A stretch of 63,618 nucleotides of DNA, the filler included, from Globobulimina sp. (Eukaryota): assembly GCA_003354225.1 (NCBI GenBank). It is 24 parts of 24 records of this genome, joined end to end, with 100 filler letters (N's around TTAATTAATTAA, not from the genome) between each part and the next. Parts side by side here need not be neighbours in the genome. Positions count along the whole stretch, not along the records: positions 31,868 to 34,422 come from PIVH01006006.1; 23 more parts are not named here. One strand, 5' to 3'. A model generated the notes under the pieces. It did no database searches, was not told the DNA's origin, and saw only the letters and a program-made list of their open reading frames with translations. Position 1 is the stretch's first letter. Each line of letters opens with the position of its first letter. Shown here in pieces: positions 1 through 63,618 of the stretch. The position numbers and the translations under genes were made by a program.

Positions 1-1
1 C

Positions 2-1120
2 GACACAGCCATTATTAGTGGTTTCGTAATCATACACAGAAAAACAATAAAAATATGCTATCATTTCTTTTAAATTATTGAATAAATATTCTGATTGAAC
101 CATTTTAAGGCTCAGCTTTGTCGCTCCATTCAACATAGTAAAATGTTCCAGATTTTGTTTGAAGAGCAACACATTTACATACGGACAGAGGTCCATTGAT
201 AGCTTTTGTATCCAACCTCCTTTGCGTTTAAAACTGAGTGAATACGAAAGCAGCCACGCCACCAAATCCTTTCTTGTCTGTTTGGTCTGTTTTGCATTCA
301 AAAATGGAATTAAATAATCCGTAAAAGCAGCAGATTTGATATATTTAGTGTAGAATGTATCCATTACATCGCAAATACACTCACAGGAACTTCTTGATAA
401 CCGATATTTATCTTTTCTGCAAATAAGTTTATTACTTCGAGAATAATAATTACTCACTTTCTCTCTTAATAAAATGATATATTTTGAATTGGGGGCAAAA
501 TGTGCCAATGTTTTGGCGGTATAAGGCAATGAATAAAGTACTGGAGTTTTTGTAAAATAATATTTTAGCGATAAATTATTGCCCCAATTATTCCAATTGG
601 ACAAATTGAATTCGTTTAAATATTCTTTCCAATTATCTGCCGAACAATGTACATAATCATTTTTCAGATCGAAAGGTATTAAATTCCAGGATTTGTTGTA
701 AACGAATTCTTGTGTTTTGGGGTAAAGGGTGTCTCTCAAAGCACAGTCTCGAAAGAACTTAGGTTCATAGGGACCGACAATAAAATGATTAATGTTTTGA
801 AATAAATAGCGGATTGTTGTAGATCCACTGCATGATGCACCTAAAACCATTACCGTTGGATAATCATATTCCCATTCAACCAAATCATGATTGAAATCAA
901 AAGTGTTTAATTCGTCATTGTTGGAATAAGTTAAAATGGGATATTGATTAATTTGAATATTAGATGTGTTTTGACTGTTTTCTGCATTTAGAATATTATG
1001 ATCAAAGCGTGCCACATTCCAGAATAGAAATAAATTGTTTGTTAATGAGAAGAATGAGATTATCGATACTGATGCGACAATTATTATTGGTACGCCGCAA
1101 TTAGTGATAGATTTCATCAT
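2..1120 (-). CDS. Type II membrane (Golgi-type) sulfotransferase, 3' end truncated by the window edge
   Basis: Manual translation from ATG 1120 stays open to the window start, which is why it is absent from the ORF track. N-terminal TM (VPIIIVASVSIISFFSL), 5'-PSB loop PTVMVLGASCSGSTTIRYLF, EPKFF, TKTPVLY, 3'-PB motif KYIILLREKVSNYYS, and late MVQSEYLF. Confidence 0.75.
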   Translation of the reverse strand, partial: MMKSITNCGVPIIIVASVSIISFFSLTNNLFLFWNVARFDHNILNAENSQNTSNIQINQYPILTYSNNDELNTFDFNHDLVEWEYDYPTVMVLGASCSGSTTIRYLFQNINHFIVGPYEPKFFRDCALRDTLYPKTQEFVYNKSWNLIPFDLKNDYVHCSADNWKEYLNEFNLSNWNNWGNNLSLKYYFTKTPVLYSLPYTAKTLAHFAPNSKYIILLREKVSNYYSRSNKLICRKDKYRLSRSSCECICDVMDTFYTKYIKSAAFTDYLIPFLNAKQTKQTRKDLVAWLLSYSLSFKRKGGWIQKLSMDLCPYVNVLLFKQNLEHFTMLNGATKLSLKMVQSEYLFNNLKEMIAYFYCFSVYDYETTNNGCV

Positions 1121-1837
1121 ATACGTATCAATGAGAATGGTGTCTGACCTTAAAAAAAAAACTCTTATCTAACATAAGCAAAAAAACATCTTAAACAAGA
1201 ATACTAAGTAACAAGAATATGTAACCAAGTAGAAAACCTGGTTAGCTTTGAGTATGGTATGAGTAGAGCAGCAAAGCTCTTGGCGATCAGGTCCGACTCC
1301 TGTGCGCCACGGGTATGTGATTACCTCACAAACTTAAAAAGTGCATTTTTTAAAAAAATGCTGCATTTATGTGCAAAACAAGCATTTTTTAATGTTTTTA
1401 TCAAACACAAGTCCTTGCAAACAAGTTTTAAACACAAGAACCGCCAATGTCTTTTCTTCTCTTGGTGCAGCAGCTTTTGCATTGTAAAAATAATTTTATT
1501 TTATCGTTAATGTACCACTTTGTGCGCAGCCATAATATTGCCTTTTCATATTATTATTTCCATAATTCCATTGATCCATATCCTGTCCACATTTAACAAT
1601 CAACCAATCGATCCATGACATACCCGTGGCGCACCAGTGCTACCGAGCAGCCACACAATATGTTAAAAAATACATTGCAATCGCCTAAACTAAGAGATCG
1701 ATTTTATCATATGGTACCCCCTTAGAAATATGTCATTCCTATGACGCCGCGACAGTTTTCCCAGCAACTGCATGCCCATATTTAATATATGAGCAGTGGT
1801 GACTTGGTGGCGGGTACTCATATATTTATTTCTAAGG

Positions 1838-2067
1838 GGGACTTGGTGACAATGTTGGTTGAGGTTTATCCCGGGCGACCGCTGGTGACCTGGTGGTCGA
1901 GATTTATTTATGACGGGGCTTGGTGACAATGTTGGTCGAGGTTTATTTGAACCAAACCCTAAGAGGAATGTGGTCCAAGTTACGAGATTTCTTTATGACG
2001 GGGCTTGGTGACAAAGTTGGTCGAGGTTTATTTGAACCAAACCCTAAGAGGAATGTGGTACAAGTTA
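1838..2067. repeat. 85-bp tandem repeat (2 copies, 1898-1982 and 1983-2067, plus a partial copy at 1838-1869)
   Basis: Unit cgagattt(a/c)tttatgacggggcttggtgacaa(t/a)gttggtcgaggtttatttgaaccaaaccctaagaggaatgtggt(c/a)caagtta; 3 mismatches between the copies. Confidence 0.9.
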
Positions 2068-2288
2068 GCCTAAGGTGAAGGTGTCAGTTTTCCCTTGAAT
2101 CATGCCCAAGTTGAGTTTAAAAATTTGATCATATATTGCTCATATATTTATATGATATATTCTTGATAATATATTTAAAAAAAAAAAAAATATATTATCC
2201 CTTGACAGGTCCACCATTTATTAAATATATTAGCTGGGTCCACCATGTAATAGGGTGCAACAGAGTGCATTTCGGGGCGATAGACCCA

Positions 2289-2346
2289 GAGGCAAGAAGC
2301 ACGGAGGCAAGAAGCACAGATGCAAGTACGCCGGAGGCAAGAAGCA
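2289..2346. repeat. 15-bp minisatellite, about 4 copies (gaggcaagaagcacg)
   Basis: Directly visible tandem units. Confidence 0.8.
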
Positions 2347-2557
2347 TTAAAGAAACATTTTGTTTTGGACCCAGAGTTTTTCGACAAAGAACTTCAAAGT
2401 TTTTTGCGTAGTTATTTTTTAAGAGCATCCGGTTTTCAGCGTCAGATTTTTATTGGGGTAAGGTAGATGCAAACCGTTTCTGATGACTGACAAGGGCAAA
2501 AATTATATAGGTTTGCCGTCGTTTCTCAGAAACAATAATAATCTGACGTTGAAAACA

Positions 2558-2657
2558 NNNNNNNNNNNNNNNNNNNNNNNNNNNNNNNNNNNNNNNNNNN
2601 NTTAATTAATTAANNNNNNNNNNNNNNNNNNNNNNNNNNNNNNNNNNNNNNNNNNNN
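2558..2657. other. Artificial contig linker (N44-TTAATTAATTAA-N44), one of 23 at about 2655-bp spacing
   Basis: An identical 100-nt linker with stops in all six frames recurs (5215, 7871, 10527 ... 60965). The contigs between linkers shrink steadily from 2557 to 2554 bp. Confidence 0.99.
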
Positions 2658-3758
2658 TTATTCAAAAAAAACAAAGTAAGCTACACCAAGGGCTACGGCA
2701 AAATCACTGCGAAAAACACCATTGAGGTCACCAGCTCCGACAATAAGACCGAAGTGATAACGGCCAAAAACATCGTAATCGCGACGGGTTCGGACAGTGC
2801 GCGCATTCCTGGCATCGATACGGACGAAATCGACGTGGTAACCTCGACCGGCGCCTTATCCTTCGACAGCGTCCCGGAGCGATTATTAGTTGTCGGCGCC
2901 GGCGTAATTGGCTTGGAATTAGGCAGTGTGTGGAACAGATTAGGCAGCAAAGTGACTGTGGTGGAGTTTTTGGATCGGATCTTGCCCGGCGTTGACGGCG
3001 ACGTTGCCCAGAAATTCGAGAAAATGCTGCAGAAACAAGGCATGCAGTTTCGACTGAATGAAGGACTCAAATCCATTGAGCGCAAAGGGAAAACGTTGGC
3101 GGTTTCTGTGGAAAGCAACAAGGACAAAACCGTGAAGGTGGAGGAATACGATAAGGTGTTGATTGCCATTGGAAGGGTGCCGTATACACTCGGCTTGGGC
3201 TTGGAAGAGATGCAGATTGCGATGGATGGCCGCCATATTGCCGTGAATGACGACTTCGAGACGAATGTGCGTGGCATTTATGCCGTGGGCGACTGTATAC
3301 GGGGCGCCATGTTGGCGCATAAGGCGGAGGAGGAAGGCATAGCGTGCGCGGAGATCATAGGCGGCAAACCCGGGCATGTCAATTACAACGCGATTCCGGG
3401 AGTGATTTACACCTATCCGGAGGTGGCGAGTGTGGGCAAAACGGAGGAGGAGTTGAAGCAGAATGGCGTGGAATACACGAAGGGCGAGTTTCCCTTTTTA
3501 GCCAACAGCCGAGCTCGCACTAATGCGGAGACGGAGGGCTTTGTCAAGATCTTGGCGGATAAGCAGACGGATCGCATGTTGGGAGTGCACATTATCGGGC
3601 CCAATGCGGGCGAGATGATCGCCGAAGGCGTGATTGCTTTGGAATATGGCGCCTCTGCGGAGGACATCGCGAGGACTTGTCATGCACATCCTACGCTGTC
3701 GGAGGCGTTTAAAGAAGCCTGCATGAATGCGTGCGGCATGAAAGCGATTCATTTTTGA
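2658..3758 (+). CDS. DLD: Dihydrolipoamide dehydrogenase (E3), 5'-partial
   Basis: Frame open from the contig start (LFKKNKVSYTKGYGKIT). IVIATGS, NAD-binding GAGVIGLELGSVWNRLG, MLAHKAEEEG, and catalytic HAHPTLSEA; ends KAIHF-TGA. Confidence 0.97.
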   Translation, partial: LFKKNKVSYTKGYGKITAKNTIEVTSSDNKTEVITAKNIVIATGSDSARIPGIDTDEIDVVTSTGALSFDSVPERLLVVGAGVIGLELGSVWNRLGSKVTVVEFLDRILPGVDGDVAQKFEKMLQKQGMQFRLNEGLKSIERKGKTLAVSVESNKDKTVKVEEYDKVLIAIGRVPYTLGLGLEEMQIAMDGRHIAVNDDFETNVRGIYAVGDCIRGAMLAHKAEEEGIACAEIIGGKPGHVNYNAIPGVIYTYPEVASVGKTEEELKQNGVEYTKGEFPFLANSRARTNAETEGFVKILADKQTDRMLGVHIIGPNAGEMIAEGVIALEYGASAEDIARTCHAHPTLSEAFKEACMNACGMKAIHF

Positions 3759-3892
3759 TTTGATTTGATTTGATTTGATATAATTTTATTTAGAGATTGT
3801 GATCGATCGAAACTTTCTTTTTCTTTCTTTTTTTGAAATTAAAAAAAAAAAAAACTATTTAATTTCCACTCAAAAGTCTGGAGAATCAGAGA

Positions 3893-4895
3893 ATGGACGA
3901 TGCGACTTCCAAACTGTACACGTCTTTTGTCTTTCTGAGCATGACAACAATGGTTTTATGCAAGTTGTACCGAAAAAGGTACGTTTGCTTGCTCTCTCAA
4001 ATATTTTTAATAATTAATATCAAATCAAAACAGAAAAACTCGCATTGAAATCACTCATAAGTTTTGGGACGCATTTTGGCGATATCTACTAGCAAAGAAA
4101 GAACATCCTCAACTATTTGAGGCGAATTCGAAAATGTATAACAACATCTGCCATTTGTTGAACGTGGAGAAACCGTCCTATTCTGTCAATCATTTCTTCT
4201 CGCAAATGGTCAGCAAGCATTTGAAAAAGAAAAAGAAAAAGAAAAACATAAAACAACCTTTGTTGACAGTATTGGTGCCACTCTGTGGCTGCAGCTATGA
4301 TTTGTATTATATTGCATTGCTGCTTCAGACCGAATACAAACTCTCTCCCAAATTATTCAAAATCATCGGCATCGAATCCTCGATAATCGCGATCAAGAAT
4401 TTCTTTAAACAAAACCAAATGACTTTCATCCAAAGTTGCTATAACCCAAAATATATGAAACAGCCCGGCATATATCGCATCGATGTCTATTCCAGCATAG
4501 CAAACTCGATTAACATTATAAAAAGTGACATTTTTAACTACTTTGATCTGTCCAAACATTTGCAGCAGATCGGCGTCGCAAACACGCCCTGCTTGATTCA
4601 GCAAAACTCGATTGATATTATAATTGATATAAATGCCATGTCATGCATCAATCCATCGGATAGAACGCAGTATGCCAAGGCTATGAAATATTGGTTGAAA
4701 GATCAAGGATCAATGTTATTGAACACATATGCATACCATCCCAAACTAAGCAACTATCCGCCGTTTACTATTCATTATAAAGACATTCATCAATTGTTTG
4801 GAATGCATATAAAGTATAAATTGCTGGAGTCCAGGCATTGTGAGAATGGCATGGCACATCAATCAATTTGTCAGTCATGGACTATTCAAAAGTAA
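3893..4895 (+). CDS. Thiopurine S-methyltransferase (TPMT)-like SAM methyltransferase; exons 3893-3978 and 4034-4895
   Basis: Motifs VLVPLCGCSYDL, IIGIESSIIAIKNFF, DINAMSCINPSDRTQY and YPPFTI match the TPMT family. A GT-AG intron at 3979-4033 joins an upstream ATG in frame and restores the N-terminal FWDAFW motif. Confidence 0.75.
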
Positions 4896-5314
4896 CGCGC
4901 TTATATACGGGAATGGAGTGTTTTTCACATACAAAAAAAGCCATTTTTTGTTGATTTAATTAATTATTTTAATTTATTTTATAATGTATCATAGCATGAG
5001 CTGTTATGTAACATCACTGATTGTCATATCAAAGGCCCATTGCCAACCTGTGTTTTTTAGCAAATATACAAAGCTGAAACTCTTGTCGTTTTGAAAAAGT
5101 TACTTTAATTAAAATTGCATGGCTTCACTTTTTTTCTTATGGTTATTTCTGTCCGTTAATGAAATTTAAAATTGCGAAGTTGTTGACTGTCATCAAGGAG
5201 ATTGTAGCTGCATTNNNNNNNNNNNNNNNNNNNNNNNNNNNNNNNNNNNNNNNNNNNNTTAATTAATTAANNNNNNNNNNNNNNNNNNNNNNNNNNNNNN
5301 NNNNNNNNNNNNNN

Positions 5315-5557
5315 ATATTTTTTATATGAAAAGTTACAGTCATATCACAATGGTGTATTTCTGTGATATTGGACATAAAAAATGATAAAATAATGGATAT
5401 TAATAGTTATTTACATGTGGAACATCCACATAATAATTTAGTGAAATCTGAAAATAAAATTTAGTAAAAAATGATGAATTTTTATCACCGCAACTTATTG
5501 AAATGAAAGGAATGCCTTACAAGCGATGGTATCAAAAACAAATTTTAGCGGCAATAT
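5315..5557. repeat. Left arm of the long inverted repeat bounding contig 3
   Basis: 5315-5535 is the reverse complement of 7650-7870 (221 bp, 1 mismatch seen). 5536-5557 matches 7611-7632 after a 17-bp indel. Confidence 0.95.
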
Positions 5558-6337
5558 GTGTCGAAATTCCGGTTCCAATCAATTCCGCCATCATTAACAT
5601 TGTAAAACATTATATTTGAGGTTTTATCCGACTTCGTATTGAAAATACAAAATATTGCAATATCAATTTTTTTGATTCTCAAATTCAAATTAGAATCAAT
5701 TATAAGCACTATAAATGCAAATAAATATTAAATTTTATTGGTTTTTTTTTTTTTTGACTCAATATTTGATGCAGAATGTAGTGATTTTCAAAGATGTCAT
5801 CACACAGAATTTTCCAAAGCAGCAAAGTGACATTTATTGGATGATTATGGACTATTAAATTATTATAAACAACATAGTAAAGTATCAATTTTGCCTAAAA
5901 GAGGAATTTGGCAACAAACGACTGAACATATTGTCCAATTTTTTTATATGCGATTTCGCAATGTATGAAAAAATGGGAAATATCAAACAAAACCGCGAGT
6001 ACAAATTTTAAAAACAAATATGATTATTACATATTTAGCAACTATTTATATGTATATTTAATGGATTGTCTTTATTTAAATATTTAATTTTCTATTGCTT
6101 CATTTTTTCATTTTTGCACCAAGTTTTCTAAAAAGTGTGCTTTCAAAGTCAACAAAATCAGTCGTAAAAGCATGGCTTCGTTAAAATGGAATCCTGTAGA
6201 TAACTTTGTCTGATACTCATGTCAGACGTCCATAGTGGTTCAATAACCAACTGTGTATAATATGAAAGATATCCTTTGAAAACTCCATTAGTTACCAAAG
6301 CAATAATTCAGAAACAGTTAAAAAATCGACACGTGAT

Positions 6338-6856
6338 TTGCATCAGACAATCCGGCGGATCGAGGATTGCATTGCAGATCAGAAAGCAGAGCTTTGTGCC
6401 GCCAAAGAACAATTCGAGGAAGCCACCGCCAAGATGAAACTCAAGATGGCACGCATTTTCGACAGCAAGGTCGTTGATATCAGACGTACGATGACGAGGA
6501 ACGTCCGGGACTGCGTCCTATCAGGTCGGCATGGCCAACAAGGCCAGCGGGCCGCTCGCCACAGCGCCAGCAATTATTTAGCCCACAGCGCTCGCCACGA
6601 CGCAGCAGGAAGAGCAGCGCCACGAAACCGCGCCAACAACCCCCATTTAGCCCACGGCGCAGCAACAAGAAGCGTCGGCAGCGCAACAACAAGAAAGTGC
6701 CCCCGAGCTCGCGGTTCTATATCTCGCAAGACGTTAAGTCACCTTCTTCCGCAGACTTCGTCCACACTTGAAATCGCTGATGTCTTTCGCCGGCCGGTTA
6801 GCGATGGTGAGCACGCGACACAGATGGCTGATTCCTGCAACATCGCGTCTTCATAG
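6338..6856 (+). CDS. Hypothetical coiled-coil/low-complexity ORF in the GC-rich segment beside the tyrosine recombinase
   Basis: GC-rich island with overlapping open frames, typical of retroelement ORFs. No motif recognised. Confidence 0.3.
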   Translation: MHQTIRRIEDCIADQKAELCAAKEQFEEATAKMKLKMARIFDSKVVDIRRTMTRNVRDCVLSGRHGQQGQRAARHSASNYLAHSARHDAAGRAAPRNRANNPHLAHGAATRSVGSATTRKCPRARGSISRKTLSHLLPQTSSTLEIADVFRRPVSDGEHATQMADSCNIASS

Positions 6857-6993
6857 TTGCGTGCGATCAGCGAATCCCGCCCGAAACCAACTGCTCTGCA
6901 CTCCAGGCATAGGTCGGATACCGCGCCATGGATATAGAATTTGGGACGATCAGTCCCGCAGATACTGCAATAGAGGGTGTCAAGGAGTGCCAT
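6739..6993 (-). CDS. Small Cys-rich (CxxC...CxxC...CxxC) ORF downstream of the tyrosine recombinase
   Basis: MALLDTLYCSICG...LCLECR...CVAC; same strand as the recombinase, starting about 70 bp after its stop. Confidence 0.3.
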   Translation of the reverse strand: MALLDTLYCSICGTDRPKFYIHGAVSDLCLECRAVGFGRDSLIARNYEDAMLQESAICVACSPSLTGRRKTSAISSVDEVCGRR

Positions 6994-7062
6994 TGTTTTT
7001 GGAGGCACAGGAAAAAGAAAGTTTTGTTTGAGTGGAAAACACGAGTTTAAATTAAAGAAACA

Positions 7063-7619
7063 CTAACTCACAAGACTTTGCTTTAAAATATCTGCCAGAT
7101 TCGCATTGAACAGTTTCTTGTAGGGGACCATTGAGTCCAGGTTGGCCCATCTGGCCAGCTCTTGAATGATGTTGTCTGGGACTCCGAGGCATAGCCAATC
7201 CACCGTTCCACCGCTACGTAGCTGGTGAGAACTAAAAGCGTCTGGGTTTAAGCCACATAGACGGCAGAGGCTTTTGACTAAATGTCGGGCATCGTTTGCC
7301 GATATTTGCCGCTTAGTAGCCAAAAGATGGGGTCTGCGCAGTTAATCGTTCTTCGTTTCTGCAACATTTTCACTACTTCGTGCACTGCGCACGGTTCAGG
7401 GCAGGTGCAGATGCAGACCATGCGCTCTTTCTTGCCGAACTGGTTACATTTCGATTTGTAAAATGTGTAAACCAAATAACTGGGGTCGCGCATGTCTGGT
7501 ATGATGGCCAGACTGCCGACTGTCGGCGCGTTGCCGTTCTTGCCATAAGTATATTCGGAAACGCGTAGAAGTCCGAACTTCGCGAAACAAAGCAGTGCCC
7601 GCAGGGTCTGATATTGCAG
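7063..7619 (-). mobile_element. Tyrosine recombinase catalytic domain of DIRS/Ngaro/Crypton type; frameshifted and 5'-truncated
   Basis: Joining two frames (1-nt shift near 7305) gives GLLRVSE (Arg I), SKCNQFG (Lys), HQLRSGG (HxxR), ARW and SMVPY (Tyr nucleophile). Confidence 0.85.
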
Positions 7620-7870
7620 CTAAAATCTGTTTTTATGTTGATTTTAATATTGATACCATCGCTTGTAAGGCATTCCTTTCATTTCAATAAGTTGCGGTGA
7701 TAAAAATTCATCATTTTTTACTAAATTTTATTTTCAGATTTCACTAAATTGTTATGTGGATGTTCCACATGTAAATAACTATTAATATCCATTATTTTAT
7801 CATTTTTTATGTCCAATATCACAGAAATACACCATTGTGATATGACTGTAACTTTTCATATAAAAAATAT
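7611..7870. repeat. Right arm of the long inverted repeat bounding contig 3
   Basis: Reverse complement of 5315-5557. Confidence 0.95.
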
Positions 7871-7970
7871 NNNNNNNNNNNNNNNNNNNNNNNNNNNNNN
7901 NNNNNNNNNNNNNNTTAATTAATTAANNNNNNNNNNNNNNNNNNNNNNNNNNNNNNNNNNNNNNNNNNNN

Positions 7971-8185
7971 GGATTATTTTGTGATTCGACAAACCAAAAG
8001 AATAACGACGTTTCATCTGCATCAGGTAATGGCATATATCCTGCATACATTTTAAATGGAATCTCTGAAAATGATCCATTGTACAATGGGAGCGATGTAA
8101 TCAGATAATCATCGGGTACTAATACTAATGAATTACAAAATTCCAGGCAGAAAAAAATAATTATTGTCACCGTCACGAGTGCCAT
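7971..8185 (-). CDS. Serine carboxypeptidase (peptidase S10), N-terminal fragment with signal peptide
   Basis: Signal peptide, then ITSLP...FKMYAGYM...LFFWFVESQNN, the hallmark S10 N-terminus. Confidence 0.9.
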
Positions 8186-8316
8186 TATGTAAATGGAGTT
8201 TTTCTAGTCCTATTAAAACATGGCTTCACACACAATTGCTACCAAACTGACAAAAATAATGCCACAATCATTTGTTGATCTGCATCACCACGAAATAGAT
8301 AAGTTGTATCCAATCA

Positions 8317-8838
8317 TTGTCAATAAACTGTGTCTATCATATTATTATTTCAGTTATTTTACATATTATTATTTCAGTTTTTGATATATATTATCAACAA
8401 TTTTCTACAGATTTCTCATTCACACACAATCATCCAACCATCACCATAACTAACAAAGGAGTGTCAATTCAGTGTGCTGATGGCGAAGATATTTATTGTG
8501 ATGGAGTGTCATCATTTGATGAATACTTACAATCATCGAACAAAATTGTGTCCAAAGCAATGTTTAAAATGAATAAGCAAACAATAGTGACATACTCAGG
8601 CATTGGAATGTTGCGTAGCTCGCACTGCATATTTTCATGTGCAGATTATTCAAATAATTCAATCGAATCAAATCGTTGTACCACTGACTCGCTGTGGTTT
8701 AATGGCGGAGATAATATATCATTACAAATGCAAAGCAACCAAAATGTAATCAAATGTAATATTTGGAATAAACGCAACAATCAAATGCAAACTGTCAATC
8801 TCGACGGTATGCAACAGTACACTTTTAAAGTGTTGTAA
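8317..8838 (+). CDS. Hypothetical protein
   Basis: 173-aa ORF with no recognised motif; start codon uncertain. Confidence 0.3.
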   Translation: MSINCVYHIIISVILHIIISVFDIYYQQFSTDFSFTHNHPTITITNKGVSIQCADGEDIYCDGVSSFDEYLQSSNKIVSKAMFKMNKQTIVTYSGIGMLRSSHCIFSCADYSNNSIESNRCTTDSLWFNGGDNISLQMQSNQNVIKCNIWNKRNNQMQTVNLDGMQQYTFKVL

Positions 8839-9094
8839 CCAAAATGTAAATGTGTGTCATCAACAATTTGTGTCGAATTCAAGTCAAATGGTATGAGTAA
8901 GGTCTCGCTTGCCGAGTGTTGACAACATTCACCAATTTGTAATATAACCGCGGTGATATTCTTTCTTCAATTGTTAAATTTTGTAATGATGTCATCGACA
9001 TGTTTTCAATGTGTCCGTATGCGCCGCGGAATTGTTGAACGCCGTTAGCAGCGGACAGATTACAATGTTCTACAAAACTTACTGAAGCAGAAAC

Positions 9095-10343
9095 ATGGGC
9101 ATCTCCGTGTTTTTACATCAAATCCCTTGCTGGGCAGAATTATGTCAATTATTAGCAACTATGACTGATAAAGAAATAAATGACCTTATATCTAAAGCAT
9201 GGGAGTATGGAACTTACATTGCATGGCCAGGGGACTACGGTGGCATTGCCCAATTTATTCCATGTGATGCTGACAAAAATACAGAAAATGTTGACAAGAA
9301 AATCACAGAACGCTTCAGCGCTGCGTTAAGATACATTCATGACAAAAAACTTAAAAATGAGTATATTGAAAGAGATGTGGACATTCAATTAAAGTGTGGT
9401 GGTAAAAATGGCAAATTTTGGAGATTAAAAACCGAAAATCGTTCATATACAGTATCATATGGTAAATTATATAATAACTCACCAATTCGTCCAAATACAA
9501 TGACAAAATCATTTCCCACTGCTACTGATTGCTATAAAGAGGCCCAAAAAAAAATAAAAGAAAAAAAGAAAAAAAAAATATAAAGTAGATTGGGATAAAA
9601 GTGCAAGTTCAAAAAAGCAAAAATATAACAATCAATATTTGCAATTAGCAGACAAAATGGATAAAGTTATTCATTTATGCCAATCCAAAACAAAACAGTT
9701 TGCAAATGCTATTGGTACAGTAATGAATGGTTTATTTGATGCTAATATTTGTAACATAATAGCACAGTGTTGCAATGAAGATAAAATTGATCATTGTGAT
9801 TGTGATAAAGTGTTTGATGAGTATCGGAATCCAAACACTCCCATTGCTCGATTGTTAGAATGTGTTACGAGTTCAAACGATATACATTTATGTGAAGGGA
9901 TATATGGAATGGGACAACAATTTGGAACGGATGTATGTTATGGAAGCATTCGGGTATTCAGTCCAACAGAAATGAAGTTATTTGCTACGAGAATGATAAA
10001 CAGATTGTTGGAGGATGGCAATGATGAATTATTAATACAACAGATGATTAGGGATGCAATTAATGAAAGTGAAGTAAGTGAGCCATCAGTAAAAAGAAGG
10101 AAATTGAATGTTGAAAAGGAGGATATCTATGGAGATGAGATCATTTATAAAGTGTATTATGCTCTAAGTGCGTCAGCTATATTTAATACGGATAAGCAAG
10201 ATATTGTATGGAGGAAAGTGTTTCGATTAAAAGAAGATAAGATTCCCAACAACACTTATGAAGGGAATCATAGTTTATGTGTTTTATGTTTTGGATTGAA
10301 TGCTGCCGCCATGAATCGGGGTGTAATTGCACATTATTGGTAA
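9095..10343 (+). CDS. WGR-domain protein split by a 1-nt frameshift in the A10 run at 9569-9578
   Basis: KFWRLKTENRSYTVSYGK...KSFPTATDCYKEAQKKIKEKKKK(Y) is a WGR domain. Removing one A reads on (YKVDWDK...) into ORF 9639-10343. Confidence 0.7.
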
Positions 10344-10626
10344 AATAATATTATCATACTAACAAATCATGAAATATACAACGATGCGATGTTCCTTTTC
10401 CGTTTCTTCATTTTTAACATCTGCGTTGTGACTTTATCAGTTTGCTCAATATCTACTTCAGTTGTCATTATAACTCAGCTAAAAATATTAAAATACAATG
10501 CATGTCGGATTCTGTCACCTATCGAANNNNNNNNNNNNNNNNNNNNNNNNNNNNNNNNNNNNNNNNNNNNTTAATTAATTAANNNNNNNNNNNNNNNNNN
10601 NNNNNNNNNNNNNNNNNNNNNNNNNN

Positions 10627-11325
10627 CATGGCGTGCGATTGATGGGTGAATATTTTTCATGAAATCTTCAATTGTGCAATTATCTGGATTTTTGATGACA
10701 AATTGGGAATATGCATCAGGGATAAATTGGGAGACTGGACAGCCCATATTCTTATCAATTGGCTGTGTAGGAATACGTACAATTGTTTTATTCGCTCTTT
10801 CTGTCCTTTCTTTCGTCTCTGAGTCAGTTTCTCTCTTTTGCTGTTTGCGAACGTTGGAAAAATACAATGGTCGCGCAGTCGGTAATCCAATCGGTTATCG
10901 CTTTGAAACATATTTGAAATTAAATTCATATTTGGTATGAGTGGTATTTGTGGTATGAGTGGTATTTGGGAATTAGGAAAAAATTCTTTTGCTTTTTTAT
11001 TTAAACACTTTGTTATTTGGTTTATTTTTTTTATTTCTTTTTCTTTGGTTTCCTCCATATATGACCAGAGTGCACTATATATATCTTGGGTTGGGTCAAA
11101 ATCATCATCACCTTCCATATCATATGCTTCTTCGTGTAGATGATTTTCAATATCATCATCACATTTTGATTCGGATTGTTTCTGTTCATAGGATCCTCTC
11201 CACCATCTTACTAGGCCCCTTTGGGAGCACTTCAAGGGCATCACGGGTATCTCAGGATGCAGCTTTAAATTATTATTATTATGTGATGTTGGATTGTTAT
11301 TGTTTGCACCGGGTATGTTGGACAT
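10627..11325 (-). CDS. Hypothetical protein, probable frameshift near 10895, 3'-partial
   Basis: Two overlapping minus-strand ORFs. The second frame (PIGLPTARPLYFSNVRKQ...) runs to the contig end. Confidence 0.4.
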
Positions 11326-11451
11326 GGTTTCATGTATCTTAAAAAGCCGTAAAGTTTGTGTACCGCTTCAAAAACTTTAAATTTGCTTCGCATCCTTCTT
11401 TCTCCATCCGTTTGTCTGTTGTCGTTGTCTCGGCTTTAACCGTTAACAATT

Positions 11452-12661
11452 ATGTCGTCTTTGCCTGATGATAAAAATTATATATATTTGAACTTGAAAT
11501 TGAAATTGAAAATACCAAAGACAGTGAGCGACATTGAAATTATTGCGTTCAACAAGGTGGTAAATGCAGCACTAAAACACAATGACAAAGAATTTTATTT
11601 ATATAAAACCTTTACCAATTCAGCATTTATTGGTTTATTATTATTATCTGGCTTTCGTAAATCCAATGATTCTGCAGAAACATTTATTTTTGATAATAAA
11701 AAATCAGCCCTTTTACGACATGTTTATAAAGCATTAAATGCTCAAATCGCGGAGAATATCAATGTTCAATCAAATAAGAAAAAAACAGTTCGTCTTAACA
11801 ATCATCATTCTGTTGAAGTGGATGGCGATGGAAAAGAAGATGAAAAATCGACATTTATTGAGGTATAATTTAATTATTATATAAATATTATTTGCTTACA
11901 AATAAAATACATAAATTAAGACAAATCCTGCTCATAATAATAAATCGCCATATGAACAACAAGTATCATCGCAATCAGCTCATGTTCCTGGAACGTATGT
12001 ATATAATAAACGTAATTATAGCAATCCAACAAACGCAGCATCCCAATCAGCCCATGTTCCTGGAACTTATGTGTATAAAACACGTAGTACTGTTCCTCGA
12101 TATACATTTCCAATGTTACCACAGATCAATACTCCTGTTCCATGCCCGATTATTCTATGTCCTCCACCGCATCCTTCTTCTTTCAGAATTTCTAATTTAC
12201 AATCAAATGATCAAAAAGTTGGTAGTGCAGAACCAACACAATATGACATATTTGCAAAGGCGATGAATAACAGCACAATGATAAGATGTGTTATTATATT
12301 ACGGGGTCCGCGGGGTAGCGGAGTAAAACAATTTGCTTTTAAATTAGAAGCAAGAAATCCAAATTCTGTCATTTGTAGCGGTGATGGACGGCAATTTATA
12401 CAATTGGTACATTCAAATAAAAGATTACTTATTTTGGAAAATTATAATCCGCAGATTTCATATCAATCACACATTGCATACGCTGTATTTCATGGACTCA
12501 CATTTAGAATTATTGAGTTTTATGCTGATAAGGAATTGATTGATGAATATCGATCCCGTGGAAACGAAACAATTCCAAGACTTTGCTATGAAATATTTTT
12601 CAAAAAATGGCAACACGATAAAAGGGCTGAAGTAATTAATTATGGATACCAACATTTATAA
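11452..12661 (+). CDS. Protein with a C-terminal degenerate N4BP2-like P-loop kinase domain; exons 11452-11862 and 11921-12661
   Basis: A phase-0 GT-AG intron (11863-11920) joins the two ORFs. VIILRGPRGSGVKQFA...VICSGD...LILENYN resembles AAA_33/N4BP2 kinases. Internal peptide repeat SQSAHVPGTYVY occurs twice. Confidence 0.55.
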
Positions 12662-12981
12662 TAATAATTAAATACCTATTTTTTTTATTTTTTTTTGTTA
12701 CTGCCATATATTGTTTGTTTACAGTATAAAGGGGATACTATTTATAGAATAACGAGTTTCTCAATGACAGGATCATTTTGTATGATCTGTTGTGTTGAAT
12801 GAGTTAATGAGTATTCTGTTTTAGCTCTCTTGTTTTGGCAGTTCCACAAGCGACGATGTAATGTATTTTTTTGTAATAATATATAAATTTCGTGTTATAA
12901 TTTTAAAATTTAATTGAATTTTAGTTCGTATATGAAACGGTTGCATCCAAGAGATGTTGATCTGGATCACAAGATTCAAAT

Positions 12982-13148
12982 TACTTTAGAATAGGACGTG
13001 TTTAGAATACCGCGTGTTTAAACAATTTAAAATCCTATGGAGATTTACATACAGTGCTAGGATAATGTATACAATTTCAAAAGAAATTAGCACTACTTAC
13101 TGACAAAATCGAAAACAAGTTGCATGTGACAGGTCCTATTCTAAAGTA
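12982..13148. mobile_element. Putative 167-bp MITE with 20-bp terminal inverted repeats and TA ends
   Basis: tactttagaataggacgtgt (12982-13001) versus acaggtcctattctaaagta (13129-13148), 19/20 complementary. Subterminal gtgttta repeats. Confidence 0.55.
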
Positions 13149-13509
13149 CCATGGAAAAAATAGTATGTCTTGTTTTAAAATCNNNNNNNNNNNNNNNNNN
13201 NNNNNNNNNNNNNNNNNNNNNNNNNNTTAATTAATTAANNNNNNNNNNNNNNNNNNNNNNNNNNNNNNNNNNNNNNNNNNNNTTTTTATTTATTTCTTTT
13301 TTCTGTTAGTTTGTCTATTTTTTTCTGTAGTTTGTGTCCTTTTTTTCTGTTATTTTTAATTTATATGATTTATTGCTCTTATAATCAAAACAAAAACAAA
13401 AATTAAAAAACGTTTTGGAATCGATGATGATTTGGGTGGACTTTTAAAGTTATTTACTTGAAAGTTTTTCAGTGCGGTCACATGGTGACATGGAGATAAA
13501 TGGTTCCTT

Positions 13510-14481
13510 TTACATGGACTGGAAACAATGGTCCACGATTTCAATAAAACAATAATTTTCATCTCTATGTTTCCGATAATAATTTGCAATTTTGCGAACA
13601 TAATTGGTTGCCAATAATGGAATGTTCATAACAAACTGAATATGTAATTTGTTTTGACAAACTCCGAATGACGTAATAATGCCAACGACATCTTGATTCA
13701 GTTCAAATTCTTTTGACAAGAAATCATTACAAAAACGTTGTACTGTTTTTAATCTTTCCGGGTATATATGGTGTTGGAATTCAATTAGCTTATTAATGAA
13801 TTTTTGGATAGGATCAAAATATATTTCCACTTGAGATTCGTTAAAATCGTCGCAAACATTGTCAGTCCATTCCTGATCTACATACACTGGGATTATTAAC
13901 TTACATGTTTCATTGTGCCAAATATGAAATGATTCGATGAGATGATAATAACACAAATCTAAATATTGCGAAAGATACATAACATCACAGGATGGCAATC
14001 CCAACCAATTCAATTCCGTCAATTGTGACATCATTTTGTTGAATAAAACTGGCAAAACATCGCTTTGTTTGCTTGGCAAACACAAATTGGATAAGTTTAG
14101 TTTTTCAATGTACATTTGTGTAGAAATAAATTCGCATAGAAGTTGAAGAGTACTTTCCTCGCATACAACGTGGTGAGAAACACGGAAATGCAGCAAATGG
14201 TTTTGGTTATACGTCATAAATGTAGCCATTAATTCGTTGAACCAATCAATGTTCGGATTAGGTATGGTAAGAGGTGAATGTATATAAAATTCCTGCAATT
14301 TTGGCGAATGCTGCACGATCTGATACAACTCATAAAGATGTGTCTCAAAGTCGAAAGTTGTCAAATAAAATGATAGCAATGGCTGCTTCCGTGGCAAACA
14401 AAGTGAGTTTAATATATTTTTAATGCATTTATTAATCTCTGCGTGGTATGAATTGTATGCATTCGTTGGCACAAACGACAT
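13510..14481 (-). CDS. Hypothetical protein with RNI/LRR-like leucine pattern
   Basis: 323-aa intronless ORF with LxxLxL strands (IEKLNLSNL, LTELNWLGL). Confidence 0.55.
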   Translation of the reverse strand: MSFVPTNAYNSYHAEINKCIKNILNSLCLPRKQPLLSFYLTTFDFETHLYELYQIVQHSPKLQEFYIHSPLTIPNPNIDWFNELMATFMTYNQNHLLHFRVSHHVVCEESTLQLLCEFISTQMYIEKLNLSNLCLPSKQSDVLPVLFNKMMSQLTELNWLGLPSCDVMYLSQYLDLCYYHLIESFHIWHNETCKLIIPVYVDQEWTDNVCDDFNESQVEIYFDPIQKFINKLIEFQHHIYPERLKTVQRFCNDFLSKEFELNQDVVGIITSFGVCQNKLHIQFVMNIPLLATNYVRKIANYYRKHRDENYCFIEIVDHCFQSM

Positions 14482-14551
14482 GGGACTATGTGTACTGTTG
14501 TAATCACTGCATTTTATATGTATTACATTTAACGTTGGGTGATATTACATT

Positions 14552-15064
14552 TTACAGGAAATTGCATAAAATGTTGGATGTTTCGCTGTGAACGATAAAG
14601 TCCATGATGTGGTAGGATAATTTGAAAGTAATCGAGCTTAATTTGGGAAACGTTTCAATTTTGTATATATTCATCCATGCCGTAAATAATTTGTTCAAAA
14701 ACGTAGAATGTCGCAGCCATAAATTATCAGTGATTCCGAGGAATTGCAATGAGAAATCTGTGATGTTGAAGCATAACGGAATAATATCTACTAATAAACT
14801 AATTAATTGTTTCTGACATCGAATATCGTTGATATGCAGCAGCAATCTCAGGTTTATTTCGATTTTTAATGTGTTGAGTGATGTGCGGGAATTGGTAATA
14901 ATATCTCCAAAGGAGACTAAATTTTGATAAGTGATTGTTATTGGATCTAATGATAAGAATCGGAGATTGTTGAATTTAGCAGCTTTAATGTAGTCAGGAT
15001 TTGATATTTCATGATTGAATGTAACCTGATTGATGGCAGATGTTCCCAGTCGTAATTGATTCAT
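14552..15064 (-). CDS. Shorter or truncated tandem paralog of the LRR-like protein
   Basis: FKLSYHIMDFIVHSETSNILCNFL aligns with FRVSHHVVCEESTLQLLCEFI in the neighbouring ORF. Confidence 0.4.
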   Translation of the reverse strand: MNQLRLGTSAINQVTFNHEISNPDYIKAAKFNNLRFLSLDPITITYQNLVSFGDIITNSRTSLNTLKIEINLRLLLHINDIRCQKQLISLLVDIIPLCFNITDFSLQFLGITDNLWLRHSTFLNKLFTAWMNIYKIETFPKLSSITFKLSYHIMDFIVHSETSNILCNFL

Positions 15065-15937
15065 TTTAATTTTATTAATGGCAACAAGATAACATCAAGA
15101 TATTAATAATTATAAAAACCATAATCGGAATATTATAAAAATCATGAAGTCAATATCACGTTTAAAGGGTTTCATAAAAAAATCCATATGTCCATTTTCC
15201 TAAAAACCAATACCATATTTAGATCTCCTGTGTATTAAACCACTGCATCAAGCAAATTGTGCCCTAAAAGTGACGACAGCATGGTTGAAATAGACAAAAA
15301 TCTCCGAAGCTCGGCGTTCTAGGATTTCCAGTCGATTGGTAACTGTACCACCTAAAAAATAAGTGGATATGATATAGAAATATATTCTTCATATTGTCAT
15401 TATTAAATTTCTTGAAATTTCTTTTTTCGATCCCAAATTAAAAGTATGTGGATTGCTGTCACTGTTTTCCCATCCAACTAGTATCATCATCACGGTCGTG
15501 ACTATCATCATTATTAAAACCAATTTTATTTGACACATAGTCCGATAACAATTCCTCATTCAAAAAACACTTTTTATCAATACTAGCACAGTGTACGTTT
15601 GATACTCCAATGTTGTGCGACTTATTCAATGCCTCCATATCATTCAAACTTGTCCGCAATGTTATTGTGCTTAAATATATCGTCACAAATTGCAACTTAA
15701 TATCATCATTTCTAACATTATGATACATTTTGGTGACAATTGATTTCGTAAATAAATGCAAAGCATAAGATGTGCCAACACCAAAAAGCCCCAATGGAAT
15801 TCCTAGAAAACATTTTCCAATGATTGGCATGGACTCTNNNNNNNNNNNNNNNNNNNNNNNNNNNNNNNNNNNNNNNNNNNNTTAATTAATTAANNNNNNN
15901 NNNNNNNNNNNNNNNNNNNNNNNNNNNNNNNNNNNNN

Positions 15938-16700
15938 GTCAACCCAGTTGGCGTGTGGCGTCTGGCGCGTGGCGTCTGCCGTGGCGTGTTTTGTTTATAT
16001 GTCAACCCAGTTGGCGTGTGGCGTCTGGCGTGTGAATTATAATAGTCAGTTTGTTTTTATGTCAACCCAGTTGGCGTGTGGCGTCTGGCGCGTGGCGTCT
16101 GGCGTGTGCCGTGGCGTGTTTTGTTTATATGTCAACCCAGTTGGCGTGTGGCGTCTGGCGCGTGGCGTCTGGCGTGTGCCGTGGCGTGTGGCGTGTTTCG
16201 TTTTCAGATGTTGCGTTTTCAGATGAATTATATGTTAAAAGATTAAAAAAACAATAAAAAACATCAAGCGTGTGGCGTGTGGCATTTGGCGTGTTGCGTT
16301 TTCAGATGATTTATATGTTAAAAGATTAAAAAAAGAATTATAAAGTGCGCGTGTGGCGTGTGGCATTAGGCGTGTTGCGTGTTCAGATGAATTATTTGTT
16401 AAAACATTAAAAAAAGAATAAAAAAACTTAAATTTAAAAAAATAAAAAAATTCTGTTTTAAACCGCGTGCCCAGTTGCGTCGCGTTGAGTCTTCGTTGCA
16501 TTTGGTTTTATTAATTATAATGTATAAAGTGCGTGTGTGGCGTGTTGCGTTTTCAGATGATTTATATGTTAAAAGATTAAAAAAAGAATTATAAAGTGCG
16601 TGTGTGGCGTGTGGCGTTTGCCGTGTTGCGTTTTCAGATGATTTATATGTTAAAAGATTAAAAAAAGAATAAAAAAACTTAAATTTAAAAAAATAAAAAA
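15938..16700. repeat. Compound minisatellite built from a TGGCGT(G/C) heptamer, with about 60-80-bp higher-order units
   Basis: gtcaacccagttggcgtgtggcgtctggcg x4 (15938-16200), then several gttgcgttttcagatga...gttaaaagattaaaaaaa units (16190-16700). Confidence 0.95.
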
Positions 16701-17062
16701 ATTCTTCCCATAACGGGAATCGAACCCACGGCCGTCGGCTTCGTAGGCGGACGCCTTAGCCACTCTGCTACTCGGTAAAACAGAAGTTCCAGCGACAAAC
16801 GGGGCCCTAGTCACAAAAGCGACAAACGGGGCCATACAAAAGTTTATGTGGGGGGGGGGATATTTATTATTTAAACCAAAATAATTATTAAATATTTCAT
16901 CGATCAATCAAATAAAAAACGAATTACTTACACAGACGAAAGTGTTTTCCCATTTCTTCTTTCTTCAAATTTTAATTTTATTTTTTTTCTACTTAAAAAA
17001 TTAATAAAACCAAACGCAGCGTCGACTTGGCTCGACGCAACGGGGCACGGGATTTAAAACAG
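16453..17062. mobile_element. MITE-like segment bounded by 64-bp imperfect inverted repeats
   Basis: 16453-16516 versus the reverse complement of 16999-17062: 53/64 identical. Confidence 0.55.
16705..16777 (-). pseudogene. tRNA-derived sequence (SINE head or pseudo-tRNA, ACG at the anticodon position)
   Basis: A-box TAGCAGAGTGG and B-box GGTTCGATTCC with 73-nt cloverleaf spacing. The acceptor stem pairs poorly and the anticodon stem has a C-C mismatch. Confidence 0.7.
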
Positions 17063-17399
17063 CGCACAGAGGATACGGTATGTGGTATACGGTAAAAAAT
17101 CAAAAACATGAAATTTTAGAGTTTCAGAACCAACACTTTCTCAATAAGTACACCCAAAATAGTAGTTACTGTCTAACGATGTATTTTATATTGTTTATAT
17201 GTCAACATTTCAAAAGAGCTGATTGGATATTCGAAAACAAAAGGTTGGCGCCATTTAAACCGGTACCGGCGTTGCGTCCCGTTGCCCATCGTCGTGTCTT
17301 TTCGTCGCTGCGTAACTCAGCAAAAAGGCGTCTGAAAGCAAACAAACGACAAAAGTCTTTACAAACTGGCGCGACTGACGTCTATTTTTTTAATTAATT

Positions 17400-17564
17400 A
17401 ATTAGCGACGCAGAAGCGGAATCGCGCGGAAAACGCGCCTAAGACCTTGCGACGGAGCTCGCGAACGTTTCGAGACAAAAATCGGCTCGATCGGCCCAGA
17501 AACCGAGGCGCCTATAGAATCAGACAAGCAAGCTCGCAAACACGTCAGCTATTTGTATATAGAT
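17400..17564 (+). repeat. Possible 3' end of a non-autonomous Helitron-like repeat
   Basis: GC-rich segment with aaaaatcggctcg...cagaca... ending ctatttgtatatagat, an end pattern I associate with invertebrate Helitron-derived repeats. Confidence 0.3.
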
Positions 17565-17779
17565 GAAATCGAGTCAACTTTGCTGAAAGTTAAAATGGAG
17601 AACAACCGGGGTAATGGCCATTTTGGGGGTATTGTTTAAGTTATTTATTGTTTATTGATAAAATATTAGTTCATTAGTTTCCTCAGTTTATCGTTAAATG
17701 GAGGTTAAAAATTTTATCCAACTAGAAATGACCATTTTATGCGGGAATTTCGAAAATTCGTCTATTTGCCCCTTCGATC

Positions 17780-18116
17780 ATACCTTTTGAACTGATCTGA
17801 GTTGAAAACTAAAAATTTACGGCAAAAAAATTATTTAAACAATGATTGTTGAAAATGTTTTTCAGTTCGGTAGCTCTAATAGAAGCAAAGTTATTAGCTC
17901 TCAAAATCGACCGAAACTATGAATGAAACACCCAAAATCGTTAAATTTACGCGTTCTATCATAACTTTTAATCGAATAAGAGTTGAAAGCTAAAAATTTA
18001 GGAGAAAAAAATTATTTCTACAATGATTGTTGTAGAAAAATTTCAGTTTGCTAGCTCTAATAGAAGCAAAGTTATTAACTTTCAAAATCGACCGAAACTT
18101 AATGAAACACCCTGTA
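17780..18116. mobile_element. Tc1/mariner-type MITE end with an internal duplication of about 150 bp
   Basis: About 17780-17933 is duplicated at about 17980-18112. The segment ends gaaacaccctg+TA (reverse complement TA-CAGGGTGTTTC), a mariner-like TIR end. Confidence 0.55.
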
Positions 18117-18210
18117 TAAGTATAATACCACATATACACTTTAACATTATAAAGAATTGGCCTGACGACGCAGTAGTGACATAAATATTAGATAAGTAGC
18201 ATTTTTGCAC

Positions 18211-18492
18211 CAATTTTCTTACGTTCTCCTTTCTATTTAACAGATAATTCCTTAGATTCCCATTAGAACAATACTCCATTAAAAGCATGTATGGTTCACT
18301 GTTGGTGATGCATCCCATCAAATTGACCAAATAAGGGGAATGTCCACGATGTTTCATATTGTCGATTTCATGGAGAAACTCTGAATTGGCTTGTACTCCA
18401 TGTGCGTGCATTGGCAAAATTTTTACTGCCACATAACAATCATGACAGTTTCTAACAGCTAACAATTGTTTGTATACAGCACAGATTGGTGG
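18211..18492 (-). CDS. Exon of a receptor tyrosine kinase (subdomains II-V), nematode-like
   Basis: YVAVKILP...EFLHEIDNMK...YLVNLMGCIT...EPYMLLMEYCSNGNLRNYL, followed by a candidate GT donor. Confidence 0.85.
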
Positions 18493-18594
18493 NNNNNNNN
18501 NNNNNNNNNNNNNNNNNNNNNNNNNNNNNNNNNNNNTTAATTAATTAANNNNNNNNNNNNNNNNNNNNNNNNNNNNNNNNNNNNNNNNNNNNGC

Positions 18595-18945
18595 AATGAT
18601 ATACATATTTTATCAAATTTAATAAAAGATTTTTATCATTCAATTCCCAAACAATTTAAAGCATTACAAAAGATAAATTTTACTCAAACAATCACAGAAC
18701 ACAATGTTGAACAATTTTGTATTAACAACAAGAATAATGTAATCATTTGGTTATTTAATTTATGCGCTGATATTAGTAATTATCAATCGCAAAATACAAT
18801 GTCTATCCATTCATTATCTATTGTGTTTGCTCCAAATCTATATTTTCAATCTGATCCCATGGAATTTATCAAAATTCAACAAAATATCTCAAAATTTATA
18901 CAAATCGCTATACAATATGTTCAAAATAAGAAAACATTGCAGTAA
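18595..18945 (+). CDS. RhoGAP domain protein, C-terminal part (not in the ORF track)
   Basis: Manual translation: DIHILSNLIKDFYHSIP...NTMSIHSLSIVFAPNLY...TAA. Confidence 0.85.
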   Translation, partial: NDIHILSNLIKDFYHSIPKQFKALQKINFTQTITEHNVEQFCINNKNNVIIWLFNLCADISNYQSQNTMSIHSLSIVFAPNLYFQSDPMEFIKIQQNISKFIQIAIQYVQNKKTLQ

Positions 18946-19085
18946 ACTCCTTTCTCTCTCTGTTCTTTTATGCGTTGCGTTTTTATCTCTGCTACTTTTT
19001 TGTTGACTTGATTAAATTAAATGATATCCTCGCTATTCTAGAAATAATAATGCTGAACAACTAGGTTTTATTTACTAACCATCAG

Positions 19086-21133
19086 ATGGCCAACGCAATC
19101 AAAATGGAAAATGATAAAGAAATTAAAATGGAAAATAAAAACAATGACAATAATCAAGTAATGACTATTTATAATGTTGTAAAGTTAAAAACGGAAAATA
19201 ATGGAAACATTGAAAATAAAGTGGATGATACAGTGCCTATGGCTATCAGTGCAACCTGGAAAATCAAAGGATTTCCTCAATTTTATAAATCAGGACATGT
19301 AACAAACATTATGATACTATTAAATCTCGATGTTGTTGATGTTTTTAAAAAGACCCCGAATTTGACAGCTTATGTACGATTCAAAAGTGTCGAGGAAAAA
19401 TTAAGAGCAGAATCTATCATCAATGGATATACTGGGAAAAAAATAAAAAAATTGCATTGCATTGAACATCCAGATAGAAAACAATACGAAGTTAAATTAT
19501 TATTTTTCAAATGTCATCAAACAAAACATTACAACAACAAAAAAACAAACAGAATGACTTAGCAAAGGCACTGAAAAGAGCCAAAAAACGACAATTGCAA
19601 AAAAATGATGATTCATCACAGAAACGAAAACCAACGGAACGCGAACAACCTCCTCAACCAACCTCCATACATCAAGTTGTAACACCATTATATGAGAAAA
19701 GTTATGAAGATCAGTTAACCATTAAACGACAAAAAATATGCAAAGACATGGGTAGGTTTCGCCGAAAGATGACAAATCCACGTTTCATGAACCAAGATTT
19801 TTTAACGTGGCTTCCATCAGTTAGAGGCGCAAAAAATTTAAAAAATTTATGTCCGGTTTTAGGCATAATCCCCAGTCCCATAACAAAAGCATATCGAAAT
19901 AAGGTGTCATTGACCATAGGATACAATAAAAAAAGTAATAACTTAAGTATTGGTTTTCAACTCGGCAGATTTGAGCATGGCGCTGCGTCGATAGAGAGCT
20001 GTCAAGACTGTTTGCACATTGATTCAATCTCAAAACGTATAGCAACCTGCACACAGAATTTTGTTCGAGCACAATTGGACCAATATAAATATGATTGTTT
20101 TAACAAAACTGATCACAACGGAGTTTGGCGAAAATTAGATGTTCGAATTTCATCGCGGACAAAACAATTCGTGGTAACATTACAAGTACAAAACCGGCAA
20201 TTAACACAAGAACAATATGATGTGTTGAAAAACGATTTTGTTGTTTGTATTTGCAATGAAGCAAAGTTAATAAAAACACAATGTGATTACTCATTGAATG
20301 GCATCTCTGTCTTGATAAATAATACTGTGTCGACAGCGAATAATAATGAATGCCCAATTCATGTATTATACGGTGATAACTTTCATTATGAAATAATTTG
20401 TGGGTTGAAATTTCGAATTTCGGCCACTTCATTTTTTCAAATTAATACAGAGTCTGCGGAGCGGCTATATGCGACCACGGCGCAATGGGCAGTGCAGTCT
20501 GTGCGACCGAGACGGAATGTGGTTGTGATTGATATCTGTTGCGGTACGGGTACCATTGGATTGTGTATAGCTAAATTGTGTGGCGAGAATGTGAAGAAAG
20601 TGATTGGATTGGAATTGATTGAAGCCGCTGTGCGTGATGCAAGGTTTAATGCGGAATTAAATAACTTTGAAAATGCTACTTTTATCGCAGGGAAAGCAGA
20701 GGATACTTTACAAAAAGCGTTGGACGAAGAAGTGGAGTGTGATGATTATGTGGTAGCTATATTGGATCCGCCGAGATGCGGCGTCCACAAAGATATTTGT
20801 CAATTGTTGAGGATGAAAAGCAGGATACAAAGAATTATTTATGTGTCATGTAATTCAGCTTCGTGTATTAATGATGCGCACCGATTATGCCAAACCCCAT
20901 CAAAAAAAACTGTGGGCACTCCATTCAAACCAATTAAAGCCATTGGTGTGGACTTATTTCCTCATACGGAGCATGTTGAGATGGTTATGTTGTTAGAGAG
21001 ATGTAATGAAAGTGATATTGATTGGACAAAATTATCCCTTCAAGGAAAGGAGTCACATAGAAAGTATTTATATGCTGAAACACAGAAAGATAAAATGAAA
21101 ATGGAGAATTCGAAGAATGCCACTGATGTTTAG
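19086..21133 (+). CDS. TRMT2A: tRNA (uracil-5-)-methyltransferase TRMT2A/Trm2; exons 19086-19490 and 19553-21133
   Basis: N-terminal RRM-like region, VVTPLYEKSYEDQL, YRNK, SFFQIN, DICCGTGTIG, LDPPRCG, YVSCN, DLFPHTEHVE. A phase-0 GT-AG intron (19491-19552) joins the two ORFs. Confidence 0.93.
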
Positions 21134-21307
21134 TGACAGGGTTTTTTNNNNNNNNNNNNNNNNNNNNNNNNNNNNNNNNNNNNNNNNNNNNTTAATTAAT
21201 TAANNNNNNNNNNNNNNNNNNNNNNNNNNNNNNNNNNNNNNNNNNNNGGTGCCATGCTGACAGTGTTTATATTTAAAGAAGATTTTAAAAACATTGTGAT
21301 TGCTATC

Positions 21308-21864
21308 ATGGCAGAATGGAAATGTGTTAATATCGATCATGTGCCGTTCTGTGAAAAATGTCATTCTATTTTAGAGCCGCCAGATAAGCAAAATTTGCTG
21401 AGATGTACGTATTGCGATTATTCTATCGAATCGAAATTGAGGGAACGGAAATCTGTGCGCAACTTTGATACGTCAGTTAATTTATTCATTGTTCTATTAT
21501 CAAAAATTGATTGTAAATTGGATAATGTTTAATTATGCACAGTGAATTGAAGAAAACAATGAATAAACAAATACAAAAACAGTTGTTAACCATAAATGAG
21601 AATGGCAACAATAGAAATAATAAGGATGAGGATACGGATAATGATGAATGGATGTATGAGTTGGAAAGTGATAAGGTGCTGAGAGAGAAATTACAAAAAC
21701 AAATCATGGGTTCTGGAGGAAAAAAAATGATCAAACAGGAGTGCTTACAATGCGGAGCAAAAGAACAAGCGTACGAAGCGAGACAATTGCGGTCTGTCGA
21801 CGAAGGACAAACTATTTTCTATGAGTGCTTGCAATGCGGTCATAAGAGCGTCTTGCATTCGTAA
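21308..21864 (+). CDS. RPA12: RNA polymerase I subunit RPA12; exons 21308-21471 and 21543-21864
   Basis: N-terminal Zn ribbon FCEKCHSIL...CTYC and C-terminal TFIIS-like ribbon CLQCG...QLRSVDEGQTIFYECLQC. GTCAGT...CAG intron at 21472-21542. Confidence 0.88.
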
Positions 21865-21971
21865 TGTAAAAATAACAAATAATTCACAACAAAAAGTGTA
21901 AATATTAGCTAAGTTTAGGGAAAACTCTGTAATTTTATCGCGACGCGTCCTAAACAAGAGAACATCAACAA

Positions 21972-23738
21972 CTATGAATTTAAATTTACATAATGCATTT
22001 CTAACACATTTGCCATATCTTCCAACTCATTTTCCTGATCATTCAATATATACAATATTACGATACCATTCACAAATATTATTACTGCAAATATCAGTTG
22101 GATTACACAATTAAAAGTATACTCCATTTTATAAGTGTCTTCAACATCCAACATAATCACCAGAACAAATATCATTGCCGATATTATGACAACTACGCTT
22201 TGAAAATAATACAAAGATCTAGTGTTTGTTGCAAGTTGTTTTGTAGCTACATTCCCGTCGAATTGCCTCTTCATATCCTCTTTATATCGCGAATATTCAT
22301 TATTATATAACTTGGTAAAATATAAAAATATAAATGGAATTATTAATGGTAAGACATCATTTGGTTCACTGTAAATACTAGAAATCACAATCAATGCCAC
22401 TGCTGTATTGCTTATAAAATACGAGATTCCGTACGTTATATAAAATAAGTTTGCATGCTTCATCTCTAATTTCTGTATAAAATCACGATCGAACGCGTAT
22501 GTAATTGTCGCTATTGATATTAATGAAACAACGGATAATATTCGAAAAAGCCATTGCCAGACATTGCTATTCTTCATCTCGTGAATTAAAATTTGTTTAA
22601 TTAATAATAATGTAGTTTTTGCCATGCATAACAATCTGAATTTATTATCTGTAGATACTGCTGTTGAACAACAACGACATTGAAATTTTCGAAAAATCAT
22701 TGATGAAATTGCAATAAATATTATACCGCCACATGTTGCCGCAACTGCAGCTAATTGAGTTTCAGCTGCATGTTTTTCTTTCAATGAGTTTGCTTGACTG
22801 AGATGGATTGCTGCGCCAATAATAGTTATGGTGGATGTTGCTATTATGATAATGTTTTGATTCCAAAATTTATATTTCTTCCAAAACGATAGAGCCCAAT
22901 AATATAATTCTAAATATGCAATATTAATATCCACGTTGTTGTCAGAAGAATGTAGCGTATCATCTATAGAATACTCTCGTTGTTGCATTCGTGAATTTTG
23001 ATGTAACAATAATTTTTTGGTGAATGAAAGACACTGAAACCATATTATTATACTTATTATTGAACTAAACACCAAACAGCAAACGTATGGCAACACAATT
23101 AATATATCCCCGTAATATAAATTCATAGAACAAAACACAGAACACACTGTCAACGCAATTGAATACAATTTGAGATTAAACAAAATGAATGGTACTCCAG
23201 AGTCAGTGACAAAGTCTCTGTCAGATTGTATTTGAAGAATGTACCTCAATTTTGAACATTCAACACCAATGATTGTGAATGTATACATACCAACAACTGT
23301 GGGAACCATAAATAATAAGAATTCGAACATGCCGAAGTACATGAAACACAAATGAGGAAAATTAATATAAAAATATATAAACAGATATGTTGTCCCTGAA
23401 ATATAAATGCACCAACTTGCAGTGAATACTGTGGATAGTGTTGCAAATGATTTGTGTATTTTTGACAAATCAGAGGATTTATCATGTGCTGATCTGTGAA
23501 TACAGAGATGTAATTTACATAATTCATATGTGTTGTATACGATGATGGTGATGGCGCTTAATACATTTGCAACCAGTGGTATAATCAATGAATCGTTATA
23601 GATATAATAATAATAATACATATAATAAATTGCAAAATTGTGAAATGCAGCTACTACAAATATGATACCAATGATGAGGACAATCCCACTACGAAACACA
23701 GATGCGTACATGTTGACTGAGGTTAGTGATGCGGTCAT
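21972..23738 (-). CDS. Orphan polytopic membrane protein (about 13 TM segments)
   Basis: 588-aa intronless ORF with many hydrophobic stretches. Confidence 0.7.
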   Translation of the reverse strand: MTASLTSVNMYASVFRSGIVLIIGIIFVVAAFHNFAIYYMYYYYYIYNDSLIIPLVANVLSAITIIVYNTYELCKLHLCIHRSAHDKSSDLSKIHKSFATLSTVFTASWCIYISGTTYLFIYFYINFPHLCFMYFGMFEFLLFMVPTVVGMYTFTIIGVECSKLRYILQIQSDRDFVTDSGVPFILFNLKLYSIALTVCSVFCSMNLYYGDILIVLPYVCCLVFSSIISIIIWFQCLSFTKKLLLHQNSRMQQREYSIDDTLHSSDNNVDINIAYLELYYWALSFWKKYKFWNQNIIIIATSTITIIGAAIHLSQANSLKEKHAAETQLAAVAATCGGIIFIAISSMIFRKFQCRCCSTAVSTDNKFRLLCMAKTTLLLIKQILIHEMKNSNVWQWLFRILSVVSLISIATITYAFDRDFIQKLEMKHANLFYITYGISYFISNTAVALIVISSIYSEPNDVLPLIIPFIFLYFTKLYNNEYSRYKEDMKRQFDGNVATKQLATNTRSLYYFQSVVVIISAMIFVLVIMLDVEDTYKMEYTFNCVIQLIFAVIIFVNGIVILYILNDQENELEDMANVLEMHYVNLNS

Positions 23739-23902
23739 GCGGACTACGGAGATATTTACATAATTTAATGTTAAAATAGTAATAAAAACACGTGCACAAA
23801 ATNNNNNNNNNNNNNNNNNNNNNNNNNNNNNNNNNNNNNNNNNNNNTTAATTAATTAANNNNNNNNNNNNNNNNNNNNNNNNNNNNNNNNNNNNNNNNNN
23901 NN

Positions 23903-25428
23903 GTTTCCAGACAAACCACACCTGACTTATAACACTTTTCTCCGCGTTGCAAACAGATTTATTGCTAAATTCGCCACCGGCGACTTTAAACTCTGCGCAT
24001 TTATACAACGCGGACACTAAATACTTGCGTACATTCTGCAGTCGTTGGCTATTGATAAGATATTGACACTCATCATCAAAATATTGAATATCATTCGGCC
24101 CCTCACACCACACTACAAAGTGTAAGTTGCCATCCATGCACTCCACCTCAGAGTATCCATTTTCTGTTAATAAATTGTTACAATTCTCATCGGAATATTT
24201 ATTTATTTTATATCCCATATCATTGTCGTTCCTCAAGTCACAGGACACCATTTGGCTGCCTCCAGCCCCATCTCTGGTACATTTATCCGTGATCATATCG
24301 ATGATTGTGTACGACTCATCGTCGCGGATACAGTCCTCAGCTGAGAATATCTTTAATATTAATACGTCGCTCGAAGGACAGGTAGTTACCACATCGCTAC
24401 ATTGATAATCGATGATATCAAATCCTAGACTTAACGGATATGTTTGTAATGGCTCACCAACACAGCCACCGCTGTCAAACCAATTTATGGATATATTTTG
24501 TGCATTGTTACCGGTACATTGCAAGGCGTAAAATTGTAATGTCTCTCCTTTGTGTGGTGCTGGATGACAAATACCAATCCGACTGGCAAAACCATCATAG
24601 TTTACGTAATCACAAGCTATCTCGTCTGGTTGTTGCGTAGTTGCTGGTGTCGTGGTGGTGGATGTGGTCAGTTCAGGACAGGAATGCCGTATTATTTTAC
24701 CATTGATACATTCATCATTTGTGAATGCGATATCTGTTGAAAGTGAAATATTGCACTGATTATCAGCATAATAAGCGACTGTTACTTGATCGCCGTTGCA
24801 TTCATATTTGGTGAACAAGTTATCATACAAATGAATCTCATATAAATTATTCAAATGTTTAATACATTTATTGAGAATTTGTGTTTCGAATTCAACGTAA
24901 TCGTTGTCATGAATACAGGTTACATTTGATTCATACTCATATGAATATTTCTTTACATTTAATTGGTTATCAATACATTTATCATTTTGTATGTCATCAT
25001 ATTGGCAGAAATAGTCTGTGATATTGGTTTGGTTCACAGTTAATGTGTCTGTGCTGTCGCAATGTGAATCATTATAATGATAAATCATCACAATTGGTGT
25101 ATATGCATTATTATTGCGGTTGCATTTATATATATAACTAGCAGCTTCTCCCGCGTACCGAATGGATTCGCATTTATCTATTACTAATGCTACACCATCT
25201 ACATTGACATAATTACAACCAAGATCGATCTGATCATATTCTGTGTGTAAACAATGTAGCCAATCGATTAAAATGTTACGTACAAAAATACGTTAATGGA
25301 AACAGACGTGTTTCTGGTGGAGTGGTGCTAGGATCGTTAACGCCATCTGGTGTTTCTGTTGTTGATGATATGGATAAAATACATATTGCAATAAAAGTCA
25401 GTAATGTAAGGTATAATGAACCAGCCAT
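23903..25428 (-). CDS. Secreted/surface protein with repeated Cys-patterned modules; exons 25428-25308 and 25240-23903, 3'-partial
   Basis: Signal peptide MAGSLYLTLLTFIAICILSISS and a phase-1 intron at 25241-25307. Repeating C...Y..xxC modules (YYADNQC, WFDSGGC, KYSDENC) and a Thr-rich linker. Confidence 0.7.
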
Positions 25429-25487
25429 TAAGATTTACAGTTTTCTAAAAACAAAAACAAAAAAATATCACAGAATTATCCTAAAAC

Positions 25488-26457
25488 ATGTTGTCACTGT
25501 TAACATTACTACCAATATTGTTATTGGTGCATCCTACCATTTCAGAAGACAAATTTGGCGTTCACACATATGTCATATACAGATTTATAAACATGACAGA
25601 GAGTGATTGTGATAAAGTACACGCCGATGCCTTCTCAGCATTGTCCACAATGCAAGTAATTATTAAAGACAATTACTTAGACCCAGTGTCCCTTCCTTCG
25701 CTTGATTTATTCCAATTGACCATCAACAAACTCAATGGTCACAACGTCGAAGAAAATAATTTCCCAATCGAATGGTTGTATGATTTAATAGATCCCGATA
25801 CAGGTCTTCGTGAAATGTATGCCAAATCAACCATTGATCATACCATCGAATACCAACAGTATTTGTACGCTGCCACCTTAGACCCGCCGTTTTGGGACAG
25901 CAACACAGTATCATTTCGAGATTATTTTAACAATCCATATATAAATTTTACTGTAGCAAACGCGTCGGACATAACGTGGACACAGGATTACGATAAAGGC
26001 GATACTGGCTGGTTGACTACGTTCGTGGTGACCATTTTCATTATAGTTTTGCTTGGATTTGGTGTATTTGCTGTCAGGTTCTATCTGTCAAAGAGACATA
26101 GCAAACGCGATGATATTAAAATGACCTCATTCGGCTATATGCAGTCGCCGATAGATATTATCAGCACCACAGAATGTGGGAAAACAAAGATTATGAATGA
26201 TGATGAATTCAAGTTAAATCCGTTAACTTTTAATTATCCATCGTCTATGACCGGTTGTACCATATTGAATAATGGGCATACGGTACAAATAAACATCGAA
26301 AAGAAATGTACAGTGTCCATAAATCAAAAGACTTATGATTTTAAGCAGTTTCATTTCCATACTCCTTCGGAACATTTGGTAGATGGCAAACAGTATGAAA
26401 TGGAAATGCATTTGGTTCATATTAACAGTGCTGGTGAGATTGCGGTGTTAGGCTTTA
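25488..26457 (+). CDS. Signal peptide + ectodomain + TM + alpha-carbonic anhydrase domain, 3'-partial
   Basis: QSPIDI, NNGHTVQI and QFHFHTPSEHLVDGKQYEMEMHLVH (three Zn-binding His) come after a TM helix (about 26008-26085). Confidence 0.85.
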
Positions 26458-26557
26458 NNNNNNNNNNNNNNNNNNNNNNNNNNNNNNNNNNNNNNNNNNN
26501 NTTAATTAATTAANNNNNNNNNNNNNNNNNNNNNNNNNNNNNNNNNNNNNNNNNNNN

Positions 26558-29112
26558 TATCAAAGTGATGTTGTATTTCAATCTGATCAGACATTGTAAC
26601 CGTAGTTGTCACCGTCACATCATCCTCAATATCCAGATCCAGACCCAGACCAACCTCCACATCCTCATCCACAGCATGCCCATGACTGTATCGCGTAGAA
26701 TCATTAAAATCAAATGATTCATCCTCATTCTTTGCATCCGCATCATTCTGCGTCGTACTAAAACTCATATTCGAGCCATCTATGATCTTAAACGGATTCT
26801 CGACCACTACTTTCTGATTAAAACTGGACGAATCCACCTGAACATGTCTGACACCGTACGGATGCTTGGAATTCCTATGATCAATGTACTCCAAATAACT
26901 CTTATTTGCAATATCAAACTCTTCCAACTCGTCCTCGCGCACATCCTCATCGCATGTACTACTGCTTGACTCTACAAATTCTTCCTCATTATTATTACTC
27001 GACAACAACGGACTGTTTTCTATCTGATCCTCGCTGTCATCATCCAGCCCGTCGTCGTCCATATTACTGATCTCGATCTGTTTCTGTTCCTCCACCAATG
27101 TGATAAACGACTTTCCAGTCCGACGCGAATCCGACATTTCAGACTGTGATATCCGTTGCGAACCCACTGCATTCATAATGGGCGACAGCTGTTGTCCATA
27201 TTGTATCTGTTGCCTGTATTGCTTTTGTGGGGGTGGCGTGTTGTGGTGCAATGGTCCAATATCCTCATTCTCCTCCACCTGCACATCACGATCGCGGTCG
27301 CGGTCGCCAACCGAACTGGATTTATCCAGCATTATCTTCTCCATTAACTTAAAATATTCATCGTCGTTCATATTCTCATCGGGTTTATTATTATATTTAT
27401 TTATCGGCAACGCATTCTGTACATATTTATCTACGTTGCCGTCATTCAAATAACGCGAATTGGACATATTGTTTGTTTTTGTATTGCTTTGGATTGGATG
27501 GTATATATTTGGCTGGGAATATGCCTGTATTTGAGCGTCCTGTTCATGCTCATGTTCGTGTGGTTATACATCGTTATATGACGCGGTTTGCAGGCTGGAA
27601 TGGGTCTGATTCCGTCCATGTAGTTGTTCGTATTTGTCATACGGCATAGACACCTCCGAGCCTCTATTTTGCATTTCAATCTCGACGGAGGCTTTGCGTC
27701 TTAACGCAGCTTCGTTTTGTTCGTATTTCTCATCTTCGTCCTGCTCTGAACTGCTATTATAATGTTCCTGTACATGTACATCATGCACATCATGTACATG
27801 CGGTTTATTATTCAATATCAAATGTTTCTCAATCTGTTTTAAATGATTATAGCCGACAGATTTAGTCTCGTTATCATGTCCTTCCTGAACATGGGTCTCT
27901 GCGCCTTCATCATCATCGGGGAATACGTCCGATATCTTATGACTGCCCTTCACACTCAGAATCACACCTTTTTTAAGTCGGACCCTGTTCTCCTTTTCGT
28001 CCATATGTGCATCGTCATAATTGACACTAATATTGTCCGACGAGGCCGGTATATCTGGGATGTTATCATCCTCATAGATCAAATATTGCACATTCTTCTC
28101 CATCTCGTCCTCTCGTTCACGCACATTGGTACTTTTACTTTTATATGGACTCAACACGGCGTTGCTACGCGTATACGGCGACTTGGCACCGTTATAGATC
28201 TCGCTATGTGTATCAATCGACACCTTCTGGTTCGGTGACGATAACGGTATCGTAGAGGACAGGTTATTGGGTGATAAGTGTTTGAAAGTGTTGCTGTTCC
28301 CCATCGACGCACATTGTTGTATAGGCATTAAATGTGGATGCAACGCGTTTGAATTTGAATGCGAGCCCGGTTGTAATGTATGGATCTGGGCCCGGCCATA
28401 CATATTCATATTGGGCGAAGGAGAGCGCATCACAGAGCCATGGATAGATTCTAAGATCACTTCTTTAGTGGTTTTGGCCACCACATGACTCACCGCATTG
28501 GTCACTTTCTCCGATACGTCCATAGTTATACGCTCACGGAACGTATCGCGTTCTTTCTGTGCTTGCACGCGTTTCTTGTGCTTGTGCTTTTTGTGTCGTC
28601 GTTTGTGACACACATACATTGAAAACGCCATTGCGAGGCATAGAAACACGATGGCAGCGCACACTGCGATCAATAATATGAAATTATCACTGGATGGATC
28701 GAACTCGTCCCATAACGTCGCATAACCGGCATCGGACTGTACCGGGGATATGCTCGGTGTTTTTGACGGCGAAATGCTCGGAAACATTGTAGTTGGATCA
28801 AGCGTGGGATGGCTAGAAGGTGGTTGTGACGGTGATATACTTGGTGGTATTACCGGTGCGACAGACGGCGACACAGAGGGTGGGAATGTGGGCGCCGCAG
28901 ACGGGGAGGTGCTCGGTGAAGAGGTCGGTGAACGCGTAGGTCTATCTACACACTGTGTGTTGGAGATAGTTAACGTATCACAGCATGGCTCATTTGGTAG
29001 CCGGCAGTATCCATTAGACGATGTGATATCAAATGGGTTGATTTGTGTCTGTGCCGCGGAGTCATTGCAAGTACTGAACATAAATTCATTCAAATCACCA
29101 TTATACCTCGCT
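26558..29112 (-). CDS. Type I membrane protein (PT/PS-rich stalk, TM, long acidic tail) with an in-frame TAA at 27564-27566; partial at both ends
   Basis: ORFs 27564-29093 and 26502-27467 share a frame separated by one TAA. PSxSP stalk, TM ILLIAVCAAIVFLCLAMAF, basic stop-transfer sequence. Confidence 0.75.
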
Positions 29113-29212
29113 NNNNNNNNNNNNNNNNNNNNNNNNNNNNNNNNNNNNNNNNNNNNTTAATTAATTAANNNNNNNNNNNNNNNNNNNNNNNNNNNNNNNN
29201 NNNNNNNNNNNN

Positions 29213-29298
29213 TGCCATCGCCGCAGCTGATGGGGCAAACGCCGCAGTCGGCCGGGCAGCTCGTGCAATCTTCCGCGGTGGCGTCGCAACTGCCAGTC
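29213..29298 (-). other. GC-rich myxobacterial-type Cys repeat fragment (probable chimeric join)
   Basis: Abrupt GC rise; reads CDATAEDCTSCPADCGVCPISCGDG and interrupts a eukaryotic intron that starts at 29333. Confidence 0.5.
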
Positions 29299-29333
29299 TT
29301 GTTTGTGTGCAAGGATAACAACAATACATATAC

Positions 29334-30071
29334 CTTATTATCAGATATATTCAATGTTTTTAAACCACTCATTTCTGACAAATCCGTCGGTAATGTACCA
29401 GACATATCATTCCTTTCTAAATTTAACACTGTTAACTGTGTTAACTGTCCAATTGTGTCCGGAATGGACGATGAAAACCTATTTATTCCAAGATTTAACA
29501 CCTTTAAATTGGGAAAATCGCCAAATGATTCATGGAAACTCTCTGCGATTTGATTATCGGATAAATCTAAATGTTCAATCATTTCCAACTCCGTAAGGGA
29601 TGGCAAATTGGCTCTTGTAAGTCCATTATGAGACAAATCTAAATATTTTAAGCTTGTTTTCATTGAATCATCGCCAATGGTTTTGGGAATTGTGCCAACT
29701 AATTGATTAGCGGATAAATCCATATATTTTAAGCCAACTCCGGTTTTTCCAATTTCGCCAATTTGTTCAGGTATTGAGCCTTCCAACCAATTTGAAGATA
29801 AATCAAAACTAATTAAATACGGCAATTTGGTGATATCTGATGGTATATTGCCTGTTAAGCCGCATTTAGACATTGATAAATTTAGTAAATTGCTTTCTGG
29901 ACTAACAGTACAATTAAAATTGGTCACGCTGTCAAACTCACATTGTGCACGTAATGATGCACAACATGCGGTGCCATTTAATACAGACGCTTCGTAACAT
30001 AATGCTGGGATATTAAATGCATTGTTAATATGTGCCATTGACAAAAACACGAGCCATAATGTTGTCATCAT
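29334..30071 (-). CDS. Secreted/receptor-like LRR protein (plant-type LxxLxLxxNxLxGxIP repeats), first exon
   Basis: Signal peptide MMTTLWLVFLSMAHINNA, Cys cap, about 7 LRRs (FDLSSNWLEGSIP, MDLSANQLVGTIP). GTATAT donor at 29333. Confidence 0.88.
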
Positions 30072-30128
30072 TCCTACTGTTTTTTGTACTGAAAAATCCT
30101 TAATTATACTACACTTGGCTTTCAAATT

Positions 30129-31767
30129 ATGTTTTATTTGATTGCAGTTGCAGCGATTTGCTTTATTGTGCATATAGACGTAGTGAAAGGACAAGGCTAT
30201 GCAGGTAGAAGGTATCGAACAAAACGTCCAAAAAAGAGTACACATACTGATTCCGCACCATTTTACAGTGTAATTAAAAAAAACGCACAGTATAATGCTG
30301 CAAATGAAGGGATCTCAATACAACAAGAATCATTAAATACAGCGTTATTAAAATGGAATTTATTTAACAACGGATATTATACATTTCAAATTGCGCAAAC
30401 ATGCAATTGTCCCATTTGCGATATACAATCAATGAACATCTATATTGAAAACAATATCATTGTAAATTCAGAATATACCGAAGGAAATGAGTATGCATTA
30501 AATAATTTTTGTGGGAATGATGATATTTTATACAATGAAAGACTCTCATTTTCAAGAATAACCATATACGATTTATTTAATATAATTCAAACCTCCATCG
30601 CAGATAATGTCAATATTGGTGTCATATATCACGAAGACATTGGTATTCCATTATCAATCTCCATACAACCTCTCGACAATGAAATATTAAATACATTTAT
30701 CAGCATTAATTGCATTGCATTCAATGCCTCATATCCTTCCATTGCCGCTACGGACATACGAGGACGGAAAAGATATAACGTATTTGAAACCGTATCAATT
30801 ACAGATTTTAACAGCAATGATGCCTATTCCTGTCCAAACATAAGAGGTTTGCACAATGCATTATGTATATCGACTGTTTCTCTTTCAACTGTACGTTGAC
30901 GATAATTTAATTAGTTCCAGCGCAATGTATCGGTGTCAATGACCATTTCAAGTGTTCCAGAATAACGGATGGCTGCAACAGTTAAGTTAAATACATATAT
31001 TACGATATGACAAATGACACAAACTTCAAATATGCAGCATGTTCATGCGATGCTGCAGGCGATGCTATGCATTGTACCAAAAGAGTCTGTGTTGACAGAG
31101 AAACAGACATAAAATGTATTGACTGTGCATCGAACACACAATGGACAGATTGTGGTGGCGATGCGGATTGTATTCCATATTGTAATTCCATGGATAACTT
31201 TTGCGGACATGCTCCATTCTCCGCTGTTTTAAATTGTAACCCGCGATGTCAATGTCCTGCAGATAGGCCTCGATGGAATGGCGATGAATGTATATCGTTG
31301 ACTGAGTGTGACATACAAAGGCATATTACTGACGGTGGGCATGCTGATGGATATGGAGGGAATATTAACGCTGCAGCTGCCAGTATATGCATTCCACACT
31401 GTAACGTGTACACAGATGGCTGTGTAGAGTGTGAGTGTTCCGATGATACTCCCAATGGACAGATAATCGGTGACTGTGTCCGTACAAATGATACCTGTTC
31501 AGCTGAGGATAGACAATGTGAGTTATGCGAAGATCCACATACTATGATTTATACACAATGTGGCGCTGCGGATGTAAGCTGTGGTGATAGGAACACATTT
31601 GTTGAAGTTACACAATGCACAGAAAAGTGTGAGTGTAAGCCGGAATTTCCAATTTACGACGCAAACAATAAAAAATGTATCGCCGTTGACGAATGTCCTG
31701 ATATCACCGAGACAGAGACCACTGATGTTGGCCCCTTTGGGCGTTGTATAGTTAAACCATTATTTTT
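30129..31767 (+). CDS. Secreted protein: DUF6174-like domain plus pacifastin-like and TIL Cys-rich modules; introns about 30847-30914 and 30981-31037; 3'-partial
   Basis: KW...YYTF...TCNC...TIYDLF...GIPLSISI (DUF6174-like pattern). Splicing restores DGCNTCSC...CTKRVC. TIL-like module CASNTQWTDCG...C...CQCP...C...EC. Confidence 0.6.
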
Positions 31768-31867
31768 NNNNNNNNNNNNNNNNNNNNNNNNNNNNNNNNN
31801 NNNNNNNNNNNTTAATTAATTAANNNNNNNNNNNNNNNNNNNNNNNNNNNNNNNNNNNNNNNNNNNN

Positions 31868-34036
31868 ACGTTACATAAATTATGTGCTTCTTTAGGAGAA
31901 GAAATGACTAAAAAAATTGACTTAATAAATAGACACGATTCTATGTGTAAAAATATGTTAGAAAATATGTCCAAATCTGTATTAGAAGGTATATTAAATA
32001 ATATTATTCACTGTATTCAGCAAAAAGTTGTATTTAGCGATGATTTATTAATTTTATCATGGAAACATTGTGAAAATAAAGAAATTGATGTGTTGGAAAG
32101 TAATTTATTTCAGGTGATTATCACAGAATATTTAAAAATTATACAAAATACAGCCAACAAAAAAGATTGGTGCTGGATGAAAAATTATTTAATTGCTTCA
32201 ACTTTATGGTTACGCAAATATAAAAAAACCAATAGCTTATTATTCAAAGAATTGTTAGTTGCCGTTAAAAAAGAATCAGATAAACAATCCAAACAATGCC
32301 TAGTTACAGAAATCCAGCACATGAAAGCCAATGATATTGATTTATGGAATGAGTTGCAATCATTTCAGGTAGAACCGAGGACAAAAAATCAAATTGCCCG
32401 ACAAGACTCTGTCGAAGAAGGTGTCAGCATTACATACACTAAGAAACAGTTAATCGCATATAAAGCCAAAGGGAATTCGTTCGATCCCATTTCGCATAGC
32501 AATATCAAAGAATATTTACCAAATTTAGTATTAAGAGCAAATATTGTGGATGAATTATTTCACAACGATATGCAAAAAATTGTGCATAAAATAATTGAGC
32601 AATATTCAAATGAGGATGAGAAGCAAAATGAATTTATCATGGAATACAAACGTGGCCCACTAAAATTGTGGCAACGCTGTAAAGCAAAAGTTGAAAATGA
32701 TTATGGCTCAGAAGAATATCCGTCAGCCGCACATTTATTAGATATTAATCGCTGCTCAATTACATTTAATACATTATCCGCGATGATGAATGGCATAAAA
32801 GAGTTTGTTACACAGATCAAAGAAGGTAAGACTTGCATTGTTGATATTATTCGATGTAAAAATGGTTTTAATAAACAAGTGTTTAATGATCAAATACCAC
32901 AATATTCTGATATTAAATTTAATGTATTAATTAATACACCGCGGGGAGCAATTATTGGTGAAATACAGTTTTTGTTGAATATTATGCAAAGATATAAAGT
33001 CAAGGCACATTCATTATACTCAATTATTCGAATGGATGAATTTATGCTGAAATATCAAGAAGTTATCCCGGTTTTGATGGATAAACAGAAACGAATTTTG
33101 ATAATGGCAGCGGAAGGAAATAGTAAAGGAATATTAAATTTTATGATTGAACAAAATATCAATGCAAACGAATTATTATTGACATGGAAAACAAATAAAA
33201 ACGTGAATGTTTTGTATCAAATCTGTCGATTTAATCATGCTAAATTATTTAAATTATTGTATAAAATGTGTGATAAGAAAGTATTTGACCAAACATTGCA
33301 GTTAATTCCAGCTGGGACCTCTTTAAATTGTTTCGGTGAAGTTTTAAATGCCAAAAGTTGTGAGATTATAAAATTATTGTTGCAAGAAGAAGATTATAAA
33401 AAAGCATTGTTGAGCTACAAAGACCCCGTTCATAAGAAATCAATGCTTCATTTTGTATTCGAATCGAATAATATATGGTTATTGAAATGGTATATGGATA
33501 ATGTGTGTAATGCCGCCAACATGGATGGTTTATTAATGTTTGAATCAGGCAAACTTGGCTGGCAACCTTTGATGTGGTCGTGTCAAAATGGTGGGACATT
33601 ACAAATTGTGGAATATTTCTTAGCCCGGTTAAAGAAGGAAAATAAACAAGAATTGATTGAGAAAATATTATTTCGTGGCGATAGAACGTACGGTGTATCG
33701 CCTTTGATGCAAGCTTCTGATTTGGGAGACGAAGCAGTGCAAAAAGTAATATTAAGATATTTGGAAACGGATGAAAAGAGAGTTCAATTAATATTTCAGA
33801 AGGATAAAAATAACCAATGGACACCGTTACATGTGACGAAAAAGGTAAATATAGCAAAGAATATATTGGAAAGTATTCCTAATGATCAAGACAAATTAAA
33901 ATTGTTATGGTTAAAAGATAAACGTTGGCAAACACCAGTAACTAAAGCGGAAAGAATGCATGATAGAGCATTGCCAAATTATTTGAGGAAAGTTAGGAAA
34001 GAATTAGAAGACAAGAAAAAACAAACGAAAACATGA
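31868..34036 (+). CDS. RelA/SpoT-like nucleotidyltransferase domain fused to C-terminal ankyrin repeats, 5'-partial
   Basis: About 32640-33030: RGPLK..RCKAK, DINRCSI, RCKNGF, YSDIKFNV, GEIQF, AHSLY. Then ankyrin-like SMLHFV, GWQPLMWS, GVSPLMQA, QWTPLHV, WQTPV. Frame open to the contig start. Confidence 0.75.
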   Translation, partial: TLHKLCASLGEEMTKKIDLINRHDSMCKNMLENMSKSVLEGILNNIIHCIQQKVVFSDDLLILSWKHCENKEIDVLESNLFQVIITEYLKIIQNTANKKDWCWMKNYLIASTLWLRKYKKTNSLLFKELLVAVKKESDKQSKQCLVTEIQHMKANDIDLWNELQSFQVEPRTKNQIARQDSVEEGVSITYTKKQLIAYKAKGNSFDPISHSNIKEYLPNLVLRANIVDELFHNDMQKIVHKIIEQYSNEDEKQNEFIMEYKRGPLKLWQRCKAKVENDYGSEEYPSAAHLLDINRCSITFNTLSAMMNGIKEFVTQIKEGKTCIVDIIRCKNGFNKQVFNDQIPQYSDIKFNVLINTPRGAIIGEIQFLLNIMQRYKVKAHSLYSIIRMDEFMLKYQEVIPVLMDKQKRILIMAAEGNSKGILNFMIEQNINANELLLTWKTNKNVNVLYQICRFNHAKLFKLLYKMCDKKVFDQTLQLIPAGTSLNCFGEVLNAKSCEIIKLLLQEEDYKKALLSYKDPVHKKSMLHFVFESNNIWLLKWYMDNVCNAANMDGLLMFESGKLGWQPLMWSCQNGGTLQIVEYFLARLKKENKQELIEKILFRGDRTYGVSPLMQASDLGDEAVQKVILRYLETDEKRVQLIFQKDKNNQWTPLHVTKKVNIAKNILESIPNDQDKLKLLWLKDKRWQTPVTKAERMHDRALPNYLRKVRKELEDKKKQTKT

Positions 34037-34759
34037 GATATATGTATTATTTTGTTCGCCTTTTTGTTCTACAGTAGAATAGATTTGTGGCTGTAGTGTA
34101 AATAAACTTTCTCGTATACACTTTTTGAAGAAAGAGTCCCTAGCTTAAAATGTTGAAACTAAAGGAAAAGTCATCAGCATCTCCCGTGTGTGCCAGGATA
34201 ATGTACAACATTAAAAAGAAGGCGCTACTGAGTTAAATATATAATACCTTTGTTATGTCAAAAACAATGTTAATTACATCAAGAATTGTGGGAATTTAAA
34301 GTGTGATGAGTCCACATGTATGTGTACGTTTTTTGCAATAAATGAGACAGCCGATATCGATGAAACTCCGCACATATCCGACATCATGGAGGACCATTTA
34401 TGTTTGTCATATTCTGCAAAAGNNNNNNNNNNNNNNNNNNNNNNNNNNNNNNNNNNNNNNNNNNNNTTAATTAATTAANNNNNNNNNNNNNNNNNNNNNN
34501 NNNNNNNNNNNNNNNNNNNNNNTCCTTTAGACGTATTCGGGGGTTTGTTGAACCAAAGACAAGTACAAGGCATTCCTAGTTAAGACCGAGACCCAAAAAA
34601 ACTTTACTAATCGTTGAATCTCAAATACTGAAACACTGGCAATGGGAGGCTTCAATATGCAATTTCCAGCTGCAATTAACTTCGGATTTACGCATCAATT
34701 TCATGTGTTAATAATTTAATTCACCGCTTCATATATCAAGTCAGCGTAAATTAAAGAGA

Positions 34760-35515
34760 ATGAATAAAACATTTTTTGTATCAATATTTCTTGTGCTTTC
34801 AACAATCATTGGTATTGCGTCCATAATCGTAGCAACTCTTGGCACAATTTATTTAAATGGTGATGCATTTTTACAACAATTTACACGAGATGTATCTGCT
34901 CTGACTGTTCCTTATCAAGAACTAAGAGTAGAAACACAGCAAATGTCCGGTGGACTAATGACAACAAGATGGCCCGAAGGAGGTTCAAAATATCGAATGG
35001 TATTTGTTGGTGGATTTGCTGCTGCATCGATCATGATTTGTTGTATTGCAGTTTGTAAGTATTGGTTAATGAGGAATGTATGGAACAGAAACAATGGTGG
35101 TTCTAAACATGTTATTTGGATTTCTGTATTATTTGTTATTGGAGCTATTGGTTTAGTAATAATGGCTTATTGTTATCCTTTTTATGTTCGCATTGCAAAT
35201 ATTGTTGATGTACATATTTTTGCTGCAGTGATTGCTATGATTTCTCTTATTTTAGCACAGTTAATGGATGCATACAATTGGAAGAAGTATGCTGAGCGCA
35301 ACGGATTTGAATATTCAACAGTTTTACATTGCTATTCATTTGGATGTCCAGTACTTTCTGGGTTATGTTTCATTATTTGGGCAGGAATTAATCCGCCGGC
35401 TGAATGGTTGGGTGTTTTGTTCTTAACGTTGGGATTTGTGACGCAAATATTCCATGTAAGGGCAGATCAAGAGATCAAAAGCACTGAAAGCCACAAAATG
35501 CAAGAAATTGTGTAG
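34760..35515 (+). CDS. Multi-pass membrane protein, Frag1/DRAM/Sfk1-like
   Basis: About 6 TM segments with VHIFAA and AEW motifs in the expected helices. Confidence 0.5.
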   Translation: MNKTFFVSIFLVLSTIIGIASIIVATLGTIYLNGDAFLQQFTRDVSALTVPYQELRVETQQMSGGLMTTRWPEGGSKYRMVFVGGFAAASIMICCIAVCKYWLMRNVWNRNNGGSKHVIWISVLFVIGAIGLVIMAYCYPFYVRIANIVDVHIFAAVIAMISLILAQLMDAYNWKKYAERNGFEYSTVLHCYSFGCPVLSGLCFIIWAGINPPAEWLGVLFLTLGFVTQIFHVRADQEIKSTESHKMQEIV

Positions 35516-35792
35516 TTGTCAATGTTTGGACAACTTGGATCCAGATCATACCTATAATTATGAAAGAACGGCATCAAACACCCAACAACAGTCTATCTCG
35601 TCATAATGTGCCATTATTTAATGTTACCTGCGATGATGATTACCATCATTTATATGGTAAAGATAAATTGCATTAAATCCACTCATAATTGATCCACATT
35701 GTATAACGCAATGTAAGTTTGAGCAAGACGGCCATATATACGGGATTTGGTAAATTAAAAAAAACAGAATTTACACTAGCTCGGACTTTACA

Positions 35793-37077
35793 ATGTGTCG
35801 AAGACTAAGCATGCAATATTTCTTTATACTCGTCGTCATACTCATTATCTCATTATTGTTTGAAGAACTTTTTGTCATCACACAATTGCCATTTATCGAT
35901 TATCTCTCCACATCAACAATATCCACACAAGGCACTCCCGCTAATGTATCAACTCTTAATGTCACAAAATTAATGCTTAAACTTACCAAGCCATATTTTT
36001 TTGCATCCAATAAACAACAATTATTACTCCTCAGAGCTTATAAAACGCAGCGACGCATCAAAGAGAAATCTATTAAAAACTTAACAAAATATCTCAAAAG
36101 GTCTCAAAACAAAATCGAAAAAAAACAAGATGTAATCAGGCGAATAACGAATATAACCCGTAATCAGACGAAAAGAATTCAAAATTATGAGCTAAAAACT
36201 AGAGATTGTTCATGTTTGAATAGAGTCTATGATGAAATATTTGTAATATCAATAGGATCACGAATGGACACATTGACTAAAACATTATTTCAATTAAACT
36301 CAGAAAATCTCAATTTTACAATGTGGGAAGGACACTCACCAAATAATAGCTATTCAATGTCATTATGGAACAAATTCAAATTAAGAATAGAGCAAATAAT
36401 GGATGCAAATAAGTCAAATCACCGAATATATCAAGATATGGAACAGCTAAAACCTGAGAATTCGGCATATCATAATAGTATGGTTTTTTTTTTAAGACAA
36501 ACACAAATTGATATAATCAAATATTCGCTAAGTCAAAATTACTCAAAAATATTGTTGCTTGAAGATGATATAATAATTTCCAATGCAAAATATATAAATT
36601 TGTTTTGTAAATATGAATATAAATTGCCTCAATGGTTTGTGCTTAATATAGGAATTAATCAGTACAGCCCTGGAAATATACGGACAAAATCAGTGAATGA
36701 CACAATTAATCTCTCACATCAATTGCAATTAAAATATTACATCAAAGATGAAGGTTCAATGGGTACCTTTGGAATATCTATTTCATTCAAAATGTTTCAA
36801 ATTTTAATAAACTTATTTGATTTTAATGAAAATGATAATGATTTCGAATCGAATGCACATTTTAATGATAATGATGATTATGATTTTAATGATATTCTTA
36901 ATCAACAAATAGATGATAAATATAATTTTTTCAATTTATCTCCATTGGATAATTATTTTAGATTTATTGAAGGAAGAGATGATATAAAAAATAATTGTTT
37001 GGGTATTTATCCAGCATTAATTTTGCCGGATGTTACAAAATCACCCTTACGCGAATCTCGAAATCAACTCAAATTTA
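35793..37077 (+). CDS. Type II membrane glycosyltransferase, GT25-like, 3'-partial
   Basis: N-terminal TM; DEIFVISIGSR, ILLLEDDI (DxD-type motif), WFVLNIG, GTFGISIS. Confidence 0.7.
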
Positions 37078-37218
37078 NNNNNNNNNNNNNNNNNNNNNNN
37101 NNNNNNNNNNNNNNNNNNNNNTTAATTAATTAANNNNNNNNNNNNNNNNNNNNNNNNNNNNNNNNNNNNNNNNNNNNCGCCGATCCCGATAATCTGTTAG
37201 AAGAAAAAAAAGCAGACA

Positions 37219-38851
37219 ATGAGTTCATCACTAAACAAGTGAATATATACTTTTTATACACATCACAATAAATATACAAATAATATTCACCAATTCCAGC
37301 AAAGAGATGTTGCAAAACAATTAGTATCATTCATCAACGCTTCGCCATCTCCGTATCATGCGGTTGGAAGTGCAGTACAATTATTAGAAAAGGCAAACTT
37401 CCAACGCTTGGATGAAACGGATACAAAGCAAATATGGACCGATTTACCTGCCGGAAAATATTATTTTACACGGAATCAATCCTCGATTATAGCCTTTGTA
37501 AAACCGGACAATTTCAAGCCAGGCAATGGTTTTACAATCATGGGAGCTCATACAGACTCCCCTTGTTTTCGAGTAAAACCTATCAGTAAAAAAACAAAGG
37601 AAAAATATATTATGGTTGGTGTTGAAAGTTATGTTTTAATTTTATATCCTTGCACTGCATTTTGTTAACGTTGCTATATTAATTTTATATTCACCGCATA
37701 GAATATGGTGGCGGTTTATGGCATACCTGGTTTGACAGAGATTTATCAGTGGCGGGACGCGTAATGATCAAAAGCAAAACCGGCGGCGCAGAATCTCGAT
37801 TAGTACGTATTAACAAAGCGATATTACGCATAGCAAACTTAGCCATTCATTTAACTGCACGCAGCGATCGGAACGCATTTAAATTCTGTGTGGAAGATGA
37901 GACTGTCCCTATATTTGCAACCTGTGCTGCAGCGCAATTGAATCAGAAACGATGTAATTCAGTGATTGGGGATGAACATAATCCATTGTTGTTAGAATTA
38001 ATTGCAAAGGAATTGGGAGTTGATGTGAGTTTAATATTAGATTTTGAATTATATTTATTTGACACGCAAGCGAGTGTAATTGGTGGTGGATTGGATGAGT
38101 TTATATTTAGTCCGAGATTGGATAATTTAGCGAGTACATTTTCTATATTGACTGCATTGATAAATTCTGCCAATGATTCATTAAAAACAGAGACAAATAT
38201 TCGAATGATTGCTAGCTTTGATAATGAAGAAATTGGAAGCAATTCGAATCGTGGCGCAGCGAGTAATTTATTATACACTACAATGAAAAGGCTACACGGC
38301 GAGAAATTATTTGATGCTGCAATGCAAAAATCGATATTAATAAGGTTTGACATATTTGATTTGAATTTATATCATTAATCAGCTAATGTATGCATGTGAT
38401 TTGTGAGCTGGTAATTAATGATATAAATTCAATATAATTATATATAAAATGAAGTTGTGATATGGCACATGCAGTCCATCCAAATTATTCATCGAAACAT
38501 GAAACAAATCATAAACCAGCAATGCATTCAGGATTAGTGATAAAATATAATTGTAATCAACGGTATGCAACAACAATGGTGTCAACATATCATTTAATTC
38601 AAATTGCAGCAGATAATAATATTCCATTACAGAAATTTGTAGTGAAAAATAGTATGCCCTGTGGTTCAACAATCGGACCAATATTATCAACCCGATGTGG
38701 TATAAGGACTGTCGATGTCGGCTGTCCTCAATTATAGATGCATTCAATAAGAGAACAATGTGGTGTTAAAGACATTGCAACGTCAACCCATTTATTTACA
38801 AAATATTTTGAAAATTTTGTACAAGTTGATTCTGGTTTGAAAGTTGATTGA
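37219..38851 (+). CDS. DNPEP: Aspartyl aminopeptidase (M18), 4 exons, with an in-frame TAG at 38735-38737
   Basis: FINASPSPYHAV, GAHTDSP, YGGGLWHTWFDRDL, RLDNL, FDNEEIGS, DMAHAVHPNY, PCGSTIGP, GCPQL*MHSIRE; three short GT-AG introns. Confidence 0.93.
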
Positions 38852-38911
38852 CATGTACATGCAAATATAGATATTATCTTGTAATTTATAACTCTTTTAC
38901 ATTACAACTGA

Positions 38912-39305
38912 AAAGGAGTCCGGCTCTGAAGTTAGTGACAATGTCAAGAGCCGCGTCACCCATGACGGCAGAGTAGCCATCGTTAGTAAGCCTTAGCTTG
39001 AACCGGTGAGCCTGAGCGGTGGCCTCGTCCCGGGTCATTTCAAAGGGCACGAGGACGGCGATGGAGGTGCCACCCTGGGCAAGGATTTCACTGCGTAAAT
39101 AGTCCGAAACCTGCAAGCCATCATGAAGGGTTTCGAAATCTGTCGAGGGGTCTGTATTGTCGGGGTCTTTATTGGTGGAGACAGGGCTGAGCGCGGAGCC
39201 TGTTGTCTGGACCGGAGCCAGCTGTGTGGCTGCAAAGCCCGCGGCGCCGCCGAACAGCGCCAGTATGGCAACGATTGCCGTTCTTTTCATGGCCAATCCC
39301 CTCAT
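38912..39305 (-). CDS. Bacterial exported protein, N-terminal fragment truncated at a chimeric junction
   Basis: GC about 60%, signal peptide MKRTAIVAILALFGGAAGFAA; the frame runs into AT-rich DNA near 38910. Confidence 0.5.
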
Positions 39306-39458
39306 TACCCCTTAAGCCGCGCCCCTCAGCTCTTCGCCGCAAGCTTAGGCCGGAAGGCCCGGGACCGCAAGAAAGCAGAACCGCAAGAATCGGGTGTCGG
39401 GCAGCCAATGCTGCGGATAGTGTGATGACAAGCTATCACTGCAAAAGGGAAGTACGTT

Positions 39459-39732
39459 ATGCTGACGCAAGCTTTCAATGAAACTCAGGAGACCGTCTTG
39501 GCCCCCCGAAAAGAGACCGGTGCAGCCGGTGTGACTGGTTCAAACGGTTCTGGCGATTATGAGCGCATTGGTCACGCCATTGCTTATCTTGAAGCAGAGT
39601 ATCAGGACCAGCCAGGCCTTGAGGCTCTGGGCCGCGAACTGGGCCTGAGCCCGGCGCATCTACAGCGCTTGTTCAAGCGGTGGGCCGGGGTTTCCCCCAA
39701 GGGTTTTTTGCAAGCCGTAACTCATGCACATG
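39459..39732 (+). CDS. Bacterial bifunctional AraC-HTH/methylated-DNA-cysteine methyltransferase (Ada-like), N-terminal fragment
   Basis: DYERIGHAIAYL...QPGLEAL...GLSPAHLQRLFKRWAGVSPKGFLQ is the typical N-terminus of this family. Confidence 0.85.
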
Positions 39733-39833
39733 NNNNNNNNNNNNNNNNNNNNNNNNNNNNNNNNNNNNNNNNNNNNTTAATTAATTAANNNNNNNNNNNN
39801 NNNNNNNNNNNNNNNNNNNNNNNNNNNNNNNNT

Positions 39834-40772
39834 CAATCATTTAAATACAAATCAAAATTACAATTATTACAACACGATTTCAATTGGGGACTAAACATAG
39901 ATTGGAATAATCCGCAAATTGAATCGAATATCAATCAACTTTTATCGCTTGGCTTCAGTTTTGACGATGCCGCCCAAGCGGTGATTGTCACAGATAACAA
40001 ATCCATTGACGAGGCCATTAACTATGCCTTGACAGATCCAGACAGCAAACAAAAACAATATCAATTTCAAAAACGAAAATTAAATCGATTTCAAATCCAC
40101 ACATTAAGTGACAGCGATTATCATTTATATCGAACAAAATGTGGTGAATCTGTGGATGACGAGAAATATATTCAACAAATTAAACAAAAAATAGTTTCTG
40201 GGCATGATGTATTTGCGGAGATGAAAAGCTGTAAACAGACAATATTTGCGTTGGAAAATGAAACAAAACAATTACAAAATTGTTTGCATGATCACAAATT
40301 AATGTTATATACGCATTTTGTTTCTGGTATATTAGCAAATGGCGAATTAAATGTTTGCCAGGTTACAGAATGGAAAAAATATCGAGATTCTCATGATATT
40401 ACACCTGATGAACATGTATCAGTATTAAACAAATTTGGTTATGGCAATGATGATGATTTGGATGGAATAAAAACATATATTAATATTGCATCCAATGCCA
40501 ATGGATTGGAGAGCTGTGACAGCGGTGCGTCTTTACAGGAATCCAAAACAAAAATGGCATTGAATACGAGCACAAACAGTAGTAATGAATGTGTTATATG
40601 CTATGAAGATATTGCATTGATTACAGATGAAATTTATATGTTATGTCCATGTTATCATATTTGTCTATGTCAGAAATGTGCGTTGCAATATTATGGCGCA
40701 CCGCATATGGATCAAAAATGTCCAATCTGTTGTACGGAGGTTACCGATTTAAAAAAAGTGTTTTTTTCTTAA
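39834..40772 (+). CDS. UBA + C-terminal RING-HC (C3HC4) E3 ubiquitin ligase-like protein, 5'-partial
   Basis: INQLLSLGFSFDDAAQAVIVTDNKSIDEAINY (UBA); CVIC...CPCYHICLCQKC...CPIC...KVFFS. Confidence 0.85.
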   Translation, partial: QSFKYKSKLQLLQHDFNWGLNIDWNNPQIESNINQLLSLGFSFDDAAQAVIVTDNKSIDEAINYALTDPDSKQKQYQFQKRKLNRFQIHTLSDSDYHLYRTKCGESVDDEKYIQQIKQKIVSGHDVFAEMKSCKQTIFALENETKQLQNCLHDHKLMLYTHFVSGILANGELNVCQVTEWKKYRDSHDITPDEHVSVLNKFGYGNDDDLDGIKTYINIASNANGLESCDSGASLQESKTKMALNTSTNSSNECVICYEDIALITDEIYMLCPCYHICLCQKCALQYYGAPHMDQKCPICCTEVTDLKKVFFS

Positions 40773-41386
40773 TTTATGTTTTTTCGAATCGTAAAAGATA
40801 CATTATTTGGTTCTTGACAATCTATTCTTGGATGTATTGATTTGTACTCATGTTTTATGTAAATATGATGTGTTAAATCATATAATATCCAATGGATTTC
40901 ATTTGAACCACATCAATCGATGTTTTATTTCCTTGTATATCTGTATTGATTGATGTATTATTAAATTTATTATCAGATATATATATATTTAATTTGTGAT
41001 TATTATTGTTGCATTTTTAGAAAAGATACGACGAAATATTTTATTGTTGAGTCTTTATATTGTATTGGAACTTTATATTTCATTTAATATTTTATGAATG
41101 TTTGGTTTTTTTGTAATATTTTGACCGTTTAATATTTGTTTGCTATCTTTTGCTTTTTTCCATGCGTTTATCTTTTGTGTTTATGTGTTTGTGTATTCAT
41201 TGATATTTGATTCATTCGTATATATTGATACTGTGATCATCAGATATATAACAATTTGTACACCACTTTTAAATTTAATTGATTTCTTACAGTTTTGAAG
41301 AAATAAAAACATATACACATACAAAACCACTCAAAATAAAAAGCACAGCGACTCGATACAAAGTACTTTCACAACCAATTACAAAC

Positions 41387-42386
41387 ATGTCCAAGTATTC
41401 AACAATAGTCTCGATTGTATATGCTGTGATTTATGGGTTGGTATTTATTGCCACATCGATTTACTCATTTATTCAAACAGCAACACAGTTAATGTGGGAA
41501 CCAGCAAATGATAAAAATAAAGAGAAAGAATCAAACACCAAACATAAGGATATTAATAAACAAATGGAATTAAATATTATTCAAAAAGAAGAAGAAGAAA
41601 CAGTTGCAATACAATCATTGAGTATGCTTACATTTATAAATTATATATTAAACTTTTGCCATTATGTGGCTCGAATCGCGTTGAGCTAACTAGTGCGCTT
41701 TGAGCGTAGTTATCGAATCTATAGGATCTTATAAAGGCGGTTTGTGTGAAAATATATTTGTCTACGTCGAGTCGTTCAGACTTCAGAGTCAGTGATCGAT
41801 TCAGCTTTATATCATTGACTGAGTGGAATATAATTAATAATTAAATCAAACAACGCTGATTTGAGTCACATAAATGGTAAAAGAGTTATTTGATAATAAA
41901 ATATATTTTTATATACAGAATCAATCGATAAAAATGTGTCAGAAACGATAGAAACGAAAATGTTTTATCCATCAAATAATAAAAAACAAGAAACTGAAGC
42001 TAAATATGAAGAAGTTTCGTCATCAAACGGTTTGTCATTTATTTGTTGGCATATAAATTATTCTAATATCTTGATACAAAATTATAGAAAGTGCAAATGA
42101 AACAGCATCGTCAACAAAAATTACTCAATCTCAACAATCCGATGCAAAATCATTTAGTATGTACAACATTTGACAAAAATCATTTGTTAAATTCACGCAT
42201 AAAAACAAACAAACAAACTATTAAATTTTAGCGTGTATTAGTTTTTTAAAAGCATGGTTCAAAAACGTATGGCGCAAAAAGAAGATTTATTGGTCGATAA
42301 TGCCGCATATTGCAGATCAAGCGACAGATTTTGGCGTTTTATTAACATATTATAATGAATGGATAAATTACGATAATAATAGCAAT
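41387..42386 (+). CDS. Multi-exon membrane protein, 3'-partial
   Basis: N-terminal TM. Phase-1 introns (41622-41918 and two short ones) link to FLKAWFKNVWRKKKIYWSIMPHIADQATDFGV. Confidence 0.55.
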
Positions 42387-43628
42387 NNNNNNNNNNNNNN
42401 NNNNNNNNNNNNNNNNNNNNNNNNNNNNNNTTAATTAATTAANNNNNNNNNNNNNNNNNNNNNNNNNNNNNNNNNNNNNNNNNNNNTAAGCGAACATTTC
42501 ATTCTCAGCCAATAGTTGGTCGATATATTTCCAGTTTGTATTAAATTATAGAGTCAATCAAGGAATGTTTTTGTCTAAAATTTTATTGCTATCTTCGTGT
42601 TATATTAAAAAAAACCAAACTTCTTATTTTATTAAAGAAATGCGAAAAACGCAAAAATTCAAGAAAATAATAACAAATGATCAAAAGGAGTTACAAGAGA
42701 AAACAGACTCAATCCAACTCTGGTAGCAGAATCTAACAGCACACCTGGTCGATTTTCAGCGAAAAATATGGATTTTTTTTCGTAAAAATTGATGAAACTC
42801 AGCATTTTTTAGCCATTTTTTAAAGAAAATTTCGTTTTTCGCGCCAAAAATTTCTCGACCACCTGACGATTGCCATATACTGTATATTAACATAGGGGCC
42901 TGGTACAATAACATATATGGGAAGGTTGTATGGTTACTGTATTAGACATGCATATAGAAAAATATAATATTGTACAGTACCTGGGAGAATGGAGGAGCTG
43001 TCATCTTTGCCTCAATCTTGAAGTGAAGGCCAAACAGAACCATTGCATTGCACTAATTGTATACCAGCTAAAATTGTAATAATGCTTAAATATATGAATG
43101 TACATCATATGCCATTACCATATACTATAATACACATTAATACAAAACAGACAGACAGACAGACAGAAAAACGGACAGTCTGTCAGATAGACAGGTACAT
43201 CGTACATACAATAATTCTAATATGTACTGTACATAGTAATAACAAAAACATACTTAATTCCGTTAATGTACACATCTCCCTTTGTAACACTCAATTCACG
43301 AAAATAATTGCATGAAAGTCTGTCTTGAGAACTTAGAAATCCAAGACACTCACTCGCCAGGGCAGACAGCAATCGATAAGAAGTGGTCAATAGTTGGTGT
43401 CGAATTATCATCGTATATCTACAACAAATACTGTATATTAACATATAATTCGGGTCAGAACGTTTAAAAATGCCCTTAATTTCAACGAAATCCGAGAAAA
43501 CGAAAAATGCAAAAATTAAATCTACACTTGAAATTTGAAAAATTGGCGATTTATTACATTTTGAAGGTTACGAAATCCGATAGCTGTACATACAGTAAGT
43601 ACTATAACAGAATATTAATGTAACTTAC

Positions 43629-43773
43629 TTTTGTCAAATCTTTTACAATCAAGAAATATGGTCGACTTCTATCATTTTCCGATTTGAGCAATTTGTTCAC
43701 TTTTTCGTTTTCTTCTAAAATATCATCATCGTCCATGAATTCCGGCCGTTTCAAATCAACTTTTATTTCATCA
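43629..43773 (-). CDS. Isolated exon of an ABCA-type transporter (linker before an NBD), animal-like
   Basis: DDDDILEENEKV...LIVKDLTK between a tttag acceptor and a gtaagt donor. Confidence 0.6.
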
Positions 43774-44789
43774 CTAAATTGATTAAATGTACGTAGGTAC
43801 ATTAGGGAAAAATCATTCGCTTCACTAGAACTAACACTAATAAAGCAATATTAACCTGAATAATTCAATTGTTGTGATTGGCTGACGACCAGATAAAGCA
43901 CTGTAAGAAGGGTCGGAATCAGTGAAGGAGAATAAAAGGTTTCTATTTAGTAATGGTTGAATAATAAAAGGTAGGTAATAAAATAAAACAGTTCACGGTG
44001 GTCAAGGCAATCGAAGAGCAGCGGAACGGAACGTAACAATGGCGACTGACTGACTGCACAAAAAAACATAATTGCATTTACAGCGGCCAGGTCGGTCAGG
44101 CAGCGTCAGCGAGAGCGAGTCCCAGTCCAGCTGTTGAGAGATGCCTGGTGGACCCATAGCCAAGCCCAGCCGTTCAATACAAATTGCAACAAAAACAAAG
44201 TTGACATTGATACACCCGTTGGCGTGACCTGAGGCAGGAATTATTCTTAACTTTTATTAATGACGTTTCACCTTTGACATACCTTGACGCGCAGATAATA
44301 ACAAAATAGAGTTTTTCGCTGCCCATATGTTTTTTGTTTGCCCATATTAAAAATGCTTGTGAATGGGCATTATGCACTAAGGTTTTTACCTAGACGTTTG
44401 GAGAAAACTATGACATTAACATAACGGGCATTTTAATACTTTCAACGGTTTACTACTGTATTACCCATTCCCATTAAATCCAACAACGTCTCCCGTTTGA
44501 TGTTTGTGTATATAATAGGGACCGGAAATTTCGGAGCTTTTTTTCTGTAAAATCGGAAATGAAAAAACGAAAATCAGAAATTTCAGCAACATTTTTTTGC
44601 CTGTCTTGAGAATTTTTGCCTGTCTTTGAGAGGAAGATATAAGTCGAAACCGGAAAATCGTTAAAATAAGCCTACTTTTACAATTCAAATATGATAGAAT
44701 GAATTAAATTTGATACAAATTTTGCTCAAATCGTATGTAACACGTGCTTTTTCGTCAAAATAACTTCAAATCCGTGAAAAAATGAGGTG

Positions 44790-45040
44790 CATTACACATT
44801 CTGCAATGCAAATGCACACTACATTCGACATGTTCACTGAATTACACTTGGTATGCATTGCATTACACATTCTGCAATGAACATTACACTCGACATTCAC
44901 TGAATTACACTTGGCATGCATTGCATTACACGTTCTGCAATGAACATTACACTCGACATTCACCGAATTACACTTGACATGCATTGCATTACCCATTCTG
45001 CAATAAACATTACACTCGACATTCACTGAATTACACTTGG
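44790..45040. repeat. 63-bp tandem repeat, about 4 copies, built from three ~21-bp attacac subunits
   Basis: cattacacattctgcaatgaacattacactcgacattcactgaattacacttggcatgcattg repeats to the contig end. Confidence 0.92.
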
Positions 45041-45362
45041 NNNNNNNNNNNNNNNNNNNNNNNNNNNNNNNNNNNNNNNNNNNNTTAATTAATTAANNNN
45101 NNNNNNNNNNNNNNNNNNNNNNNNNNNNNNNNNNNNNNNNAATCATAAAACATAATTATATGCTATTTACTATACATTTTTTTTTTTAATTTTTTTTTGT
45201 GTGTTTGGTTTAATGTTTTTTTTTTGTTGTAAATTGTACAGTTTTTAATCAACTTTTTTGGTTGCACCATTTGCATATTATATCACATTCGCCAATCTAT
45301 TAATTCCTAAAATATCACATTCTCAACAATTGAGTTGGAAACAGGAGCATAATAGTATGATG

Positions 45363-45410
45363 AAAAAAAAATGTGATGATGGGATTTGAACCCATTGAGC
45401 TGTCATCACA
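45363..45410 (-). ncRNA. 39-nt tRNA minihelix (acceptor stem + T arm) followed by T9
   Basis: TGTGATG-ACAGCTCA-ATGGG-TTCAAAT-CCCAT-CATCACA-TTTTTTTTT; both stems pair perfectly. Confidence 0.5.
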
Positions 45411-45637
45411 ATAAATTACATGCGGTGCTAAACTGTGTCAACGGTGTTATGTCCACAGTGGTATCTAAACGGTGGCTTAGTCCACGTTGCATATCATCAT
45501 TCATACCATCATGAATAATCTGGTACCAATTCATACAAATCCACCATAATACTCATAATGAGCTGTCTATGCTACGTTTACCGTCGAAGCTGTGCCATGG
45601 AGGTAACTGGAGGTAGACAATGGTGCTGTGTACATAC

Positions 45638-47466
45638 TCATATTTCTGATCCGAATAATCCATTATTTTGGCAGATTCGTCTGGTTTTGATTGGGCTATT
45701 CGGAGTTGAAAATGGTTGGTTGTAGATTGGCGGTGGCTGACTGTACATAGTTTGTTGTGGTGGATTGTACATAGTTTGCTGTGGTGTATTTGTCTTAAAC
45801 GTGCCCGCTAAAATAGAGCCGGACACATTCATTGAATTCATAAAATTGGACATTGGCACTCGAGGTTGCTGTGTCATTGCATCTGCACATAAATCAAATA
45901 AAATAGCATCAATATACCAGACAAATATTATATGCACATACTTGGGAATGCCGTCGGGAAAAAAGGCGGTGCGTTGATCAACGCATTCATGTTATTCATA
46001 CTATTCATATTATTCATTGGTTGCATCATTGTATTCTGCATCGGATTCATTATATTCCTTCGAATTCGATTTTGAGTTTGATTGTTTTGACTGCGATATG
46101 TACGAAATGCAGTATTCTGCTTTTGATTATTTTGCTGTCTCTTCGATTGCAAATAAGACACCGTATTCTTGTTCGCCTTAATAATGGGCACTTCGTTCGA
46201 GCCCAACACCGATCGGACCGCGGTATACGCCGTCTTTTCAGCACTCGCAATGGCGATGGATTCGCTTTCCATTTTGCTCGGTGGCGGTGACGGCGACGGA
46301 GTGCATGGCGGCGACCGCGGAGCCATCGATATCGTTTTTTTGTCACGCGCTTTTTTAGTGTTTTTCTTTTTGTTCAAATAGCGCATAGCTATGGCATCAG
46401 ATTTGTTTTTGTTGGGTTTCTCGTTCAATGCATTCCAATCATTAACTTTCGTGTTAAATAACCCGGATCGCGACGAAGATGACTCGCTGTCACTCGACGA
46501 CGAAGTGGTTTCATTGATGTCTGGTTTGGAGACATAGACCGTGCTCCTCGCGGACCGATGCGATGCGACACTCACCGCATCCTCCTCGCTTTTGTGCTCA
46601 TTCTCGTCTTTGTTGGGCTGTGGCTGTGGTTGCAATGGCGGGGATTTGCGTTTTTTTTTCGCTTTTTTGCCGCTTTTCTGTGCATTCCGATACGACAAAC
46701 ATTTCCAGTTCGCATTGCCAGCCTTGACCTGAGTCCTTAAAATGCCGCTTAACAATTCTTTTTTTTTCAGATCCATCCTCTGTCTGCGCGAGGATATGAT
46801 TTTTTTGCTCGACAACGAGGAGGACGACGACGTTGAGTCTGTGGCAGATCCGCACTGCGCTTCGTTTGCATGCTCGTCCGCCACGTTGTTGTGCAATGTG
46901 ATGCCTTCGATGTTGTTCCAGTCCTCAATGTCTTGGATGGTGTCATGTTCGCGGTACAATCGCCAGCGAAGTTGCTTCAGCTTCTCAAAGGACAGATTGT
47001 CGGCGGTCTGGTTGCCGATCGGTACAAAGGCCTGGTCGTTGTTGACTAATTGGTGCATTTTGCCACACTTCGAGCCTTTGGCGCAAATGGAGAGACTGCT
47101 TTTGTTGCTGTAAAAGATTGAGGAACAATAACTGTTCCATTGGTATTTGATGGAGGAGATATTCCACGCATTGTTGATCAGGGAATGCGTGGCTTTGTTG
47201 TCGATGGACAGCGTTTTGTAGGCCACACAGCCGGAGTTTGGAGTGTTGTATTTGATTAAGTATTGGTTGGATTTGCCCAGACACTCTACCTCACATTCTC
47301 CATAACGACAGAACACGGTCGAGATGTCGGAAGGGTGCGGCAGACGGTGCGAAATGGATTTGCTTTCACTTTGGATGGTGATTCTTAATTGGCGGTAATC
47401 TAAAACTGCTGCTTTCGGATTGTTGACGGCCACCAACGCCTCTTTCTTCTTCTTTTTTTGAGACAT
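45638..47466 (-). CDS. Low-complexity protein with a possible RRM-like region and CCCH finger; intron 45883-45941
   Basis: STVFCRYGECEV...YLIKY (RRM-like), C...CAKGSKCGKMH, Ser/Lys-rich middle and Met/Asn/Pro-rich tail. Confidence 0.55.
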
Positions 47467-47538
47467 TATTAATTTGGATGGTTTAGTTAGCAAAAAAACT
47501 TCACTTCAAAGTAGCTCGACAGCTACAATCAAAATAAG

Positions 47539-47694
47539 ATGAATCAGAACGAGAAAAAGAGTAAACATGCGATTGATTTCGCCATCTTTGAAAGTACACA
47601 AGAATGCGATGAAAGGAGACCAAACCTGAATAAGTGCGAAGCAGTGAATCGTATCATTTATGCGCTGAAATATTATGCATTGATGAATTCGAAT
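47539..47694 (+). CDS. Hypothetical protein, N-terminal fragment
   Basis: ATG-initiated frame open to the contig end, divergent from the previous gene. Confidence 0.4.
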
Positions 47695-47794
47695 NNNNNN
47701 NNNNNNNNNNNNNNNNNNNNNNNNNNNNNNNNNNNNNNTTAATTAATTAANNNNNNNNNNNNNNNNNNNNNNNNNNNNNNNNNNNNNNNNNNNN

Positions 47795-50333
47795 AATATT
47801 AACGTGACTTCACAACAAGGGACGGATTTAACTATTCAACTGGGATCAGACTGGGGCTTTAATCCAACATATCCCTCAACAATGGAACTTTACATCGAAG
47901 GAAATACATCAAAGCACACATACAATAACGATGGAGAGATAATATTTATATTCAACGTCAATAACCAATACTTTGCTGAATTAATGTCTCTGGAATCCAG
48001 AGAAAACAACCCATACAAACAATGTCCAGACATCAACACCCCGCTAATTAATACCACAGATATCAGCCAAATACTGAACCCACTGTCGCCTGACACTGAC
48101 AGATATGATAGATTTTGCAGCAGCTCTTGGCAGAACACAGGCGGTGACACTGAGTACAAAAAAGCTGTGAAATGGCCTATGTTTATGGAAATTCACAATC
48201 ATCCAACAAATAATACACTGTCATATTCCTGGGGTGATCACCAGACGCCGCCTGGCCCAAAATTCGACAATTTACAGTTCACTTCAGCTTTCCCTGCAAA
48301 CCAAGGACTAAATATTCATATCAGTGGGCACAGCTTATATGATACGTTTAATATTTTCTCCATTGTAGTCACATATTCCTACACCACAACGCCTGCACCT
48401 TCTACTCATCCAACCATGTCACCAACGAACATGCCTACATTGCCTACAACTTTCCCAACTACAAATATTCCCACCACTGCTCTACCAACTTATATACCAA
48501 CAATAAATCCCACTGCGATACCAACAATAAATCCCACTATGATGCCTACAATAAATCCCATCACAGTGCCAGCTACAATATATCCCACTTATGTACCAAC
48601 AAAAAATCCCATTACGATACCTACAATATTTCCCACTTACGTACCAACTATAAATCCCGCTACAATACAAATCAATGCAACTGTCGTACCAATCAGTACC
48701 ATTCAACCGATCAGCACAGTTTTCCAAACTACGCAAGCTAGCAACGCACCGACAATCAATCCAACAGCAAAAACACCAACGAAGTATGTTATGCAAAATA
48801 TGTTTTTGCGTTTTTCCAACCGATTGAATATGTGCGTCTGTTTTGAATGTTGCAGTTTATATTCGACTCAAACAACCTACAGTGAGGTGTTGGAGAGCAC
48901 AAACTATTCAATCACATCCACAGCGGAGAGCACTGGAACTCAGACTGCGCACTGGAACAATAGCGATAATTCTGAAATAGTGCTTCGACTGAATATAGTT
49001 TCGGGATATATTATCATTGCCGGAATGTTGTTGTTTGGCATCGGATGTTTTGTGGTTGGCATTTGTTTTGGAGTTACATTCTATAAAAAAAAATTAAATT
49101 CAGATGTTGAAAATGATCATTTTAACAAATTCAACCACGGCCACGCAGCAAATGTCGAAAAGCAACTTTCAAAATTAGTTCATAACAAAAACATAATGAA
49201 TGTAATAAACATTACGGACGCGGATATTCGTAACAGTGACGATGAGGACCATGAAAGTTTATATGTTCACGAAAAAGGCATATTTGATGCCAACAGCGTT
49301 GATGTGGCAACATCCGGGAAGCAAACAGTAGGCAGAACTCGCCATATTATGGTTGAATCGCAATCGCTACAAATGGAGCAACAGCAAATACGAAAACACA
49401 CAGCCTCTGGAGAAGTGGATGATATTTTAATAGTAAACAATGTTCAATTACAATCTGAACATAACAAACAACACAACCCTCCACAAGTTGTCATCTCATC
49501 GAGTTATGATAAAAACAGTACTTCGTTACAGGCGCCTATACAACAGCGGCGATTAAAGGTGGATCATAACAAGTGGTCAGACAATGCATCGGTAAATTAT
49601 GCCGACGCTCGAATGGACGAAAAGGAATTCCAAAGAAAGATAACTTCTGCTGGGAATACTAAAAAATATGGTCTTGATCAGCTTGATATCTTTCCCGATG
49701 ATCATGACGAAGGTATGTGACTATATGTTTTTATTTAATTACTTTAATATCAAAAACAACTGTTAAGGAGCGAGTGTTCAGTACAGTGAGAAGTCAGTGG
49801 GATGCAACAGCTTGAAAGATATTGACGGAAATCAGGGCGAGCACTATAACAGTGACCCAGATGCAGACGAAGACGAAAAGAATGTGCAGAATGAGGCAAC
49901 ACTCGGTATTGAGATAGAAATGCAAACAAGAAACAGTGCAGAGATCATGGTGCGGACTAAAAGTGAAGCGGCATATTGCAAAATGATGGAAAAAATAATG
50001 TTGGATAAATCTAGTTCTGTGGGGGATGCGCATGATGAACAGGTTGGACCTTTGCCCACTGCGTTGAGTCTAAGTGTTATGAATTCGAAATCTGGACAAC
50101 ATTTGTCATCAATTGTGGTGGCTCAGCATCACAAAGTTAAAAGGAAAAGTGCTTCTGAAATATCGTCGTCGCATAAATCTGGGAAATCGTTTATAACATT
50201 GTTCCATGAGCAGAAAGACGATGTTATTGAGGATTTGGATGATGATGGATTGGATGACCCGGAATATGAAGAGATGCAGTTAAATATGCAAAATATACAA
50301 AAGCAACAAGTCAGGGGAAATATTGGATATTGA
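47795..50333 (+). CDS. Type I membrane protein (PTxxP stalk, TM, long tail); introns 48784-48855 and 49713-49767; paralog of 26558-29112
   Basis: PTINP repeats and TM GYIIIAGMLLFGIGCFVVGICFGV. The tail shares MEKIMLDKSSSVGD, GKSFITL and DDDGLDD with the paralog. Confidence 0.8.
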
Positions 50334-50448
50334 TAGCTGGAATGTGTGNNNNNNNNNNNNNNNNNNNNNNNNNNNNNNNNNNNNNNNNNNNNTTAATTAA
50401 TTAANNNNNNNNNNNNNNNNNNNNNNNNNNNNNNNNNNNNNNNNNNNN

Positions 50449-52820
50449 CACAAAGGCGCGACACTCGTAGCCGCTGCCCGCACTTTTCTCGGCCTTTTCT
50501 TTCAAGATTTTGTTGTTGAAACTCTGGCAACACGCAATCTCATTCTTTCCTACCAAGAAAGCGTGCGAATTGCCCATCATCGCCAGGCCGGACCCGGACG
50601 GCACAGCGTCCACTGCGTCGTCCTTTGAGTCGCCGGCTTTGGCGGAGGCGGTGGCGGAGGCCGCGGACAGTGACGCGGCGACGGTGCTGCTGCTCGAAGG
50701 CGTGGCGGCGGTCATGTTATAGGTCCGATTGCCATAGAAACGGTTCCGCCGATTGTTGTAGAATTGTCCTCTGCGGCCGCGGCCTTTGAAGGTGTACTTG
50801 CGTTGCAATTCGGGCGCGACGTAAATGTAAGGATTGGACGGCTTGGATGCTTTCATGATGGTCGAGGTCACAATGACCGGCGTGCTCGATTTGGAGCCTT
50901 TTTTGTCAGAGTTGGGGGAGTTTGGCGGTGAGGCCAGTGTTGGTTGGATGGGGAGCGACAAATTGGACACTATCACCACACCGTCGTCGTCTTCCAACGG
51001 TTTGTTGTCAGTATTGTCTGTGAGGGATTTTGCTTTGTTTGGAATATCGTCGGTGTTTGGTTTAAATTTGGGTGACTCGGTGGTTTCTGGTTCGGTTTTA
51101 ATGATCGTTTCGGTGTTCGGAGTGTCGGTGGCTTCGATTGGATCCATTTCCATTTTGGCTGTTTCTTTTTGCATTTTTTCATTTTCTTTGGCCATTTCCA
51201 TTTCTTTTTGGATACGTTCCATTTCCTCCATTTCCCGTTCTTTTTGTAATTTTAATTGCAATTTGCGTAAATTTTGCGCTTCGATTTTTTTTCGTTTTAG
51301 TTGTAATTTTTTCTGTTTTTGTTTTTTGATTTTCTCCTTTCTTTTAATTTCAATCTGTTTTAATATAATCGGATGAGTATGTTTATTGATTTCGGATTGC
51401 TTCAATTTTAATTTAATCGCTTTACAAAACGGTGTAACTTTTACGTCGGGATATTGTTCCAATGATAATACAAAAGAACGGATTTTGGATTCAATTAAAC
51501 CGCTCCATTCAGTTAAATTCTTGTACGGTGCGCAGGCTTTGATAAATATATAATTCTTATGATCGATAAAAAATGTATTCCGCGAGAATAACTCCTTCCA
51601 TTTGACTTCATCAATCTCTCTTTTCGCACGCGATAACATATGAAATGCGCGAGCTATCTCACGTTTTAATCTGTGTATTAAAGAAAAGATGTTTTTGAGT
51701 CAGGCCGGACTAAGCATTGAGTGCAAGGATAATAATAATAATGTTTTTGAGTGCAAGGCTGACGAACGGACGCAAGGATAAATAAACAATCAACATACAC
51801 TTCAAAAGTGCTCATAGAGACATTATGCGTGGAATTCATGGCGGGAAAGGCCGGGGTGATAATGTGCATTAATTCGAATTTGCTTTGTTGGTCGTTGGGA
51901 TCCCACACTTTAATATTTGGCATATCTTCGTGCTGCACGATATTGCACAGTGTGATGGCTTTGAGCGGAGTTCCAAAGTTCCAAATATGATAAAATAAGA
52001 AGAAATTCTGCACAATTTGACTGGAGTTGGCATTGGGATATAATTGGCAGACGCGTCCAATTAAAATGGCCCATGACACACCACCTAAATATCCTAATTT
52101 ATTGCTGTAAATTCCTCGCTGTTTGGCCCAATATCGAATGGCCCGCAGAGATAATCGAAACGCCTTCTTATTGGGCACTAAATCGAGTGTTTTATGCGCC
52201 AATCGGACGCCATTCAGTGACAATATCGAGGTTTGGTCCAAATTGCGCAGATTGCGGTCGTCGTTAATGTCCCACTCCATGTCTAATAATTCAATTTGTA
52301 ACTGGGCGTACACGATATCGATGTCAATGGTGTTGTACTTGAAAGACATGACTGGCACATACGCATTGCGCACGGCGTAGAAATTACGAATGCAACTGTT
52401 CGATTGTAAGATTACGCCCAATTCATCAAAAAACATGTCGCGTGTTAAAAAATGAGGGCCCACACACAACAAATCGACGTCATCACCGGCGGAATGAACG
52501 TCTAATTTGTACGAACCGAAGGCGAATAAACGGACTTTGCTATTTGACACAAACTCTTCCGGTTGGTTGTGTTTGCGGGCAGAGGTTTTGACCCATTCTT
52601 GGCAGATTTGATCTAAATCTTGCAATACGTACTCACGTTCTTGGGCCTGCTGTCGGTGTTCTTTTAGTCGGTGTGCTTCGCGCAGTACATTTCCGAGTAA
52701 TTTCTCATTGGCTATGTCTGTGGCTGATGGACCTGTCAATGATAACGGATCTGAACTGAAGACAATGTGCGTTCGTTTTTCTTCTTTGTAATGATATTTG
52801 TTTTTGCGTCGGTAGCTCAT
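50449..52820 (-). CDS. PAP: Canonical poly(A) polymerase; intron 51671-51798; 3'-partial
   Basis: FGSYKLDVHSAGDDVDLLCVGP, AYVPVM, SLNGVR, WAKQRGIYSNKLGYLGGVSWAIL, MHIITPAFPAMNSTHNV, WSGLIESKIR. Confidence 0.95.
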
Positions 52821-53102
52821 CGTAAACGGATGGTTTTCAACAAAGTTTTTTATATTAATAGTATTTTATCAGAAGTCAGTAAAATCGGGAAGGAAAATAG
52901 GTTAATAATAAAATGTTAAAGGTAACATTTAACTTTTTGCTTTTCAGTTTGAAATTACTGTTTTTACTGTAAACTCTTTGAATTTACAGTTTTTTACAGA
53001 TTNNNNNNNNNNNNNNNNNNNNNNNNNNNNNNNNNNNNNNNNNNNNTTAATTAATTAANNNNNNNNNNNNNNNNNNNNNNNNNNNNNNNNNNNNNNNNNN
53101 NN

Positions 53103-53760
53103 ATACTTTCGTTTTCCTTTTCTTTTGTAATATAATATTCTATTTCCATTATTTTTAATTCGCATACAACATATCCATAGATTTCTGGATCATACATATT
53201 ATCATTTTCATTTTCTTCTTCATTTTCACCCATTTCTTGATATTTTTCGGCTAGTTTTAGCGTTCTGGCCACGCATTCCATTGTTTTTGTTAATTTATTT
53301 ACTTTAAAATAGCAATTACAAACTGTGTATGACATAAAAAGAAGAATTTTAATGTTGTCTGTGTTGTGAAATGGTTTGTGATGAATAATTGATGCATTCA
53401 AGAAAGTCCATAAAATATCGGTAATAGCACCTACAATCAACGCATTTGATTCATTTATTTTCCTGTTGTTACGAAATATTTTTCCAAATTCACAAATCGA
53501 TTCATCTCTCATTATATCATAAAGCTACACATTGAATAGGTATTTAATTTAATTTAATTGTTCTCATAAAACATGCAAAACTTAACTTCAATTCGTAATG
53601 AATCATTCTGCGGTTCTTTCTCATATATTTCACCGATTGCATTCTGCCAATTTTGAATTTGTTGTAATGCGTGTTTTGTTATTTCAACATTAAAATCATT
53701 AGCGATCGCTTCATCGAGTTTATTAACTGGAAAGACTGGAATTTGCTCGGAATGTGTCAT
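53103..53760 (-). CDS. Hypothetical protein; intron 53525-53586; 3'-partial
   Basis: Two ORFs joined by a phase-0 GT-AG intron. Confidence 0.5.
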
Positions 53761-53863
53761 GATAATTAAAAAAGATTTAAAGATTTTCGTGAAGTTTACT
53801 AGCTCTAGTCGCCTCTCATAATAATGGCAAACTAACAACAGTCTAATTTACAATCAATACAAT

Positions 53864-54529
53864 ATGGAAATACCGGATGGATATGTCGGGAGAGGTAGAG
53901 TCCAGGGGTCCGCCTGGCAGTCACCAGAACAAATAAAAACAGCACAAGAAAAAAAGGACCAAGCAGATCAAGCTAAAGCAATACCATTTGAAGAGTTTCG
54001 ATCAATGGATGGCAAATATACAATATTTCGACAAAAACCATTTTCAGCAACAACCCATAAAGAAGCAAATGCATTTATTGAATTATATACTGGCAAGGTT
54101 GAAAAAGTAATAATATATTTCTTGAATGAATCCACATGCAATGAATTTTGCGATTTAGTTCGAAGACAAATATTAAACGGAGTATTTAAACAATATGAGT
54201 TGGAATTATTTCTTGCCGATGATGATGGAAATTTTGATGATAAAAACGAGCCTCCGCCATCTAATGAAGTCTTAGCCAAAATTATTGATATTGGCCTCGA
54301 TTCTTTTTATTTTAAGATCACAAATTCATGGCAGTTATCAGAGAGTGATAAAGAAACTTTGGTAAAGACAATAAATAGTCATAAACAATCCTTATCTGAA
54401 TACCAAGGGACTTTACCAGATGACGAAGACAGTGATGATGACACTGATGATGATGAATCTGAGGATAAGAATGTAAATCAAATCCCACAAAATGTAAATG
54501 AAGGAAGAAGGTGTTGCATAATATTATGA
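53864..54529 (+). CDS. Hypothetical protein with an acidic tail and a CaaX prenylation motif (RRCCIIL)
   Basis: 221-aa ORF ending C-I-I-L, with an adjacent Cys and basic residues. Confidence 0.65.
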   Translation: MEIPDGYVGRGRVQGSAWQSPEQIKTAQEKKDQADQAKAIPFEEFRSMDGKYTIFRQKPFSATTHKEANAFIELYTGKVEKVIIYFLNESTCNEFCDLVRRQILNGVFKQYELELFLADDDGNFDDKNEPPPSNEVLAKIIDIGLDSFYFKITNSWQLSESDKETLVKTINSHKQSLSEYQGTLPDDEDSDDDTDDDESEDKNVNQIPQNVNEGRRCCIIL

Positions 54530-54665
54530 TTTCTTTTTGTGAATACCAAGTACTGTAATAACTGTATAGTGTCTTTTTCAAGGTTTTTGCCACTTTGACT
54601 GCTTTAGTTTAATTAACATTTTAAATTTGAGGCTTTTTGGGTTTGACAACAATAATTGCAAGGTT

Positions 54666-55273
54666 TCAAGCACTAAATGTATTGTTACATCCATTTTCTC
54701 CAATACACGGTGCGCGCACAATAAAGTTATACTGTAAATATGGAGCCTCACTTATAAATATAAATTGTGGTTTTGTCAGGGTCTTATCCTGAATAAATGT
54801 AATATTTGATGATCTCCATGACATTCCCCATCCTCCTGGATATAAAATGGTAAAACGGGATGTGACTTCTTGTGTGCTCTCATATATACCATTCCACAGC
54901 CATACTGTATTTGATCTGGTGCCACAATTATAATATTGATCGGCTTTTTGACAAACCGCATTATCCGCATGATCTGGGAATGCGTCTGGACATTGAAATT
55001 TATAATCTTCACATGGAGAATACCAATAATTATATATTGTTGGAGGATTAAATCCTATGTTAAATTGTGTTTTTTTGTTGTTTTTCATTGTGTTAAAATT
55101 GTATAGGATATAATACCTGGACCGGACACTTGAGCTGGATATTGAAGAACACCTGATATGTCAAAAAATGTTCCATTGGCCTGGGCTCTGCATGGATTAT
55201 TTGGATCAGATCTTAACATATAACCATCCACTGATAAAAGCAAAGCCAAAATCACAAAACATGAAGATGCCAT
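54666..55273 (-). CDS. Secreted mannose-6-phosphate-receptor-homology (MRH/ATG27-like) domain protein; intron 55055-55116
   Basis: Signal peptide, then C...FDIS, YSPC, AVCQ, ILYPGG...RSSNITF, EAPYLQYNF...APC, the MRH strand/Cys pattern. Confidence 0.65.
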
Positions 55274-55319
55274 TTAGATTGTACACAGTATGGTAACTTC
55301 AGAGTTAAAACAACATAAT

Positions 55320-55656
55320 TTCATCAATTCAATCATTTGGTGATGTTCGGCCTGAGCCTGAGTCATCCTCAGGGTAACAATTGATTTTAGATAGTAACGC
55401 CGCAACCGATCCCAGCTATCCAGTGCGCGGGTGGTAAAATCTATCAACATATTCATTTGCGTAATCTGAGCTATTGCCCGATGAAACCCGTTGTTCAAAT
55501 CTGACCACTCATCGCTGTTGCCGGATTGAAACGCTTGCTCCATCTCACCTACATGGCTGCGCAGATTTGCAATATCGGTCTCGGTCGCTTTGTTGGCAGC
55601 TACTCTAAATGCAATCCGCTCAAGATGTTCCAGCAGCAAAAACACCTCGTCAACAA
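55320..55656 (-). CDS. Bacterial GntR-family regulator FCD domain fragment (chimeric join)
   Basis: EVFLLLEHLE...NNGFHRAIAQ...EHHQMIE carries the FCD metal-site residues N, H, H. The frame is cut where AT-rich DNA begins. Confidence 0.8.
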
Positions 55657-56032
55657 NNNNNNNNNNNNNNNNNNNNNNNNNNNNNNNNNNNNNNNNNNNN
55701 TTAATTAATTAANNNNNNNNNNNNNNNNNNNNNNNNNNNNNNNNNNNNNNNNNNNNGAGTAATTGTTTTGTTTTATCCATTATTTGTTTACCAATAAATT
55801 CAATTAAAATCGTTTCTACACATCTGTTTTTTTTAAATAAACCCAGAACAAACCAATTATTTTTATATCCTGTACGTATGTTCGACAGCTTGTAATCTTT
55901 TTAGAGCCAAAATCCGCAAACTTTTTACTTTTAATCTTCTTTATAATTAACACAGATCAGTGACAGATGTTGATGTGTACTTTATAAAAACTTCAAACTA
56001 ACTGCATCTTTCATGATCTTTGCACAATCGCA

Positions 56033-56947
56033 ATGTTAAGCCCTCAGAAGTTTGTTCCGCCATTTCAGAGCCATTTCTATCCGTCAACCATACCAAATAA
56101 AAATGAAGAAACAACGCAAAACTTATTCGCAAACAAAGAAGCACAGATTAATAATTTAATGAAAGTGAATATTATTTTTAAGAAAAATATACAATTATTT
56201 TACGAATTTTATTGCATTCAGTTGTATCTCACAAATCAAATGATTACTATTCTAAAACAATTATGCATCGAGAATATTATACATGATACACCATCCGATG
56301 ACGAATTAGTTCAGGGATTTAATGAAATATTTGTTGCTCCGATATATGAGCAATTACTAAGTCACATGTACAGAAAGCCGCAACTGCCAAATGATCAGCA
56401 AATTAAACTAAAATTGCAAATCCATAAATATCCAATGTCTATGAAAAGGAAAATAGAAAATATTGCATATCAAATGGGTTTGTTACTAGTCTTTGCCTGT
56501 AACGAATTGCAATTGGATAACGATGAAAAAGTATTGGATTACATCGACGAATATAAATCTGTGCGTCATCATGAATTAAAATTAAATTTATTAGGATATA
56601 AGCGATGGTTAAATGAGCTAACACTTAAATATTGCTATACGAGCGATGTTATTATTGGCTATATTCATAGATACGGCGCAATACGCAACGATGAAATAAA
56701 TCTACAAATTAAACAGTTAATATTGATGTCTTTTTATTGTCCCTTTGGATCTAATAAAAGCAATGCAGAAATTAAAGAATTAGTATATGGGCCATTTCTG
56801 GATAGCTGTGGTCATCGAATATCGCTTTTATTTCAATCCATTGTACATTCCATTATGGGCGTTCATGTGTTTCTGTCTGCTCATTCAACTAAAAAGCAAC
56901 TTAAATTTGATGAAAATGATCTGATTATAGAAGAGATTTGGGATTAA
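56033..56947 (+). CDS. Hypothetical protein
   Basis: 304-aa intronless ORF in AT-rich DNA. Confidence 0.6.
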   Translation: MLSPQKFVPPFQSHFYPSTIPNKNEETTQNLFANKEAQINNLMKVNIIFKKNIQLFYEFYCIQLYLTNQMITILKQLCIENIIHDTPSDDELVQGFNEIFVAPIYEQLLSHMYRKPQLPNDQQIKLKLQIHKYPMSMKRKIENIAYQMGLLLVFACNELQLDNDEKVLDYIDEYKSVRHHELKLNLLGYKRWLNELTLKYCYTSDVIIGYIHRYGAIRNDEINLQIKQLILMSFYCPFGSNKSNAEIKELVYGPFLDSCGHRISLLFQSIVHSIMGVHVFLSAHSTKKQLKFDENDLIIEEIWD

Positions 56948-57123
56948 TTCTTTCATTTTATACTATTATAATATTTATATATAATATATAGCTTAACATC
57001 CTTGCACTTTTACTATCTAATCGCGTTTAATTAATTTCAATTCACTTTCTCTGATTCTGTAAGGTCTGTGGATCAACGTTGGTCAGTCAGATATCAACTG
57101 AACTCGGGTTTTTTTTTAAAACC

Positions 57124-58206
57124 ATGTCAATATTAAACAGTCAAAACAGCAAATTCATTTTGCATGAATATGACGAATCAAAACAACCACATACAGCGAC
57201 GTGGGATGCGATTGTTCATCAATGGATAAAGAATAAGGATAATTATTTAGAGCCGAAAATCGTTAATTTAATTGCAAACTTTTGGTGTAAAAATCATGAT
57301 TTAATTTTAAGAAAAGGTGAGTTAAAATCAGTAGTTTTAAACGCACAAAATAATGCTCACCATGAATATTATAATATATATTTGGATAGAAACTCCAAAT
57401 TAAAATTTGAAAATAATGATGCCAATCAAATGCAAATTAATATAATTGTTTACAATGACATTATTATCAATAAAAATGCACACTTATATATTATGGGAAA
57501 TAATACAAATATTCGTATCAAATGTTATGGTATGATGGTGAACCGAGGCAGAATAACGACAGATATAAATTGCGGTGATATTACCTTTCCAAATCATCCT
57601 TTAATTAATGCCAAATTTGATGTGATCGATATTATTTTACGAAAGTGCTTCACCAAAAACACAAATCAAATGAAGAATTCTGCGATTTTTATTTTAAAGA
57701 ATATTGCAAATAAATCATTACAATATAAATTAAAAAAATGCACATTTTCTAAGACCTTTTATAATATTTTGAATAGGATTGGCTTTGCTAATATTTTTAA
57801 TGATAAATACTATTTTCAACAACTTAATCATATGTTATTTAATTTAATTGAATGCGATTGGAACATAATTGTATACAATAAACATTTGGGCAACGACGTG
57901 CTTAGTTTTATGATGGAAACGGTTCAAATGACGTTCACAAAATGGAATATTACGCCAAAATTCTGGCTGGTTTTAAAACAATTTTGTACCGCAATAAAAT
58001 ACGGTCAATCATGTTACTTACCGAAACTACTAAAAATATGTAGTATTGTTATTCAACATTACAATGAGACCATATTAAAAAATGTATTTTCAATCTATTC
58101 AGATTTAACACAAATAAATGAAGAATCTAATATCTTTGAGCTGGATTTAGTGATAAATGGTAGTCAATTTATTGATAAGTATAACAACGTTAAGCGCAAC
58201 AAGTAA
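57124..58206 (+). CDS. Hypothetical protein
   Basis: About 360-aa ORF with a beta-rich N-terminal half and a helical C-terminal half. Confidence 0.55.
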   Translation: MSILNSQNSKFILHEYDESKQPHTATWDAIVHQWIKNKDNYLEPKIVNLIANFWCKNHDLILRKGELKSVVLNAQNNAHHEYYNIYLDRNSKLKFENNDANQMQINIIVYNDIIINKNAHLYIMGNNTNIRIKCYGMMVNRGRITTDINCGDITFPNHPLINAKFDVIDIILRKCFTKNTNQMKNSAIFILKNIANKSLQYKLKKCTFSKTFYNILNRIGFANIFNDKYYFQQLNHMLFNLIECDWNIIVYNKHLGNDVLSFMMETVQMTFTKWNITPKFWLVLKQFCTAIKYGQSCYLPKLLKICSIVIQHYNETILKNVFSIYSDLTQINEESNIFELDLVINGSQFIDKYNNVKRNK

Positions 58207-58507
58207 ATTAAAAGTGGCGTTTATTGCACCTTTTGAAAATGATAATGTTGCCCAGAACGGAGTTAAAATTAAAATACAAAAAAATGTTGATGGTGGTGGA
58301 TGGGTTGATGNNNNNNNNNNNNNNNNNNNNNNNNNNNNNNNNNNNNNNNNNNNNTTAATTAATTAANNNNNNNNNNNNNNNNNNNNNNNNNNNNNNNNNN
58401 NNNNNNNNNNATTGCAACGGGTCAAATATACAGAATTTATGAAATATAAATAGCAAATATAAAATTTTCGGGATAAATGGTTCAGCGAAGCTGAACGGGT
58501 TGACTAG

Positions 58508-60964
58508 TTACCTAAAAGTCCTCGACCCGCTTCCCCTGAGGAACCGGCTCCACAGGGCCCCCATCGAAGGCGTCCCCATTTATTGTTGAGAAGTGACGCA
58601 CCCTCACTCCGACCCCAAACATCTACTAGTCCGATTGCTTCTGTAGCTCAAGGAAACCCAGATGGTTACGACCATGGTGTTCCATCTAAATTGACTGTTC
58701 ACAGATCCGGACCAGAGTCTACTCTTACTCGATCTGAGAGCGGAAGGGATAAAATTCAGCCCAAGATTCGTGCTTCGACGAAGTACTTGGCCAATATCCC
58801 TCCTCCTCCGCCTAGACCCCGTGTCCCACTAGTGACAATTACTCCAGGAGATACCCGACGTGGCGCGGCAGCCCCGCCCGCTACCGTCACTCCCGCAGTA
58901 GTCACAGTGCAGGAAGACGCTTTAAGTCGAGCAGCTCGATGTACTTCCATGATTATAGAACAATTTCAGTTAAACCCTTCAGTGATAACCTCTCCGACCC
59001 TTACGGTCGAGGGAACGTCTGACCCAATTCCCGTAACTCCGGCTGTTACTTCTACTCCATCTCACCCTATGTTTCCCCGAACGGTTGCTTACGGATCTCT
59101 TGGTAGTGGCGCCAGCGGCTACACAGCCCCGGTGACCACTAGTACATCTCGACCCATTCCTGAGCCCGTTCTTGATGTCGATGATATTAATGACTACCCT
59201 CAACCACTTCGACTTGGCGGTCGTGGTGAACCGAAGGATACCCCCGCCGCACCGCAGCCTGGGAAAGGTATCCCTCCCCCACTGACCCCACGCGATAAAT
59301 TCCGACTCGGTATTGATCCCGTCAAGTATCCAGAACCACAAATTATGGATTGGCGAACCGAGAAACGCCCTATGGACCCCCTAGCCTACTTGACTAGAGC
59401 GAGAGACTTGCCCCAGCATCATGTGACTGCTGTGGACTCTCAGACTCGCCAAGAATTACCCTCCTCTGCTGGTACATTAATACCGCAGGGAAGTGGGGTG
59501 GCTCTCACCGCGCCCCAATTCATTTCAACTATGGAATCTATCCAACCGACTGGGACCACGCAAGCATATGCTAATGCTGGTCAAAGACAACAAAGTGATG
59601 CAACAATATCGGAACGTGATTGGACTCAAGCGACAACCACGGCTCCACCTGTATACCGTAATAATACAGTGGTGACCCTTAGTGTGGCACCCACTTCCAC
59701 TACTCCTTCTACTCTAGCACGAGGCCAACTCAGTGCATCCACCCTTCAACCTAAGACACGTGGCACTGGCCCCGCTTTTGCGGAACAGTCCCGCGATGTC
59801 CTCCCTCAGCGCCTTCGGACCTCTAGAGGAATTCCTCCTCGAGTTAATCCTGACCTCGCGACCCCCGCCGCGCCCATTGAAACCCAAAACCTTCCCCCTG
59901 TGTGCAGAAATGATGTAGGTAGTTATGTTACTCCTGTTGTTACTGTATCCACACCGGGTGGAGATGTATTTCAAAATGAAGAACGACGGCGAAGGGAACA
60001 AGAATACGATGAGGAACAACGAAAAGCCCGTGCCATTTTCTTCGCTCAATTGGATGTCAACCTTGGTTTACCTGCCAGTCAAACACCATCACATCCTCCA
60101 CCGGCCTCAAGTCATTCAACAACGACCTCCGTCCCTGATCCTTCCCCGGTGGACTCCCCGGCGGAACATTGGCTCCCTGGTCTTGCTCGAACAAGCAATC
60201 AATATCATCAGGGATCCCAGGAAATCAACTCTTCAAAGTCTTCCTATCGGGATTCACGATCTCAAGAATCTCGGTGGGGTAGACCTCGTTTCCAAGATCC
60301 ACCACGTCGGAACTTTCCAACATCCGGCCAGTATGCAGCTCGTATTCAAGAATCTTCGTCTCGGGGTGCCCGCTTTCAAGGACCCCCACCTCAAGGTTCC
60401 TGCTATCAAAGACCTTCGTCTCGGGGCGTCCGCTTTCAAGGGCCCCCGCGTCAAGACTTCCGTTTTCGAGGACCTTCGTCTCAAGGCGTCCGTTTTCAAG
60501 GACCCCCACTTCAAGGTCCCCAGTATTCACGACCTTTAACTCCAAGGACCCGATTTCAAGGGCCCCCTCTTCAAGGACCAAACTATCAACAACCATTATC
60601 TCAAATTAACCGTCCTCCAGGTCCACGTTATCAAGGACCAAATCCCATCCAGAAGAGCTCTCGAAGACCACGATCAACTCGTAACTCAGCTTATAAAACC
60701 CGTCACCGATATTGACGACGCCGAGGAGCAGCCGAAATTGCTGTCGCCCAACGTCTCCAACTTTACTTTCCAATTCGGACTGATGCGGAATTTCAAGCTC
60801 ATTACACGATGGACCATGCGGCCAGAAAAGAACTTTTCATCGAAGCCGACCGAGTCCTCCTGGAATGGGGCATTGAACAATTTCGTTATATTCGCCGTTC
60901 CCTTCCTAGTCCTCCGAGCCAAGCTTTGAACTTATTCGAGGACATTATTTTACCTGCTGGTCCA
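58508..60964 (+). CDS. Long Pro/Thr/Ser-rich ORF with frameshifts near its end; possibly a retroelement gag-like ORF
   Basis: About 50% GC, no intron apparent, 735 open codons without an early ATG; continues in other frames after 60715. Confidence 0.35.
60355..60590 (+). repeat. 60-bp coding tandem repeat (20-aa SSRGVRFQGPPxQ unit), about 4 copies
   Basis: cttcgtctc...cgctttcaagg.cccc..ctcaag recurs every 60 bp. Confidence 0.85.
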
Positions 60965-61291
60965 NNNNNNNNNNNNNNNNNNNNNNNNNNNNNNNNNNNN
61001 NNNNNNNNTTAATTAATTAANNNNNNNNNNNNNNNNNNNNNNNNNNNNNNNNNNNNNNNNNNNNTCATTCGTAAATATCTCCGATCAGTACACTGTATTT
61101 GGTTGGTTGCAATTGCACGTTCATTTGTGAGTTGTTATTTGTTTTTTTTATCCAATTTTTAAAACTAAGGCACCATTTATAAACTGAACGTTTCTAGACC
61201 AAAAAAGATTCATTTTTTTTTAAACGTCTACAACCCAAAAAAGGATATAATTAATTTAATTACAACGCAAAAAAGAACTTCATCAATTTTA

Positions 61292-63618
61292 TTATATCTC
61301 AATATGTTCAGCACCCGGTTCATCGCTTAAAAATCTATACAACACTTTCTCGTCTTTGAACTCACGATCAGTAGTTACATTTTTGATAACATTGGCAGAT
61401 AATAACATTTTCCCTAAACTCACTCCTTCCTGTCGCGATTTACAAATGTTCACTTTCAACATAAATGTGACTGCCTCCTTACCAACAAAGCATTTACGAT
61501 ACGTATTGAACATAAACCTCCTGTCTTTTATTTCTAATCCTTTTTTTAATTTAACTGCGAGCTCCTCCAATAACTCCTGATCCGTTTCGTCCTTTTCCTC
61601 AGCTTCAAAATCTGGATATATCGTATCACTAAATTGCAACGCCGCGACCGCAATATTCTCATCAAGCACATTTACAGTGGTTACTTTACTTAGAATCACA
61701 TCATTGTCATCATTAATATCCACACTTTTGTCGTTATTCAATTGCATTCGCGGCTGTTTATTCCCATATATTGCCTCTTGATACACCGCAACGTCTTCAT
61801 CCATCTCATCAAAGGTCTTCTTTCTCTTTTTCTTTTTACTTTTTTTTAATATTTTTTTATTTATAGCTCCTAATTTTCTGTTTAAACAAACAATATCATC
61901 TTCCAACACTGCCATATTTATCAAAATATTCATTCTTTTGCCGGGATTATTTGGCAACGACATTTTCCGCACAGAATCCAACTCTTTTTCTTTTTTTTTA
62001 ATATCATGCTCCATACTTTTCCTTTCTGTCAATAAATTATTTGCGGCAGCATGCCGTTTAAAAGTAAATCGGTCTCTTTTTTTGTTATCCAAAGCTTCCA
62101 AATCCAAACCGAAGGGATTATTCGATTTATTTTTACCTTTTCCACTTTCAATGATCGTATGGCGTTTGATCAACCTCTCCGTTTCCAGTTTTTTCAAATA
62201 TTCCACATTATCCATGATACTCTGATCCGTATTAATCACAGTTTCCTTCTCCTCCTCGTCACCGTTTACAAGTGTGGCAGTTCGCAGTATCTGGTCAACA
62301 GACACCTCGCTTTTATGATTATTCATTTTGCTGTTTACATTTTCAACTGCAACTGGTTCCTGTTTACATTTTCGAAACGTGATTTTCAACGGCAACACAG
62401 TCGCATATTTGCTTTTAAATATGTTATACACTTGGCGGGAACCTAGGTTTTCCACCATTTCCTGTTCAAATTTAACAACACTGCTACCACGCAGCACATT
62501 GCTATCCGCAACGCTGTGCTTTGTAACATCAGTAATATGAATGTTCTTTTTGTCCGGAGTGTGCTCGAAGGTTAAGCCAAATGGCTTTGACGTAAACTCA
62601 AACGAATATATATCATCTTCATCTTCATCATCATCATCACTCTCATCGTCCTCATGCAGTATTTGTTCATTTTCCTCGTCAATTGCAACATTTTGCTGAT
62701 TATTGATATTTATAATATCGATTTGCTGCGCTAATTTATGATTTTCTTCCGTTAATTTTTGTGTTCGAGCTTCCAACTCGATTTTTAATCGTTCGATTTC
62801 GTCATCTTTTGCACATATTTCGTCATTTTGAGCAGCAATAATTTGATCATGATCCGACTTTAATTCATTTATGTCCATTTCATATTGATTTAGTCTCGAT
62901 TTTAGCTCTTTTAATTCAGTTTGGAGCTGTACTATTTTTTTATCTTTGTCTGCCAATGTTTTGTCCAATTGAGTCATTTCTTGCTGGTTTACATTTAATT
63001 GCTTATGTTGCGCATTTATAATAAGCTGTGAGTTTTGCGAGCTTTGTTTTAATTTATTAATTTCTTGAATCAATGCAGCGGTTTCTTCAGTTACATCGTT
63101 GTGTAACTCTTTAAATTTTGACAACTCTGCATTCAATGTGGTCGCTTCGAAATGTTGATTCTTTGTAATATCTTCCAATCGCATTTTAAAGTCTTTATTG
63201 CGATGCTTTAAAGATCTTACTTCGGATTTCAACGCTTCATTGTCATCTTCCATGTCGTTTATATTTCTGTTAAATTCATTTTGCTGCATTTGATATTCAA
63301 CAATCTGAGTCTCCATTTTATTGCGTTGAGTTTCATATTCTTCTAACTTCCCAACCATTTGCTGCCGATTCTGTTCACATTTAACATTTCCAGCTTTCAA
63401 CTCATTATTCTGCTCATCCAGTTGGTTTATTTTATGTTTATACTGTTCGATTTGTTCCAATAACTTTGCAGTGGGATCAAAAATAGAAACAGATTCTGAC
63501 ATAGAATATGACGAACTGCGCATATCCACCGATGCTGTTCGTTCACTCTTCAATTCCAACTGTAATTTTGTATTTTCTTTCCGCAATTTGCCTATCAATA
63601 CCTTCAATTCATTGTTAT
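61292..63618 (-). CDS. Coiled-coil protein with a PDZ-like domain and a C-terminal DEP domain, 5'-partial
   Basis: Long heptad region; FTSKPFGLTF...LPLKITF (PDZ-like, about 62370-62610); IKDRRFMFNTYRKCFVGKEAVTFM...GVSLGKMLL...FKDEKVLYRF (DEP). Confidence 0.85.
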   Translation of the reverse strand, partial: NNELKVLIGKLRKENTKLQLELKSERTASVDMRSSSYSMSESVSIFDPTAKLLEQIEQYKHKINQLDEQNNELKAGNVKCEQNRQQMVGKLEEYETQRNKMETQIVEYQMQQNEFNRNINDMEDDNEALKSEVRSLKHRNKDFKMRLEDITKNQHFEATTLNAELSKFKELHNDVTEETAALIQEINKLKQSSQNSQLIINAQHKQLNVNQQEMTQLDKTLADKDKKIVQLQTELKELKSRLNQYEMDINELKSDHDQIIAAQNDEICAKDDEIERLKIELEARTQKLTEENHKLAQQIDIININNQQNVAIDEENEQILHEDDESDDDDEDEDDIYSFEFTSKPFGLTFEHTPDKKNIHITDVTKHSVADSNVLRGSSVVKFEQEMVENLGSRQVYNIFKSKYATVLPLKITFRKCKQEPVAVENVNSKMNNHKSEVSVDQILRTATLVNGDEEEKETVINTDQSIMDNVEYLKKLETERLIKRHTIIESGKGKNKSNNPFGLDLEALDNKKRDRFTFKRHAAANNLLTERKSMEHDIKKKEKELDSVRKMSLPNNPGKRMNILINMAVLEDDIVCLNRKLGAINKKILKKSKKKKRKKTFDEMDEDVAVYQEAIYGNKQPRMQLNNDKSVDINDDNDVILSKVTTVNVLDENIAVAALQFSDTIYPDFEAEEKDETDQELLEELAVKLKKGLEIKDRRFMFNTYRKCFVGKEAVTFMLKVNICKSRQEGVSLGKMLLSANVIKNVTTDREFKDEKVLYRFLSDEPGAEHIEI

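Follow-up and report, generated by a model that had tools for sequence, protein, structure and literature searches.

A repeat-fused domain with a predicted RelA/SpoT-type synthetase fold in a large foraminiferal protein family

Introduction

Bacterial RSH-type synthetases make the alarm signal ppGpp, and RSH enzymes are central to stress signaling in bacteria and plastids and, as toxSAS/CapRel, to phage defense. An open reading frame in the Globobulimina sp. assembly GCA_003354225.1 raises the question of whether a eukaryote encodes an enzyme of this type joined to ankyrin repeats, and what such an enzyme would make. The original prediction, derived from the DNA alone, had proposed an RSH-like synthetase domain followed by ankyrin repeats. 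Here, we follow up that proposal for the gene, its relatives, and their predicted structures; the term window refers to the whole stretch of DNA analyzed (63,618 nucleotides, filler included).

Coding sequence and assembly context

The window consists of 24 unrelated contigs of 2554 to 2557 nt (~2.55 kb) each, artificially joined by linkers of the form N50 - TTAATTAATTAA - N44. As originally described, the gene is an AT-rich open frame (GC content of 0.31 over 32001-34000) that runs without interruption to its stop codon on the plus strand (Table 1). The frame is already open at the contig edge (31868), and translation from the first in-frame ATG (31904) yields a protein of 710 amino acids (P0001). 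Residue 4 of the window frame, which lies upstream of this ATG, aligns with residue 147 of a relative (P0003). As the frame ahead of the ATG aligns with relatives, the 5' end of the gene has been cut off. Judged from these relatives, at least 146 N-terminal residues appear to be missing, and in the alignment the missing part corresponds to the ankyrin-bearing N termini of the relatives. Likewise, contigs from two other runs extend past the edge, by 382 nt (X2) and 498 nt (X6). Because position 31868 is a contig edge, open reading frames that lie alongside in the window are not genomic neighbors, and the gene is left without gene context. The 5' truncation, the absent gene context, and the unconserved adenine-stacking Arg of strand 1 (see below) are points that the original prediction did not contain. 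A six-frame HMM scan of the 24-contig window detected no second significant copy of the domain.

The gene is real and under purifying selection. The X6 contig differs from the window gene at 64 of 1930 positions with 0 gaps, and among the 36 differences listed of these 64, 26 fall on third codon positions and 26 are synonymous. The junction between the synthetase and ankyrin regions is crossed gap-free by a 2131-nt contig (X2) and by the 1930-nt contig (X6), and relatives show the same synthetase-ankyrin layout as the window gene. A chimeric assembly, which had been named as an artifact that could overturn the original prediction, is ruled out because two other assemblies span the junction.

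Table 1. Features of the window gene. Conservation counts refer to an alignment of 142 related domains.
Feature	Coordinates	Strand	Details
5'-truncated coding sequence	31868..34036	+	Stop codon TGA at 34034-34036; host contig of 2555 nt, 31868-34422
All-helical conserved domain ahead of the catalytic domain	31868..32362	+	AF2 model
RSH-synthetase-like domain, residues 166-400	32399..33103	+	AF2 model
K254-x3-R258-x3-K262	32663..32689	+	Loop/helix after strand 1; K 141, R 140, K 142 of 142
D280-I-N-R283	32741..32752	+	Start of strand 2 (283-288); D 142/142, R 142/142
R317-C-K319-N320	32852..32863	+	End of strand 3; R 140, K 142, N 142 of 142
Y334-S-D336-I-K338-F-N340	32903..32923	+	End of strand 3-4 loop/start of strand 4; Y 140, D 142, K 142, N 140 of 142
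E353-I-Q355 (ExQ motif)	32960..32968	+	Strand 5; E 142/142, Q 138/142
H369-S-L-Y372	33008..33019	+	Helix after strand 5; H 133/142, Y 134/142
C-terminal ankyrin-repeat region	33110..33973	+	Pfam; ~6-7 repeats counted by eye

Domain architecture

The region ahead of the motifs, previously described as helical, is all-alpha up to model residue 165 in an AF2 model of 31868-32503 (pLDDT of 88.8), and a structure search with this domain returned no specific match to a known fold. It is followed by the synthetase-like domain, which is modeled as a long helix, five strands (residues 246-250, 283-288, 312-320, 337-345, and 348-358), and a long C-terminal helix. The roughly six ankyrin-like repeats expected after the motifs were recovered by Pfam, with Ank_2 matching four stretches (E value of 9.2e-13; 49 bits, cut-off of 27.3), the best of which covers residues 515-617 (33446-33754). 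The Ank (22.9 bits; cut-off of 21.1) and Ank_3 (22.9 bits; cut-off of 22.3) families likewise scored above their cut-offs.

In agreement with the original description, Pfam detected no HD, TGS, or ACT domain in the visible 710 residues, which matched ankyrin families only, or in 39 long relatives. The absence of all three domains rules out a long RSH of the plastid type. Furthermore, no NACHT/NB-ARC/NOD or P-loop domain was found by Pfam in the window protein or in the 39 long relatives (E value of ≤0.001 for the relatives).

Fold and sequence-level detection of the central domain

Structure comparison placed the central domain among the RSH synthetases. An AF2 model of residues 150-405 (pLDDT of 90.7) gave 64 Foldseek matches in the PDB at an E value of ≤0.001, with a best E value of 3.5e-6 at a target-normalized TM score of 0.57-0.60; TM scores were moderate (0.35-0.60). 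The 24 matches listed of these 64 (ranks 1 to 47) are all RSH synthetases (RelP, RelQ, SAS, Rel, RelA, SpoT, CapRel, and Tas1), and the highest-ranking structures belong to the housekeeping and exported SASs rather than to the toxSASs. In the BFVD, 13 matches were obtained at an E value of ≤0.001, 5 of which, including the first-ranked, are named RelA/SpoT, YjbM, or Tas1. As modeled, the central domain has an RSH synthetase fold and is closest to the solved RSH synthetases, which bears out the original domain assignment at the level of structure.

At the level of sequence, the assignment fared differently. The domain that the original prediction had linked to PF04607 is not detected by that Pfam profile (curated cut-off of 27 bits), which produced 0 matches on the window protein (E value of ≤1), on 40 family members (E value of ≤1), and on 12 members (E value of ≤5), and a weak signal below the cut-off (E value of 0.018) in 1 of 7 members. 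Searches of the whole protein against Pfam, NCBIfam, and the PDB (phmmer) returned ankyrin matches or nothing. Likewise, profile searches of the PDB with three alignments (A2, A3, and A4) yielded chance or ankyrin matches only, including a single Tas1 at an E value of 2.6. Profile-profile comparison with hhalign was not significant, whether the family alignment A4 was compared with E. coli RelA (probability of 0.2%) and a RelA/SpoT profile (A5; 0.06%) or a 142-sequence profile was compared with A5 (P of 0.42) and a mixed SAS and long-RSH profile (A7; P of 0.38); the best outcome was a score of 13.0 (P of 0.38). As these reference profiles are thin (15 to 28 sequences) and lack secondary structure, a deeper HHpred run could still succeed. 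The low-stringency hhalign alignments are collinear with the motif pairing and carry no statistical weight; in a nonsignificant alignment of this kind, Y334 lies opposite Y115 of an S. aureus SAS, and EIQ lies opposite the RSH EIQ/EVQ. Lead-level scores of 0.78-0.89 were obtained in the ESM Atlas, where the rank-9 match (0.85) is a phage cluster in which 24% of the members carry PF04607.

Active-site residues

Translation of 32639-33019 gives MEYKRGPLKLWQRCKAK...LLDINRCSITF...IIRCKNGF...QYSDIKFNVLI...IGEIQFLL...KAHSLY, so that every motif quoted in the original prediction is present, in the order and at the location given there. All 13 charged, polar, or aromatic core residues are kept in 135 of the 142 related domains, and the complete or near invariance of the motif residues throughout this alignment places the motifs beyond chance. 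In the AF2 model, the core residues fall on the secondary-structure elements that carry the donor and acceptor residues in FaRel2 and RelP (K-x3-(S/R)-x3-K after strand 1, Asp before strand 2, Tyr in the strand 3-4 loop, and Glu on strand 5), a correspondence from which we infer their clustering in space.

The spacing of K254, R258, and K262 equals that of the RSH K-x3-S-x3-K motif, with Arg at the position of the Ser. By analogy with the donor-site residue roles described for FaRel2 and RelP (PMC11782079, PMC5794853), these three residues would bind the triphosphate of the donor nucleotide. The catalytic Asp and the Glu-x-Gln motif are intact, as had been proposed, and D280 and E353 occupy the expected positions relative to the modeled strands; D280 is the putative Mg2+-binding Asp, E353 the putative second Mg2+ ligand, and R283 a candidate for the base-stacking Arg. 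H369 follows E353 by 16 residues, which equals the spacing between Glu174 and His190 in S. aureus RelP (PMC5794853). By position only, R317-C-K319-N320 may be likened to the RXKD motif of Rel/SpoT, which appears in the accessible text of an earlier survey (PMC3153485).

Other parts of the site depart from the RSH pattern. Of the R-x-K-x3-S-x3-K signature, the Ser is replaced by Arg, and the strand-1 Arg lacks a conserved counterpart. This Arg stacks on adenine in RelP and FaRel2 (PMC5794853, PMC11782079) and is invariant (R44) in our own RSH alignment (A7). Among the 142 foraminiferal domains, 48 have R and 15 have K at position 250, and 134 have P at position 252. The segment from Y334 to N340 occupies the place of GYxSxH, the motif of the acceptor-base Tyr. 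The divergence of this specificity motif, already recognized in the window gene, extends across the 142 domains, in which YxSxH has become YxDxK, with Asp and Lys invariant where RSHs have Ser and His, and in which the strand 3-4 loop is longer. Given the change from Ser to Arg, the change from YxSxH to YxDxK, and the longer loop, the domain could differ from known RSHs in its donor, its acceptor, or its chemistry.

Family size and distribution

Relatives of the domain comprise 2,411 cluster representatives at an E value of ≤0.001 and 305 at an E value of ≤1e-30. All organism-named representatives (9 of 9) are foraminiferal, in line with the earlier suggestion that relatives be sought among rhizarians. 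Partner domains identified by Pfam in the 39 long members were ankyrin repeats (30 members), RCC1 (2 members), a WD40 propeller (1 member), and ZZ/C1/FYVE (1 member). Short-pattern scans of viral contigs and prokaryote genome contigs recovered no relatives, and such scans do not show absence. The literature search, which included foraminiferal/Reticulomyxa alarmones and eukaryotic RSH-ankyrin fusions, found no paper that describes the family. For RelA/SpoT with ankyrin repeats, it returned fungal NLR preprints only (bioRxiv 10.1101/2024.11.26.625400, 10.1101/2022.03.16.484565).

Proposed activity and alternative explanations

On balance, the gene probably encodes an active, repeat-fused, Mg2+-dependent pyrophosphokinase of the RSH type in a foraminifer-like protist, with a ppGpp- or ppApp-like product. 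What we infer in this proposal is that the domain is catalytic, which donor and acceptor it uses, and how it might be regulated. The protein would be cytosolic and multidomain, with N-terminal ankyrins (by homology), the helical domain, the synthetase domain, and C-terminal ankyrins. An NTP donor, probably ATP, would be gripped by K254, R258, and K262, with Mg2+ held on D280 and E353, and its beta,gamma-pyrophosphate would be transferred to the 3'-OH of the acceptor. The acceptor is most likely a purine nucleotide that would stack on Y334 and place its phosphates on R317, K319, and K338, giving a ppGpp- or ppApp-like nucleotide. The repeats and the helical domain may recruit partners and thereby set the timing or place of activity.

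A wider reading is that a large foraminiferal RSH-fold family is wired to ankyrin, WD40, and RCC1 repeats as one-chain sensor-effectors without a NOD, in which a trigger leads to a messenger or toxin unlike (p)ppGpp. That both the donor and the acceptor motifs have changed suggests such a messenger, and we hold this reading to be unlikely. If it were true, CapRel and the RelA_SpoT fungal NLRs would have a eukaryotic counterpart in this family, and protists would possess a second-messenger or immune chemistry of a new kind.

The same motif changes could accommodate other chemistry on an RSH-like fold, namely NMP transfer, as in other Pol-beta-fold enzymes, or a protein or small-molecule acceptor, with a non-alarmone product; we consider this decidedly improbable. 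Very improbable, too, is an RNA-directed pyrophosphokinase of the CapRel, FaRel2, and PhRel2 type, which would place PPi on the 3' CCA of tRNA or other RNA and switch translation off as a defense or death effector, with the repeats as sensors of the trigger. The acceptor-site basic patch of the tRNA-targeting FaRel2 is much smaller than that of alarmone synthetases (PMC11782079), whereas R317, K319, and K338 beside Y334 are invariant in the foraminiferal domains, which would favor a phosphorylated nucleotide as the acceptor. Further points against an RNA target are that Pfam shows no NOD module, that the C terminus consists of ankyrins rather than a pseudo-zinc-finger, and that toxSASs are not among the top structural matches. 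That the domain is a dead scaffold or nucleotide-binding module in a protein working through its repeats only is the least probable explanation and a remote one, as the core, including both acidic metal ligands, is kept in members down to ~30% identity, which is the pattern of an active site and not of a scaffold.

The pyrophosphokinase that we favor would thus belong to a family whose domain, with an RSH fold and predicted metal and phosphate ligands, escapes RSH profiles while occurring in thousands of foraminiferal sequence clusters, nearly always amid protein-binding repeats. If the domain is active, a major protist group would make extensive use, in its cytosol, of chemistry of the alarmone type or of a novel variant, and the altered donor and acceptor motifs would offer a natural set for work on the substrate specificity of RSHs. 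If the repeats gate the enzyme, the family would represent a sensor-effector design without a NOD in eukaryotes.

Comparison with known systems

The bacterial SASs (RelQ/SAS1, RelP/SAS2, and the exported Streptomyces SAS 8vx3) have no detectable sequence similarity to the foraminiferal domain. Their GRxK is G-P-x-K in the foraminiferal domain, which has no conserved strand-1 Arg, and their Ser and YxSxH are matched by Arg and YxDxK, together with a longer strand 3-4 loop. Furthermore, bacterial SASs are stand-alone proteins of ~200 amino acids, whereas the foraminiferal domain sits in a long eukaryotic protein with ankyrin and helical domains.

In CapRel, the ATP site is blocked by a C-terminal pseudo-zinc-finger that bears a YXXY motif. 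The window protein departs from CapRel and other toxSASs (FaRel2 and Tas1) in that its synthetase-like domain is fused to ankyrins and a helical domain, not to a pseudo-zinc-finger. The window gene also has no toxin-antitoxin or secretion context, as it is a eukaryotic gene without an operon.

Eukaryotic precedent for an RSH-type domain and ankyrin or WD40 repeats in one protein, as here, comes from fungal NOD-like receptors with an N-terminal RelA_SpoT effector, which the available portions of two preprints present as lineage expanded, with a presumed role in immunity or non-self recognition (bioRxiv 10.1101/2024.11.26.625400, 10.1101/2022.03.16.484565). As far as these portions go, the fungal receptors are detected by PF04607 and have a central NACHT/NB-ARC, whereas the window protein and its 39 long relatives have no NOD or P-loop domain, and PF04607 fails on the foraminiferal domain.

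Like the foraminiferal family, the eukaryotic RSHs catalogued in the accessible text of the 2011 survey (PMC3153485) are nuclear-encoded proteins of the RSH superfamily. They comprise plant and algal RSH1-4/CRSH, metazoan Mesh1, and divRel SASs of Dictyostelium, some fungi, and diatoms; in that text, the only nuclear RSHs outside plastid biology are Mesh1 and a small number of scattered stand-alone synthetases, and RSH profiles can detect each of them. The catalogued proteins, as presented there, were identified by means of RSH HMMs and trace to plastid ancestry or gene transfer; they are long RSHs, hydrolase-only enzymes, or stand-alone SASs. In contrast, the foraminiferal family goes undetected by the Pfam HMM, occurs in fusion with repeats, and, with its 2,411 cluster representatives, is far larger.

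Structural similarity of the central domain to RSH synthetases

Structure searches favor a RelA/SpoT homologue (RSH) fold for the central domain (residues ~166 to 400) of the 710-residue protein P0001. AlphaFold2 modeling of residues 150 to 405, with a 40-sequence alignment as input, yielded a model (mean pLDDT, 90.7; pTM, 0.83) in which a long helix, five strands, and a long C-terminal helix are predicted. Foldseek returned 64 PDB matches at E ≤ 0.001, and all 24 of those shown (ranks 1 to 47 of 64) were RSH synthetases, including RelP (6ex0_A; E = 3.5e-6), RelQ, other small alarmone synthetases (SASs), Rel, SpoT, RelA, CapRel, and Tas1, with target-normalized TM scores among the matches shown of up to 0.60. 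Likewise, 13 predicted viral structures matched at E ≤ 0.001, five of which, the first-ranked included (E = 3.5e-7), were named RelA/SpoT, YjbM, or Tas1. The lack of a structural match that would have counted against the original prediction was not seen in either set.

At the sequence level, assignment to the RSH family fails as judged by profile searches. The central part of P0001 had no matches in Pfam, NCBIfam, or the PDB sequence search. PF04607, the Pfam profile by which the original prediction proposed to check the domain, did not match P0001 and detected none of 40 family members at E ≤ 1 and none of 12 at E ≤ 5; a single member out of 7 gave a match, at E = 0.018. The family profile was also compared by hhalign with two reference alignments, one of Escherichia coli RelA and SpoT plus 26 RelA-type fragments (A5) and one of 6 plasmid-borne SASs, 4 long RSHs, RelA, SpoT, and 3 fragments (A7). 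Neither comparison was significant (best score, 13.0; P = 0.38). A low-stringency alignment, collinear over 149 columns, served as a positional guide only and not as evidence of homology.

Conservation of putative active-site residues

Thirteen core residues are kept by 135 of 142 domains extracted from the listed relatives. Conservation was complete for K262, D280, R283, K319, N320, D336, K338, and E353 and nearly so for K254 (141/142), R258, R317, Y334, and N340 (140/142 each), and Q355 (138/142); Y372 was kept in 134 domains and H369 in 133. The putative catalytic Asp and Glu-x-Gln, originally read as intact, are retained across the family. We infer from the fold match that the core residues would line one pocket. 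A few members lack several core residues (observed with P0109 and P0113); P0109 (K254Q, R258S, R317S, and Y334F) may be an inactive paralogue.

In Staphylococcus aureus RelP, as reported in PMC5794853, adenine is sandwiched by Arg78 and Arg112, the phosphates are held by Lys80, Ser84, Lys88, and Arg91, Mg2+ is bound by Asp107 and Glu174, the ribose by His190, and the guanine nucleotide by Tyr151 in the strand 3-4 loop. The FaRel2 equivalents are R64, K66, S70, K74, R77, D90, R95, Y128, and E145 (PMC11782079). Corresponding residues of P0001 fall on the corresponding elements of the model: K254, R258, and K262 follow strand 1 with spacing identical to that in RelP and FaRel2, D280 and R283 lie at strand 2, Y334 closes the strand 3-4 loop, and E353 lies on strand 5. 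H369 stands 16 residues past the Glu, as in RelP, and strand 3 ends in R317-x-K319-N320, which is similar to the Rel/SpoT motif RXKD (PMC3153485).

Several features set the family apart from RSHs. The strand-1 Arg, invariant in the A7 RSHs, is not matched by any conserved residue; at position 250, just 48 of the 142 domains, that of P0001 among them, have Arg, and at position 252, 134 have Pro. The donor-site Ser is replaced by Arg, and the strand 3-4 loop of P0001 is longer than in RSHs. The acceptor motif, already described as divergent, is YxDxK rather than YxSxH. Two members carry the canonical Ser at position 258.

Gene structure and authenticity of the domain fusion

No stop codon interrupts the frame between the contig's first base and the terminal TGA (Table), the gene region has a GC content of 0.31, and translation of positions 32639 to 33019 reproduced all the originally quoted motifs in order. 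The 12 codons upstream of the first ATG are already alignable to relatives; residue 4 of the frame pairs with residue 147 of the relative P0003 (34% identity over 109 residues; E = 3e-22). The closest relatives extend ~150 to 260 residues beyond the P0001 N terminus, where ankyrin repeats are typical among long relatives (Pfam), and shorter contigs from the public sequencing runs X2 and X6 reach 382 and 498 nt past the 5' edge. The gene is truncated at its 5' end.

The C-terminal part matches Pfam Ank_2 (E = 9.2e-13; four stretches), and Ank and Ank_3 also exceed their cut-offs, in agreement with the predicted ankyrin repeats, of which ~6 to 7 can be read by eye. An assembly chimera at the synthetase-ankyrin join is ruled out, as single contigs in X2 and X6 each cross this boundary, and the fusion is genuine. 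Run X1 showed zero differences, may be the source sample, and was left out as independent support. Among 36 listed X6 differences, 26 fell at third codon positions, 26 were synonymous and 10 nonsynonymous, and none touched a conserved residue. This third-position and synonymous bias indicates that the frame is under purifying selection.

Other X1 and X2 contigs match the gene only over the short stretches coding for the conserved segments AKVENDY and IVDIIRCKN; with 134 different letters between the two stretches and unlike sequence on either side, these contigs apparently derive from a paralogue present in those samples.

The window is a concatenation of contigs rather than continuous genome. 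The 12-base linker TTAATTAATTAA, with N runs on either side (N50-TTAATTAATTAA-N44), was found 24 times, ~2,655 bases apart (2602, 5259, ... 61009), dividing the window into 24 contigs of 2,554 to 2,557 bases, apparently ordered by size. An extra copy inside a contig is probably natural AT-rich sequence. As the open reading frames (ORFs) beside the gene belong to other contigs, they are not genomic neighbors and are uninformative about it. In other runs, contig depth over the last ~150 bases of the gene's contig is far above that over the gene, which suggests a high-copy repeat; this may explain why the assembly ends there (position 34422).

Features of the window and residue pairings of P0001
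Feature	Position	Observation
Open frame (+)	31868-34036	First ATG, 31904; TGA, 34034-34036
Gene's own contig	31868-34422	
X2 contig	32009-34139	2,131 nt; 7 differences
X6 contig	32114-34043	1,930 nt; 64 differences, zero gaps
Short X1/X2 matches	32685-32704; 32836-32865	
Candidate repeat	34276-34422	Depth 420-505 vs 28 over gene (X2); 150-268 vs 13.7 (X6)
Extra TTAATTAATTAA	17390-17401	
DUF6174 protein, hydrophobic N terminus	30129-30899	E = 8.5e-13; neighboring contig
Cys-rich protein, cut by contig end	31007-31767	Weak TIL match, E = 0.003
Multi-pass membrane protein	34760-35515	Weak Frag1/DRAM/Sfk1 match, E = 0.0013
K254, R258, K262		K46, S50, K54 of S. aureus SAS (nonsignificant hhalign)
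D280		D71 (same)
Y334, D336, K338		Y115, S117, H119 (same)
E353, Q355		E138, Q140 (same)

Family distribution and domain architectures

A word-indexed search with residues 1 to 420 identified 7 proteins at E ≤ 0.001, all long, most with ankyrin domains, and one with an MMETSP1385 name. When 1.84 billion cluster representatives were searched with a profile (A2) covering 232 central positions, 2,411 matched at E ≤ 0.001, of which 894 reached E ≤ 1e-10 and 305 reached E ≤ 1e-30. Of 20 listed relatives looked up, 9 carried organism names, all foraminiferal (Nonionella stella, Bolivina argentea, and Elphidium margaritaceum), and 11 were metagenome or metatranscriptome records.

Among 39 long members, picked by length from 150 listed and surveyed with Pfam (E ≤ 0.001), 30 had ankyrin matches, 2 had RCC1 repeats as well, 1 had a WD40 propeller, 1 had ZZ, C1, and FYVE fingers, and 9 had no matches. 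HD, TGS, ACT, NACHT, and NB-ARC domains were found in none of the 39, and the absence of HD, TGS, and ACT noted originally also holds, by Pfam, for the visible part of P0001. The catalytic domain usually lies ~330 residues from the N terminus and ~240 from the C terminus. P0003 and P0004 belong to a single EukProt set and do not differ over ~550 residues, up to and including the catalytic domain. Beyond it, ankyrin repeats follow in one protein and an unrelated C terminus in the other; possible causes are alternative splicing, a domain swap of recent date, or a chimera in the transcriptome assembly.

Probable function and comparison with known systems

Judging from sequence and model, P0001 is most likely an active RSH-type pyrophosphokinase amid protein-binding modules. 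A phosphorylated nucleotide would be favored over tRNA as the acceptor because invariant basic residues adjoin the acceptor Tyr; the basic patch of tRNA-targeting FaRel2 is described as much smaller (PMC11782079). With its donor and acceptor motifs altered, the enzyme could make a different product or even use another transfer chemistry. CapRel and fungal NLRs make it plausible, by analogy, that the enzyme is gated by the ankyrins, first proposed as sensor or autoinhibitor, or by the helical domain that precedes the catalytic one; the fungal NLRs are reported to join a RelA_SpoT effector domain to ankyrin or WD40 repeats (10.1101/2024.11.26.625400; 10.1101/2022.03.16.484565).

For eukaryotes, the sections consulted of a 2011 RSH survey list only plant RSHs, Mesh1, and scattered stand-alone divergent SASs (PMC3153485), and the main text of a 2020 update, as far as consulted, mentions neither eukaryotes nor ankyrin (PMC7229694). 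Our literature search, whose coverage excluded most subscription journals, found no link between foraminifera and RSHs and no RSH domains in ankyrin-fused proteins outside fungi. Automatic annotation possibly already exists in domain databases beyond Pfam and NCBIfam. The predicted fold and the probable chemistry are known ones, and the sequence family, the host group, and the architecture are new relative to the literature searched.
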